Made by a program: the position numbers and the translations under genes. The notes below the pieces were generated by a model. That model searched no databases. It was not told where the DNA came from and saw only the letters and a program-made list of their open reading frames with translations. A stretch of 64,000 bases of DNA, taken from the NCBI GenBank assembly GCA_963836235.1, contig CAWIIP010000002.1, positions 704,001 to 768,000 on the forward strand, read 5' to 3'. This DNA is from an uncultured Pseudomonadota bacterium. GTDB lineage: Bacteria; Oederibacteriota; Muellerivitia; Muellerivitales; Muellerivitaceae. Below are positions 1 to 64,000 of this stretch, piece after piece. Position 1 is the first letter of the stretch; each line of letters starts with the position of its first letter.

Positions 1-321
1 AAAATCTTTTAATAATGGAAGCCACGGCGATATTGAAGCAGAAACACGCAAGCGAACCTAACCTTGCATCAATTTGCAAAGGTTTGTCAAAACCCTCTTT
101 ATCAAATCAAAAAATCTTGCTTTTGACAAACCTCAATGTCTTTTTTCGGAAATATCCCCGAATCTCAACTATTTTGACCGCTTGACCAGTCCAAAATTCA
201 ATCTATTTTTCTGGCCAATTCTTCTGTTGAAATTTGGTGCTCGCAAAACCTTCAACAATCGTAACGGTTTTACCCCGATGACTCTTTTTCGAAGATATCA
301 GTTTTATAAAAAAACCTAAAA

Positions 322-351
322 TAAAAAAAGCCGCCCCATGGAGCGACTTTT
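322..351 (-). terminator. Intrinsic terminator after the tRNA pair
   Basis: Minus strand reads AAAAGTCGCTC-CAT-GGGGCGGC-TTTTTTT: a hairpin with G-U pairs and a U-tract directly after the tRNA-Met CCA. Confidence 0.7.
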
Positions 352-358
352 ATAACAG

Positions 359-435
<77 letters not shown>

Positions 436-485
436 TCTTTTTGGCGCACAAAAGCGCCTCGCTTTTACATGACAATACTGATCAA

Positions 486-573
486 TGGTGCCGAGACCCG
501 GAATCGAACCGGGACGAGCTTTAGGCCCGAGGGATTTTAAGTCCCTTGCGTCTGCCAGTTCCGCCATCTCGGC
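486..573 (-). tRNA. tRNA-Leu, anticodon TAA
   Basis: Reverse complement GCCGAGATGGCGGAACTGGCAGACGCAAGGGACTTAAAATCCCT...GGTTCGATTCCGGGTCTCGGCACCA, with a long variable arm and CCA end. Confidence 0.96.
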
Positions 574-672
574 AAAAAACTACCCGATCACTAGTTCCTA
601 ACCGAAATAAAATTAAAATTCGATTCTTTTAAAAAAACCGACGCCGATTTTAAGGTGCGATAAAGGACGGTT

Positions 673-701
673 AGAATAACGGCCAGTAGAAGTGAAGTCA
701 A
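673..701 (-). promoter_or_regulatory. Sigma70-type promoter for the tRNA pair
   Basis: Minus strand TTGACT-17 nt-TATTCT upstream of tRNA-Leu. Confidence 0.7.
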
Positions 702-718
702 CAACGATTCCGAGCTAA

Positions 719-1003
719 TTATTTACCATCATTTTTTGAAAACTTGTAAACCAATTCTCCCGGCTTCACAAGATTCAATTCTTCCCGGGCTTGTTTTTCA
801 AAAATCGAAGCACTTTTAGAAAAAAATTGATACTCCAATTGGTAGTGCCTAATTTGGTTGTTCAATATAAAAACTTGTTCAGACAAACTCTTTTTTTCTT
901 GCTGGAGTTTATATAAATTCCACAAACCACGATTTCCGCTGAAGAGAAGATATCCAGTCGCAAAAAAGATAAGCCCATTTGCCCATTTTTTTGTTGCCGT
1001 CAT
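719..1003 (-). CDS. ftsB: Septum formation initiator, FtsB/DivIC family
   Basis: N-terminal TM ending in GNRGL, a coiled coil, and the motif FEKQAREELNLVKPGELVY. Confidence 0.8.
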   Translation of the reverse strand: MTATKKWANGLIFFATGYLLFSGNRGLWNLYKLQQEKKSLSEQVFILNNQIRHYQLEYQFFSKSASIFEKQAREELNLVKPGELVYKFSKNDGK

Positions 1004-1836
1004 TTATTCTCCCAGGGCTTGAATAATTCATGCCAGCCCCTTTGTTGTTCACATTTCAGGATATCCAAAAGAAGCTCTAACGGCTTATTTTCGTAAGTTA
1101 TTTTATATCTTAATAGATATTTTTCAAGGACAACACACTGAATCGAAAACAAAAAAACAGCTCCAAAAAAGAACCAAAACGGCCAAATAATGCAAAATAA
1201 TAATATAAAAGAAAAACAAATAAATAATATCAAAATGGAAGTAACCCAATTCCCAAAAACCAGGAGAAAGGATTTATAAAAAATTTTTAAAAAAGGAGGA
1301 TTTTGAAAAAATAATATTGGCCACTGATACATTGACGCCAGAAGCCAGAAAATTAAAATCCAAAAAATGGCTCCCGCTAATAAATAATCAATAAACCGAT
1401 GGGAACTATTAAAATAAAAACAGACCCGAATGTTAAAAACAGCAAGAGCGATAACAAAACCCGAGACTATCGCAACTCCCGTTGCTTTAAGTACATACTT
1501 CTTGATCCCGAACAAAACATCTTTTAAACTACCTTGGCCCTCAATAAAAACTTTAAATATAAGGTGGGCCCAGCCAAGCGAAACTATAGTTTCAGCAATG
1601 AAAATCAAAAAATAATTGAAAGGGTAGATTTTCCTTGAAATAGGAATAAAATTGAACTGCACAAAAAACCAACCCACCCCAAAACAAGAAAATGCCCAAC
1701 AAAAATTGTAAAAAACGAGATAAAAAAGATGGTCAAAATAACGCCAAAACCAGGATTTAAAAATTTCTATGGGGCGCAAATGAACCGAGAGTTCATGCGA
1801 TGGATAAACCGGTGGTACTTTTAATCGAAACCTCAA
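1000..1836 (-). CDS. Multi-pass membrane protein (YesL/DUF624-like)
   Basis: About five hydrophobic helices with a YQWPIL...YKSFLLV pattern; stop overlaps the ftsB start. Confidence 0.55.
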   Translation of the reverse strand: MRFRLKVPPVYPSHELSVHLRPIEIFKSWFWRYFDHLFYLVFYNFCWAFSCFGVGWFFVQFNFIPISRKIYPFNYFLIFIAETIVSLGWAHLIFKVFIEGQGSLKDVLFGIKKYVLKATGVAIVSGFVIALAVFNIRVCFYFNSSHRFIDYLLAGAIFWILIFWLLASMYQWPILFFQNPPFLKIFYKSFLLVFGNWVTSILILFICFSFILLFCIIWPFWFFFGAVFLFSIQCVVLEKYLLRYKITYENKPLELLLDILKCEQQRGWHELFKPWENK

Positions 1837-1840
1837 GAGA

Positions 1841-2200
1841 TCAGGTCAACTCTTTTTCAAACTTTGGAATAGCCTTTTTTAGTTCCAAGCGGCCTCTTCC
1901 TAGATTTCCATCAAGATTAATGGCAAGCGTCACAAAATAACTTTGACCAACCATCATCATGATCATCGTAGCTTTATCGGTAGTTATCAAAATTTCAGCC
2001 GTATTTCCTAGTCCAAAATTAGAGGAAGCTCGCATTGCATTTTTGATAATACTGGAATATTCGGCACCAACTGCGTTGATATCGAAGGTTGAATTATGAG
2101 AAATCTGATCAATAACGATTCCATCCATTCCAACCAATCCTGCTCCTAGCGCCCCTTCAACATTTGAAAGGGTTTCTTCTAATATTTTTTTGAAATCCAT
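1841..2200 (-). CDS. Roadblock/LC7 domain protein (MglB/MglC-like)
   Basis: VEGALGAGLVGMDGIVI and GNLGRGRLEL are typical roadblock motifs; 119 aa. Confidence 0.88.
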   Translation of the reverse strand: MDFKKILEETLSNVEGALGAGLVGMDGIVIDQISHNSTFDINAVGAEYSSIIKNAMRASSNFGLGNTAEILITTDKATMIMMMVGQSYFVTLAINLDGNLGRGRLELKKAIPKFEKELT

Positions 2201-2272
2201 TAGGTAATCCTGCCTGAAATTCTATTAAAGTCCATTAAGGCAGATCAATATAGTTTTTTTTAAATTGGAAAA

Positions 2273-3565
2273 CTATAATATTCTATCAAGTTTTTTGATA
2301 GAAGAATCCAGGGCAAGCCTTAATAACCCTAAATTAATCTTGCTATTAGCCAAAACAATCAGAATATATTTAGCAAACGCAACCAGCAATATATGCCCAG
2401 AATTGGCCGTAATTAAAACCTGATTCAATTTCCCTTGATTAAGTTGCTCAACAGATTTATGGGTACTGTTAAAAATAATAGCGGCTTGTTTTCCTAACTC
2501 AGTATTATCGTTGCTATCTCCGAGAGAAACAATGTTAATTCCATTACCTTCCGTTATAAAGCATCGCATTATTCCATCCATAGACTCAAGCTCAGCTAAT
2601 ATCACTTTTAGGCCACTCGTTTGTTCCGAAGACAAATAAACATCTGCCTTTGTTTCGTTGCCTCTTATTTTAGCATTCAGAACTGATTCATTTTTTTTAA
2701 ACCCGAGCTGATTCTTTTTCCCCTCTAGTACAGCATCATCTCTTTCCCCATGCCGCATTACCTGTAAAATGTCATCTCTCGTAAATTTAGAATCATCTTC
2801 TTTTTTCCCCTTTCCAGGATTTTTCAAATCAACACGAGTTTCTTCTAGGAGATCACCTTTATGATCCGGAGGTTGAATAAATTCATTCTTCTTTAATTTT
2901 ACCGTAGCAGTATTAACTGCAGAATCCTTTTGTTGGCGATCAACAACTTCCGTTAATTTTTGACGCAATAATAGATTTTGAGGATCGTTGGCTAAAAGTT
3001 CCTGAAATACTTCGATGGCCTTATCAAAATGACCCTGTTTCAAATAAAGTTCAGCAATGGTTAATGAGGCCGTACTTTCTTTTGACGGATTCCGTTTTTC
3101 AGCAGCCAACAACTCTTTTTTAGGTTCTCTACTGGGTTTTTGCTCTTCCGCAGCTTTTTCAATAGCTTGTTTTAGGGCCTCTTGCGTCTCTTCATCGTCT
3201 GGATTCAAAGTCAGTATCTTTTGATACTCTTCTATTGCAGATTGACAGTCGCCTTGTCCAACAAAAATTGACCCGAGAAGTGAATGAGCCATTAAGTTTT
3301 CCGGATCCGTTTCCAAAACCTTTTTGAATTCACTCGCCGCCTGTTCGATTTTTTTCTGTTCTTGATAGATTCGACCTAGAACAACTCTAGCACTGGTATA
3401 GTTTGGATGTTTTTCTAAGCCTTTCTTGCAAATCTTAACGGCCTCTTCCAATCCACCTTGCTTTCGATAAGCATCTGCAAGGGGAGCAAAAACAAGCGAG
3501 TCAGGATTTTCTTCCAACTTTTTTTTCAACTCAGTTATTTCAGACGTAATGGGATCCTTCGTCAT
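2273..3565 (-). CDS. TPR-repeat protein with C-terminal roadblock/LC7 domain
   Basis: TPRs (FAPLADAYRKQG, ARVVLGRIY, LTIAELYLKQG), a charged linker, and a C-terminal domain ending INLGLLRLAL. Start placed at MTKDP (3565). Confidence 0.8.
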   Translation of the reverse strand: MTKDPITSEITELKKKLEENPDSLVFAPLADAYRKQGGLEEAVKICKKGLEKHPNYTSARVVLGRIYQEQKKIEQAASEFKKVLETDPENLMAHSLLGSIFVGQGDCQSAIEEYQKILTLNPDDEETQEALKQAIEKAAEEQKPSREPKKELLAAEKRNPSKESTASLTIAELYLKQGHFDKAIEVFQELLANDPQNLLLRQKLTEVVDRQQKDSAVNTATVKLKKNEFIQPPDHKGDLLEETRVDLKNPGKGKKEDDSKFTRDDILQVMRHGERDDAVLEGKKNQLGFKKNESVLNAKIRGNETKADVYLSSEQTSGLKVILAELESMDGIMRCFITEGNGINIVSLGDSNDNTELGKQAAIIFNSTHKSVEQLNQGKLNQVLITANSGHILLVAFAKYILIVLANSKINLGLLRLALDSSIKKLDRIL

Positions 3566-3569
3566 AAGC

Positions 3570-4676
3570 TTATGATAACTCACTTGCCTCAATTTGAAGT
3601 TGAGTTAAAACAGAAAGAATTATAGATTTTGGTATATTTTTTTGAATGGTAACAAGACCTATTTTTCTTGTCAATATAAATTGGACTTGTCCATTGCGCG
3701 CTTTCTTATCTAAAAACATCTTAAGATAAACTTTTTGCGGATCAAAGTAAGGGAGTTTATGAAGTAATTCAGCTTTTTTAAATAGCTCGATTTGCCTTTT
3801 CAAAACATTTCGCGAGCAAAAACCAAGCCGTAAAGAAAGCAAAGCCGCAAACCACATCCCATAAGTTATTGCTTCTCCATGGGTTAAAATTTGGTAATCG
3901 TAATAAGACTCAAGTGCATGTCCTAAGGTATGTCCATAATTTAACCATGCACGTTTACCTTGCTCTCCTTCGTCACGTGAAACAATATTAGCTTTGATTT
4001 CACAAGATTTCAAAATTAAATAATTCAATATTTTTTGATCTTTATTCAAAATTTTTTCGATTTTGTTTTCTATAAACCGGAACATATTTTCATCTTGAAT
4101 AACACTATATTTAATAACTTCGGCAAGACCCGTCTTAAATTGACGTTTGTCCAAAGTTGTAAGTACTGTTGGATCAATTAGCACAAGTCGAGGCTGATAA
4201 AATGTTCCTATTAAATTTTTTATGCCTTCAAAATCAATTGCTGTTTTCCCCCCTATACCAGCATCAACTTGGGCCAAAAAGGTTGTAGGACATTGTATAA
4301 AATCAATGCCTCTCATATAAATAGAGGCCGCCAAACCACCCAGATCACCAATCACACCTCCGCCCAATGCAAGCAAACAAGAATCTCTTTGAAAACCATT
4401 ATGTGCCAAAGTTTTTAAAATATAAAATAGCGAATTCTCATTTTTATACTGTTCTCCATCTGAAATACAAATTGGCACTGCTTGCAACCCAACCTTTTTA
4501 AAGCTTTCAATAAATATTTTCCCTTTGCTTTTAATCACAAAAGGATTTGATAATATTGCAATTTTTTTTGATCGAACAATTTTTTTAACTGCCAGTCCAC
4601 ATTTATTCAAAATATTATTTTGAATAACGACCTCGTAACTTCTACTGCCTAAGTTTACCTTAATTATCTTGCGCAA
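3570..4676 (-). CDS. aroB: 3-dehydroquinate synthase
   Basis: LGGGVIGDLGG, PTTFLAQVDAGIGGKT, LNYGHTLGHALE, HGEA. Start uncertain: TTG at 4676 chosen, ORF extends to 4772. Confidence 0.95.
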   Translation of the reverse strand: MRKIIKVNLGSRSYEVVIQNNILNKCGLAVKKIVRSKKIAILSNPFVIKSKGKIFIESFKKVGLQAVPICISDGEQYKNENSLFYILKTLAHNGFQRDSCLLALGGGVIGDLGGLAASIYMRGIDFIQCPTTFLAQVDAGIGGKTAIDFEGIKNLIGTFYQPRLVLIDPTVLTTLDKRQFKTGLAEVIKYSVIQDENMFRFIENKIEKILNKDQKILNYLILKSCEIKANIVSRDEGEQGKRAWLNYGHTLGHALESYYDYQILTHGEAITYGMWFAALLSLRLGFCSRNVLKRQIELFKKAELLHKLPYFDPQKVYLKMFLDKKARNGQVQFILTRKIGLVTIQKNIPKSIILSVLTQLQIEASELS

Positions 4677-5268
4677 TATTTGTATCCATTTTTCTTGAAT
4701 GAATTTTTCGATGCCAAAAAAGGTTCTTCTTGTCAGATAACGTCTTTTTAAAATTAAAGGTTTAATTTTCAACTCTTAATTAATACGGAAACCTCAAGAA
4801 ACTGTCTGATTGATTTTGAAGTACCACGCTCAAGGCTAAGGTAAATAGCTGAATTTTTACCCGGATATTATTTGCAACAATACCTTGTGTAATTGATTCA
4901 AAACCTTTTTGCAATCCAGCTGCCAATTTTAAAAACAACAAAATTATTTTTACTAAGAATACATCTCGCTTCCATTTCAAAAGTATTTGAAATTGTGTCG
5001 ATCTCGGATTTTCGAAACAACGTTTACGTTCTATTCGGCTACGGAGATCTCAGTAAAAACGGTTAAACGAAATCAAAAAGAATTAAAGATAAATCCTACT
5101 TGATAAATTTTAAAACAATTTTATATCTACAGAAAGCCAAAGTTTCATTTGTTTCCTTCAACGTCTAGCTTTTACACTCTGATGCTCATACTGTATTAAT
5201 CTCAAAATTTTGTTTCCTTACCCCGGAACGCTTTTGTCTCATTTTGGGAAACGAGATTTAAGAGCTTT

Positions 5269-5817
5269 TCAAAAATCACTGCATAAATTAAAGGGACAAT
5301 CTTTTTTTAAAACATCAATAATTTCAATAGCAATATCTTTTGGATTCTTGCGATTCGTATCAAAACTAGCTTGAGCGAGTGAATAAAACGGGATTCTCTC
5401 TTTTAACAAAATATCTAAATATTCAATCGGATTTTTCGACTTTGACAACAACGGCCTTTTCTCTAAATGACTTGAAACTCTTTGCCATATATTTTCAGGA
5501 GAAACTTTAAGCCAAATACACCAACCTAATTTCAAGAGACTTTCTCGATTATTTTTATCAACCCAAGTTCCGCCACCCGTCGAAACGACATATTTTTTTT
5601 TTCCAATAAGCCACTTAATGGCATCTTCTTCTTGTTGGCGAAAAAACTCTTCTCCTTTCTTTTCGAAAATTTCAGGTATCTTTTCCCCATTTTTTTCTTC
5701 TATCCAACTGTCAACATCCCAAAAATCGTAATTTAAAATTTTCGACAATTCTTTTCCCGTTGATGTTTTGCCGGATCCCATAAAACCAACAAGAACAATA
5801 TTTGGAGGTAACGCCAT
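5269..5817 (-). CDS. aroK: Shikimate kinase
   Basis: P-loop GFMGSGKTS, GEEFFR, STGGG, RPLL. Confidence 0.95.
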   Translation of the reverse strand: MALPPNIVLVGFMGSGKTSTGKELSKILNYDFWDVDSWIEEKNGEKIPEIFEKKGEEFFRQQEEDAIKWLIGKKKYVVSTGGGTWVDKNNRESLLKLGWCIWLKVSPENIWQRVSSHLEKRPLLSKSKNPIEYLDILLKERIPFYSLAQASFDTNRKNPKDIAIEIIDVLKKDCPFNLCSDF

Positions 5818-5824
5818 TTGGGGA

Positions 5825-6988
5825 TTAATACGTTTTAATGTGTTTCAAATACATGTTATACCGTTCCCTGATTTCTTTCATGAAATCGCCACCTATTTTT
5901 TCCAAAAAAGCTTCCAAAATCACCCAAGCGCAAAGCGCCTCTCCAATTACTGCGGCTGCCGGCAGAGCACAAACATCCGAACGTTCATATGCAGCCTTAA
6001 TTTCTTTTTTTGTTTCAATGTTAACAGAGCGAAGCGGTTTTCGAAGGGTCGATATTGGTTTTTTTGCCACCCGCACAATAATAGGTTCCCCATTACTCAT
6101 CCCTCCCTCAATTCCTCCGGCCTTATTTGATAAATGAAAAAAACCTTTAGTCTTGTTATAGGCAATTTCATCATGTACTTCTGATCCGAATAAACCCGAA
6201 TTTCGAAAACCTTCTCCAATTTCAACACCTTTGATTGCTTGTAAACTCAATAAGGAATGCGCTAATCGCCCATCTAGTTTCCTGTCCCACTGAACGTGGC
6301 TTCCGAGTCCGATGGGTACTCCAGTTACAATTACTTCAAAGATTCCCCCTAAAGTATCGCCTTTTAGCTTCGCTGCTTCAATAAGCGCCATTGCCTTTTT
6401 TTCGGCTTTTTTTTCTAACATTCGAACTGGGGATTTATCTGCCTCTTTATTGAGATTGTCATAGTTTAAAATTTTATGGTTTGATGAGGAAGAGCCTAAT
6501 TGCCTAACATGACTTTGAACAAAGATATTGAAGGAAGTCAAAAATATTTTAGCAACTGCACCCCCAGCAACCCTAGCCGTTGTTTCCCTTGCACTTGCTC
6601 TTTCCAATATGTTCCTCAAATCCCTTTGATTATATTTAATTCCACCTGGTAAGTCTGCGTGACCAGGTCGCGGCCGTTGAAGAGGATTTCCTTTTTTCTC
6701 GTTCGAAAAATCAGGTGACATAACTCTTTCCCAATTTTCATAATCCTTATTTTTTATGAAAAGGGCGATGGGTGATCCTAAAGTTTCTCCATTTCGAATT
6801 CCGGAGACAATTTCCACCTGATCATTTTCAATAAGCATACGGCCTCCCCGACCATATCCTCGCTGTCGTCGGGCCAATTCCGTATTAATTTCAGCGGCTG
6901 ATATGATCAATCCAGCGGGAAAACCTTCCAAAATAACCACTATCCCTTTTCCGTGCGACTCACCCGCCGTCAGAAAACGTATACTCAC
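5825..6988 (-). CDS. aroC: Chorismate synthase
   Basis: TAGESHG, RPGHAD, ERASARET, GGIEGGMSNG, ERSD. GTG start at 6988 with a GGAG RBS. Confidence 0.97.
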   Translation of the reverse strand: MSIRFLTAGESHGKGIVVILEGFPAGLIISAAEINTELARRQRGYGRGGRMLIENDQVEIVSGIRNGETLGSPIALFIKNKDYENWERVMSPDFSNEKKGNPLQRPRPGHADLPGGIKYNQRDLRNILERASARETTARVAGGAVAKIFLTSFNIFVQSHVRQLGSSSSNHKILNYDNLNKEADKSPVRMLEKKAEKKAMALIEAAKLKGDTLGGIFEVIVTGVPIGLGSHVQWDRKLDGRLAHSLLSLQAIKGVEIGEGFRNSGLFGSEVHDEIAYNKTKGFFHLSNKAGGIEGGMSNGEPIIVRVAKKPISTLRKPLRSVNIETKKEIKAAYERSDVCALPAAAVIGEALCAWVILEAFLEKIGGDFMKEIRERYNMYLKHIKTY

Positions 6989-7071
6989 TGTTGAATACTC
7001 CAATTAGGTTGGATTGTTTATTGATACATTTTTAAAAAAGGCCTTTAAAAAGTACCTTTTAAATTTAATTT

Positions 7072-9450
7072 TTAATCTTCTAACAAGGTGGGCGTAACAA
7101 AAATAACAAGTTCTTCATGTTGATCACTCTTGGAATGCACTTGAAAAAGGCTTCCAATGATAGGCAGACTTGATAAAAGGGGCAAACCATCCACTTCCTC
7201 TTGCACAACCTCTCTGACAAGACCACCAATTACGATTGTTTCTCCATTCTTCGTCGTAATGGTTGTTGTCGCCGTTTGAACATTTGTAGGAGGTGGTGCA
7301 CCCGGCGCAGCGGGTCCGGATGGAGTTGTAATAGAAGCTGAAATCACCGTAGTTATTTTTCCATCATCAGTTATGCGTGGAAGCACTTTAAGATCAATCG
7401 GAAGCGCCACTTGAAGATATGTGGTTGTTGTTTGAAAACCCACATTAGGAACAGCGATCTCAGTTGTCGATGGAACAATAACATTTTCAGTTTCATTTAT
7501 TTCCGCTGCAATTCCACTCTGAGTAGAAACTCGGGGTCGTGAAATTACCTTTCCTTTTTTATGAGTGATTAAAGCTTGAATACTAGCCGAAATGTCCATG
7601 CCACTTCTGACCGTCCCAAAACTTAATACTCCAGGAGCCCCATTTGTTCCTGTCGGCGGAAGATCAAGACCGGCAGAAAATGTAGGGTCTCCAGTCCCCC
7701 TATTAGCAGACCAAATAACACCCATAGCCGAATCATTCTCATCATCAATTTCAACGATATTGGATTCAATCAAAACCTGTTCTGGCTTAATATCTAACTC
7801 ATTAATTAATTCTAAGAGAACACCCATATTAGTTGCGGTTTCCCAAATAATTAATTGCTGCTTATCTGCTTTCACTTGAATCTTTCCAACAGGCGTCAGG
7901 TAAGGTGTTAATATCGGGCTCATTTGTGCTGCCGTGGCATAGTTCAACTTTACCACCCTGATAATCCGATCACCACTTGAGCCAACATCCAGCTTTAAAT
8001 CCTTTATTGCCATTTTATATTCTTCGATATCCGAAGTCGTCCCAGTCAAGACAATAACATTTCGAGTGGTATCAAAAAAAGTGCTTGAAGCGTTGGATGC
8101 CGGAAGAATAGACCTCACTAAAGTATCAAATTGGTTTGGTAACATACCATTTGAGGGAGTTATGATTTCAGTGATGTGCGGCAAAATTAATTTTGTGCTT
8201 TTGAGGGTGGCTTGTGGACCAACTCGAAGAGTATTCCCTTGTAAATCATAATCATAATTACCCGAAACCAATAAATCAGAAAGTGCAGTTTTGAAGGGAA
8301 TGTCTTTAAATTTTTCTGAAACAGTACCTGTTAAAGGCCCTCCAACAAAATTCACCTCAAAACCAGCTTCCCCCGCAAGAGTTTTAATCACCGCATTAAG
8401 GTCAGCACTTTCAAGGTCAAGTGAAATAAGTTGGTTGAGATTTCCCTTTTTTGTTTCCTGTTTTTGAATAACTGGCGGAGCCGACAACGTCAGTACCACT
8501 TGATTCAAATCACGATCTATTTGGTTAACGGTCCCAGGAAGAAGAGTCAGCAAAACCTCTGAAATTGGAGAAAAAACAGGGCCAATTTGTCGACACTCCA
8601 GGGAAAGTAACCCACTTTTTTGTATTCCAATTTCATCCATTCTTAACTTTTTCACCTTGTCTTCGATTTCCAATTTAGTGTTTTGAAACCGAATCACTAA
8701 TTTTTCAGGTTGAGATAATTTTCTAATTGTGTATTTTGAGGGGCCATCAGAGGTCAAAACCACTTTAATACAATTTCCAAGCGGCTTTAACGAAACATCA
8801 ACAAGCCTGGAAAATAGCCCCTTTTCATCGGTGGCATTAGTCACCGGTAAAACCGTTCCAGAAGCATTTTGATTACTTTGGCTTGATTCCGGATTTAACA
8901 ATAAGGTAAAACCAAGGTCTGATTTTTCTAAAACAAAATTTTTGATGCCTTTGCCATCAAAAACAAGCCATGCAGTTCCTTCATGGATTGACGAGCGAAC
9001 GTCCGTCACAAAAAAAATAGCCCCCCTTATTTTGGGCGGAATATTTAACTTTGTTTTTAAAAACTTTAACAAGATTTTCCCGCTCGATATTTTTTGAGCA
9101 AGCGGTTTTGGAAGGTCATCTCCTTCAATTGAAACCTTAGCCCCCTGCCCCTCTTTCGAAAAGTTCACTCCATTAATTACGCTCGAACCAGCTTTTCTTG
9201 TTTTCTCAGAAGTTTTCGTTTCAACTATCCCTGACCCATTAATCGAGCTGATCGCCGAAGTTATTCCATTTTCACTTGTTGCGTTTTTAGAGTTCGATAA
9301 ATTCTTTTCGGAAGAAATACCGTTTGTGGTTGTTGCCGCACCGGCGCTCAAATCAATATCGATGTCGTCAGCCTGTGAAATACAATTGCTTAATAACAAT
9401 ATTCCGAATCCCAAAAAGCATCTGTTCAAGTGCGAACAAAATCGTCGCAT
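7072..9450 (-). CDS. pilQ: Type IV pilus secretin PilQ
   Basis: Signal peptide, AMIN-like N-domains, ISLDLESADL, QVLIESNIVE, GETIVIGGL, GLPLLSSLPIIGSLF, ELVIFVTP; last gene of pilMNOP. Confidence 0.9.
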   Translation of the reverse strand: MRRFCSHLNRCFLGFGILLLSNCISQADDIDIDLSAGAATTTNGISSEKNLSNSKNATSENGITSAISSINGSGIVETKTSEKTRKAGSSVINGVNFSKEGQGAKVSIEGDDLPKPLAQKISSGKILLKFLKTKLNIPPKIRGAIFFVTDVRSSIHEGTAWLVFDGKGIKNFVLEKSDLGFTLLLNPESSQSNQNASGTVLPVTNATDEKGLFSRLVDVSLKPLGNCIKVVLTSDGPSKYTIRKLSQPEKLVIRFQNTKLEIEDKVKKLRMDEIGIQKSGLLSLECRQIGPVFSPISEVLLTLLPGTVNQIDRDLNQVVLTLSAPPVIQKQETKKGNLNQLISLDLESADLNAVIKTLAGEAGFEVNFVGGPLTGTVSEKFKDIPFKTALSDLLVSGNYDYDLQGNTLRVGPQATLKSTKLILPHITEIITPSNGMLPNQFDTLVRSILPASNASSTFFDTTRNVIVLTGTTSDIEEYKMAIKDLKLDVGSSGDRIIRVVKLNYATAAQMSPILTPYLTPVGKIQVKADKQQLIIWETATNMGVLLELINELDIKPEQVLIESNIVEIDDENDSAMGVIWSANRGTGDPTFSAGLDLPPTGTNGAPGVLSFGTVRSGMDISASIQALITHKKGKVISRPRVSTQSGIAAEINETENVIVPSTTEIAVPNVGFQTTTTYLQVALPIDLKVLPRITDDGKITTVISASITTPSGPAAPGAPPPTNVQTATTTITTKNGETIVIGGLVREVVQEEVDGLPLLSSLPIIGSLFQVHSKSDQHEELVIFVTPTLLED

Positions 9451-9466
9451 CTTAAAATCTCCTTTT

Positions 9467-9889
9467 TTATTTTCGCGGATAAACAATTTTTTGGTCACCT
9501 TGAATCAACGTTAATTCGATATCAGAAACGTCCCCTACCACGCCGTCGATTTCCACACCAGCATCGCTATACAATTTTCTATACTTTAAAGTGTACCGAA
9601 CGGCCTGATTTCCGCGCCAAGTGAATAAGCCCATCGGATTACCTTCCATGACTATAACACCATGATACTCTAAATCAGAAATCGAAATTTGCGGAGACCG
9701 ATTTACGTTGTCTAAAGGCCTAAACGGATCACGCCCATGATAAACCGGAATATAAGGTGGTTGAATAGAAAAATTGACAAAAACAGGTTCTGGCACGTCC
9801 TGTTGTTGAGCAAGATTAACAGAGGGAATAAAAATAAAAAATATAAAAAAAACATATTCAATATAAACTTTATTGCATTTTATTTTCAT
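9467..9889 (-). CDS. pilP: PilP-like pilus assembly protein
   Basis: GRDPFRPL motif; located between pilO and pilQ. Confidence 0.65.
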   Translation of the reverse strand: MKIKCNKVYIEYVFFIFFIFIPSVNLAQQQDVPEPVFVNFSIQPPYIPVYHGRDPFRPLDNVNRSPQISISDLEYHGVIVMEGNPMGLFTWRGNQAVRYTLKYRKLYSDAGVEIDGVVGDVSDIELTLIQGDQKIVYPRK

Positions 9890-10440
9890 TATTTAGCTTG
9901 AACTCCACTAACAATAATTTGAGTCGATAAAGATAAAGTTGGATCGTCTGAAGTTGTTGGCGTATACGGAGTTACTTTTAACCCGTGGGCCGTCATCAAT
10001 AAATTCGAAGTGCTAATTTGATAAAGAAAATTTATAAGCCCCTTAAAATCAGAATGAAATTGTATATTAATTGGTATTTCAGTATATGAATCTTTAGAGG
10101 ATGGAGGATTAATGGTAAAACTTGTCAGCATAACATTGGACCGACTTTGCAAAAAACTAATAGCTTCAATTAATTTTGTTCTTTCGATCGATTTTGGAAT
10201 TCTATTCTGAATCCATTCGAGTTCCCGCTGAATTGAATCCTCTCTTTTTTTAAATTCCACATATTTAGCCACGATCATTTTCGCTTCTTCTAAGTCTTTT
10301 TTTTCCCCATCCAGCTTGGTTTGAAGGACCGATATTTTATTATTAATGGGTTTTAACAAAAATTGATAATAAAGAAAAGCAAGGCCAAAAAAAGCGAATA
10401 TCCCCAAAATAATGTATTGCTGGAGCGGTGTTATTTTCAT
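9889..10440 (-). CDS. pilO: Type IV pilus assembly protein PilO
   Basis: Single TM, coiled coil, YTEIPINIQF...LINFL; operon position. Confidence 0.85.
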   Translation of the reverse strand: MKITPLQQYIILGIFAFFGLAFLYYQFLLKPINNKISVLQTKLDGEKKDLEEAKMIVAKYVEFKKREDSIQRELEWIQNRIPKSIERTKLIEAISFLQSRSNVMLTSFTINPPSSKDSYTEIPINIQFHSDFKGLINFLYQISTSNLLMTAHGLKVTPYTPTTSDDPTLSLSTQIIVSGVQAK

Positions 10441-11000
10441 GCGCCTTGATCCGCCACTTTGAAATTAATCTGAAATTGATGGATCTTATTTTTTCCTACT
10501 GTCGCCATTGAACTTTTCGGGTCCACCGTCACTTCTTTAAGCAAACCACTTGGTCTCTGTAAATTTGAAACGTAGTTTTGAATTTTTTCTTCCGCAAAAG
10601 AATATCCTTGAACAGAAAATTCATTCGCATCTTTTCCCGATCCCTGAATGATATTAGTTAACCAGATTCCTTCGGGCAAATTAAGAGCCATTTGATCGAG
10701 CGCAACAAGAATTTCTCTTTGTGTTTCGGAGATACTTTTGATAGTTTTCTTAAAGGCATCCACACTCGCCTGTTTATTCTCCAAATCCTTAACTTCGTTT
10801 ATTTTGTCTTGATAACCCTCTGATTCTTTTTCAACTTCCTCTATTTTTTTGTTTAAATTGCCAGCAACACTCAATCTTTGCGCATATATGTAAGCCATTA
10901 TCAAAATGGCAACCGCAAATACAGTCGCCACAGAAAAAATAATTAAAATTTCTTTTCGCTTTTTTCTCTCTTTTACAGGAACCAAATTAATGGTGATCAT
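10437..11000 (-). CDS. pilN: Type IV pilus assembly protein PilN
   Basis: N-terminal INLVP motif, TM, coiled coil, LPEGIWLT. Confidence 0.9.
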   Translation of the reverse strand: MITINLVPVKERKKRKEILIIFSVATVFAVAILIMAYIYAQRLSVAGNLNKKIEEVEKESEGYQDKINEVKDLENKQASVDAFKKTIKSISETQREILVALDQMALNLPEGIWLTNIIQGSGKDANEFSVQGYSFAEEKIQNYVSNLQRPSGLLKEVTVDPKSSMATVGKNKIHQFQINFKVADQGA

Positions 11001-11003
11001 TCT

Positions 11004-12107
11004 TTAAGATTCCACTTGGCGTAAAGCCAATCCCAAACAAACTCCCATGTGATATTCTTTTTCAGTTAGTTGTTCTAAATCAATACCCTTTTGAGACTCA
11101 ACATTTCGAAAAGTTGAAAAGTATTCAACAGGAATGCCCAATTTATTAGCCAAAAATCGATTGACATTTTTCAGCCTCGCACTTCCTCCCAAAAGAATCA
11201 CTCTTTCAACCGTTTTTTTACGCGCCTGAGTCTCATAGTAATCAAATGATCGGCGAATCTCCCCCAAAAGTTTGTTCAGTACCGGGGTTATAACATCGGA
11301 CATCCTTAAAACCCGGTCATCTTTTTGAGAAACAGAAGATAGATTAAAATCATCCTCTTCCATGGAAATAGCCCCATGGGATTTTTTCAATTCTTCTGCT
11401 TCAGAAAACTTCAGATTAAACTCTTTTTGAATTTCTTTCGTAAAATCATTCCCGGCCACAGGGATATCTCTGGTAAATCTGGTATTGTTACCTTCGAGAA
11501 TATTTATAGTCGTTAAAGAAGCTCCCATGTTAAGCAAGGCTACAGTTTCTTCACTTGGTTCCAAACGATTAATTTCAAAAGCATTTTGCAATGCAAAAGC
11601 GTCTATGTCTATTACTGCCGGGGTCAGACCAGCCGACTTAAGCATTAGGATATGTTGATCTACCACGTCAACTTTCGCCGCCACTAACAAGACGTCCAAT
11701 TTTCGTTGTCCATCTTCTTGTGTTTCACCCAAAATTTGAAAATCAAGCACAACTTGATCGATGTTTAGTGGAATATATTGCTCCGCCTCTTTGGAAATTG
11801 CACTCCGAAGTTCTTCGACCGTCATAAAAGGAAGTTTTACATAACGAATAATAACCGAATCACCAGAAAGTGACGTTACTACTCTTTTATTTTTTATTCC
11901 GCTTTCCTTATACACACGCTTTATAGTTTCAATGATTACAGAACGTTGGACCTCTGAGTTTTTAAGTTCCAATGACTCTTTGTTTGGCATCTCCGACATT
12001 CCAATAGCTACCAACTGCCATTGTTTTCCGGAAAATTTAAGCTGAACAATTTTAACGCTGGATGTTCCTACATCTAAACCCACAATTGTTTTTGAAAAAA
12101 GACTCAT
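11004..12107 (-). CDS. pilM: Type IV pilus assembly protein PilM
   Basis: Actin-like motifs GLDVGTSSVK, AEQYIP, IRRSFDYY, LLGGSA. Confidence 0.95.
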   Translation of the reverse strand: MSLFSKTIVGLDVGTSSVKIVQLKFSGKQWQLVAIGMSEMPNKESLELKNSEVQRSVIIETIKRVYKESGIKNKRVVTSLSGDSVIIRYVKLPFMTVEELRSAISKEAEQYIPLNIDQVVLDFQILGETQEDGQRKLDVLLVAAKVDVVDQHILMLKSAGLTPAVIDIDAFALQNAFEINRLEPSEETVALLNMGASLTTINILEGNNTRFTRDIPVAGNDFTKEIQKEFNLKFSEAEELKKSHGAISMEEDDFNLSSVSQKDDRVLRMSDVITPVLNKLLGEIRRSFDYYETQARKKTVERVILLGGSARLKNVNRFLANKLGIPVEYFSTFRNVESQKGIDLEQLTEKEYHMGVCLGLALRQVES

Positions 12108-12450
12108 GAAATCATTCTCACTGAGTTAATTTTGGATAAAAGTAAACGATCGAATTTTCTTTGGTCAAAAGGATCTAAAATTGGCGTTAATGATTTGATT
12201 ATCAAAGTTTCATCAAGGATATTTAAGAATAGAAATCCCGCAATCGAAATACTTGCAGTCTCGAAGAAAAAAAATTTGAGTGTTTTTAAATGACTTAATG
12301 GTTTTCTTGCCAAGAAGAAGCGAAAAAAAATTGGAATTCTATCTGTCCAACATAACAAAAACACATTCAAAAAATCATAAAGACAAAAAGCCATTGCAAT
12401 AGGAAGGAACAAAATTATCAGAGCGTAGATAAAATCACCCCAAAATTTTA

Positions 12451-12494
12451 TAAAAAAAATAAACAATGGGTGTAATAGCCACCCATTGTTTATT
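12451..12494 (-). terminator. Intrinsic terminator after the pilin gene
   Basis: 15-bp perfect inverted repeat AATAAACAATGGGTG / CACCCATTGTTTATT, followed by a U-tract on the minus strand. Confidence 0.8.
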
Positions 12495-12511
12495 AAGCTT
12501 TTAAATTTTAC

Positions 12512-12967
12512 TTATTCAAACCCATAGAATGAATAAGGAATGCTCTTGGAATCCTGCACAGTGCTGTTCACATACACACTTCCAAAATTACTGTCATACA
12601 ACCACCCAGTATTACTGTCTATTGGAACCCCACTCATAACCGTCATACTGACTAAAGCTCCAGCCGGGCTGGAAGCTCCAGCAACGAAGGCTCCTGTTAC
12701 CTTAACCGGAGAGATATTGTCCAAATAGCGACTGAACGCATACCCGCTAAACGACTGTAAAGTCGTCGGCCAAATCCCTTGTTGGTCCCCATAATAAATA
12801 GAAGCTGCTGATTTCAAGCTTCCCAAGTTACCTTTGGTCGCCCCTTCTCTCGATTTTTCCAACATTTGGGCAAATCGGGGAATAGCAATGGCAGCCAAAA
12901 TACCGATAATCGCGACAACGATCATCAGTTCAATCAATGTAAAACCTTTTGCTTTCAAACGAATCAT
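12512..12967 (-). CDS. Type IV pilin, probably the major pilin
   Basis: Class III signal KG|FTLIELMIVVAIIGILAAIAIP; own consensus promoter, GGGAGG RBS and terminator. Confidence 0.88.
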   Translation of the reverse strand: MIRLKAKGFTLIELMIVVAIIGILAAIAIPRFAQMLEKSREGATKGNLGSLKSAASIYYGDQQGIWPTTLQSFSGYAFSRYLDNISPVKVTGAFVAGASSPAGALVSMTVMSGVPIDSNTGWLYDSNFGSVYVNSTVQDSKSIPYSFYGFE

Positions 12968-13031
12968 AAAAACCTCCCTTTGAGTTGAGCTCAGTCTTAA
13001 ACTGCAAGACCCTTTGACTTAGCTCTTAGTC

Positions 13032-13060
13032 ATTTTATCGTTTTAAAAAGACCCTGTCAA
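13032..13060 (-). promoter_or_regulatory. Near-consensus sigma70 promoter of the pilin gene
   Basis: Minus strand TTGACA-17 nt-TAAAAT. Confidence 0.8.
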
Positions 13061-13079
13061 CTTATCCAAACTCAAAACC

Positions 13080-14297
13080 TCAACCAACAGCATTGCCAAT
13101 TTCAAACATTGGCATAAACATAGCCACAACAATAAAACCAATCGTTACACCTAAAAAAACAATCAAAATAGGCTCAATAATTGATGTCAAACCCTCAACA
13201 GCAGCATCAACTTCATCCTCGTAAAAATCGGCTATTTTGCTCAACATTGTGTCTAAAGCTCCGGTTTCTTCTCCAACATTGATCATTTGGGTTACCATTG
13301 GGGGAAAAACTTTACTTTCTTTCAACGGTTGCGTTAAGGTCTTACCTTCTCTGACAGAATCACGAGCATTTAATACGGCTTTTTCCAAAACAAGATTACC
13401 AGAGGTTTTAGCAACTGTTTCTAACGCATCCATGATAGGCACACCCGACTTGATTAGAGTTCCCAAGGTTCGGGCAAACTTTGCCACAGCAGCTTTTTGA
13501 ACCAAAACTCCAAAAACCGGAAGACTCAAAATCATTTTGTCCCAATTATAAGCTCCTACCTTAGTTTTGCGATACAAGGTTAAAGCAATCCAAGCCGCAA
13601 ATAAGAAGACAACAATAAGGAGCGATTTCTTACTCGCCAAAAAATCGCTGACATCAATAAGGAACTGGGTTGGAGCAGGTAACTTCGCTCCGAAAGACGC
13701 AAAAACATCACGAAAAGTAGGAACTACTTTTACCATGAGAAAAATAACAACTAAACAAGCCACCGACATAACAACTACAGGATACATCATTGCCGATTTC
13801 ACTTTTCTCGACACGCCTTCTGCTTTTTCTAAATACTCCGAAAGTCGCTCAAAAATCACATCTAAAATACCACCCTGTTCGCCAGCCTTGACCATATTGA
13901 CATAAAGTGTCGTAAAAACTTTAGGATATTTGGCCATCGCATCTGAAAGTGGTACACCATTGGAGATGTCGTCTCGGACTTTCGTCATAACTGCTCGAAA
14001 GTCTGGATTTTCCGCTTGCTCCGCCACGATCGTCAAGCCTTGGAGAATCGGCAACCCCGCGTTCACCATCGTAGAGAACTGGCGGCTAAAAATCACAACG
14101 TCTTTCGTCGTTACCTTCCCTCCTTTTTTATTCAGTGCGGCCCAAATTGAACCTAACCCACCCGCCTGGGAAGTCGAAACAAGCTCCAATCTCTTTTGTC
14201 GAAGTGCAGACGCTACACCAGCTTCGTTTTCAGCAATAATAGTTCCTTCTATAACTTTGCCCATATTATTTCGGGCCTTATATTTAAAGTTTGGCAT
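13080..14297 (-). CDS. pilC: Type IV pilus platform protein PilC (GspF family)
   Basis: FSRQFSTMVNAGLP, AGEQGG, AMMYP, VGEETGAL, EPILIV, MFMPMF. Confidence 0.95.
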   Translation of the reverse strand: MPNFKYKARNNMGKVIEGTIIAENEAGVASALRQKRLELVSTSQAGGLGSIWAALNKKGGKVTTKDVVIFSRQFSTMVNAGLPILQGLTIVAEQAENPDFRAVMTKVRDDISNGVPLSDAMAKYPKVFTTLYVNMVKAGEQGGILDVIFERLSEYLEKAEGVSRKVKSAMMYPVVVMSVACLVVIFLMVKVVPTFRDVFASFGAKLPAPTQFLIDVSDFLASKKSLLIVVFLFAAWIALTLYRKTKVGAYNWDKMILSLPVFGVLVQKAAVAKFARTLGTLIKSGVPIMDALETVAKTSGNLVLEKAVLNARDSVREGKTLTQPLKESKVFPPMVTQMINVGEETGALDTMLSKIADFYEDEVDAAVEGLTSIIEPILIVFLGVTIGFIVVAMFMPMFEIGNAVG

Positions 14298-14333
14298 TTT
14301 TAAGCCTTTCCAAGTCAAGGAACCCGAATGAAA

Positions 14334-15398
14334 TTAAATCACGCCTTTTACCATCCGTTGCAATTCTTTCGGATCCAATGTCCGGGAGAAAATTTCGTTA
14401 TAACTTACAAGTTGTTTTTGATAAAGCTCAAACAAAGATTGATTCATGGTCTGCATTCCATACTCAGTTCCCGTTTGCATGGACGAATAAATTTGGTGAA
14501 TTTTTTCCTCGCGAATGAGATTTCGAATTGCCGCAGTCGGGATGAGCACTTCCAATGCAAGGCACCGGCCGGATCCATAGGCCTTCGGTAATAGTTGCTG
14601 GGAGAGCACAGCTTGAAGGACAAAGGATATCTGTGCCCGAATCTGTTGTTGCTGGCCCGCGGGAAAAACATCAATGATACGGTTTATGGTTTGGATCGCA
14701 TCGACCGTATGCAATGTGGCGAAAACCAAGTGACCCGTTTCAGCGATAGTCAAAGCGGCATTCACGGTTTCCAAATCACGCATTTCACCAATGAGGATGA
14801 CATCCGGATCCTGACGCAAAGCATATTTTAGAGCAGATGTAAAAGTATGTGTATCCGTCCCAACCTCTCTTTGATTAACAATGCAGGATTTGTGAGTGTG
14901 CACATACTCAATGGGATCTTCTATAGTGATAATATGGTGTTGTTGATTTGTATTAATCCAATCCAGCATAGCCGCTAGGGTCGTTGATTTGCCTGACCCC
15001 GTTGGCCCCGTAACCAAAACTAATCCTTTCGGTAATTTCACGATGTCTAGCGCAATAGGAGGAAGTTTCAAGTCTTCGAATGTGCGAATGGATGTTGGAA
15101 TATTCCGTAAGGCCGCCGCTACCGCACCCCGTTGTTGATAAACATTCATACGAACACGGCCTACACCTTCAACCCCAAAAGAAACGTCAAGCTCGTTATC
15201 TTTCTCAAACTTCTCTTTTTGCTCATCCGTTAAAATGCTGTAAATAAGCTGCTGGGTTGTTTCTGGCCTTAGTTTTTCATATTCGGTTGCCGTCATAACG
15301 CCGTCAATCCGAAGCATTGGAGGGGCTCCAGCGGTGATATGAAGATCAGAAGCTCCTCTTTCAAACATAAGCCTTAAAAGCGTATCAATATTGACCAT
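14334..15398 (-). CDS. pilT: Pilus retraction ATPase PilT
   Basis: ASDLH, Walker A GPTGSGKSTT, EDPIE, LRQDPD, AETGHL, and the PilT-specific AIRNLIRE. Confidence 0.97.
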   Translation of the reverse strand: MVNIDTLLRLMFERGASDLHITAGAPPMLRIDGVMTATEYEKLRPETTQQLIYSILTDEQKEKFEKDNELDVSFGVEGVGRVRMNVYQQRGAVAAALRNIPTSIRTFEDLKLPPIALDIVKLPKGLVLVTGPTGSGKSTTLAAMLDWINTNQQHHIITIEDPIEYVHTHKSCIVNQREVGTDTHTFTSALKYALRQDPDVILIGEMRDLETVNAALTIAETGHLVFATLHTVDAIQTINRIIDVFPAGQQQQIRAQISFVLQAVLSQQLLPKAYGSGRCLALEVLIPTAAIRNLIREEKIHQIYSSMQTGTEYGMQTMNQSLFELYQKQLVSYNEIFSRTLDPKELQRMVKGVI

Positions 15399-15431
15399 GG
15401 GATATTTGTGTCTCCTTTACGAGATAATGCT

Positions 15432-17204
15432 TTATTCTTCGTTCGAATCAGCGTGAGCTACACGCAAGAGTTCTTCAACCGACGTCATTCCCTTTAAAAC
15501 TTTCTTCACGCCACATTCCCTAAGTGTCTGCATTCCCCCGGCTCTGGCAATTTTTTTAAGATCAGAAGCGGTTTTTCTTTGCAGAACGCCTTTTTTGAAA
15601 TCTTCGCTTAAAATCATGACTTCATGAATCGCCATACGCCCTTTGTAGCCCGTGTTAGAACAAGTGGCGCATCCCACTCCCCGATGCAAAGTCACCCTTT
15701 CACCCGCATTGGGATTAATTCCCATCTCTTCCAGAACTTCGTCGGGCGCCTCATAGGCTTCCTTACAATCTTTACAAATACGACGGAGTAAACGCTGAGC
15801 AACCACGCAGTGTACAGTGGAGGTAATAAGAAATGGCTCAACTCCCATGTTTCCCATGCGAGTAACTGCCCCTGGAGCGTCATTCGTATGCAGGGTTGAG
15901 AACACTAAGTGCCCCGTTAAAGCAGCGTTAATTGCAATTTCAGCCGTTTCCTTATCGCGAATTTCTCCAACCATGATCACATCCGGATCTTGGCGTAAGA
16001 AGGAGCGCAATCCTGCGGCAAAAGTTAACCCAATTCCCGCTTTGGCATTAACTTGGTTAATGCCTGGAAGGTTATATTCCACTGGATCCTCAATGGTAGA
16101 AATATTTGTATCAGGATTATTGATGTAGTGGAGTGCCGAATAGAGAGTTGTCGACTTACCGGAACCCGTTGGCCCGGTCACTAGAACTAACCCATAGGGC
16201 TCTACGATGGCCTTTTCAAATTTGGGCAAAATATCGTCTTCGAAACCAAGCTTCGGCAGATCCAAAGATAAGTTGGACGAATCCAAAATACGCATAACTA
16301 TCTTCTCACCAAATTGAACGGGGCAAATAGAAACACGAAGGTCGATTTCTTTTCCCAAAACCTTAATTTTAATACGTCCATCCTGTGGCAATCGCCGCTC
16401 CGCAATATCCAACGAGGACATGATCTTTAAACGGGAAGAAATAGCGGCGGACAATGACTTTGGAGGTGATTGAACCTCATGGAGGACGCCATCAATCCGA
16501 TAACGGCACCGAAGGCTTTTTTCATAAGGTTCAATATGGATATCACTGGCTCCCGCCCTTACGGCTTCCGTCAAAACAAGGTTGACCAATCGGACGACAG
16601 GTGCGTCTTCTCCAGCCGCCTCCAACTTAGAAATATCAATTTCCTCATTCTTTTCTTCCATAACTTCTAAGTTCTCGCCACCGCCCATGGAATTGATAAT
16701 TTCCTGCATATCGCCGCCGACTTCACCTCCACCACCGCCGCCACTTGAACCAGAACCACCCGCGGCAGCCCCATAATATTTGGCGTGCATGGCCTTAATT
16801 TCGGTTTCACTGGCAATCGCGGGTTCCACCTCAAAGCCTGTCATCATTTTGATGTCATCAATGGCAAAAACATTGAGCGGATCCGCCATGGCAACGGTAA
16901 GTTTCTTATCTTTTTTAACAATCGGGATCAAACAATGATTGAGGGCGATGGATTCGGGGACCGAGAAAACAACATCATTGGGAATATCCCCGATTTCGAT
17001 GAGGCTTACATGGGGAATACCAAGTTGGGTTCCCACAAAAGCCATAATCACGTCTTGGGTGACGTAACCCTGGCTAATAAGGATTTTTTCGAGACGCCCT
17101 CCCTTGATTTTCTGTTCGTGGAGCGCCTCTTGAAGCTGTTCTTCCGAGATAATCCCTTCATCCACCAACATTTCGCCCAGGCGTTTCTTCATGGATTCAG
17201 GCAT
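15432..17204 (-). CDS. pilB: Pilus extension ATPase PilB
   Basis: N-terminal MshEN-type motif, ASDIHIEP, GPTGSGKSTT, LRQDPD, and a tetracysteine Zn motif (CKDC, CATC). Confidence 0.96.
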   Translation of the reverse strand: MPESMKKRLGEMLVDEGIISEEQLQEALHEQKIKGGRLEKILISQGYVTQDVIMAFVGTQLGIPHVSLIEIGDIPNDVVFSVPESIALNHCLIPIVKKDKKLTVAMADPLNVFAIDDIKMMTGFEVEPAIASETEIKAMHAKYYGAAAGGSGSSGGGGGGEVGGDMQEIINSMGGGENLEVMEEKNEEIDISKLEAAGEDAPVVRLVNLVLTEAVRAGASDIHIEPYEKSLRCRYRIDGVLHEVQSPPKSLSAAISSRLKIMSSLDIAERRLPQDGRIKIKVLGKEIDLRVSICPVQFGEKIVMRILDSSNLSLDLPKLGFEDDILPKFEKAIVEPYGLVLVTGPTGSGKSTTLYSALHYINNPDTNISTIEDPVEYNLPGINQVNAKAGIGLTFAAGLRSFLRQDPDVIMVGEIRDKETAEIAINAALTGHLVFSTLHTNDAPGAVTRMGNMGVEPFLITSTVHCVVAQRLLRRICKDCKEAYEAPDEVLEEMGINPNAGERVTLHRGVGCATCSNTGYKGRMAIHEVMILSEDFKKGVLQRKTASDLKKIARAGGMQTLRECGVKKVLKGMTSVEELLRVAHADSNEE

Positions 17205-17312
17205 TGGAAACCTCGGATGGGTAGAAAATGGACCAGAACCAGCACCAAGAAAGAAGTATAGAATCGAAAAAAATCGAAGTCAACGTTTGTCACCGAAAGC
17301 CAGGTAAAATGG

Positions 17313-18191
17313 TTAATGGGATACCAAACGGTCCAGCAAAACCTTTCGCATCACCGGCAAGGGGGCCTTTTCTCCAGTCCAATACTCGAAGGAAAGGCCG
17401 CCTTGATGCAAAAGCATTCCTATCCCGCCCAAGTTTGACAACCGGCGACGGCGGGCTTCTTTCAAGAAAGCTGTCTCCCGATGATAAATAAGGTCCACTG
17501 CGAAGATTGTTTTTCGAGCGTCCTTAAGAGAAATGGGCGAAGGATCTCCCTCTTTTAACCCCATGGTCGTCGCTTGAACCACCCAGTCACAACGAACCAG
17601 AAGTCTTTCCCCTTCACTCGACGAAACGGAACCAATTCGAAGACGGGGATAGTTTTTTAAAAGCAATCGGACCAATTGTTCAGCCCTTTCCGGGGATCGG
17701 TTGGCGATATAAAGTTCCTTAACACCTGATCGAGCTAAAGCCCCCGCGACCGCTTTGGCCGCGCCCCCAGCACCTATCAACAGGCCCCTTGAACCTCTCA
17801 GCTTTTTTCGCCAAACACCCAAGGATCTTAAAAAACCCTCGCCATCCGTAGAAGTTCCAAAAATTTTTTTCTCCCTGCGATAAATTGTGTTTACCGATCC
17901 TAACCATTGAGCATCTTTTTCCACATGGTCAAGGTAAGGAATGACTGTTTCTTTATAGGGAATGGTAACATTGGCGCCATAAACATTAGGAGAACGGAGG
18001 GCATCTACTCCTTTTTCTAATTCACTGAAAGGAATCTCCAAAGGCGCGTAAGTCCAAGGTAGCTCCATCGTCCAAAAGGCTGCGTTATGCATGGAAGGAG
18101 AAAGAGTGTGTCCTAAGGGATGACCAAGAATAAAAACTAAATGATCGGCACTCTGTAGATTGGGGTCTCGTATTGGTTTAAAAAATTTCAT
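17313..18191 (-). CDS. aroE: Shikimate dehydrogenase
   Basis: HTLSPSMHN, NVTIPYKE, SVNT, TDGEG, GAGGAA. Confidence 0.93.
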   Translation of the reverse strand: MKFFKPIRDPNLQSADHLVFILGHPLGHTLSPSMHNAAFWTMELPWTYAPLEIPFSELEKGVDALRSPNVYGANVTIPYKETVIPYLDHVEKDAQWLGSVNTIYRREKKIFGTSTDGEGFLRSLGVWRKKLRGSRGLLIGAGGAAKAVAGALARSGVKELYIANRSPERAEQLVRLLLKNYPRLRIGSVSSSEGERLLVRCDWVVQATTMGLKEGDPSPISLKDARKTIFAVDLIYHRETAFLKEARRRRLSNLGGIGMLLHQGGLSFEYWTGEKAPLPVMRKVLLDRLVSH

Positions 18192-18953
18192 TTAGATAGA
18201 GCCATCCGGTGTTGAACCATAAAAAAATTGAACCATGGAAACAATAACGATGCCTGCGGTTTCAGTCCTAAGAATAGGGGTCGGTAAATGGACTGGAGCC
18301 GCCCCTCTTTCCTCGGCTTCAAACACTTCTTCCGTAGTCCAGCCTCCTTCAGGCCCTATTAACACCAAAATTTTCTTCGAAGAGGAATTTGATTCTAACA
18401 TCGTTTTTAAGGTGGGCGCCTCTTTTTCATAAGGCAGTAAAACCTGGTCAAATTCGCCAAACAAATTCAAAGCTTGTTCCCAATTCAAAACCGGATCTAA
18501 TTGAGGTACTTCATTTCGTCCACATTGACGGCTAGCTTCTACTAAAATTTTTTTCCACCGGTCACCTTTGTGGTCGTACTGGGAGACATCCGGACGGGAG
18601 ATGCTTCTCTGGGTTACAAAAGGAATAAAACGGTGGACACCCGCTTCGGTAGCTTGCCGAAGGATTAAATCCATTTTTGCGGCCTTGGGCAAGCTTTGTC
18701 CTAATGCGAGAAAGATATTTTTATCATCCGGGTTTTTCTTATGACGAATTAAGACGGATACCATGCTTTGCCTGGCATCCGCTTTTTTCAACGCCAATTC
18801 ATACTGTTGGCCCTGGGAATCGAACCCCTTAAAAGTTGAACCTTCGGTCAACCGGAGTACCTTGACCAAATATCGTGAAGCGGATTCATCCAAAGTAATT
18901 TCCTGTTGGTTTTCGGGGACCGAGGACAAGAAAAGCCTTGGGATAAAGCTCAT
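18192..18953 (-). CDS. rsmE: 16S rRNA m3U1498 methyltransferase
   Basis: KVLRL, EASRQCGR, IGPEGG, ILRTETA. Confidence 0.95.
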   Translation of the reverse strand: MSFIPRLFLSSVPENQQEITLDESASRYLVKVLRLTEGSTFKGFDSQGQQYELALKKADARQSMVSVLIRHKKNPDDKNIFLALGQSLPKAAKMDLILRQATEAGVHRFIPFVTQRSISRPDVSQYDHKGDRWKKILVEASRQCGRNEVPQLDPVLNWEQALNLFGEFDQVLLPYEKEAPTLKTMLESNSSSKKILVLIGPEGGWTTEEVFEAEERGAAPVHLPTPILRTETAGIVIVSMVQFFYGSTPDGSI

Positions 18954-18998
18954 GGCTTCACGCCTTTTTTCATATTCGAAAATTCAATCTTATCCGAA

Positions 18999-20159
18999 CT
19001 ACTTTTTCCGGGCAAAAAGGTTTTTCATCCTGCCCATAAATTTTGAAATTTGGGGGGTATTGTTTTCGTTCGAAATAACTTCAAATTCTTCGAGCAATTT
19101 TTTTTGTTTGGAATTCAGGTCCGTTGGCGTTTCAACGGTCACTACCACCAATAAGTCGCCAACGTCCGAGCTTTGCGGACTTTTGAGGCCCTTCTCTTTT
19201 AAACGAAAAACCTTTCCCGTTTGGGTACCCGCCGGAATCTTCATCTTAACCGGGCCTTCCAGCGTGGGCACCTCGATTTCGGTTCCCAGCGAAGCCTGAA
19301 CAAAAGAGATGGGAATTTCACAATGCAGGTCGTTTCCTTCCCGTTCAAAAAAATCATGGGCTTCCACGTGCAGAAAAACATAAAGGTCTCCCCCTGCGCC
19401 CCCATTCAACCCCGCTTCACCTTCACCCCTCAAGCGCAACCGGGAACCTTCGTCCACTCCGGCGGGGACCTTAACGGAAATGACCTTTTCTTTTTCCACC
19501 CGGCCATGTCCATGGCAAGTGGGGCAGGGGCTGCCCGGCATTTCACCTTGGCCGCCGCAACGGGTACAGGTTCGGGCGATGGTGAAAAAACCTTGGGTGG
19601 ACCGGATCTGGCCAACCCCTTTGCACGTGGGACAAACCACCCTTCCCGAACCGGGCTTCGCCCCCGAACCATGACAGGACTCGCAGGTGGATAATTTTTG
19701 AACTTTGATTTCCTTGGTTGTTCCGAAGGCCGCTTCCTCAAAAGTGAGGTTTAAGTCAAATCGAAGATCGTCACCTTCCTGGGCTTGTGTCCGGCCACGC
19801 CCTCCCCGACCCGGCTGGCCGCCACCGAAGAAATTACTGAAAACGTCGCCGAAAATGTCTTCAAAGTCGGCGGCATTCCCAAAATCCTGGGGTCGGAATC
19901 CCCCACCCCCGAATCCTCCGGGCCCACCCGCCCCCACTCCCGCATGGCCAAATTGGTCATAGGCCGCTTTCTTTTGGGAATCGGACAAGACCTCATAGGC
20001 CTCGTTGATTTCCTTAAACTTTTCCTCGGATTCTTTATTGTTGGGATTGGCGTCCGGATGGTACTTTTTGGCCATGTTTCGATAGGCCTTTTTCAGGTCC
20101 TCTGCCGATGCCGTTTTGGACACGCCCAGTAAGTCGTAATAATCTTTTTTGTTAGCCAT
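18999..20159 (-). CDS. dnaJ: Chaperone DnaJ
   Basis: J-domain with HPD, G/F-rich linker, four CxxCxGxG repeats. Confidence 0.98.
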
Positions 20160-20463
20160 GTTTTCTTTCATTAGGACTAGCCTTTGGTTTGATTGAAAAA
20201 TTTAAGGCCGGCCCGGCAAGGTTTCAATCGGTCGCGACTCGGTTATAACTGATCCAATCCTGAAAGGTTTCTCTGAAACCTCTTTCGACTCCCTCAAACT
20301 ACCATTCTGTTAAAGTCCCGTAAAGACCCCATTTACGCCCAAAAAAATCAAAAATGGTCTTGCGAAAGAAAGCTTCTCTCTTCTAAACTAACCAAGTTTT
20401 TCCTGCATCAGAAGGCGCAAACTCCTCCCGAGAATGGGAGAGTGAATATCGAAGGAGGAAGTC

Positions 20464-20781
20464 ATGCCGTATGTCATTACTGAGAAGTGCTTAGGTGAAG
20501 TTTACGCGCAATGCGTCGATGTATGTCCCGTGAATTGCATTCATCCCGGGGATTACAAGGGCCAGCCTTTCATGATCATCAATCCCGAGGAGTGCACCGA
20601 ATGCACCAGTTGCTATTCGGCCTGCCCTATCGGCGCCATCGTGGAAGACGCGAGCAAGGATCCTGAATATGCCAAGATCAATGCCGAATTGGCTCCCACC
20701 TTTAAGAATAATGCCCCAGTGGCTACCCGCCCGGCTAATGACCCGCCGAAGCGCCCAGATGCGAACAAGCTGGTCAACTAA
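20464..20781 (+). CDS. Ferredoxin (7Fe/dicluster type)
   Basis: PYVITEKC...CVDVCPVNCI and ECTECTSCYSACP; AAGGAGG RBS. Confidence 0.9.
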   Translation: MPYVITEKCLGEVYAQCVDVCPVNCIHPGDYKGQPFMIINPEECTECTSCYSACPIGAIVEDASKDPEYAKINAELAPTFKNNAPVATRPANDPPKRPDANKLVN

Positions 20782-20793
20782 GTTTTTAGAAAC

Positions 20794-20830
20794 AAAAAGG
20801 CTGCTTCCTCTAAAGGGAGCAGCCTTTTTT
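20794..20830 (+). terminator. Bidirectional intrinsic terminator
   Basis: AAAAAGGCTGCTTCC-TCTAAA-GGGAGCAGCCTTTTTT between convergent genes. Confidence 0.85.
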
Positions 20831-20866
20831 ATTGCCTAAATCCTACCTAACGTTTTTTTTGATAAA

Positions 20867-21918
20867 GCTGAATTCAACCAGTAAGTGCAACACCTAGACG
20901 AAAGACCTGCTCCGGCGTTTTGAAGCGAAGGCACTTGCGTGGACGGCTGTTGAGAGCCCGCTCCACACGTCGCACGTTCGCTGGAGTTATGGTAGCAAAA
21001 TCGGTTTTCTTTGGATAGAAGCGCCGCACCAAACCATTAGTGTTTTCGACGGTTCCCTTTTCCCAACTGTGGAAAGGAAGACAGAAAAAGGAACGGGTTC
21101 CTAAGAGATTGTTAACTTGAAGATGCTCGATGTTTTCAGAGCCGTTGTCGTAAGTAATGGTCCGGCGTAACCCCTTCGGAAAGAGGGTGAGCCGTCGATT
21201 GATAGCTGCTCGTGTTTTCGAAGCGGACTTTTGAGGCAACCAGGCGAGTTTCACGAGGCGGCTTTTTCGTTCGACCATCACCAAAAGGGAGGCTTTACTT
21301 TTTCTGGAGATGATGGTGTCCGCTTCCCAGTGACCAAATTGACGCCGCGTCTGCACGATGGCGGGTCGTTGAGTGATCGGAGTTCGTTCTGGAATATGGC
21401 TTTTTCGATGTTTGTGCGAATGCCATCGGCGAAGCCGCTTTCGATGGGAACGAGCCAAGAGAGGGATGAGGTTTCGGGCTTCGGAATAAATGAACTGGTA
21501 GACGGCCTCGTGGGAAATGAATAGTTTGGAGTTCTCAAGGCGAAGCTGACCAGCAATTTGTTCGGGAGAAAACCCCTGATGAAGCTTACGCAAAACATGT
21601 TGTCGGATCCCTGGTTTTTTGAGACGCAGATGGGTCCGAGAGAGTTGGTTACGCTGGGTAGATCGCAGGTGAGCCCGAGCTGGTAGATAACGGCCAGGAC
21701 GTAAAGGTGGTGCGTTACGCTTCAACTCTCGGGAAACACTGGACACATCACGTTCGAGGCGTCGGGCGATTTCTCGTATGGAGAGGCCTTCTGCCTTCCA
21801 AACTGCGATTTCTTCACGTTCGGCCAACGACAGGTGCTTGTAGGATTGTTTCATAAAACTTAGGATAACCCCCGGATTCTGCCGGGGCTAAGTGTTGCAC
21901 TTCGCTATTGAACTGGGG
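20867..21918 (-). mobile_element. IS30-family insertion sequence, 1052 bp
   Basis: Imperfect terminal IRs gctgaaTTCAAccagtAAGTGCAACACcTAG and ccccagTTCAAtagcgAAGTGCAACACtTAG, resembling IS30 ends. Flanking AAA duplication at 20864-20866 and 21919-21921; single transposase. Confidence 0.9.
20874..21854 (-). CDS. IS30-family transposase
   Basis: HTH (LSIREIARRLERDVSSVSRELKRN), SPEQIAG, and DDE motifs GHWEADT, TYDNGSE, WEKGTVENTNGLVR. Confidence 0.96.
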   Translation of the reverse strand: MKQSYKHLSLAEREEIAVWKAEGLSIREIARRLERDVSSVSRELKRNAPPLRPGRYLPARAHLRSTQRNQLSRTHLRLKKPGIRQHVLRKLHQGFSPEQIAGQLRLENSKLFISHEAVYQFIYSEARNLIPLLARSHRKRLRRWHSHKHRKSHIPERTPITQRPAIVQTRRQFGHWEADTIISRKSKASLLVMVERKSRLVKLAWLPQKSASKTRAAINRRLTLFPKGLRRTITYDNGSENIEHLQVNNLLGTRSFFCLPFHSWEKGTVENTNGLVRRFYPKKTDFATITPANVRRVERALNSRPRKCLRFKTPEQVFRLGVALTG

Positions 21919-22548
21919 AAATTCATTAACTTCTTTTGAATGAGTTAAATTTATCAAGTGCCCGCCACCTCTTATACACTGATCCGGCTCAACATTTCGA
22001 ACAGGAATGAGATGGTCACACTCCCCATGAATGTGATGAACTCTTAGTCGATCACTCTTAAATCCTTCCCAACCTAAAATCGCGTGAAGGGTCCATCGAA
22101 GAAATGAATCGGGTGTTTCCAATAACATTTGAATCAATAAATCCTGTTGTCTTTTTGTTTTGGAACCCAAAAATCGTCCGCTTCTCTTAGGGAAAATTTT
22201 AGCGAGAGTTTTACTAATAAGAGGCCAAGATGGAATATGACCTGACATTCTTAAATACCATGGGATGGCCGAAGGATTTCGGCAACTCGATATCAACAAA
22301 ACGGCCTTGGGTTTTACCCACTTTGCCATTTCAAGAGCTAACATCCCCCCAAAAGAAACACCGATAAGATAGCCACCCGGCTTTAGTTTTAAGTGTCCGG
22401 ACCAACGCTGAGCATAGTGAGAAAGGGATTCGTATTTTTGAGGCAGTAGCCAAGAAGGAGTAAGCGCCTGTTTGAACGCCCTTTTTTGATGGCGAAAAAG
22501 TCGTTTATCGGCTCCCAAACCTGGAATTAAAACCAAAGGAGATTTCAT
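21814..22548 (-). CDS. Alpha/beta hydrolase whose last codons are displaced by IS30
   Basis: PGLGAD, nucleophile elbow GVSFGG, HIHGECD, GGHL. Start at MKSPLV (22548). The native tail IKKNVR* lies beyond the IS at 20843-20863. Confidence 0.85.
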   Translation of the reverse strand: MKSPLVLIPGLGADKRLFRHQKRAFKQALTPSWLLPQKYESLSHYAQRWSGHLKLKPGGYLIGVSFGGMLALEMAKWVKPKAVLLISSCRNPSAIPWYLRMSGHIPSWPLISKTLAKIFPKRSGRFLGSKTKRQQDLLIQMLLETPDSFLRWTLHAILGWEGFKSDRLRVHHIHGECDHLIPVRNVEPDQCIRGGGHLINLTHSKEVNEFPQFNSEVQHLAPAESGGYPKFYETILQAPVVGRT

Positions 22549-22565
22549 GAATTCCGCGATCAGAT

Positions 22566-24425
<1,860 letters not shown>

Positions 24426-24464
24426 TTATTTGGATTGAGTTGAAGTTAAGCGATGTGAAAAACT

Positions 24465-24493
24465 AGCATACCGGGGGTTCCAAGGGATTGCAA
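24465..24493 (-). promoter_or_regulatory. Putative sigma70 promoter of thiC
   Basis: Minus strand TTGCAA-17 nt-TATGCT about 40 nt before the start codon. Confidence 0.6.
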
Positions 24494-24504
24494 CTAATCA
24501 GCCT

Positions 24505-24924
24505 TTAGTCGAATTCTTCCTCGATCTTATAGCATTCGTACCGAAGCTTCTTGAAGCGGACGGATGCGGGATGCTTCAAAAGTTTTGAAAACTCCTCCAA
24601 AGACCTCAAAGCTTCCTGGGTCCGCTTAAGATTCGCCTTTAAAAGATCCTGGGGAGTGGATCGTATCTTTTCGCTTTTTTCTTTGTTTCCGCGGCCCAAG
24701 TCCTTCTCTACGTCTCGGGCAGACTGACGGATTTCATTAGATTGAAACAGGGATTTCTCAGCGCTGGTGACTCCATGGCGGAGTTTCTTCAAACGGGCCA
24801 AAAGCTTGGAATCATCCAAGACAAAGCGGGCTACATCCTCGGCAACGCGAAAACCCTCACGGGCCCGGTTACAATTAGCGTCAAGAGCCCTGAAGACCCC
24901 TCGGTTCGCAAACTGGAACTTCAT
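24505..24924 (-). CDS. Stand-alone ThiD2-type domain (N-terminal domain of long ThiE)
   Basis: RALDANCNRAREGFRVAED, ARDVEKDLG, NLKRTQEALRSLEE, LRYECY; adjacent to thiC. Confidence 0.85.
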   Translation of the reverse strand: MKFQFANRGVFRALDANCNRAREGFRVAEDVARFVLDDSKLLARLKKLRHGVTSAEKSLFQSNEIRQSARDVEKDLGRGNKEKSEKIRSTPQDLLKANLKRTQEALRSLEEFSKLLKHPASVRFKKLRYECYKIEEEFD

Positions 24925-24963
24925 GAAAACCGCCTCAGGTGGACGCCGGCTCTTTGCCGTCGA

Positions 24964-26067
24964 TTAACGTTCTTTTCGGATCATCTTGACCGGAGCGTTT
25001 GCAACGGTCTTCTTGCTGAACATGGGCTTGGGGACTTTCTTGGGTTTTACCACTGCGCCCTTGACTTCGGCTTTTTTGGGAGCCGAAGTGGTTTTATCGT
25101 TTTTCTTATCCGTTTTTTCGCCTTTTTTATCGGCGTGCTTTTTCTCGTCACCCTTTTTATCTTCGTGCTTCTTTCCATCCTGTCCTTGAACGCCCTTTTT
25201 GGCCCCTTTATCCGCTCCAGGCACCGGGTGCTCAGGATTTTTAGGAAAGAGTGGCGCGGTAATCTTGATGGATTTGCCCTTTTGCGGCGCAGTGGGCTTT
25301 TTGGCGTCTTCTAACCATTTCCGCTTTGGGGTGTCTTCCTTTAAAAACAAATCGTCCTTCAAGTATGGAACGGCGGAAGTACGGCTGACCTTGGCGGCAA
25401 AATCCAGGTCTTTGGCGTAACCTTTTTGCGTAAGGGACTTTCCCTCGGGGGATTCCCTCAAAAGTTCGATGATCCTCCCTTGCCAAGGCTTATAAAGAGC
25501 CACAGCTTCTTTGGCGCTTTCGGCCAATAGAATGGGTGTGGAACTCAAAGTGTTCTGCAGGAAATCGGAAAGCATCCCGGCGAAAGCCGAATCTTCCGGG
25601 CCTCCGGCGCAAACGATCACCACATCCCGCTTCCCTCGAAGGCAGGAATCGTAAACATCATCCAAATTGACGAAAGAACCCATCACCACATGCTTGGCAT
25701 TTTTCAAAACTTTCAACGCGGTAGGGGTGCTAAAGGCAACAATGCGGTCTTTCACTTTTTCGCGGCTGGAATCCAAAGGTGAGCCGCCTAAATGGAAACC
25801 CGGGATCTTTTCCCAGTCCCTTTCCCCGGCCAAAAGGCCTTCCCCGCGCTTTTGCTTTTCAAATATTTTTTTGGCCGTCCCAGGATCAGGGCAAAGGGCC
25901 ACGCCCGCGGCACCGTGATAAAGATAAACCGCTATGGTGGTGGAAGCTCGCAGAACGTCCGCCAATACCACTGTCGCGTTTTGAACAACCGTCGGCTTTA
26001 CGTCTTTGGGATCGAAATACACGGTAATCTTCAATTTTTTCTCCAGACTTAACTTTTCTTTATCCAT
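24964..26067 (-). CDS. 2-phosphosulfolactate phosphatase (ComB)-like protein with Lys-rich C-terminal tail
   Basis: DVLRASTTI, LAGER, IPGFHLGGSP, IVCAG, ED..FAG; the last ~120 aa are K-rich and low complexity. Confidence 0.8.
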   Translation of the reverse strand: MDKEKLSLEKKLKITVYFDPKDVKPTVVQNATVVLADVLRASTTIAVYLYHGAAGVALCPDPGTAKKIFEKQKRGEGLLAGERDWEKIPGFHLGGSPLDSSREKVKDRIVAFSTPTALKVLKNAKHVVMGSFVNLDDVYDSCLRGKRDVVIVCAGGPEDSAFAGMLSDFLQNTLSSTPILLAESAKEAVALYKPWQGRIIELLRESPEGKSLTQKGYAKDLDFAAKVSRTSAVPYLKDDLFLKEDTPKRKWLEDAKKPTAPQKGKSIKITAPLFPKNPEHPVPGADKGAKKGVQGQDGKKHEDKKGDEKKHADKKGEKTDKKNDKTTSAPKKAEVKGAVVKPKKVPKPMFSKKTVANAPVKMIRKER

Positions 26068-26107
26068 AACATAAATTCGCCCATCATCGGCGGTAAGTTA
26101 CCAGCTC

Positions 26108-27478
26108 TTATTTTTTATCCTCGCCTTTATCCTTCTTGTTCTTCATGAATTTTTCCACAAAGTGGGTAGAGTAATTTCCCCTTTTGAAGGACTCGCTTTC
26201 CAAAATGACCTTCAAGAAATCCGTGGTGGTATGGATACCCTCTACCACCAGTTCGTCCAAAGCCCTCACCATCCGCCGAATGGCTTGGGGACGGTCGGGA
26301 GCATGGACAATAATTTTGGCCAGCATCGAATCGTAATAAGGCGGCACTTTGTATCCCTGATAGAGATGGGTATCCACCCTCACTCCCGGCCCACCGGGAA
26401 CGTGATAGGTCGTCACCGTACCTGGCGAGGGGCGAAAGTTATCATCCGGATTTTCGGCGTTAATGCGGCATTCGATGGCGTGTCCCCGGGGCTCCAGGAT
26501 ATCCTTGCCCATTGAAAGTTTTTCACCCGCCGCGATTTTGATTTGTTCTTTAATAATATCAACCCCGGTGGTCAATTCGGTAACGGGATGCTCCACCTGC
26601 ACGCGGGTGTTCATTTCCATGAAGAAGAAATCACCGTGCTTATCCATAAGAAACTCGATGGTTCCCGCGGAGGTATATTTCACTTCTTTCGCCAATTTGA
26701 GGGCGTATTTTCCCACCTTCTTGCGTTGCCTAGCCGTCAAAACGGGCGAAGGGGCTTCCTCGATCAGTTTCTGGTGAGACCTTTGAATCGTGCAATCCCG
26801 CTCACCCAAGTGCATTACATGGCCATATTCGTCGCCCAGGATCTGAACCTCGATATGCCTGGGTTCCTCGATGTATTTCTCGATATAAACTTCAGGATTT
26901 CCAAAGGCAGCTTCGGCCTCAGCCCTGGCTGTCTGGAAAGCTTGAGTCAGGGAAATATCCGTGTGGGCTACCCGCATACCCTTACCACCACCACCCGCGG
27001 AAGCCTTGATGATGACGGGATACTTGATGATTTTGGCCACCGCGAGAGCTTGCTTCTCATCCTTTACTGGACCGTCGCTTCCGGGCGTAGTTGGGGTTCC
27101 GGCTTTCTTGGCAGTACGGATGGCCGCCACTTTATCCCCCATCAGCCGCATGACTTCGGGCTTGGGACCGATAAATTTAATCTGGCAGCTGGCGCAGACT
27201 TCGGCGAAGTGGGCGTTCTCGGCCAGAAAACCATAACCGGGATGGATGGCCTCAGCATCGGTGATTTCCGCCGCGCTGATAAGCGCGGGGATATTGAGAT
27301 AACTTTCTTTGCTGGCAGGCTTCCCAATGCAGACACTTTCGTCCGCTAAGTGAACGTGTAATGAATCGGCGTCGGCTTGAGAATAAACCGCAACCGTCTT
27401 GATTCCTAATTCTTTGCAAGCCCTAATGATGCGGAGGGCGATTTCCCCCCGGTTGGCGATGAGAATCTTATTGAACAC
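26108..27478 (-). CDS. accC: Acetyl-CoA carboxylase, biotin carboxylase subunit
   Basis: [41 protein letters not shown]. Confidence 0.97.
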
Positions 27479-27506
27479 TAGCTTTCCTTAAATAAAAAAG
27501 TTTTTC

Positions 27507-27550
27507 GCTGTCAGCTTTTGCTATCAGCCAACAGCTATCCGCTAAGGGCT
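27507..27550. repeat. Degenerate heptamer tandem repeat (GCTnnnn)
   Basis: gctgtca gctttt gctatca gccaaca gctatcc gctaagg gct between accB and accC. Confidence 0.55.
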
Positions 27551-27554
27551 TTGT

Positions 27555-28127
27555 TTAACTGGGATCAACAACAATCAAGGGCTGGTTAAACTCGACGGCC
27601 TGGCCATTCTGGACGAGGATTTTGACGACCTTGCCGGCCACTTCGGACTTCACTTCGTTCATGAGCTTCATGGCCTCAATAATGCAATAAACTTGGCCCA
27701 CCGCGATCTTGTCGCCTTCTTCTATGAAAACTTTTGCCTCGGGCGATGGAGCGCGGTAAAAGGTTCCCACCATGGGAGAATTCAACGTGGCCCCAGCGTC
27801 CCCTGCTGATACGGGCGCTCCTGCCGCCGGAGTGGCGGCCGAGGAACCAGCAGCGGGAGTGGCGGAAGTCGCGATTACTGGCGCAGCCGCAACCACGGCG
27901 GGAGCCATGCCCGCGACAAAGGGAATCCCCGGTCCTCGTCGAAGATGGACCTTAACGTCCCCCTGTTCAAAACTGAGTTCGGTAATATCCGCGTCATTCA
28001 TGAGGGCGATAACGTCCTGCACGATAGACAGTTTGGAACTGACTTTGATTTTCTTGGTTGGGACGGATTCGCTTTTTTTCTTCTTTTCCGGCTTGGACCC
28101 TTCGTTCTTTTCCGGGCTAGTCGACAT
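27555..28127 (-). CDS. accB: Biotin carboxyl carrier protein
   Basis: SPMVGTFY, biotinylation motif EAMKLMNE, Ala/Pro linker. Confidence 0.96.
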   Translation of the reverse strand: MSTSPEKNEGSKPEKKKKSESVPTKKIKVSSKLSIVQDVIALMNDADITELSFEQGDVKVHLRRGPGIPFVAGMAPAVVAAAPVIATSATPAAGSSAATPAAGAPVSAGDAGATLNSPMVGTFYRAPSPEAKVFIEEGDKIAVGQVYCIIEAMKLMNEVKSEVAGKVVKILVQNGQAVEFNQPLIVVDPS

Positions 28128-28173
28128 TCAATGTCTCCTTTCTAACGCAACGGCTGAACAACGGATGGGGGAA

Positions 28174-28731
28174 TCAAACTCTTTCTAAATATTCCCCGGT
28201 TCTGGTATCGACCTTGATAACGTCCCCTTCTTTCACGAAAAGGGGTACTTGAATGGTAGCTCCGCTCTCGAGGGTGGCGGGCTTGCTAGCTCCCGAAACC
28301 CTGTCGCCCTTGATGCCGGGCTCCGAGGAGGTAATCTTTAAATTAACAGTAATAGGCAACTTCACGCTGATAGGACGTTCTTTATAAAAGAGGACTTCAA
28401 TGGCCATTTCGTCCTTCAGCCATTGGTACCCTTCCCCAACTTCTTCTTCGGTCAGCTCCAATTGCTCGTAGGTTTCGGTATCCATAAAAATGAATTTCTC
28501 GCCCTGCTTGTACATGTACTGCATTTCTTTTTCTTCGACCGCCGGCTCGGGTACTTTTTCCCAGCTATCCAGGGTCTTATCGGTCACCGTGCCCAACTCC
28601 ACGTTTTTAAGCTTCAGACGGACAAACCCGCCACCCTTACCTGGCTTCACATGCTGGTAGGCAGTGACCCGGTAAAGGACCCCGTCAAATTCGCAAAGAT
28701 TCCCAGCCCGCAGGTCCATAACAGTAAGCAT
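28174..28731 (-). CDS. efp: Elongation factor P
   Basis: HVKPGKGG, PGIKGD, KPATLESG, VPLFV, DTRTGEY. Confidence 0.97.
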   Translation of the reverse strand: MLTVMDLRAGNLCEFDGVLYRVTAYQHVKPGKGGGFVRLKLKNVELGTVTDKTLDSWEKVPEPAVEEKEMQYMYKQGEKFIFMDTETYEQLELTEEEVGEGYQWLKDEMAIEVLFYKERPISVKLPITVNLKITSSEPGIKGDRVSGASKPATLESGATIQVPLFVKEGDVIKVDTRTGEYLERV

Positions 28732-29035
28732 TTCAAAGCCTCCAAAGGAGTAGGGGAAAAACCCTTATTTAATAGGCACATTTAGGCCAAAAGACGTAAA
28801 AAACCTTATTTTTAATGGTTTTTGAGCCAAAAGAGGCGGCATTTTACAGGAAAGTTAGCCATCCGTCAAACTACCCTTGGCTGACCCCTCAAAATTAATT
28901 AGAAACCCCCAATTTCTGAGGCTTTTTAAGAATCTCTGGGAAGAGGCGAGCGGACTCAGTTAGGCCTATACCTGACAAGTAAAGCCGGAACCGGTTCATG
29001 AACCTAGCCTGAGCTACCCTAAATCCAGGCAGAAG

Positions 29036-29422
29036 CTAGCGGGCTTTCTTGGCGCTGAAAACCTCTTTAGCGGCATACATGGCGTTCATGGCCGCTGGGA
29101 ACCCGGCATAGACCGCCATCTGAAGGATGGCCTCGATGATCTCTTGCTTGGTACATCCCACGTTGAGGGCGCCCTTGATATGGGACTTCAACTGAAGAGG
29201 GGCATTTCCAAGGGTGACTAAGGAGGCAATGGTCAAAAGCTGGCGGGTCTTCAAGTCCAATTCCGGACGAGAATAGATATCCCCAAAGGCAAACTCTGTG
29301 ACGAACTTTCCCAACTCGGGACTAATGTCCTTTAGGCTGTTGACTGTAGCTTTCGCCACCGGCCCGTGGATTTCTTGGAATTTTTTCCAACCTTTTTCGT
29401 AACGATCGGTTGTCATTTTCAA
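29036..29422 (-). CDS. Carboxymuconolactone decarboxylase family protein
   Basis: FAFGDIYSR, LDLKTRQL, HIKGALNVG, YAGFPAA. Confidence 0.9.
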   Translation of the reverse strand: MKMTTDRYEKGWKKFQEIHGPVAKATVNSLKDISPELGKFVTEFAFGDIYSRPELDLKTRQLLTIASLVTLGNAPLQLKSHIKGALNVGCTKQEIIEAILQMAVYAGFPAAMNAMYAAKEVFSAKKAR

Positions 29423-29440
29423 TTCTCTTCTATCTTTTCA

Positions 29441-30472
29441 TTAAAGACTTTTCTTCAATTGATCAATTTTCGTTCTTTCTTCATTATCTTCGGCTTTACA
29501 CTCTTTCAAAAAACACTCGAACCAAGCTTTGACTTGATTATCACCATTTGCCGAAACTTTTTTCAAATCCAGAAAATACGTTTTCAAAAATTTTTCAGGT
29601 TCTTCCATTAAATAAATAGCAGTCGAAGGCGAGTCTATTTCATTACCTATTTCAAATTTCGGTTTGAATTTATTTTCTTTTTCGTCCCAAAAATATCTGA
29701 AATCGTAATCTTTTGAAAATATTTTTTTACTTTCAACCTCATACTTTTCATCACCACAACGCCCAAAATAATAATTTATGGTTAAATTCTGCTCCAAGTA
29801 ATTTGGCGTTTGGTTTTTTTGGACCTCGAGATTCGTTTCGTGAAAATCCGCATCATAAGGTAATCCCCAAGTACTCCGTTGACCTTCCGAAGGATAATCC
29901 AAAACATCTTTCAGTTTATTTTCATTCAACCAATAAACATGATATTCGGAAGTCCAAACACCCGTTCCGCCTTCAGAATCTCTCAATGAAATAAAATCCC
30001 TATTCTCAAAGCGGAAGTAGATTGGATTCGGTTCATAATAATGTTCATTTGTTTGCAATATATCTCCAAGAGTCCATATCCCACGATCATTTTTGCTGAA
30101 AAAGATAAAATAAACGTCGTATGAAGTCGGAATATTCATTTGAACAAAAAGCGATTTAAAATCCCCATTTTTATCAACAATTGAGTACTTTCGTGCGTCA
30201 AAATATTTCCGAAGATTTTCTTCCGAAAAAATTTCAGGAACATACTCCTTCAGGACCTCTTTTTTTATTCGCCACAAAAAATATTCAACTTTATTTTTAT
30301 CCGGATCAATCGAAGATAAAACTTCTCTTATTTTCGAGCTTTTACCTTCAATTAAATGGTATTCGGAACTTACTTCTTGAGCTTCGACTCCAATAGCCAT
30401 GTGTGGAAAAATAATTGCTGATATCCAGCAGGAAATCAAAATAATTAAGATCAAATGTTTTTGACAACTCAT
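29441..30472 (-). CDS. Hypothetical exported protein, AT-rich
   Basis: 343-aa ORF with an N-terminal hydrophobic signal and a GGTGVW motif; visibly lower GC than its neighbours. Confidence 0.7.
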   Translation of the reverse strand: MSCQKHLILIILISCWISAIIFPHMAIGVEAQEVSSEYHLIEGKSSKIREVLSSIDPDKNKVEYFLWRIKKEVLKEYVPEIFSEENLRKYFDARKYSIVDKNGDFKSLFVQMNIPTSYDVYFIFFSKNDRGIWTLGDILQTNEHYYEPNPIYFRFENRDFISLRDSEGGTGVWTSEYHVYWLNENKLKDVLDYPSEGQRSTWGLPYDADFHETNLEVQKNQTPNYLEQNLTINYYFGRCGDEKYEVESKKIFSKDYDFRYFWDEKENKFKPKFEIGNEIDSPSTAIYLMEEPEKFLKTYFLDLKKVSANGDNQVKAWFECFLKECKAEDNEERTKIDQLKKSL

Positions 30473-30501
30473 TACTTATGCTCCAACTTTTCGAAATTCA
30501 T

Positions 30502-32391
30502 TTACTCATCAATAAACCTTCTGTGCCACATCTCGACCAACAGCAGCCCATACAAAAGCAGGTGATGGTCTTTCTTACCCGAAAGGTGCTCCTGAAGAAT
30601 CTGCTCGGTCTTGGTGATGTTGAAATAGCCCCGCTTCTGGAATTTCTCGGAATGAAGGATATCAACCAACAAGGATTTTAATTCCTTGCGAAACCAAGGG
30701 CCCAGGGGCACGGCGAAACCCTTCTTTTGGCGGTTGATAATTTCGTTGGGAAGGTATTTCTGGGCGGCCTTTTTCAAAATATATTTTCCCGTTCTCCCCT
30801 TGAGCTTTAGCGAAGACGGGAGGGAAAAGGCGAATTCCACCAGCCGGTGGTCCAGATAAGGCACCCGGGCTTCCAGCGAGGCCGCCATGCTCATGCGGTC
30901 GACCTTGTTCAAGAGGTCGTCGGGCAACCAGGTCTTCAAGTCCATATAGAGCATCAGGTTCAGGTTGTCGAAACCATAGGGCTCGGCCCCTTCGAAAATC
31001 CGCTCCAGGGATTCCTCGACCTTGGAATGTTCCATTTCATACAACAGCTTCTCCCCCGCCAGACCTTGCAGGGTTTCTTCCAGGCAAAGCCGGGACCAGG
31101 CCATGTGCCGTTTCACCAAATCCTCTTTATTCAAGGCATGCCAGGCCTGTTTGTAAGGGTCCTTCATCCCGCCCGTCACGAAAGGCACGAGCGATTTCAT
31201 CCAACCGGGAATCAACTTTATCCCGCTCGAAAGCTGGTCATAGGAGTAGCGCCGGTAGCCCCCAAAAAGTTCGTCGGCACCTTCCCCGGTAAGGACCACC
31301 TTCACTTCCTGCCGGGCGAAAAGGGAGACCACGAAGGTGGGCAATATAGCGGGGTCGATAACCGGGTCGTCCTGGTATTTCACCAGCTTCGGGATAAGGT
31401 CGTTGAGCATCTCGGCATTGACCATGATTTCCCGGTGCTGGCTTTTGAGGGATTTGGAGACCTTCTGGGCGAATTTGAGTTCGTTAAAGTCATGCTGGTT
31501 CTCGAAACCTACCGAGTAAGTCTTGACCGACTGGCGGGTTTGCTGGGTCATCGCCGCCACGACAAAGGAAGAATCCAGCCCGCCGGAAAGAAATGCCCCC
31601 AGGGGCACATCCGACATCAGTTGTTCCTTCACGCTGGCGAAAAACTTGGAGCGTAGCTCCTCGACCAGGTTTTTCTCCTGGGCCGAATCCACATCCTCGC
31701 CGATGGTCGTGGAGATCTTGGGAAGTTCCCAATAAGGCCGCACCATCATCTTGCCGCTCTGGCACACCAAGTAATGGCCGGCAGGCAGTTTGCGGATGCC
31801 CTTGAACAAAGTGTCCGGCGTCGGAACGTATTGGAGAGTCATGAGCGTAAGGATTTGCTTGGAATCCACTTGCCGCGGCACCGTATCCAACGCGAGTAAA
31901 GCCTTGATTTCAGAGCCAAAGACCAGCGACCCATCGGCGGTGGTGTAATAAAGAGGCTTCACCCCCACATGGTCCCGGGCCAGGATGAGTTTTTGGAAAG
32001 TCTCGTCCCAGAGGGCGAAAGCGAACATGCCCCTGAGTTTGGAAATAAACTTATCGCCGTATTCCTCATAGGCATGAACGAGGACTTCAATATCCGAATT
32101 GCTGGAAAAACGGTGTCCGGCCTCTTCCAAAGGCCCGCGCAGTTCCTTGTGGTTGTAGATTTCCCCATTACCAACCACCCATATATTGCCCCGCTCATTG
32201 GAGATGGGCTGGGCTCCGCCCGCGACGTCGACAATGGCCAAGCGGGTCATGCCAAGCCCCACCGGACCCTTTTGGTAAATGCCCTTGTCGTCCGGACCCC
32301 GGTGCTTGATGGATTCGGTCATGTCCTCGAGATGCTTCATCTTCAAGGGCAGGCCCGGCTTAAATTGGCAGAAACCCGCTATACCACACAT
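30502..32391 (-). CDS. asnB: Asparagine synthase (glutamine-hydrolysing) family amidotransferase
   Basis: N-terminal MCGIAG, HRGPD, NGEIYN, LSGGLDSS, GEGADELFGGY, EARVPYLD. Confidence 0.95.
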   Translation of the reverse strand: MCGIAGFCQFKPGLPLKMKHLEDMTESIKHRGPDDKGIYQKGPVGLGMTRLAIVDVAGGAQPISNERGNIWVVGNGEIYNHKELRGPLEEAGHRFSSNSDIEVLVHAYEEYGDKFISKLRGMFAFALWDETFQKLILARDHVGVKPLYYTTADGSLVFGSEIKALLALDTVPRQVDSKQILTLMTLQYVPTPDTLFKGIRKLPAGHYLVCQSGKMMVRPYWELPKISTTIGEDVDSAQEKNLVEELRSKFFASVKEQLMSDVPLGAFLSGGLDSSFVVAAMTQQTRQSVKTYSVGFENQHDFNELKFAQKVSKSLKSQHREIMVNAEMLNDLIPKLVKYQDDPVIDPAILPTFVVSLFARQEVKVVLTGEGADELFGGYRRYSYDQLSSGIKLIPGWMKSLVPFVTGGMKDPYKQAWHALNKEDLVKRHMAWSRLCLEETLQGLAGEKLLYEMEHSKVEESLERIFEGAEPYGFDNLNLMLYMDLKTWLPDDLLNKVDRMSMAASLEARVPYLDHRLVEFAFSLPSSLKLKGRTGKYILKKAAQKYLPNEIINRQKKGFAVPLGPWFRKELKSLLVDILHSEKFQKRGYFNITKTEQILQEHLSGKKDHHLLLYGLLLVEMWHRRFIDE

Positions 32392-32409
32392 AATGACCCC
32401 AGTTCACAG

Positions 32410-33639
32410 TTAAAGCTTGTTCGTCTTGGCCGCCTGCTTCAAAACAGCTTCAAGTTTTTTTCCCGATACATTCCATTGGTAGTTTTTCAGGATGAACCGC
32501 TGCCCTTTTTTCGCCCAGGCCTTCCCCGCTTTGGGTTTCAAAAGAACTTCAGCCACTTCCTGGGCGAACTGCTCCTCGTTTCCGACTACTATAACGCCAT
32601 CCCGCCCTTTCAACGGCATCCAGGAAACCGCCTGGGGGGTGGCCACGACGGGAACGCCTAAAGCTAATGACAATGCCACCTTATTTTGCATGCCCGCCGC
32701 CACCCGCAAAGGCGCGATGGAAACATTCGCTTGGACTAAATAAGGTTCGATCTCCGGCACCCACCCGGTGATGAAAACATCCTGACCATTGTGATGCCGC
32801 AAGAGGGCCTTCTGGGGATGCCCTCCCACCGCCGCGAAAACCGTAGAGGGGGCTTGCTCTTTTAACTTGGGCCAGACTTTTTTTAGGAACCAAAGGGCGC
32901 CGTCCTCATTGGCGGCATAACCCATATTGCCTACAAAGCAAACCACAGGCTTACCCTTGGGGTAAACCCCCAGCTTTTTGGCCTTGGAGACCCGCTTAAA
33001 TTCCACACCGTTGGGAATAACGGCGACCTTGTCGATCGGAGCTCCCAATTCCCTCAAAATCTGGGCATCCGACTCGGAAATGATCGTGGATTGGAAAGCC
33101 CTCTCTGACCATTCCGCTTCTTCCCTTCGGAGAAACCAGTAATCCCACCAGGCCGCCAATCGCCGGGAGAACCGCGCCACGTTTTTCTCCTTCAGTTGTT
33201 GGGCGTAAGCCGTCAGACAATCCGTTAGTTCCAAAACCACCGGCTTTCCAGGATTTCCCTCAAAAGCCGCGGGAGCCATCCGAAGCCGGTGGGCGAGAAC
33301 AACATCAATACCCTGACCGTCAGCCGTTTGCCAATAACTCTTCAGATGATCCCGGAACTTCGGGGAAAAGTAGCTTGAAACATTTAAGGACTGACCGATC
33401 AAAACCCCGCCTACCAAGTTGAAGAAAAGGTCCGAGTGGGTTAAATGCTCCAGATAAAAATGACGGCAGAGGGCGCGAAGGTCTTCGCCATAAGGGAAGT
33501 CGGACTTCACGCGAGACAGGCAAAAAAGATCGATCTTGTGGCCCCGATTCTTCAGGTGTTTAAGGAAATGATAAAGACGAAGTTTGTCACCGTCGTGCGG
33601 CGGATAAGGAACCAGGGGCGTGAGAACGAGGATGTTCAA
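32410..33639 (-). CDS. Glycosyltransferase family 4
   Basis: PYPPHDGDKLR, IPNGV, FVGNMGYAAN, APLRVAAGMQNKV, GVPVVAT. Confidence 0.9.
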   Translation of the reverse strand: MNILVLTPLVPYPPHDGDKLRLYHFLKHLKNRGHKIDLFCLSRVKSDFPYGEDLRALCRHFYLEHLTHSDLFFNLVGGVLIGQSLNVSSYFSPKFRDHLKSYWQTADGQGIDVVLAHRLRMAPAAFEGNPGKPVVLELTDCLTAYAQQLKEKNVARFSRRLAAWWDYWFLRREEAEWSERAFQSTIISESDAQILRELGAPIDKVAVIPNGVEFKRVSKAKKLGVYPKGKPVVCFVGNMGYAANEDGALWFLKKVWPKLKEQAPSTVFAAVGGHPQKALLRHHNGQDVFITGWVPEIEPYLVQANVSIAPLRVAAGMQNKVALSLALGVPVVATPQAVSWMPLKGRDGVIVVGNEEQFAQEVAEVLLKPKAGKAWAKKGQRFILKNYQWNVSGKKLEAVLKQAAKTNKL

Positions 33640-33652
33640 GCGTTGTTGTCCT

Positions 33653-35281
33653 TTATTTATTTAAAACTTTTTTCTCTTTCAAAAACCATAAGCTTAAACC
33701 AAGGGTCACCGCCATTGTCAAACCACTCATAAGATAGCTTTTCATCTCGACCACGGGCGCTTGGAAAGCCGGATTCATTTCTGTCAGGGGAAGATGAAGA
33801 AAAGAACCAGCTATCTTTAAAATCCAGTTTTCCCCATTTAGTTTGTTATACCGCAACCAAGGGATCGCCGCCAAAAGCCAATTGACCCCCACCCCAATTG
33901 CCAGGGAAAAGCCGGCCAACTTCGTCCAAATGTCCCCCGCTTTCATTCTTTCAATAGAGGGATAAATGGTCAGCAACAAAAGGGGCGTCACCCCCACCCA
34001 ATAGCGGGTGGCTGGGGTCAGCCCGAGGTTCTCATAGAAGGACATGAACAGGTAATAAAAGAGAAGAGTCCCCGCCACCAAAAGGCCCAGCGAGCTTTTG
34101 GATCGCCACAACAAAAACCCGCCGGTCACGACCAGCCCGAAGATGGGGAAATGGAACCATAATCCACATTCCTGATCTAGTAGCAGACCAAAGAACCCGT
34201 CCCAAAAATGGCTTAATCGAAATAAGGATGTGAAAGGTTCATTGTGGGCCCCTAGGGGCGTCAATACTCCATAAAGGCTGTAAAAATAGAGGACCAGAAA
34301 CAAAACTGGAATTCCAAAACAAACCCCAAATTTTCCGGCTTGCGACAAACGGTATTTCTTGTCTTTCCAAATCTCGTACGCGGCGAACAAAAGGAAAGGA
34401 AAAAAAATTAAAACGTTGCGGTTATGCATCCAAATCATCAATCCCAGGCATAATCCCAGCCAGGCCCGTCGCTTCTTAATTACGAGAAGAAGGCTTAACG
34501 CCACCAGACAAGCGGTTGGAATTTCAGGGAAGATAAGACCGGAGAAAAGAAGTAACGGGCTGGAGAAAAGGCCGACTATTCCCGTCGCATGAAGCGCCCA
34601 ACCCTCCGCACCCATTTCTTCCAACACACGCATCGTCAGATAAAGGGCCAACGCGGCTAACAGGGCCATGGTCACTGCCGCCCCAATCCGCCCGGCGATG
34701 AGGAATCCTGGCAGTATCAGCAATACCGGCCCCAAAGGATGATGGCTGTATCTTTTACCGTCCACCACATGTTCCAACCCTTGGGGTTCCAACACACCCC
34801 GTTGATAAAATTGTTCGTAATCTTTATTGGCGTAATTGTTCGCAAGGTCCAAATCCCCGTCATGGATCAGACTGTAGGCCATCAACAAATAATGGGGTTC
34901 GTCCCCGCTCAGCTCGCAAACCGAAGCCGTCCAAAGAGTGGTTCCCACAAAGAGAAAAAGGGCCACGCACCCGAAGATTTTGGAATCCTTCCATCCTCTC
35001 CTTTGCGATTTTTTTAGGAGAAGCCGGGAAAACAAGAACAAATGGGTCATCCAAAGGAGTCCCAAGAGGATTTGCATTTTGCGCTCGGTGAAATTATGAG
35101 GATCGGGAAGGTTCAGCTTTTCAACCAAGGGCCAGCAAAAACCGAGAAACCAGGGGAGATGGGTGAAAAGGATGTCCTTCATGAGGATAGGGAAGGATTT
35201 TTCAACGGTCATCCATCGCGCCAGGATTATTTCAACCGTTCCTAAGGCGACAGCAAAAGATAAAAGTTCGATGAGCGTCAT
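33653..35281 (-). CDS. Polytopic membrane protein, GT-C-like glycosyltransferase
   Basis: Many TM helices, with GDEPHYLL...DGDLDL in an early loop resembling the GT-C acidic DE motif; lies between GT4 genes. Confidence 0.6.
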   Translation of the reverse strand: MTLIELLSFAVALGTVEIILARWMTVEKSFPILMKDILFTHLPWFLGFCWPLVEKLNLPDPHNFTERKMQILLGLLWMTHLFLFSRLLLKKSQRRGWKDSKIFGCVALFLFVGTTLWTASVCELSGDEPHYLLMAYSLIHDGDLDLANNYANKDYEQFYQRGVLEPQGLEHVVDGKRYSHHPLGPVLLILPGFLIAGRIGAAVTMALLAALALYLTMRVLEEMGAEGWALHATGIVGLFSSPLLLFSGLIFPEIPTACLVALSLLLVIKKRRAWLGLCLGLMIWMHNRNVLIFFPFLLFAAYEIWKDKKYRLSQAGKFGVCFGIPVLFLVLYFYSLYGVLTPLGAHNEPFTSLFRLSHFWDGFFGLLLDQECGLWFHFPIFGLVVTGGFLLWRSKSSLGLLVAGTLLFYYLFMSFYENLGLTPATRYWVGVTPLLLLTIYPSIERMKAGDIWTKLAGFSLAIGVGVNWLLAAIPWLRYNKLNGENWILKIAGSFLHLPLTEMNPAFQAPVVEMKSYLMSGLTMAVTLGLSLWFLKEKKVLNK

Positions 35282-36411
35282 AACGCCTGGCCGACCCTCT
35301 CATAAACTTTCAACGTCAACCGCGCGGTTTTTTCCCAAGTAAAAAGTTTGGCGCGTTTTAACCCCCGTTGGATATAGCGCCGCCTCAACACGGACCCTTC
35401 CATCATTTGTTTCACGGCCTTAGCGATAGCTTGTGGGCTTTCCGGGTCGATCAGAAGGGCCGCGTCCCCCGCCACCTCAGGCAAGGACGTGGTATTGGAG
35501 GCGATCACCGGCACCCCGCAGGCGAAGGCCTCCAATACCGGCAGGCCAAAACCTTCCAAACGCGAGGGATAAAGAAAAAGGTCCGATTCCGCGTAAACAC
35601 GGCTCAACATTTCAGACGGCACGTTCCCCGCCCATTCCAAAAGATTCCCGATTCCCAAAGAAACAACCTGGTTCATGTAGTTCGTGCATTTCAATTCCGC
35701 CTCATCCATGCCCAAGATGATCACTTGGAACTTCTTGCCGCGATCCGCGAGAATTTTCACCGCCTTCAGGATATTGGGAATATTTTTCCGCTCGTCCGCC
35801 GCTCCATGCGCCAAAATCTTGAAAAGTTTGGAAGGTTTGCGTGAAACCTTTTTAAACAGCCGTCGATCCACTCCCTCCGGTGTTACGAAAACCCGGGTCC
35901 CGTCGATTTTCATGTTTTTGAGAATCTCACCTTTCGAAAATTCAGATACGGTCAAAACAGCCTTAGCCCGGGAAGTTGAACGGCTGATGGCCCATTTTTT
36001 ATAGGCGTCAATCAACCTGTGTCGAAACGCGGCCTTGGGCCTCACTTGGGCCAGCGGCCGGGTGTGCATCGTGTCATGGAGCGTTACCACAAAGGGGATG
36101 GGGTCAAGGGCCGTGGCCGAATTATCGGTATAGTGAAGAAGTTGCACCCCTTGTTCCCGGGCCGCGCGCGGGAGCAGCACCTGCTCGTAATAAGCGGCAT
36201 TGGAAAAAGGCACGGTAACCCAGCTAAAACGGGAGGAGGAAATTTGGCTTCTCAATACGTGAGGGGCATTAAAAATCGAATAGTGGTTTTTCCGGTCAAT
36301 CTTCGAAAGGGCAAGGATCAGGTTGGCGGCATAGGTACCGACACCACGCCGGTAAGCCAAGCGGGTGTCGATACCGATATGAAGAGATTTATTTCTTGGG
36401 CTTTTCCGCAC
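35278..36411 (-). CDS. Glycosyltransferase family 4
   Basis: GVGTY, TLHD, TVSEFSK, EGFGLPVLEAFACGVPV. Confidence 0.93.
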   Translation of the reverse strand: MRKSPRNKSLHIGIDTRLAYRRGVGTYAANLILALSKIDRKNHYSIFNAPHVLRSQISSSRFSWVTVPFSNAAYYEQVLLPRAAREQGVQLLHYTDNSATALDPIPFVVTLHDTMHTRPLAQVRPKAAFRHRLIDAYKKWAISRSTSRAKAVLTVSEFSKGEILKNMKIDGTRVFVTPEGVDRRLFKKVSRKPSKLFKILAHGAADERKNIPNILKAVKILADRGKKFQVIILGMDEAELKCTNYMNQVVSLGIGNLLEWAGNVPSEMLSRVYAESDLFLYPSRLEGFGLPVLEAFACGVPVIASNTTSLPEVAGDAALLIDPESPQAIAKAVKQMMEGSVLRRRYIQRGLKRAKLFTWEKTARLTLKVYERVGQAL

Positions 36412-36553
36412 GGTCAGCGAGCATCACGGGTATACCATTCTCAATGGGATAACGCTTCTTACAGGCGGTACATTCGATGGCGTTATCCTTCTCCCGCACG
36501 GCCGATCCGCAGGCGGGACAGATCAGGATATTCAATAAATCTTGTGAGATCAC
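36389..36553 (-). CDS. Trm112/YcaR-family small Zn-finger protein (54 aa, absent from ORF track)
   Basis: Manual translation from GTG: MISQDLLNILICPACGSAVREKDNAIECTACKKRYPIENGIPVMLADRAEKPKK*. It shows the L..L.CP.C ... YPI..GIPVML signature. Confidence 0.9.
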   Translation of the reverse strand: MISQDLLNILICPACGSAVREKDNAIECTACKKRYPIENGIPVMLADRAEKPKK

Positions 36554-36595
36554 GGTTTCCCCTTTGTTTCAGGATTTAAGCTGTTTTATTCGAAA

Positions 36596-37378
36596 TTAAG
36601 GCTTCTTTGTAGCTTTGAGGATGATCCCCCCACCCAACCCAGGTAAGAGGGCTTTACCTATCGCATCCGTCACGTTGAGAATCGACCGATTAATAGACGG
36701 GCCGAAGAGACTTACAACTTGTTCAAGGATTCGCGGTAATTTTAAGTAATTATAGGTTTCGATGGAGACCCTGTCAAACTTGGCCTCTTCCGCTAGTTTT
36801 CTTAATTTGCCAGGCCCGAAAAAGAAAAGGTGATCGGTTTGTTTGGACTTTCGCCCTTTGTTTACGAAAGGCAAAAGCCGTTTGAAATAGGATTTATCGT
36901 TGGTGACCGACACCACGAGCACTCCTCCCGGCTTCAATAACCGTTTGGCCTCGGAAAAAACTTTCGCCGGCTCATAGCAATGGTCGATGGCTTCTTTCAC
37001 GACCACTCCATGGGCGACCATGTCCTGGACAGGTACCTGCTCGGCCATACCCCGCACGAACCCCATGCCGTATTCCAAAATATCCCGTTGCTTCAACTGT
37101 TCGCCGGAAGGCTCGAATCCCAAATAATTCCAGACCCTTGCCCTTCCCCGGCCTTGCAGGAATAGCGCGAATTCCCCTCGTCCCGCGCCAATATCCAAAA
37201 GAAGCGGCCGACCCTTGAAGGCCCCCGTTTCATGAAAGTTTTCATCAATCATGGCCTCGACCTTCTCGTCCAACCGCTTATATCGGAGCTTCATTAGGGG
37301 AGTGAGGGACTTAAGGTACTCGTCGTCATCCCAATGGGACTGAAGTAATTTCCATTTTTCAAAATTTGCTTCGCTCAA
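36596..37378 (-). CDS. Class I SAM-dependent methyltransferase
   Basis: LLDIGAGRG and LLKPGGVL. TTG start at 37378 after AAGGA chosen; ORF extends to 37447. Confidence 0.85.
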   Translation of the reverse strand: MSEANFEKWKLLQSHWDDDEYLKSLTPLMKLRYKRLDEKVEAMIDENFHETGAFKGRPLLLDIGAGRGEFALFLQGRGRARVWNYLGFEPSGEQLKQRDILEYGMGFVRGMAEQVPVQDMVAHGVVVKEAIDHCYEPAKVFSEAKRLLKPGGVLVVSVTNDKSYFKRLLPFVNKGRKSKQTDHLFFFGPGKLRKLAEEAKFDRVSIETYNYLKLPRILEQVVSLFGPSINRSILNVTDAIGKALLPGLGGGIILKATKKP

Positions 37379-37391
37379 ATGTCCGTTCCTT

Positions 37392-37967
37392 TCACTTAAA
37401 AAACGGGAAACTCCAAAAAACGCAGCTGATGAGCAAAAGAATAGCATAGACAGCGTAAAAGAGGAGCCAAAGCGGTTCCAACAGAAAATGTAATATCACC
37501 ATAAGCGCCCATTGGGTGGTGGGCTTTTCGTCTTCACCCCTTTTTTTCGCCTTTTCCAGGGCCCGGTTAATCCGTCCGTAATCCTCAAACCGCAGGATAA
37601 AAATCCACTCGATGAACTTTCGAAAGAAACCAGGGAAGGGTTGAATAATCTCCCGGAAAAAAGCTTCCATCTTCTTTGCCCACTCTTCTCCAATTATCAG
37701 AGCGGACAAAGGAACGAGGTCGGCCACCTTCATGAAAAGGGAAGCTAAGAGGTTACCCAAAATCATTTGAAGTGAAAAACACCATCCGCCAAACAAACCC
37801 ATCACGACACCAACAACGAAAAAATAAACGGTGGTATGCCCCGGATTGAACCCCAGGGTTCCGCTATGAACCGCCCGATAAGTCATTCCCGCGAACCCGG
37901 CCAGACAAAGACCGATCCCTAGACCCAAACCCATTCCCTTGAGGAAAAGAAGGATAAACTTCTTCAT
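37392..37967 (-). CDS. Hypothetical membrane protein
   Basis: Three hydrophobic segments; AAGGAG RBS. Confidence 0.7.
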   Translation of the reverse strand: MKKFILLFLKGMGLGLGIGLCLAGFAGMTYRAVHSGTLGFNPGHTTVYFFVVGVVMGLFGGWCFSLQMILGNLLASLFMKVADLVPLSALIIGEEWAKKMEAFFREIIQPFPGFFRKFIEWIFILRFEDYGRINRALEKAKKRGEDEKPTTQWALMVILHFLLEPLWLLFYAVYAILLLISCVFWSFPFFK

Positions 37968-38176
37968 TGACCGCTCCTTTGAAGGCCCATCTTAATCTAT
38001 GCCAAAGCGCGCCGCTGAAAACAACCGGTCTTGTTCAATTAACAATTTTGTGTGCGAAAACCAAAATTGTCCGCTTGATGTTTTATAAACAGCGGATTTA
38101 AGGCCATTTTTAAAGACCATTTTGGCCCTTTAATTGCCTTATATCTGAGGTTCAGGCGGCGAAAAAGGAGACTCTG

Positions 38177-39625
38177 ATGGATTTCCAAAATTACGATACC
38201 GGTCCATTTTATGATGAACTTTTCGAAAATTCCGGCAAGCCCCGCTCCATGGTGGCACCCCTCATCCAGCGCCTTAAGGACATGTCCCACAGCGATTTAA
38301 TCCGCCAGCAAAAAGCCGCTGAATCCGAATTTCTCCAAATGGGCATTACCTTCACGGTGTACGGCAACAAGGAGGGTACGGAGAAAATTTTTCCCTTCGA
38401 CATTATTCCCCGCATCGTCCCCAATTCGGAATGGCAGGTCATCGAGAAGGGCCTGATCCAACGCATCCAGGCTCTGAACCTTTTCATCGACGATATTTAC
38501 CACGGCCAGCAGATTCTAAAGGATAAGGCCATTCCAAAAGATGTCGTGCTTTCTTCTTTCGGTTACCGAAGCCAATGCGTGGGGCTCACTCCCCCACGCC
38601 GAATTTGGATTCATATCACGGGTACAGACTTGGTCCGGGACAAGGACGGTCACTACTACGTGCTGGAGGACAACCTTCGTTGTCCCTCAGGTGTATCTTA
38701 TGTGTTGGAAAACCGTAATGTTCTCAAGCGAACCCTGCCCCAGGCCTTTCAAGATATGTCGGTCAAGCCTGTGGAGGACTATCCTCTGCGCCTGTTGGAC
38801 ACCTTGCGTTACTCAGCCCCGAACGATTCCGCCTCTCCCCGGGTAGTGGTCCTGACCCCCGGTCCCTATAACTCGGCCTATTTCGAGCACGCTTTCCTGG
38901 CCCAGCAAATGGGCGCCCAATTGGTGGAAGGCCGGGACCTGGTCGTCTCCGACGGCTATGTGAAACTCCGCACCACCAGGGGTTATGAGCGGGTGGATGT
39001 CATTTACCGCCGGGTGGACGACGAATTCATCGATCCGCTGGCTTTCAAGCCCGATTCCACCCTGGGAGTACCCGGTCTCATGGAAGTCTACCGCAAGGGA
39101 CGGGTGGCCCTGGCCAACGCCATCGGCACGGGGATAGCCGACGACAAGGGCATCTACGCCTATGTACCCAACATGATCAAATTTTATCTACAGGAAGATC
39201 CCATCCTTCCCAACGTTCCCACCTATGTTTGCTGGGAGGCGGACCAGCGAAAATACGTCCTTGAAAACCTGGATAAAGTAGTGGTCAAGGCCGTCAACCA
39301 GGCGGGGGGCTATGGCATGCTGGTGGGTCCCCACTCCACCAAGGAAGAACAGGAAAAGTTCGCCAAACTTATCACGGCGCACCCGAGGGAATATATCGCC
39401 CAACCCACGTTGGCGCTCTCCCGGGTGCCGGTCATCGTGGACGACCATTTTGAGGGCCGCCACGTGGACTTACGGCCCTATGTTCTTTACGGGCGAAGCG
39501 TTTATGTTCTTCCCGGCGGGCTGACAAGGGTGGCATTGAAGAAGGGTTCACTGGTCGTGAATTCATCACAGGGCGGCGGCAGCAAAGATACCTGGGTTCT
39601 CGGTGAATCTCCCACTCCGGTTTAA
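38177..39625 (+). CDS. Circularly permuted ATP-grasp type 2 protein
   Basis: [55 protein letters not shown]. Confidence 0.95.
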
Positions 39626-39670
39626 AGAAAGAGGCCTCGATCAATGATTCACGGAAAACTTTGGTTAAAA

Positions 39671-39770
39671 AAGTTCGAAGTTATGAGTTTTGAGTTAGGA
39701 GTTAATAAAAATTTGAGACTCGTATCGAAAATGGACAACAACTTAAAACTTAAAGCCACGAACTCGAAAC
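39671..39770. repeat. Inverted heptamer-repeat hairpin (RAGTTnn arm, nnAACT arm)
   Basis: aagttcg aagttat gagtttt gagttag gagtt ... acaactt aaaactt aaagcca cgaactc. Confidence 0.7.
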
Positions 39771-39783
39771 CGGGGTGTTTTTC

Positions 39784-40779
39784 ATGTTAAGCCGTTTGGC
39801 CGATTCACTTTTCTGGACAGGCCGTTACGTGGAACGCGCCGAAAACGTCGCCCGCTTCATCGGGGTGAACTTGAACTTGATCTTGGATACGCCCTTGAGC
39901 GGCCAGCAACAATGGCAGCCCCTGGTGGTGACCAGCGGCGACTATCAGGATTTCGAATTGCGCTACGGCGAGCCAACCCGCGACAATGTCATCCAGTTCC
40001 TGATGTTCGACCCCGACAATCGCAACTCTATTTATTCCAGCATCCTAAAGGCCCGGGAAAACGCTCGTACCATGCGGGAGATCATCTCCTCGGAAATGTG
40101 GGAGCAGTTGAACAGTTTTTACCTGATGGTGCAAGGCGCCGTCCATAGTCCGGGCACGGGAGTCGATTCCCTGAACACCTTTTGCCGCAACGTGAAAATC
40201 TTGAGTCATCTTTTTTCCGGGGTGACGGACGCCACCATGTCCCACGGGGAGGCCTGGCACTTCTTCAACATGGGACGCCTTCTGGAACGGGCGGACAAGA
40301 CCGCCCGCATTCTGGACGTGAAATATTTCATCCTCCTGCCCAAAGTGGAGGATGTGGGCACCCCCTACGACGACATCCTTTGGACCGCCCTGTTGAAATC
40401 CGCCAGCGCCAGCGAGATGTTTCGAAAAAAGCACAGCTATATTCATCCCCTGCGGGTCGCTGAATTCCTCTTGCTGGACAGGGAATTTCCCCGCTCAGTG
40501 CGCTATTGCATTACCCAGGCCGAGGTGTCCATGCGCTCCATTACCGGGTCCCTTCCCGGCACCTATTCCAACCCGGTGGAACAGCAATTGGGCCGCCTGC
40601 GTTCCGAGTTGGATTACGCCGACATCGGCGGGATGGCCGCCTTCGGGTTGCATGAGTACCTCGACAGCTTCGAGGCCAAGTTGAACGCGGTGGGCGAAGC
40701 CCTTTTCGCCATTTATTTCTCGAACCAGCCGGGGGCCGAGATGGCCGCCGAGCCCTTGCCCGAAAGGAACAACCAATGA
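39784..40779 (+). CDS. Alpha-E domain protein
   Basis: MLSRLADSLFWTGRYVERAEN, ARENAR, GRLLERADKTARILDVKY, FPRSV. Confidence 0.95.
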   Translation: MLSRLADSLFWTGRYVERAENVARFIGVNLNLILDTPLSGQQQWQPLVVTSGDYQDFELRYGEPTRDNVIQFLMFDPDNRNSIYSSILKARENARTMREIISSEMWEQLNSFYLMVQGAVHSPGTGVDSLNTFCRNVKILSHLFSGVTDATMSHGEAWHFFNMGRLLERADKTARILDVKYFILLPKVEDVGTPYDDILWTALLKSASASEMFRKKHSYIHPLRVAEFLLLDREFPRSVRYCITQAEVSMRSITGSLPGTYSNPVEQQLGRLRSELDYADIGGMAAFGLHEYLDSFEAKLNAVGEALFAIYFSNQPGAEMAAEPLPERNNQ

Positions 40780-41528
40780 CTTTTTGCCTTGCCATGAAAA
40801 TAAAAGAGGGGTTGGTGGCCCTGGCCGACACCCGCATCACCAGCGGCACCGAGCAGATCACGGGCCGGAAGGTTTCCATCCACGAGAATCACGGCCAGCC
40901 TTTTTTCCTGATGACCTCCGGGCTCCGCTCCGCCCGCGATAAGGCGATTACCTATTTCAACGAACGCTTGGAAAACGAGAAGGAAACCTACCCGCATCTT
41001 TATAAGGCCGTGAATGTCTTCGCGGAGCAGGTAAGGCGGGTCATCAAGGAAGACAAGGAGGCCTTGGGGGAGGCAGGCTATAGCTTCAATCTCTTTTCCA
41101 TCATCGGGGGCCAGATGCCCAGCGACACGGAACACAAACTTTACCTCATTTATCCTCAGGGCAACTGGGTGGAAGTGACGGAAAGCACCCCCTATTACGC
41201 CATCGGCGAATCCGCCTATGGAAAGCCGTTGTTGGACCGGGCCTTGCGTTATGAAACGACCATGGAAGTGGCGATGAAGGTGGGATACCTGGCCTTTGAG
41301 GCCACCCGCACCAGCGCCACGGACGTGGACTTTCCCATCGATATGGTGCTGTACCGCAAGGATACCAACCGGATGACCGAAACGCGCTACGAGCGGGAAG
41401 ACCTTAAGGAAGTCACGGACTGGTGGAAGGTACGTGTCCGAGAAACGGTGGAGCTTTGTCCCTCCCAATGGGCGGAAACCGCCATGGGAAAGTTGCCCCG
41501 TAAATGGGGGGAGAGCCATGCGGTTTGA
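40776..41528 (+). CDS. Anbu-like proteasome-type Ntn peptidase
   Basis: N-terminal nucleophile Thr (M-TFCLA), DTR, LYLIYPQGNW, IGESAYGKPLLDR; operon context. Confidence 0.9.
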   Translation: MTFCLAMKIKEGLVALADTRITSGTEQITGRKVSIHENHGQPFFLMTSGLRSARDKAITYFNERLENEKETYPHLYKAVNVFAEQVRRVIKEDKEALGEAGYSFNLFSIIGGQMPSDTEHKLYLIYPQGNWVEVTESTPYYAIGESAYGKPLLDRALRYETTMEVAMKVGYLAFEATRTSATDVDFPIDMVLYRKDTNRMTETRYEREDLKEVTDWWKVRVRETVELCPSQWAETAMGKLPRKWGESHAV

Positions 41529-42387
41529 GATACGCCATAAGGTTCGTTATACCTACAGCAAGGAAGTTTTCCTCGAGCCAACCTCCATCCATTTAAAGCC
41601 CCGAAACGACTTCAGCCAGAGGGTGGATTTTTTTGAGCTAAAGGTGGAACCCACGCCCGTGGGACTCTCCGAATCCTTGGACCTATTTAACAACCACGAG
41701 GTCATGGCCTGGTTCTCCGGTAAACATTCCAGCTTCTGCGTCCAAACTCGCTCTCGGGTGGAAACGACCTTAAGCAACCCTTTCAACTACCTTATTACCG
41801 ATCCCATGGTTTTGCGGCTTCCTGGCAAATATGGAACCGAGCATTCTGTTTTGGCCTCCTACCTCAAACCCGCGCCGGACCCTTCGGTGGAAAATCTCGC
41901 CCAGGAATTGTTGAATGAAAGCGACGATAACGCCATCAACTTCCTCTTCCACGCCACCGATTATCTCCACCGCGAGTTCAAGCATGTGATCCGTTCCCAG
42001 GGGGATGCCTTGCCCGCCTTCAAGACCCTGCGCCGCCGCGAGGGGGCCTGCCGGGACTTGGCGGTTTTGCTGGTGGAGATTTGCCGGTCCATGGGCTTGG
42101 CCGCGCGGTTCGTCAGCGGTTACAAATACGACCCCGGTTCCAAGGACGCCAATGAATTGCATGCTTGGGCGGAAGTCTACCTGCCGGGCGCGGGTTGGAG
42201 GGGCTATGACCCCACTTGGGGACTGGCGGTGGCGGACTTGCACGTTCCCCTGGCGGCGGGCCCTACACCCCTTGAGGCGGCCCCGGTTTCCGGCACTTTC
42301 CGTGGAACGGATGTTCTTTCCAAGCTGGATTACCAGGTGGAAGTGGAATCCCTGGACGAGGCTCCTAAGCTGAATTCACCCCGTTAA
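41518..42387 (+). CDS. Transglutaminase-like protein
   Basis: Triad motifs GACRDLA, ARFVSGY, LHAWAEVYLPGAGWRGYDPT; start at MRFEIRH. Confidence 0.93.
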   Translation: MRFEIRHKVRYTYSKEVFLEPTSIHLKPRNDFSQRVDFFELKVEPTPVGLSESLDLFNNHEVMAWFSGKHSSFCVQTRSRVETTLSNPFNYLITDPMVLRLPGKYGTEHSVLASYLKPAPDPSVENLAQELLNESDDNAINFLFHATDYLHREFKHVIRSQGDALPAFKTLRRREGACRDLAVLLVEICRSMGLAARFVSGYKYDPGSKDANELHAWAEVYLPGAGWRGYDPTWGLAVADLHVPLAAGPTPLEAAPVSGTFRGTDVLSKLDYQVEVESLDEAPKLNSPR

Positions 42388-42467
42388 GGCGAAGAAGCCT
42401 TCCCTCTTGTGACGCTGGGGCCCCGCTTCTATAGATTTACGGTCCTTTGACTTTTATACTGCCTTCC

Positions 42468-44408
42468 ATGGCCGCCCCCACCCCTATCGAAACAGAAATG
42501 CAGGGATTCAACGGTTTGACCGTCGCGGCTTTTGAAAGCCGCATGGCCAAGGAAATGGAAGATCTCATTTCCCGCCACGGAGGCCTGCCCCGAGTGGCTC
42601 CCTCCATGCGAGAAATTCCCCTTTCGGAAAATAAGCTAGCCTTCAATTTTTTCGAGAATCTACAACAAGGCCATATTGATCTCGTCATTTTTATGACCGG
42701 TGTGGGGACTCGGACTCTTTTCCAAGCCCTGGAAGCCCACTATGCTCCCAGCCGTATCCAGAAAGCCTTCAAACACGCTTCCCTGGTGGCCCGCGGGCCC
42801 AAATCGGTAAAGGCTTTGACGGAAAAAAATATGCGGTCCTCGGTGGTCGTCCCCGAGCCCAATACTTGGCGGGAAGTCCTGGAAGCCTTGGACGGGCAAA
42901 GGCCCGTCAAGGGCTTGAAGATCGCCGTGCAGGAATATGGCGTCGCCAACCCCGAATTTCTCACGGCCTTGTTGGAAAGAGGGGCCAAGGAAGTTACCAG
43001 CGTACCCGTCTATCGTTGGGCCTTGCCCGAGGACACGAAGCCCCTGACCCACTTGATCGAATCCATTTTGGACGGCGAGGTGTCGGTAGCCCTTTTTACC
43101 AGCGCCCAACAGATTCGGAATATCTTTGAGTTGGCCAAGGGACTCGGCAAAAACCATGAACTCCAGGAAGCCCTCGGCCGGATAGTTATCGGTTCCATCG
43201 GATCGGTGTGCAGCGAGGCCCTCAAGGAATTCGGCCTAGGGCCCGACTTGGAACCGGAGCATCCCAAAATGGGATTCCTGGTCAAAGAAGTGGCCGAAAA
43301 ATCTTTCGAACTTTGCCAAAAGAAAGCCGCGGAGGCCGTGCGGATCAAACCCCGGGAACCCAAAACCCTCCCGGCCACCCCGAAGGACAGCCTCTTCCTG
43401 AAGGCCTGCCGCAAGGAACCGGTCACCAGTACGCCCCTTTGGATCATGCGCCAGGCGGGGCGGTATCTGCCTTCATATCGGGATATCCGCTCCAAGGTTT
43501 CCTTTTTGGAACTCTGCAAAACTCCTGAACTAGCCGCCGAAGTTACTGTAACCGCCCAGGAAACCCTGGGCGTGGACGCGGCCATCCTTTTCGCCGATAT
43601 CCTGCTGATCGCCGAACCCCTGGGTTTCGAATTATCCTTCGCCGAAAGCGGCGGACCCGTCATCCACAACCCTTTTAGGTCCGGCGAGGACCTGAAGCGG
43701 ATGGAAAACGTGGAAGCCGATTTCGATTTGAGTTACGTCATGAAAGCCATTCATTTAATCCGTTCCGGCCTCAAGCCTCATATTCCCCTCATCGGTTTTG
43801 CTGGGGCGCCTTTCACGCTGGCTTCCTATTTAATCGAGGGAGGAGGTTCCAAGGACTACCACAAAACTCGTTCCGTCCTGTCGGACATCAAGGTTTGGGA
43901 CGAACTCATGAAAAAACTGGTCGCGGCCACGGTTTCTTATCTCAATGCCCAGGTCCTAGCCGGGGCGCAAGCCGTGCAGTTGTTCGATTCTTGGGTGGGT
44001 ATCCTGGCACCCGAGGAGTTCCAGCGCCTAGTCCTTCCTTATTTAAAGTTTTTGATTCTGCACTTCAAACGCTTGCAGCCGGATATTCCCGTGATTTATT
44101 TCGGCACCCAGACCGCTCCCTTTTACTCTTGGTTCAAGCAAATCGGCGCGACCGTCATCGGAGTGGATTGGCGGATGGATTTGGATAAAGCCTGGAAGGA
44201 ATTGGGCGATGTGGCCATCCAGGGCAACCTGAATCCCGAGGTGCTGTTGACCAATCCCGCGACCGTTTGCGAGGAAACTGAAAAAATCCTTCGCCTCGTG
44301 AACGGCCGCCCCGGCCACATCTTCAACTTAGGCCACGGTATCCTGCCCCAGACACCCATGGAAAACGTCCAGGCGATGATCGAAACCGTCAAAAATTGGA
44401 AAATCTGA
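42468..44408 (+). CDS. hemE: Fused uroporphyrinogen-III synthase (HemD) / uroporphyrinogen decarboxylase (HemE)
   Basis: N-terminal AFESRMA, FMTGVG, ARGPK, VPVYRW, FTSA (HemD-like). C-terminal WIMRQAGRYLP, AILFADIL, QLFDSW, QGNLNP, IFNLGHGI (HemE). Confidence 0.92.
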   Translation: MAAPTPIETEMQGFNGLTVAAFESRMAKEMEDLISRHGGLPRVAPSMREIPLSENKLAFNFFENLQQGHIDLVIFMTGVGTRTLFQALEAHYAPSRIQKAFKHASLVARGPKSVKALTEKNMRSSVVVPEPNTWREVLEALDGQRPVKGLKIAVQEYGVANPEFLTALLERGAKEVTSVPVYRWALPEDTKPLTHLIESILDGEVSVALFTSAQQIRNIFELAKGLGKNHELQEALGRIVIGSIGSVCSEALKEFGLGPDLEPEHPKMGFLVKEVAEKSFELCQKKAAEAVRIKPREPKTLPATPKDSLFLKACRKEPVTSTPLWIMRQAGRYLPSYRDIRSKVSFLELCKTPELAAEVTVTAQETLGVDAAILFADILLIAEPLGFELSFAESGGPVIHNPFRSGEDLKRMENVEADFDLSYVMKAIHLIRSGLKPHIPLIGFAGAPFTLASYLIEGGGSKDYHKTRSVLSDIKVWDELMKKLVAATVSYLNAQVLAGAQAVQLFDSWVGILAPEEFQRLVLPYLKFLILHFKRLQPDIPVIYFGTQTAPFYSWFKQIGATVIGVDWRMDLDKAWKELGDVAIQGNLNPEVLLTNPATVCEETEKILRLVNGRPGHIFNLGHGILPQTPMENVQAMIETVKNWKI

Positions 44409-44498
44409 TAATCTCCAAAAGTTCTTCAATAACTCCCTGCTTTTGGAGTAACTTAGTGCGTTTTTGAAATCTCCCTATCTGTTTATCACGAGGACCCC

Positions 44499-45440
44499 TT
44501 GAACCATTCTTACGATGCTGTTTTATTGATCGGCTTCGGCGGCCCGGAAAAACCCGAGGATGTCGTTCCTTTCTTAGAGGACGTGACCGCGGGCCGGGGC
44601 ATCCCCATCGAGCGGCTCAAACTGGTGGCGAAGCAATACGAAAAAATCGGGGGGGTCTCTCCCTATAACAGGCTCACCCGTGAACAGGGTGATGCCCTGG
44701 AGAAACTCCTGAAATCCCGGGGACTCGATATTCCGGTGGTTTTAGGATTCGCCCACTATGCCCCCCGAATCGCCGACACCCTCACCGAACTGGCCAAGCA
44801 AAACAAAACCAAAGTCTTCGCCATCGTCATGGCGCCCCATCGCAGCCCCGCTTCCTTTGACAAATACGTGAACAAGGCTCAGGAAGCCCTGGAGTCCATC
44901 AAAGCGCTAGGATTGCCGGTCCCGGAAATAACTTATGCCCCCGAATGGCACACCCGGCCCGGCTTCATCAACGCGATTGCCCATCATATTCAAGAAGCCT
45001 TTGCCCAATTGACTCCTGGGGAAAAAGAACGCCATCGGGCGGAGCTGATCTTTACCACCCATAGCATCCCAAGGGCGATGGCCCACAAATCCCCCTATTC
45101 ACTTCAGTTCGAGGAAACCTGTCAGCAGGTCATGCCCAAGGTGGAAGTTCCTTATTACCAAACAGCCTATACCAGCCGCAGCGGCAGGCCTGAGGAAGCC
45201 TGGCTGGAGCCGGACCTGGGGGACTTTATCGAGCGGCGCACTTATGAAACCCTCTCCGCCTGCGTGGTGGCTCCCATCGGTTTTTTGGTGGATCACGTGG
45301 AAGTGCTTTACGATATCGACGTCCTGGCCCAAGAAAAGGCCAAATGGAAGAGTCTGCATTTGGTGCGCGCCAAGACCGTCGGCACCCATCCTTCCTTTAT
45401 TGCTATGCTGGCTTCCTTGGTGGAAGAAGCTATAAGTTAG
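44499..45440 (+). CDS. hemH: Ferrochelatase (probably coproporphyrin III ferrochelatase)
   Basis: FGGP, IGGVSP, FTTHSIP, SRSG...WLEPD, GFLVDHVEVLYDID. Confidence 0.93.
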   Translation: MNHSYDAVLLIGFGGPEKPEDVVPFLEDVTAGRGIPIERLKLVAKQYEKIGGVSPYNRLTREQGDALEKLLKSRGLDIPVVLGFAHYAPRIADTLTELAKQNKTKVFAIVMAPHRSPASFDKYVNKAQEALESIKALGLPVPEITYAPEWHTRPGFINAIAHHIQEAFAQLTPGEKERHRAELIFTTHSIPRAMAHKSPYSLQFEETCQQVMPKVEVPYYQTAYTSRSGRPEEAWLEPDLGDFIERRTYETLSACVVAPIGFLVDHVEVLYDIDVLAQEKAKWKSLHLVRAKTVGTHPSFIAMLASLVEEAIS

Positions 45441-45475
45441 GTGTCATTAATTTTTTCAAATAAGGACCAATTGAA

Positions 45476-46888
45476 ATGTTCAGGGTAACCATCATCGGCG
45501 CGGGCGTCAGCGGCCTGGCCGCGGCCCATCGTCTATTGGAACTTTCCAAGGAGAAAAATTTCCCGTTGGAATTAAACATCCTGGACGCGGGTGAAAAAGC
45601 CGGGGGCACGTTAAGCACGGTCGAAGATAATGGCTTTGTGATGGAAGAAGGCCCCGATTGTTTTATCACCGAAAAACCGGCGGCATTGGAACTCTGCAAA
45701 AAACTGGGCCTGGAAGACCAACTCATCAAGACCAACCAGTCCCTCAAGCAATCCTTCATCTTAAAAGGCACGAAGCTCTACCCCATTCCGGAGGGCTTTT
45801 ACATGCTGGCCCCCTCCCGTTTAATGCCGCTCATGACGACCTCCCTGCTATCCCCCCTTGGAAAGTTACGGGCGGCCTTGGAGCCTTTTGTGAAGGTTCG
45901 CCGGGACCCCCAGGATGAAAGCGTGGGCCATTTCGTCCGGCGCCGCCTGGGAAACGAGGTATTTGAGGCCCTGGCCCAGCCCTTGATTGGCGGGGTCTAT
46001 AACGCCGATCCGGACGACCTGAGTTTGAACGCCTGCGTGCCCCGCTTCAAGGAAATGGAACTGAAGTACGGTTCCCTCCTCAAGGCCTTGGCCGCCCGGC
46101 GCCTGAACTCCCAGGCCCAGGTTTCCGGTGCCCGCTATTCCCTCTTCGTGAGTTTCAAAAAAGGCATGCAAACCTTGGCTGAAGCCTTGGCCGCGAAAAT
46201 ACCGGCCGAATCCCTATGGCTTCAAAGCCCCGTGGAATCCCTGAAACCCACGGACAAGGGAACTTGGGAAATAGCCGCCAATGGCCGGACCCAAGAAGTG
46301 GACGCCGTTGTCCTGGCTATTCAACCTTCTAAAATGCGTCCCTTGATCGGCCAGTTGGACAAGGAGTGGGATAAGCTTTTGTCGGGTATCCCCGCCCATG
46401 ATTCGGCAACCCTGAACCTGGGCTTCCGCCGCCAGGACGTGGATCACCCTCTGGATGGTTTCGGTTTCGTGGTTCCCTCCCGGGAGAAAAAACTGATCGT
46501 AGGTTGTACTTTCGCCAGTCAAAAATTTGAGGGCCGCGCTTTGGAGGGCAATGTGCTCTTAAGGGCTTTTCTAGGCTCGGAAGCGGTCCAGCAATTAAAA
46601 GCGGGTGGCGAATCCAGCCTGTTGGAAAAAGTCCTGGATGAATTGAAACCCATCTTAAACCTGCGAGGCCGGCCTATCGCCCACCATTTGGCGTCTTATA
46701 ATGCCTCCATGTCCTACTTCAGGCCCGGTCATTTAAGCCAGGCTTCCCGCCTCGAGCAAAAAGCCTCGGAGTCCAAGGGCCTTTATCTCGCGGGCAACGG
46801 CCTCAAGGGCGTCGGCATCCCCGACACGATCGCTTCCGGCCAATCCGCCGCCGAAAAAATATTTCAAACCATTTCAGCCGGGAGTTAA
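45476..46888 (+). CDS. hemY: Proto/coproporphyrinogen oxidase, HemY family
   Basis: GAGVSGL, EEGPDCF, DESVGHFVRRRLG, GFGFVVP, GVGIPD. Confidence 0.92.
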   Translation: MFRVTIIGAGVSGLAAAHRLLELSKEKNFPLELNILDAGEKAGGTLSTVEDNGFVMEEGPDCFITEKPAALELCKKLGLEDQLIKTNQSLKQSFILKGTKLYPIPEGFYMLAPSRLMPLMTTSLLSPLGKLRAALEPFVKVRRDPQDESVGHFVRRRLGNEVFEALAQPLIGGVYNADPDDLSLNACVPRFKEMELKYGSLLKALAARRLNSQAQVSGARYSLFVSFKKGMQTLAEALAAKIPAESLWLQSPVESLKPTDKGTWEIAANGRTQEVDAVVLAIQPSKMRPLIGQLDKEWDKLLSGIPAHDSATLNLGFRRQDVDHPLDGFGFVVPSREKKLIVGCTFASQKFEGRALEGNVLLRAFLGSEAVQQLKAGGESSLLEKVLDELKPILNLRGRPIAHHLASYNASMSYFRPGHLSQASRLEQKASESKGLYLAGNGLKGVGIPDTIASGQSAAEKIFQTISAGS

Positions 46889-46893
46889 ATCAA

Positions 46894-47466
46894 ATGCCAA
46901 GCGAAAAAGTCCAGAGTGAGCAAGCCAAACTTCTCATGTTGAACAAGCCCAAGGGCTACATCGTGACCCGTTCCGATGAGGAAGACCGAAAGACGGTCTA
47001 TACCCTCCTTCCCGATTGGGCCTATGAGAAAAACTGGAAACCCGTGGGACGGTTGGACCTGGATTCCAAAGGCCTTCTACTCTTTACCCGCAATGACAAG
47101 CTGGCCGACCGCATCACCCAGCCAGGTTCTTGCCTGAAAACCTACGAGGTCTGGGTGCGAGGCCTGGTCACCCAAACCCACATCAAGCAAGCCCTCAAGG
47201 GCGTGGAAAATTCGGGGGAATTGCTGAAAGCCTTCCAAGTTGAAATTAAGGGTGGCGCGGGCCACAAGACAAAGCTGGAAGTGGTTCTCGACGAGGGCAA
47301 AAACCGCCACATCCGCCGTTTATTTGGGAGCCTAAAGGACACTAAGTTTGGAACGCCTCTGAAGGTTTTGGAGTTGAAGCGAATCCGCATTGGCGGTTTG
47401 AACTTGGATGTGGAGTCAGGCAAGTGGAGGTTTCTGAACCAGGATGAGGAATTGTTGCTCTCTTAA
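46894..47466 (+). CDS. RNA pseudouridine synthase, RsuA/RluB/E family, no S4 domain
   Basis: LNKPKG, catalytic VGRLD..SKGLLLFT, EGKNRHIRR, LKRIRIG. Confidence 0.92.
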   Translation: MPSEKVQSEQAKLLMLNKPKGYIVTRSDEEDRKTVYTLLPDWAYEKNWKPVGRLDLDSKGLLLFTRNDKLADRITQPGSCLKTYEVWVRGLVTQTHIKQALKGVENSGELLKAFQVEIKGGAGHKTKLEVVLDEGKNRHIRRLFGSLKDTKFGTPLKVLELKRIRIGGLNLDVESGKWRFLNQDEELLLS

Positions 47467-47481
47467 AACATCTTGGCTTTT

Positions 47482-48123
47482 CTAGGCTTTGTTTTTCTCT
47501 AAGGCCATCTTCTTTATCTTTTCAATTAACAAAGGCCGTTCCGAATCCCAACCATCCAAAAACTCTTTAAACAAAAGGTCAGGCGGTAGTTTGTCAGGGT
47601 CGGCCCCTAGTCTAAAAAATATCGACCGAACCGCATTGTAACGAACCAAACGGTCCTTATCGGATCTAACAGCTTTCATCAACGCCTCAAAAGATAAATT
47701 ATCATCAAAGTTCCGGAGACCAAGCGCCGCGTTTATTCTCGTTGTCCAACCCACCGTTGAATCAAGAACACCAGCAATAATTTTAGAGGAATCCTGATAT
47801 TTCTCTATTTCCCATAAGGCTTCAGCGGCACAAACAACGATATTTTTGTCTAAGTGAGCCCGTAAGGAATTTAAAAGAGATTTTAACTTTTCAGAAGCCT
47901 TGATTGACTTCAATACTCCCAATGCTTTGATTGGTCGTTGGTCGTACCAAACAAGCCGCCAACTGCCGAGGCGTTTAATAAAAACATTTTCAAAATATTC
48001 TTTTTCTTCTCTGCTCAATGATTGCAGTTCCTCTTTCGGAAAATAAAGGTCCCGCCAACTTTCGGGCCAATCCACTAAACCTTCTTGAACTTTATTGAAA
48101 TTTGAACTTTTTACGAGATCCAA
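47482..48123 (-). CDS. HEAT-repeat hypothetical protein, AT-rich
   Basis: Repeated helical motifs AAEALWEI, RINAALGL, VRYNAVRSI. Confidence 0.7.
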   Translation of the reverse strand: MDLVKSSNFNKVQEGLVDWPESWRDLYFPKEELQSLSREEKEYFENVFIKRLGSWRLVWYDQRPIKALGVLKSIKASEKLKSLLNSLRAHLDKNIVVCAAEALWEIEKYQDSSKIIAGVLDSTVGWTTRINAALGLRNFDDNLSFEALMKAVRSDKDRLVRYNAVRSIFFRLGADPDKLPPDLLFKEFLDGWDSERPLLIEKIKKMALEKNKA

Positions 48124-48157
48124 GCTTGGCTTCTTTCACATGAATTCGAAATCAGTA

Positions 48158-49201
48158 TTAACGTTGTTCTTCCAAAAACGCCTTCACTTCCGCCACCACA
48201 TCCTCCACCTTGATTTCCGCCATGCAGAAATAGCCGTCGGTTCTCAGGCACTCGTGGCTCTTGCAGGGCGAGCACGTGGGATGGCGGGTGAGGACTTTCA
48301 CTTTCGTTCCCCAGGGCTTCCACACTTCCACCTCGTTGGCCGCCGAGAAAAGGCTGACCACGGGGATGCCGCAGGCGGCGGCCAAATGGCTGGCCCCCGA
48401 ATCGCAGCCGATGAAAACCCGACAATCCGTCATCAAGGCCGCCATCTGCCGCAATGAAAGCTTTCCCACTAAGTTGATGATCGGGCATTCCAGGCCATCC
48501 ACCACCTCTTGGGCGAACCCCAAATCGTACTCGCCCCCTAAAATAAGGATATCGGCTTGGGTGTTGGCGTGGAGCTCATGGATAAGCACCTCAAAACTTT
48601 CTTCCCGCCATCTTTTGGAAGGCGTGGCCGCACCGATATGGATGGCAATGCGGGGCATGGCGGGCAAAAGCTCCTGGGTGGGCAGGTGCTTTTCGGCTTC
48701 CTTACGGTCCTTTTCCTCAAACCACATTTCCAGCTTGCGATCCTCCGTCGTCACGCCGATAGCGTGGAGAAATTGAAGATTGCGGTCCACTTGGTGGATT
48801 TCGGAAGCGGGTTGGACCACTTTCTTCGTTAAAAAAGAGCTGACCCATCCCAGGTCCACCCCCACCCTTTCCTTAGCCCCGGAAAGCCCCGCTACCAGGG
48901 GGTCCAACCGGCTTTGATAACGAAAATCCAACAGTAAGTCGATGGTCTTGGATCGTAGGAATCGAATCAGTTTCCAGGCCGATTTCCATCGGTCCAGTGG
49001 CTTCTGTCCGGGTAAAAGCCAGAGGGCGTCAAAGAGATAAACCTCATCGAAATAAGGGCAAACCTTGGCCAGCTCTCCAACGGGCGAGGAAACCATGACC
49101 GAAATATGGGCGTCGGGATAGGCCTGGCGAAGGGCCCGGTAGGCGGGAATCCCCAAGATAAAATCCCCGATTCGGTCCAGCCTTAAGAGAAGAATTTCCA
49201 T
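48158..49201 (-). CDS. Glycosyltransferase family 9 (heptosyltransferase-like)
   Basis: RLDRIGD, SKRW, GCDSGASHLAAA, CSPC...C. Confidence 0.92.
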   Translation of the reverse strand: MEILLLRLDRIGDFILGIPAYRALRQAYPDAHISVMVSSPVGELAKVCPYFDEVYLFDALWLLPGQKPLDRWKSAWKLIRFLRSKTIDLLLDFRYQSRLDPLVAGLSGAKERVGVDLGWVSSFLTKKVVQPASEIHQVDRNLQFLHAIGVTTEDRKLEMWFEEKDRKEAEKHLPTQELLPAMPRIAIHIGAATPSKRWREESFEVLIHELHANTQADILILGGEYDLGFAQEVVDGLECPIINLVGKLSLRQMAALMTDCRVFIGCDSGASHLAAACGIPVVSLFSAANEVEVWKPWGTKVKVLTRHPTCSPCKSHECLRTDGYFCMAEIKVEDVVAEVKAFLEEQR

Positions 49202-49265
49202 AACGGGAACATCTTAACCGTGAAGCTACGAAGAAAAACCTGAAAAAAGCTCAAACGGCAAACGG

Positions 49266-49404
49266 GCCGCAAATCAGCTCAAATTTTCGCGGATTTAAGA
49301 GGCGAATCAAAAGAACTTCAAGAAAAGGCATCTCATCTTTTGGGTGAGGTTGTTGAATATTGTTTTTGTTTTAAAATCAGCGTCAATTTGCGCAAATTCG
49401 CGGC
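49266..49404. repeat. MITE-like element with 31-bp imperfect terminal inverted repeats
   Basis: 49266-49296 matches the reverse complement of 49374-49404 at 24 of 31 positions. Confidence 0.65.
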
Positions 49405-49421
49405 AAATGCCTTTTTTAGGT

Positions 49422-52400
49422 TTACCTCAAAACAACCACCTTGATGACTTTTCGAGCCGGGGTTCCGGTTTGGGGAGCCACCGTATCCAGGACAATCAAG
49501 TAAAGCCCGGAGGCGACTTCCTGGCCGGCGGCGTTGGTCAAATCCCAAACCACTTGGCCGGCGGACATATCCAAGGTTTTCACCAATTCCCGGCTGGTAT
49601 CGTAAAGTTTAAGGACGTGGCTCCCCGTCACCGGGATGCCGTCCACCATCGCCAAAAGACGGATGGTGCCACCGGAGTAAGTGATATTCGGTTGGGCGGA
49701 CAATTGAACTTGCACGGTCTGTGAAAGGGTCCCCACATAAACGGTGGTTTGCATCTGGGCGCTGGTCCCATCCGTAAAAATTTGGATCACCACCAGATGA
49801 TAAAACCCGTTGGGTACTATCTTGCCGCTGTTGTTCGTCGTGTCCCAGGTGGCCAGGATTTTTCCGTTCAGGAAGAGGGTCACAGTGCCTCCCCATCCCG
49901 AGGAGTTGGGAACAAACCTTGAAACTGTCAGGTTCAAATTTTGGGGATTCAGTACCCCCAGCGTTCCACACAGGCTTTTCACTAATTCGCCCTGCTGGTC
50001 GAATAGATTGACCGTTTCAAAAGCGCAGGAAGCGGCCGCCAAAGGCGTCCGGGTTCCCGTGGGGCTATAGGTCGGAGTCGAAGTGAAGATCGGCGTGGCG
50101 CTATAGGAAGGGGTAGGGGTGTAGCTGGGCGTAAAGCTATGGGTAGCGGCGGGGGTAAAAGTAAATGTGCCGAGCGGTAGTGTGTTGGTGGGTGATGGGG
50201 TAAAGGTCGGCGTATAGGTGGGGGTGTAGGTGTAAGTGGCGGTGGAACTAAACGTTGGAGTAAAAGAATAAGTAAATGTCATGGTTGGCACGGGTGTAAA
50301 GGTGGAGGTTCCCGCCGGCAAAGTACTGGTGGGGCTTGGAGTGGAGGTAGAGGTATAGGTGCTCGTGACCGTATAAGTCAAAGTCGGGGTATAGGAGGGC
50401 GTGTAGGAATAAGTAAACGTGGGCGTGTAGGTGAAGGTATCCGTCTCACCGGTGTCGGTGGGCGTAACGGTAGCCGTCGGGGTGGCTGTCCCTGTGGTCG
50501 TGGAAGTCGGAGTGTTCGTCGCGGTTTCGGCGAAGGTAGCGGTGGGCGTGGCCGTAACCGTGGTAGTGCCCGTATCAGTCACGGTTGAAGTAGAACTAGA
50601 TGTCGCCGAATTGGTAATCGTGGGAGTAACCGTATTCGAAGGTGTATCCGTGGGAGTGAAGGTCAGGGAACTGGTTGGCGTATCGGTCGTCGTTAAAGTT
50701 GGGGTTCCCGTGGGAGTTGAGGTTGGGGTATACGTCGCGGTATCGACGAAGGTAGCGGTAGCCGACCCGGTTGCCGTGTTCGTCCCGGTCATGGATGCGG
50801 TGGCCGTGGGGGAATCAGTGGTCGTATTCGTCGTCGTGCTGGTCGCGCTATTCGTGGCGGTTAGAGTCGCCGTTCCCGTAGGGGTGAAGGTCGCCGTATT
50901 TGTAGCGGTGTCGACAAAAGTATCGGTGGGAGTAAATGTAGGGGTGTAAGTGCCCGTATCAGTCGGGGTTGAGGTGAGAGTGGATGTCGCTGTACTGGTG
51001 GCGGTTGAAGTCGCCGTATTGGTTGCCGTCAAAGTAGCTGTTTCCGTGGCGGTTGAAGTTGTTGTGGAAGTAACCGTATAAGTCGCGGTCGAAGTAGGGG
51101 TGGATGTCGCCGTTGAAGTTGTGCTATTCGTCGCTGTCCCGGTGGCCGTATCTGTCGCTGTCTTTGTCGGAGTAGCCGTGGCCGTGGCGGTAGGGGTGTT
51201 CGTGGTCGAACTGGTAGCCGTGTTGGTAGCGGTATTTGTAGCCGTTAAAGTCGCCGTTCCCGTAGCGGTAAAGGTGGCGGTTTTGGTCGCTGTGGAAGTC
51301 GCCGTACTCGATGCTGTATTCGTAGCCGAACTGGTAGGACTGTCAGTTGGGGTATTCGTTGCCGTCAGGGTAGCCGTTCCCGTGGCGGTGGAGGTGGCTG
51401 TCTTGGTGGCTGTGAAGGTCGCTGTACCGGTTGCCGTATTTGTTCCCGTATTGGTGGCGGTGGCGGTAGGGCTGTTCGTCGCCGTAAAAGTGGCGGTCTT
51501 AGTTGGTGAGGAAGTGGCTGAGAGGGTAGGGCTAAAAGTCGGCGTCAGGGTGGGCGTGGCGGTAGGGGTATTCGTGGGCGTCGGGGTGCAGGCGGCGATA
51601 GTGGTAGTAACCGCCGATGAAATCACGCTGGCCAGGGGAATGGAGCTATTCGCTTCCCCGGTGTTGGCCAAGGTGATACCGCAATTGTTGACCGTCCCTG
51701 AAACCGTGAGGGCGCCGGAGGCCCCGCTCGCCAGGTTGCCCAAGCTCCAAACCACCTGCTGGCCTGTGACCAATGGTGAGCCGCTGGAAGAGACATAAGT
51801 CAGCCCCGCCGGGAGGGTATCGGTCACCGTGACGTTATAGGCCGGAGCGAGCTTGACGATGGAAACATTATCAAACTCCACGGTCGAACTACTGTTCACC
51901 TGAAGGCCCGCCTGTCCCGAACCGATGGCGAAATTGGCGGCCGTGGGGGCGATCACCTGGGTGCCGTTGACGGAAAGGGACAAGGTGGCCGTCGTTCCCG
52001 AACCGGATACCTGAAAAAGAACCGTTATCCAGGTCCCCGCGGTGATATTGGCGCTGCCCGTCGCCACGTTATGGAAAGTAGCGGTGCCGTTGTCGTAATA
52101 ATTCACCGAAACGTTGTTGGCGGTTCCCGTCGTCAGGTCGGCTTGATAGTTCGAACCGTTCGCCACCGTCGGTGTGTTGGTGCCCGTAAAACGCCAAAGA
52201 AGCACGCCCGATTGACCGGCGGTGGGGATCTTCATGTCCGCTTGGATGGAGCCATCCCCCACCTGGCCCGCGCAAGTATTGAGAAGGTTCGGATACTGGC
52301 CGTTGGGCGCGACGCCTTGGACCGCCTTGGTTCCAGGGTCGCTGGGGCCGTTATCGGCAAACGTCGTCCAGGTTCCACCTGAATCGGTCCAGCCGGTTGG

Positions 52401-52619
52401 CTGGGCCCCTAAAGTATCTCCCTCGAAAGTATCCGAACAGATCGTGTTGCTATTAGCGTTGGCGTAATTAAGGATATAAGTAATGGGGCTGCCCGAGGCG
52501 GCGGAAGCGACGTTGACGGACTTGGTCAAGGTGATTTGGGCGGAAAGGGGCGAGGCCCCCAAGAGTAAAAAGGCGGATAGAACAGAAAGAAGATAAACGA
52601 AACTTTTTAATCGACCCAC
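49422..52619 (-). CDS. Secreted surface protein: DUF11-like domain, lectin-like beta domain, long Thr/Pro-rich stalk, C-terminal FlgD-Ig-like domains
   Basis: Signal peptide; LTKSV...ITY and [16 protein letters not shown]...VVWSLGNL (DUF11-like); ~530 aa of TxTxT repeats; [16 protein letters not shown] and [16 protein letters not shown]. Confidence 0.85.
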
Positions 52620-52957
52620 AATACGGCTGCTCCGATAGTGTTGAGAGATGTTGTTTTTTGGCCGGGGACTACGACGAACCGGCTTCTTTTAAAAGAATGC
52701 CCAAATTATACCTATTTATAGCTTTATCACCACTGGGAGGAGGATGAATCCCCTGGGGGGCTTGTCCCTGGTAGGGATCGCCCGGACCCGCCCCAAGATA
52801 TGGATTTAAGGAAGGGAGAATAGGATTTTAAGCTGGCGGGATTGGATTCCTCGAATCGGCATGGCAGGGGCGCCCTGGAGGGTTATTGGAACGGTCTCTA
52901 ACCCGCCGCCTTCAAAGACTCTCACGCTAGATATTTTTCGGTTTTTTCGCCACCACT

Positions 52958-60866: not shown

Positions 60867-62345
60867 ATGAAATTACGAGTCTTGTTAATCAATCCCCCGC
60901 GGGTCAAAAACCTTCCGGTCGTGCGTGAGGAACGCTACGAACACCGGGACGTGGGTTCGGTTTATCCCCCTCTATCCATCCTCCAGGGCGCCGCTTCCCT
61001 TCGTCATGCCGGTTTCGACGTCAAGGTCATGGACGCCAACGGCTTCGACCTGAAACTGGAGCATGTCGGCCGCCTCTTGAGCGATTTTCAGCCCCACATG
61101 GTCGTGGCCCGCATGGCCTTCGACTGCCAGGAAGAGGACTTGAAGGTTTTGCAACTGGCCAAGGCCACCAACCCCAACTGCGTCACGGTTATCCGCAACA
61201 AGATCATCTCCGAGGTTCCCTGGTTCCTCGAGGATGTGGTCAAGAACCATCCCGAAATCGACCTTTACCTGATGGGTGAGCTGGACGCCATCCTGCCGTC
61301 CCTGGCCAAGCGGCTGGAATCCGAATTAAGCCCCATGGGCAACATGCCACCCAAATCCAACAGCTGGTTTTCCGGCATCAACGGCCTGACCTACTACACC
61401 GAAAAAGAGGGAATGGTGAAGACCCCTCCCCCGATGCTGATGGACGTGAGCATGGCCCCCTTCCCAGCCTACGACATGTTGCCCTCGATCGCCCCTTACC
61501 ACACGGGGGTCTTCCAAGACCATTTCGTGATGATCCAGACTTCTAGGGGCTGTCCCTTCGGCTGTACCTTCTGCGCCTACGCTTTGGAAAAATACCGCCC
61601 CCGCCCCCACAAGCAAGTGGCGGAGGAATTGATTTGGCTGAAGGAAAACTTCGGCGCCAAGAACGTCCTCTTCTTTGATGACCTCTTAGCCTTGAACTCC
61701 GACCGCACCGCCGACCTGGCTGAGGCCTTAATTAAGGACGAAGTGAATATGGAATGGGTCTGCTGTACCCGGGCCAACCTGACCGACGTTCCCTCGCTGA
61801 AGATGATGCGCAAATCCGGCTGCCGTGAGCTGGCCGTGGGTATCGAAAGCGGAGACGAGGGTATCCTGGAACGCATCAACAAGGGCGTGAGCAAGGAAGA
61901 CATCGCCAAATGCGCCTCCGCCTGCAAGGAAGCGGACATTCTTTTCTACGGCATGACCATCTGCGGCCTGCCCGGCGAAACCGAGGAAACCTGGCGCCGC
62001 ACCATCAACTTCATCAAAGAAATCGACCCCTTCTATACCCAGTTCTGCTTTAGCACGCCCTTCCCCAACACCGAGATGTACCCCTTTTACGAGAAGAACG
62101 GCTACCTGAACCATAAGGATTGGTCGCAATATTCGCCCCTGGCCCCTACGCCGGTCATCCGCACCGAAGCCCTCACCACCCAGGATTTAATCCGCCTGCG
62201 CCGAGAAGCCTACCGTGAAGTGCTCTTCCGCCCCAAGTATCTGCTCTCCAAAATCCGTCTCACCGACCCCATGTGGAACCTCAAGGGCGGCTGGGAACTC
62301 GCCAAGCGCGGCGCCGCCGTGCTGACCGGGCGGGATGTTCGGTAA
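60867..62345 (+). CDS. B12-binding domain radical SAM protein
   Basis: LLINPP..YPPL, TSRGCPFGCTFC, FFDD, GIESG, TPFPNT. Confidence 0.92.
   Translation: MKLRVLLINPPRVKNLPVVREERYEHRDVGSVYPPLSILQGAASLRHAGFDVKVMDANGFDLKLEHVGRLLSDFQPHMVVARMAFDCQEEDLKVLQLAKATNPNCVTVIRNKIISEVPWFLEDVVKNHPEIDLYLMGELDAILPSLAKRLESELSPMGNMPPKSNSWFSGINGLTYYTEKEGMVKTPPPMLMDVSMAPFPAYDMLPSIAPYHTGVFQDHFVMIQTSRGCPFGCTFCAYALEKYRPRPHKQVAEELIWLKENFGAKNVLFFDDLLALNSDRTADLAEALIKDEVNMEWVCCTRANLTDVPSLKMMRKSGCRELAVGIESGDEGILERINKGVSKEDIAKCASACKEADILFYGMTICGLPGETEETWRRTINFIKEIDPFYTQFCFSTPFPNTEMYPFYEKNGYLNHKDWSQYSPLAPTPVIRTEALTTQDLIRLRREAYREVLFRPKYLLSKIRLTDPMWNLKGGWELAKRGAAVLTGRDVR
62283..62345 (+). repeat. Direct repeat copy 1 (3' end of radical SAM gene)
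   Basis: 63 bp, 56/63 identical to 63245-63307. Confidence 0.95.
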
Positions 62346-62428
62346 CTCAACCGTTGCTTTTGTAACTGGTCTATATTCCAGATGATTCCTTTCACAACCC
62401 TTACTCCGCACCGTGTTAAAATCCTCCC

Positions 62429-62977
62429 ATGAATGAACAGATAGAACTGATCAAACTCGTGGCCAGCCGCCTCGAAGAAGCCGGAATTTCTTACATGCTT
62501 ACCGGCTCAGCCGCTCTGGATTTCTACGCCACACCCCGCATGACGAGGGACATCGACTTAGTCGTGGAATTGAACCCCTCCGACACTCAAAAACTGCGTC
62601 AACTATTCTCGTCCGACTTTTATCTGGATGAACAAGCGGTAACGACGGCCGTTCAACAGCGGACTATGTTCAACGCCATTCACCAGGGATGGATGATCAA
62701 AGTTGATTTCATCGTTCGAAAAGATTTGGAATACCGGAAAGTCGAGTTTAATCGGCGCCAAGCCATGAAATTGCAGGACGGCTCAACTGTGTTTGTCGCG
62801 TCCCCCGAGGACCTGATTCTTTCCAAGCTGGACTGGTCGAAGGAAACTCACTCGGAAGTCCAGAAAAAGGACATCCGAAGCCTCCTGTCCTTAACTCCCG
62901 GCCTGGACTATACTTACCTCAAGAAATGGGCTTTAGCGCTGGGCGTTTCCAAGCAGCTTGAGGAGTTGAAACCGTGA
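62429..62977 (+). CDS. Pol-beta-superfamily nucleotidyltransferase (AbiEii/DUF6036-like)
   Basis: TGSAALDFYATPRMTRDIDLVV, KVDF, SPEDLILSKL. TGtTAAAAT lies 6 nt before the ATG, suggesting leaderless expression. Confidence 0.82.
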   Translation: MNEQIELIKLVASRLEEAGISYMLTGSAALDFYATPRMTRDIDLVVELNPSDTQKLRQLFSSDFYLDEQAVTTAVQQRTMFNAIHQGWMIKVDFIVRKDLEYRKVEFNRRQAMKLQDGSTVFVASPEDLILSKLDWSKETHSEVQKKDIRSLLSLTPGLDYTYLKKWALALGVSKQLEELKP

Positions 62978-63234
62978 CCGACACATCCCCCGAAATCGAA
63001 ACCGTTTGGCTGGAAATGTGGAAAAAAGTCCCACCTGCGGAGCGTTTTCGGATGGGATGCGAGATGTTTTCAACCGCCAAGGAGCTTGCCCTGGTCGGCA
63101 TTCGCAAGGAACTCGGCCGGGACGACCCGAAGGAGATGCGCCATAGGCTTTTCATGAGGTTTTATGGAGCCGATTTCACCCCGGAAGAATCGGCGCGGAT
63201 ACTGCAACACCTGGATAAAACCAACCCAGTTTAA
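62974..63234 (+). CDS. Small helical partner protein (putative antitoxin-like)
   Basis: 86 aa, MTDTSPEIE...PAERFRMGCEMF...LFMRFYG; GTGA overlap with the NTase stop. Confidence 0.75.
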   Translation: MTDTSPEIETVWLEMWKKVPPAERFRMGCEMFSTAKELALVGIRKELGRDDPKEMRHRLFMRFYGADFTPEESARILQHLDKTNPV

Positions 63235-63244
63235 TTTCGGACGA

Positions 63245-63307
63245 AAGGGTGGCTGGGAACTCGCAAAGCGCGGCGCTGCCGTCTTGACGGGGCGGGATGT
63301 TCGATAA
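63245..63307 (+). repeat. Direct repeat copy 2 (orphan radical SAM 3' end)
   Basis: Encodes the same KGGWELAKRGAAVLTGRDVR* with 7 synonymous changes. Confidence 0.95.
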
Positions 63308-63398
63308 ATCCTTATCTTCATTCTTTTAAAACAAATCAAACCAATAACTAAAACCATATTTTTGTTTTGTTATAATCTGATTTTCAATAAGGAGCCCT

Positions 63399-64000
63399 AT
63401 GCAACCCCCAAGCCCAAAACCGTATTCCATTAACGATTTCATCGAATGGTATGCCCGCGGAGAGATTGTTTTATCCCCCAAATATCAAAGAAGGGCTGTT
63501 TGGTCAGAAAAAGCTCAGTCTTATCTCATGGATACAATAGTTAGAGGCTTTCCCATTCCAAAAATCTTCATTCGACATGACGTAAATATGACCACCAAAA
63601 AGTCATACCGAGAAATCGTCGATGGACAACAACGCATCAGAACCATTTTGTCATTTATAAAAGATGGTTTCAAAATTATGAAAGTTCACAATAAGGATTT
63701 CGGCGGTTTATATTTCAGTGAATTGCCGGGACCAATTCAAAAAAAGATTTTGATATACGACATATCCGTGGATGTTCTAAACGAAGCGACCGACGCAGAA
63801 ATATTAGAGATGTTCGCTCGCATCAACACCTACACGGTAGTTCTCAAAAAACAGGAACTGCTAAACGCAAATTATTTTGGCCATTTCAAAACCGCAGCTT
63901 ATTCATTGGGATTTGAATTTTCCAAATTTTATCTTGCCAACAAAATCCTTAAAGAAAAAGACATCACGAGAATGGCTGAGGCTGAATTAACATCGGAGTT
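63399..64000 (+). CDS. DUF262 (GmrS/ParB-like) domain protein, runs off the window end
   Basis: Manual translation MQPPSPKPYSINDF...PKYQRRAVW...GFPIPKIF...IVDGQQR...MFARINT shows the QR, DGQQR and FxxxN motifs. Preceded by TGtTATAAT (63368-63376) and an AAGGAG RBS; AT-rich. Confidence 0.9.
   Translation, partial: MQPPSPKPYSINDFIEWYARGEIVLSPKYQRRAVWSEKAQSYLMDTIVRGFPIPKIFIRHDVNMTTKKSYREIVDGQQRIRTILSFIKDGFKIMKVHNKDFGGLYFSELPGPIQKKILIYDISVDVLNEATDAEILEMFARINTYTVVLKKQELLNANYFGHFKTAAYSLGFEFSKFYLANKILKEKDITRMAEAELTSE

What the first reader, a model, noticed from the sequence alone, without database searches (positions are those of the whole stretch)
62283..63307. Gene-end duplication with only synonymous changes brackets a cassette: candidate integrase-free cassette-capture site
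Seen: the last 21 codons of the rSAM gene (62283-62345) recur at 63245-63307. All 7 differences are silent (GGC/GGT, GCC/GCA, GCC/GCT, GTG/GTC, CTG/TTG, ACC/ACG, CGG/CGA), so both encode KGGWELAKRGAAVLTGRDVR*. A two-gene module lies between the copies and a DUF262 gene follows the second. No integrase or transposase lies within the ~0.9-kb unit. Inference: both copies evolved as functional gene ends, so the module arrived carrying a diverged allele's 3' end and displaced the resident one. Repeating this would stack defence cassettes behind a conserved gene, each preceded by a relic gene tail; a T4P competence machinery could supply the DNA.
Basis: partly seen in the sequence, partly recalled or inferred. 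Interest (0 to 1): 0.8.

Follow-up and report, generated by a model that had tools for sequence, protein, structure and literature searches.

The report
Toxin-antitoxin cassette flanked by duplicated gene end
A small toxin-antitoxin gene pair sits just behind a conserved enzyme gene and is followed by an orphan second copy of that gene's last 20 codons that differs only by silent changes, which marks a recombinase-free way of acquiring such cassettes that recurs in this genome and in other phyla.

Summary
The last 20 codons plus stop of a B12-type radical-SAM gene (62283-62345) recur at 63245-63307. All 7 differences are silent, and the genome holds only these two copies. Between them lies a 0.9-kb two-gene cassette: a MenT1-like nucleotidyltransferase toxin and an 86-aa partner predicted to cover its active site.

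No integrase lies in the unit or in the 12 kb downstream. Seven of the genome's eight tyrosine recombinases sit beside a tRNA gene, five of them with a partial tRNA repeat of their own.

The anatomy is not unique:
- About 14 other gene-end duplicates in this genome bracket small inserts, mostly toxin-antitoxin pairs. Pooled pN/pS is 0.09.
- The same cassette is bracketed by duplicated ends of other genes (PheS, CarB, MoxR) in other phyla.
- Stacked arrays exist (three tails, two cassettes).

The closest known thing is "insertion with long target duplication", described for restriction-modification genes, whose mechanism is unsolved. The silent-only divergence shows that the two repeats are alleles from different lineages, not an in-place duplication.

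However, stacking is not seen at this site, the mechanism (one-sided homologous recombination or circle insertion) is unresolved, and the class is not new.

The parts
60867..62345 (+). Target gene: B12-binding-type radical SAM enzyme (492 aa), conserved across the family within a polysaccharide/glycosyltransferase cluster
   Evidence: Pfam Radical_SAM 81.6 bits; B12-binding 17.7 bits, below cut-off. Orthologues of 60-90% identity are present in 17-18 family genomes.
62283..62345 (+). Tail copy 1: the working last 20 codons plus TAA of the rSAM gene
   Evidence: The tail peptide is conserved family-wide.
62346..62428 (+). 83-nt leader of the cassette. No terminator-like site lies between the gene and the cassette, and no + strand sigma-70-like site was found.
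   Evidence: consensus scan only.
62429..62977 (+). MenT1-like nucleotidyltransferase (182 aa), the putative toxin
   Evidence: Pfam AbiEii 22.3 and DUF6036 21.1 bits, both just under cut-off. AF2 model pLDDT 93. Best PDB match is MenT1 toxin 8an5/8an4, TM 0.75/0.71, E 1.6e-9. The G26 S27 ... D41 x D43 motif is invariant in 30 homologues.
62974..63234 (+). 86-aa partner, the putative antitoxin. It overlaps the NTase stop by 4 nt.
   Evidence: No Pfam match. It follows the NTase in 77 of 80 surveyed loci. Complex prediction scored 0.90 against a best control of 0.00, with the interface over NTase residues 28-40 and 82-91.
63235..63244 (+). 10-nt right junction between the cassette and the relic tail
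63245..63307 (+). Tail copy 2: an orphan (relic) copy of the same 20 codons plus TAA, with 7 silent differences. It is in a different reading frame from the 86-aa gene.
63399..64000 (+). DUF262/GmrSD_N gene (341 aa, runs past the window end), followed by a 205-aa ORF. It is part of the 7.4-kb variable stretch before the conserved glycosyltransferase.
   Evidence: Pfam GmrSD_N 81-87 bits. Interval comparison.

Best explanation
[quoted passage not shown] It is followed by an orphan copy of that gene's last 20 codons.

The two copies are not products of one duplication in place. They are two alleles of the same gene end that diverged while each closed a working gene in a different lineage.

They were most likely brought together when DNA from a related lineage (the 3' part of the gene plus the cassette behind it) recombined into the chromosome. 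The conserved gene served as the only homology arm. The second joint was illegitimate and fell at codon 473 inside the resident gene, so the resident's leftover end survives as the relic.

The cassette's addictive nature then protects the insert from loss by recombination between the repeats.

Shown: the anatomy, the silent-only divergence, the absence of a recombinase, the recurrence, and the toxin-antitoxin-like nature of the cargo.

Inferred: the one-sided homologous route, which copy is resident, and stabilisation by addiction.
For: 1. All 7 of 7 differences are silent. P = 0.004 if the duplicate arose in place and the relic drifted.

2. The longest identical run between the two tails is 14 nt, by my own count. 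That is short for a RecA crossover inside the tails.

3. Neither the unit nor the 12 kb downstream holds an integrase or transposase. Seven of the 8 tyrosine recombinases of the genome lie beside a tRNA gene, five with a partial tRNA repeat 8.7-37 kb away. The nearest is 163 kb from this locus.

4. The same anatomy occurs at about 14 other genes in this genome:
- Pooled over 18 pairs, Sd is 87, Nd is 27 and pN/pS is 0.09. With the 2 decayed pairs added, pN/pS is 0.13.
- The relic keeps a stop at the same place in 19 of 20 pairs, and in 6 of those it is a different stop codon.

5. The inserts are mostly addiction modules: PemK/MazF twice, PIN twice, HicAB, ParE and MqsA-like.

6. The same NTase cassette is bracketed by duplicated ends of other genes:
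- the neighbouring 221-aa gene in G005;
- PheS, CarB, MoxR, a GHMP kinase and HipA in other phyla.

7. In stacked arrays the distal tail is the decayed one. The third tail in G005 carries two in-frame stops.

8. The site is a family-wide variable spot, with an interval of 0.1-11.4 kb in 14 genomes.

9. The cargo looks like a toxin-antitoxin pair. The fold matches MenT1. The complex score is 0.90 against a best control of 0.00; that mark was reached by 58 of 80 solved complexes and 2 of 110 mismatched pairs. Because the MenAT1 complex is solved, the pass may be from memory.

10. Furuta et al. 2010 (passages of PMC2853133) describe long, variable target duplications around addictive restriction-modification genes. 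They report no other mobile element, repeats that often span a stop or start codon, and occurrence mostly in naturally competent species.
Against: 1. No conspecific empty site or donor was available, so no recombination tract was seen. A sliding-window comparison of the gene with relatives was inconclusive.

2. The test of which copy is resident gave mixed answers:
- at the rSAM, copy 1 is nearer to relatives (6-14 differences against 11-18 for copy 2);
- at C2:1938487 the relic is nearer (10-12 sites against 5-6);
- at C2:271455 it is 8 against 5.

3. The cassette has tight, repeatable ends. The relic starts 0-20 nt after the 86-aa gene's stop in 11 of 16 bracketed loci. Random illegitimate joints do not predict this.

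4. Cassette genes point the same way as the target gene in all 8 Pfam-supported toxin-antitoxin cassettes of G000. This too is not predicted by random joints.

5. In a crude control the excess of gene-end duplicates over mid-gene duplicates is only about two-fold: 15 downstream for tails, against 8 and 6.

6. Natural transformation is not shown for this phylum.
Confidence: 0.55

Rival explanations
1. Address-carrying cassette. The cassette moves as a circle that carries a copy of the target gene's end, as an integron cassette carries attC or a CIME carries att sites. It is inserted behind the cognate gene by a single crossover made by a recombinase encoded elsewhere, or by host recombination. 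Both tails are then hybrids of donor and recipient alleles, which also gives silent-only differences along the whole repeat.
For: - The cassette ends are tight and repeatable: the relic starts 0-20 nt after the last stop in 11 of 16 loci.
- All 8 of 8 Pfam-supported toxin-antitoxin cassettes point the same way as the target gene.
- Arrays resemble integron arrays.
- Related cassettes keep the same target: G000 and contig L139 at the rSAM end, and L121 and L123 at the PheS end.
- In L075 the same cassette lies between three ~125-nt repeats that look like integron attC sites (the motif is recalled).
Against: - There are at least 13 different target ends in one genome with no shared motif at the junctions, by inspection.
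- No integrase lies in or near any cassette.
- Seven of the genome's 8 integrases lie beside a tRNA gene.
- The longest identical run between the two rSAM tails is 14 nt, which is poor for RecA.
- No joint that skips the cassette was listed in 4 public runs. Contigs cannot show rare forms.
Confidence: 0.22
2. True target duplication made in place at the first insertion (staggered break, repair synthesis). The silent differences arose later, when the gene's 3' part including copy 1 was overwritten by a foreign allele through ordinary homologous recombination, with one crossover in the gene and one in a shared cassette.
For: - Several bracketing repeats elsewhere are perfect or nearly so: L094 74 of 74, L128 66 of 67, L121 64 of 65.
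- The literature treats such repeats as target duplications (PMC2853133 passages).
Against: - It needs two events, plus a donor that already has the same cassette at the same site.
- An in-place duplicate with neutral drift alone is rejected (P = 0.004; pooled pN/pS 0.09).
- Copy 2 shows no non-silent change at all.
Confidence: 0.1
3. Copy 2 is kept because it is used: either translated as the end of the 47-aa ORF 63164-63307, or acting as an RNA or regulatory element.
For: An ATG-started 47-aa frame contains it. Silent-only change is what coding selection gives.
Against: - The frame overlaps the 86-aa gene out of frame and has no conserved upstream part.
- Relics at other loci decay. The third tail of G005 has in-frame stops, and C4:494681 has 7 non-silent changes.
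- No Rfam match at E <= 0.1.
Confidence: 0.03
4. Assembly artefact: two strains' alleles of the gene end were stitched into one contig.
For: The genome is a metagenome-assembled one, and the run that holds most of the stretch also holds a variant strain.
Against: - The copies are 962 nt apart with unique sequence between them.
- Contigs of two other runs from two studies bridge copy 1 into the cassette with 0 differences, and a third bridges the cassette into copy 2.
- The same anatomy appears in independent genomes.
Confidence: 0.02

Closest known systems
Insertion with long target duplication (Nobusato et al. 2000, Gene 259:99, seen only as a reference entry and otherwise recalled; Furuta, Abe & Kobayashi 2010, NAR 38:2428, PMC2853133, passages read)
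   Same: Long, variable direct repeats (over 30 bp) of the target flank an inserted addictive gene set. No other mobile element is present. The repeats often span a stop or start codon, so the target gene stays intact. The mechanism is unknown.
   Different: - The cargo here is a toxin-antitoxin pair, not a restriction-modification system. My searches found no paper describing this for toxin-antitoxin genes. The papers holding both terms that I opened cite it only in their reference lists.
- The repeats differ only by silent changes, which marks them as alleles from two lineages.
- Cassettes stack into arrays with relic tails between them.
- One cassette family shows the pattern in several phyla.
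Homology-facilitated illegitimate recombination in natural transformation (de Vries & Wackernagel 2002; Prudhomme et al. 2002; recalled, not read here)
   Same: Foreign DNA is integrated with one homologous anchor and one illegitimate joint. No element-encoded enzyme is needed.
   Different: The described events usually delete or replace recipient DNA. A joint upstream of the donor's own gene end, leaving a duplicated tail, is my inference. Transformation is not shown in this phylum.
Site-specific elements that integrate into the 3' end of a gene and supply a replacement end, and their integrase-less derivatives that accrete in tandem (e14 in icd; ICESt1 and CIMEs at fda; recalled)
   Same: The gene end is duplicated, with mostly silent differences. 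Tandem arrays are separated by att-like repeats. Units without an integrase exist.
   Different: No cognate integrase exists for any of at least 13 targets. The units are 0.85-1.1 kb with only a toxin-antitoxin operon. Repeat lengths range from 38 to 172 nt.
Integron gene cassettes
   Same: Small, co-oriented, mostly promoter-poor cassettes, each followed by a repeat. The newest lies next to the fixed site. Toxin-antitoxin cassettes are common. The same NTase cassette lies between attC-like repeats in L075.
   Different: In the window the repeat is the coding end of a conserved gene, not an attC hairpin. No intI gene and no attC-type end motifs were seen by eye.
MenAT1 toxin-antitoxin system of Mycobacterium tuberculosis (Xu et al. 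2023, PMC10435456, abstract read)
   Same: A ~190-aa nucleotidyltransferase toxin fold (TM 0.75) paired with a short protein inhibitor predicted to sit over the catalytic face.
   Different: Sequence identity is 18-21%. Pfam AbiEii and DUF6036 scores fall just below cut-off. The partner has no detectable sequence family. Activity is untested.

Membership tests
Insertion with long target duplication | Direct repeats longer than 30 bp flank the insert | tested here: met
   63-66 nt at 88% identity.
Insertion with long target duplication | The repeated sequence is single-copy at the empty site of related genomes | tested here: met
   18 relatives' loci each have one tail. G022 and G016 have about 0.1 kb between the rSAM and the glycosyltransferase. 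No conspecific genome was available.
Insertion with long target duplication | No transposase, integrase or other mobile element in the insert | tested here: met
   Pfam on both ORFs and on 10 downstream ORFs.
Insertion with long target duplication | The repeats arise by duplication of the recipient's own target | tested here: not met
   All 7 of 7 differences are silent, P = 0.004. The copies behave as two alleles.
Site-specific integrative element or CIME | A cognate integrase, in the element or elsewhere, using the same att sequence | tested here: not met
   There are 8 PF00589 genes. Seven lie beside a tRNA gene, and five of those have a partial tRNA repeat 8.7-37 kb away. None is at a cassette target.
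Integron cassette | An attC site (imperfect palindrome with conserved end motifs) and an intI gene nearby | tested here: inconclusive
   No end motifs were seen by eye in the tail. No attC model was available. There is no integrase within 12 kb. L075 shows attC-like repeats around the same cassette.
Diversity-generating retroelement (template/variable repeat at a gene end) | Differences confined to adenines of the template, a changed protein, and a reverse transcriptase nearby | tested here: not met
   Only 2 of 7 differences involve an A in copy 2, and the peptide is unchanged. No reverse transcriptase among the ORFs scanned.
Transposon target-site duplication | A short duplication of fixed length, plus a transposase and terminal inverted repeats | tested here: not met
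   Repeats range from 38 to 172 nt in G000. There is no transposase and no terminal inverted repeats.
MenT/AbiEii (DUF1814-type) nucleotidyltransferase toxin-antitoxin | Pol-beta-type NTase core with G-S ... D-x-D | tested here: met
   G26, S27, D41 and D43 are invariant in 30 homologues. The fold match to MenT1 has TM 0.75.
MenT/AbiEii (DUF1814-type) nucleotidyltransferase toxin-antitoxin | Pfam family score over the curated cut-off | tested here: not met
   AbiEii 22.3 against a cut-off of 22.5; DUF6036 21.1 against 23.6.
MenT/AbiEii (DUF1814-type) nucleotidyltransferase toxin-antitoxin | An adjacent cognate inhibitor that binds the toxin | tested here: inconclusive
   A model only: score 0.90 against a best control of 0.00. 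A like complex is solved, so the pass may come from memory.
MenT/AbiEii (DUF1814-type) nucleotidyltransferase toxin-antitoxin | Toxicity, and its neutralisation | not testable with these tools
   Needs expression in a laboratory strain.

The most novel reading that the evidence does not exclude
Addiction cassettes form an integron-like but integrase-free system. Each cassette carries the 3' end of a conserved host gene as a portable address. It leaves as a circle by recombination between the two tails and re-enters behind the same gene in other lineages. Arrays of cassettes separated by relic tails build up in this way, and toxin-antitoxin killing enforces retention. The silent-only divergence of the tails would then be a direct record of inter-lineage hops, and would explain the unsolved 'long target duplication' insertions.
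Probability: 0.2. Interest if true: 0.85.

Novelty: new variant of a known kind. Interest (0 to 1): 0.62.

Why it matters
How chromosomal toxin-antitoxin and other defence cassettes move without any recombinase of their own is poorly understood. The mechanism of 'insertion with long target duplication' has been open since 2000.

The silent-only divergence seen here, replicated at many loci, shows that the two 'duplicates' can be alleles from different lineages. That points to recombination anchored in a conserved gene rather than to a staggered cut. It turns the question into one that population genomics or a transformation experiment can settle.

The findings also show three further things:
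- Conserved operons (rSAM cluster, pheS-pheT) serve as landing pads.
- Arrays of addiction modules accumulate there.
- One MenT1-like cassette family shows the pattern in several phyla.

Tried and rejected
- Diversity-generating retroelement: rejected. The changes are not adenine-specific, the peptide is unchanged and there is no reverse transcriptase.
- Transposon target-site duplication: rejected. Repeats are long and variable, and there is no transposase.
- A nearby integrase with attL/attR: rejected for this locus.
- More tail copies beyond the window: none in the whole genome.
- Mosaic test of the rSAM gene in 150-nt windows against 16 relatives: no clear breakpoint.
- Direction test (which tail is resident): mixed results.
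The phylum search found none closer than 72%. The metagenome scan gave only 4 short contigs.
- Read laying: no listed joint skips the cassette. Logan contigs cannot show rare forms, so this says nothing about excision. For X1 record 4 the table does not tell me with certainty which end carries its 47 unaligned letters.
- Genome-wide control: gene-end segments gave 15 downstream and 8 upstream isolated duplicates. Mid-gene segments gave 8 and 7, and three-quarter-point segments gave 6 and 8, among 1896 frames of at least 300 codons. The excess is only about two-fold.
- In the pooled silent/non-silent count I left out 2 of 20 pairs that were visibly decayed (third tail of G005; C4:494681). With them pN/pS is 0.13.
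- In 5 of 14 G000 cases the homology runs 20-30 nt past the stop, so 'ends at the stop' is not general. One of these (C1:254864) looks like a tandem gene duplication.
- Rfam: no match.
- Promoter and terminator consensus scan: nothing on the + strand.
- Supplements of papers were not seen. Supplementary Figure 7 and the tables of PMC2853133 may hold cases that bear on gene-end repeats.
Full report
**The observation**

The sequence at 62283-62345 and at 63245-63307 is a 63-nt direct repeat, 962 nt apart, with 7 differences.
- Six differences are at third codon positions and one is CTG/TTG. Both copies give the same 20 residues and TAA.
- Homology begins abruptly at the Lys codon and stops 3 nt after the stop codon.
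- The match is far beyond chance: score 42 against at most 12 in 30 shuffles, and E = 2.8e-18 in self-blastn.
- The window is G000:C2:704001-768000 of a 3.97-Mb, 5-contig genome.
- tblastn and blastn of the tail against the whole genome find only these two copies.

Contigs of other public runs cover both junctions.
- X2 record 9 (L002 2142-2438) and X3 record 19 (2282-2512) match without a difference.
- X1 record 4 (2976-3307) covers the cassette-to-copy-2 junction in a variant with 8 differences.
- An assembly chimera is therefore very unlikely.

**What lies there**

- The gene that ends in copy 1 is a B12-binding-type radical SAM enzyme.
- Between the copies are a 182-aa nucleotidyltransferase and an overlapping 86-aa ORF.
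- The NTase scores just under the Pfam cut-offs for AbiEii and DUF6036.
- Its AlphaFold model (pLDDT 93) is most like the MenT1 toxin of the MenAT1 system: TM 0.75/0.71, E 1.6e-9, 18-21% identity.
- By the abstract of PMC10435456, MenT1 is a tRNA-modifying toxin blocked by a short protein antitoxin.
- The 86-aa gene follows the NTase in 77 of 80 surveyed loci.
- A complex prediction scored 0.90 against a best control of 0.00. That mark was reached by 58 of 80 solved complexes and 2 of 110 mismatched pairs. The three runs agree in at least 97% of their contacts, and the partner's pLDDT is at least 87. The partner sits over NTase residues 28-40 and 82-91, the catalytic face. Because a like complex is solved, this shows likeness, not binding.
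- I read the cassette as a toxin-antitoxin pair; its activity is untested.

Downstream of copy 2 come the following:
- a DUF262/GmrSD_N gene plus a 205-aa ORF;
- four reverse-strand genes (pirin, DoxX, DUF1697, OmdA);
- VapBC;
- the conserved glycosyltransferase.

No integrase or transposase lies in this stretch.

**Relatives**

- Orthologues of the rSAM gene (60-90% identity) occur in 17-18 genomes of the family.
- The tail peptide is conserved in nearly all of them.
- A second tail copy is present in 1 of 19 loci, the window's own.
- In the 14 genomes where both genes lie in the stretch I held, the distance from the rSAM stop to the glycosyltransferase runs from about 0.1 kb (G022, G016) to 11.4 kb (G002). 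It is 7.4 kb in G000 and 5.3 kb in the same-genus G001. The site is therefore a family-wide variable spot.
- Copy 2 is nearest to copy 1 (7 differences); the next nearest tails differ at 11 positions. Copy 1 is 6 differences from the tails of G008 and G009.

**The same cassette elsewhere**

- The NTase family is large: 2517 hits.
- Within the family it was found in 4 of 31 genomes, and within the phylum in 5 of 99.
- In G005 it sits behind the homologue of the 221-aa gene that precedes the rSAM gene in G000. There it is again bracketed by that gene's last 17 codons plus stop, with 4 differences, all silent.
- A third, decayed copy with two in-frame stops follows a Fic/MerR gene. The order is tail, cassette, tail, cassette, tail.

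Survey of 80 loci from many phyla:
- 13 of the 78 loci with enough flank have bracketing direct repeats scoring 18-99. The other loci scored 7-15; L127, at 15, has a repeat that starts right after the stop.
- Three more loci bracket the cassette together with extra genes.
- In L094, L111, L121 and L081 the upstream copy ends within 11 nt of the stop of a same-strand gene. In L128 the repeat spans the stop. These genes are MoxR, CarB, PheS, HipA and a GHMP kinase.
- In L094 the 74 identical bases are followed by TGA in one copy and TAA in the other.
- In L123 two relic PheS tails flank the cassette. It lies in an array of VapBC, the cassette and an XhoI-type restriction-modification pair just upstream of pheT. 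The intact pheS is on another contig.
- In L075 the cassette lies between three ~125-nt repeats that look like integron attC sites (the motif is recalled).
- A metagenome contig with an 89%-identical cassette (L139) carries rSAM codons 450-473 after the 86-aa gene. It then diverges exactly where the G000 repeat begins. I cannot explain this coincidence.

**The same anatomy at other genes of G000**

I scanned the last 60 nt of every open frame of at least 150 codons against the 15 kb downstream.
- About 14 further gene-end duplicates emerged. They are 38-172 nt long and bracket 0.85-3.9 kb.
- They include a three-copy array at C2:275993-277528.
- The inserts are mostly toxin-antitoxin operons: RHH+PemK twice, an unnamed ORF+PIN, HicB-like+HicA, VapB-like+PIN, ParE+CopG, and MqsA-like with an IS66 inserted.
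- Four inserts have no Pfam match. One holds a histidine kinase and one a radical SAM gene.
- None holds an integrase.
- In all 8 Pfam-supported toxin-antitoxin cassettes the genes point the same way as the target gene.

**Silent against non-silent change**

- For the focal pair: 7 silent, 0 non-silent.
- A simulation in which the duplicate arises in place, the relic drifts and the gene copy keeps only silent changes gives all-silent in 0.4% of trials.
- Over 18 pairs: Sd 87, Nd 27, pS 0.27, pN 0.025, pN/pS 0.09. With the two visibly decayed pairs that I had left out, pN/pS is 0.13.
- The relic keeps a stop at the same place in 19 of 20 pairs, and in 6 of those it is a different stop codon.
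- The relics therefore spent most of their divergence from the working copies as working gene ends.
- Caveats: pairs were found by blastn similarity, and open frames rather than gene calls were used. In a crude control, gene ends gave only about twice as many isolated downstream duplicates as mid-gene segments.

**Recombinases and DNA uptake**

- G000 has 8 PF00589 genes. Six are paralogues of about 369 aa.
- Seven lie beside a tRNA gene, and five of those have a partial tRNA repeat 8.7-37 kb away. The eighth lies in a 3.2-kb stretch that is about 69% identical to the region around one of its paralogues.
- None is at a cassette, and the nearest to this locus is 163 kb away.
- ComEC (1), DprA (2) and PilB/PilT-like ATPases are present, two of the last within the window at 14562-16610. 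The same searches ring in 10-13 of 14 control genomes, so they say little.

**What is known**

Furuta, Abe and Kobayashi (2010; passages read), following Nobusato et al. (2000; seen only as a reference entry), describe 'insertion with long target duplication' of restriction-modification genes.
- The target repeats are long and variable.
- No other mobile element is involved.
- The repeats often span a start or stop codon.
- Most cases are in naturally competent species.
- The mechanism is unknown.

The window's locus fits this class except on one point: the repeats are not a duplication of one target. Five searches found no paper describing the pattern for toxin-antitoxin genes. The papers holding both terms that I opened cite it only in their reference lists. 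The library holds open-access papers only.

**Mechanism**

The silent-only divergence rules out a simple in-place duplication. Two routes remain.

(a) One-sided homologous recombination.
- Incoming DNA from a related lineage carries the gene's 3' part and the cassette behind it.
- It pairs in the conserved gene, and its far end joins illegitimately inside the resident gene's last codons.
- The donor supplies the working end, and the resident's leftover becomes the relic.
- This needs no special enzyme.
- It explains why homology usually ends at or just after the stop, why repeat lengths vary, and why tails with only 14-nt identical runs can coexist.

(b) A circle made of the cassette plus one tail, inserted by a single crossover at the gene's end.
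- This better explains the tight cassette ends: the relic starts 0-20 nt after the last stop in 11 of 16 loci.
- It also better explains the uniform orientation and the integron-like arrays.
- It lacks a recombinase, and RecA would have little to work with.

In either case a toxin-antitoxin cargo should be enriched, because losing it by recombination between the repeats would be penalised. That step is inference. I favour (a) at about 0.55 and (b) at about 0.2.

**Verdict**

It generalises well beyond the window.
- Stacking is real elsewhere but is not seen at this site.
- The class is a new variant of a known but mechanistically unsolved kind.

Noticed in passing
L057 (G005:C63:26000-39000), reverse strand; flipped coordinates about 6061-6114, 6999-7052, 8231-8284: There are three copies of the last 17 codons of the homologue of window gene 60060-60725. 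They separate the NTase cassette and a Fic/MerR gene. The distal copy has two in-frame stops.
   Followed up: yes
G000:C2:275993-277528 (L147): Three copies of a 345-codon gene's end (117-127 nt, 6-8 differences, 2 of them changing the residue) separate a PIN cassette and a HicB-like/HicA cassette.
   Followed up: yes
G000: L144, L145, L146, L148-L156: About a dozen further gene-end duplicates bracket 0.85-3.9-kb inserts, mostly toxin-antitoxin operons. One (L148) also holds an IS66 transposase. One (L154) looks like a tandem gene duplication.
   Followed up: partly
G000: C2:509098, C5:272844, C4:245282, C2:1374385, C2:1186149, C4:196578, C2:929772: Six paralogous ~369-aa tyrosine recombinases share 57-70% identity. 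Four of them, and a seventh recombinase at C2:929772, lie next to a tRNA gene with a partial tRNA repeat 8.7-37 kb away, which marks classical islands. The pair at C4:196578 and C4:245282 has no tRNA gene within 4 kb and instead shares a 3.2-kb stretch of about 69% identity.
   Followed up: partly
L139 (metagenome contig, 624-695): After an 89%-identical cassette comes a fragment of the rSAM gene, codons 450-473, with almost only silent differences. It breaks off exactly at the Lys codon where the G000 repeat starts. This is unexplained.
   Followed up: partly
L123 1-6534 (G099:C71): An array of VapBC, a PheS relic tail, the NTase cassette, a second PheS relic tail and an XhoI-type restriction-modification pair lies directly upstream of pheT. 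The intact pheS lies on another contig (G099:C53).
   Followed up: partly
L075 895-1019, 1858-1986, 3572-3701: Three ~125-nt repeats with end motifs like integron attC sites (recalled consensus) flank the NTase cassette and an Xre/RES toxin-antitoxin cassette. In that genome the module is apparently an integron cassette.
   Followed up: no
L044 (G001) and L046 (G016), rSAM orthologues: The same-genus orthologue reads through one TAA. The G016 orthologue is frameshifted about 30 codons before its end. These are either broken genes or draft errors.
   Followed up: no
L071, L098, L138 (about 3542-4280): In three loci the 86-aa partner is fused to a C-terminal extension of about 130-160 aa, giving proteins of 214-245 aa.
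   Followed up: no
L002 9043-9782 (beyond the window end; G000:C2:773043-773782): A VapB/PIN pair ends 4 nt inside the start of the conserved glycosyltransferase. It is a second toxin-antitoxin pair at the other edge of the variable stretch.
   Followed up: no
L002 5739-5865, 7035-7143, 7661-7758 (beyond the window end): Three 100-130-nt imperfect palindromes (72-78% self-complementary) lie between the reverse-strand genes of the variable stretch.
   Followed up: no
window 14562-16610: PilT-like and PilB-like T2SSE ATPases lie here. No link to DNA uptake was tested.
   Followed up: no
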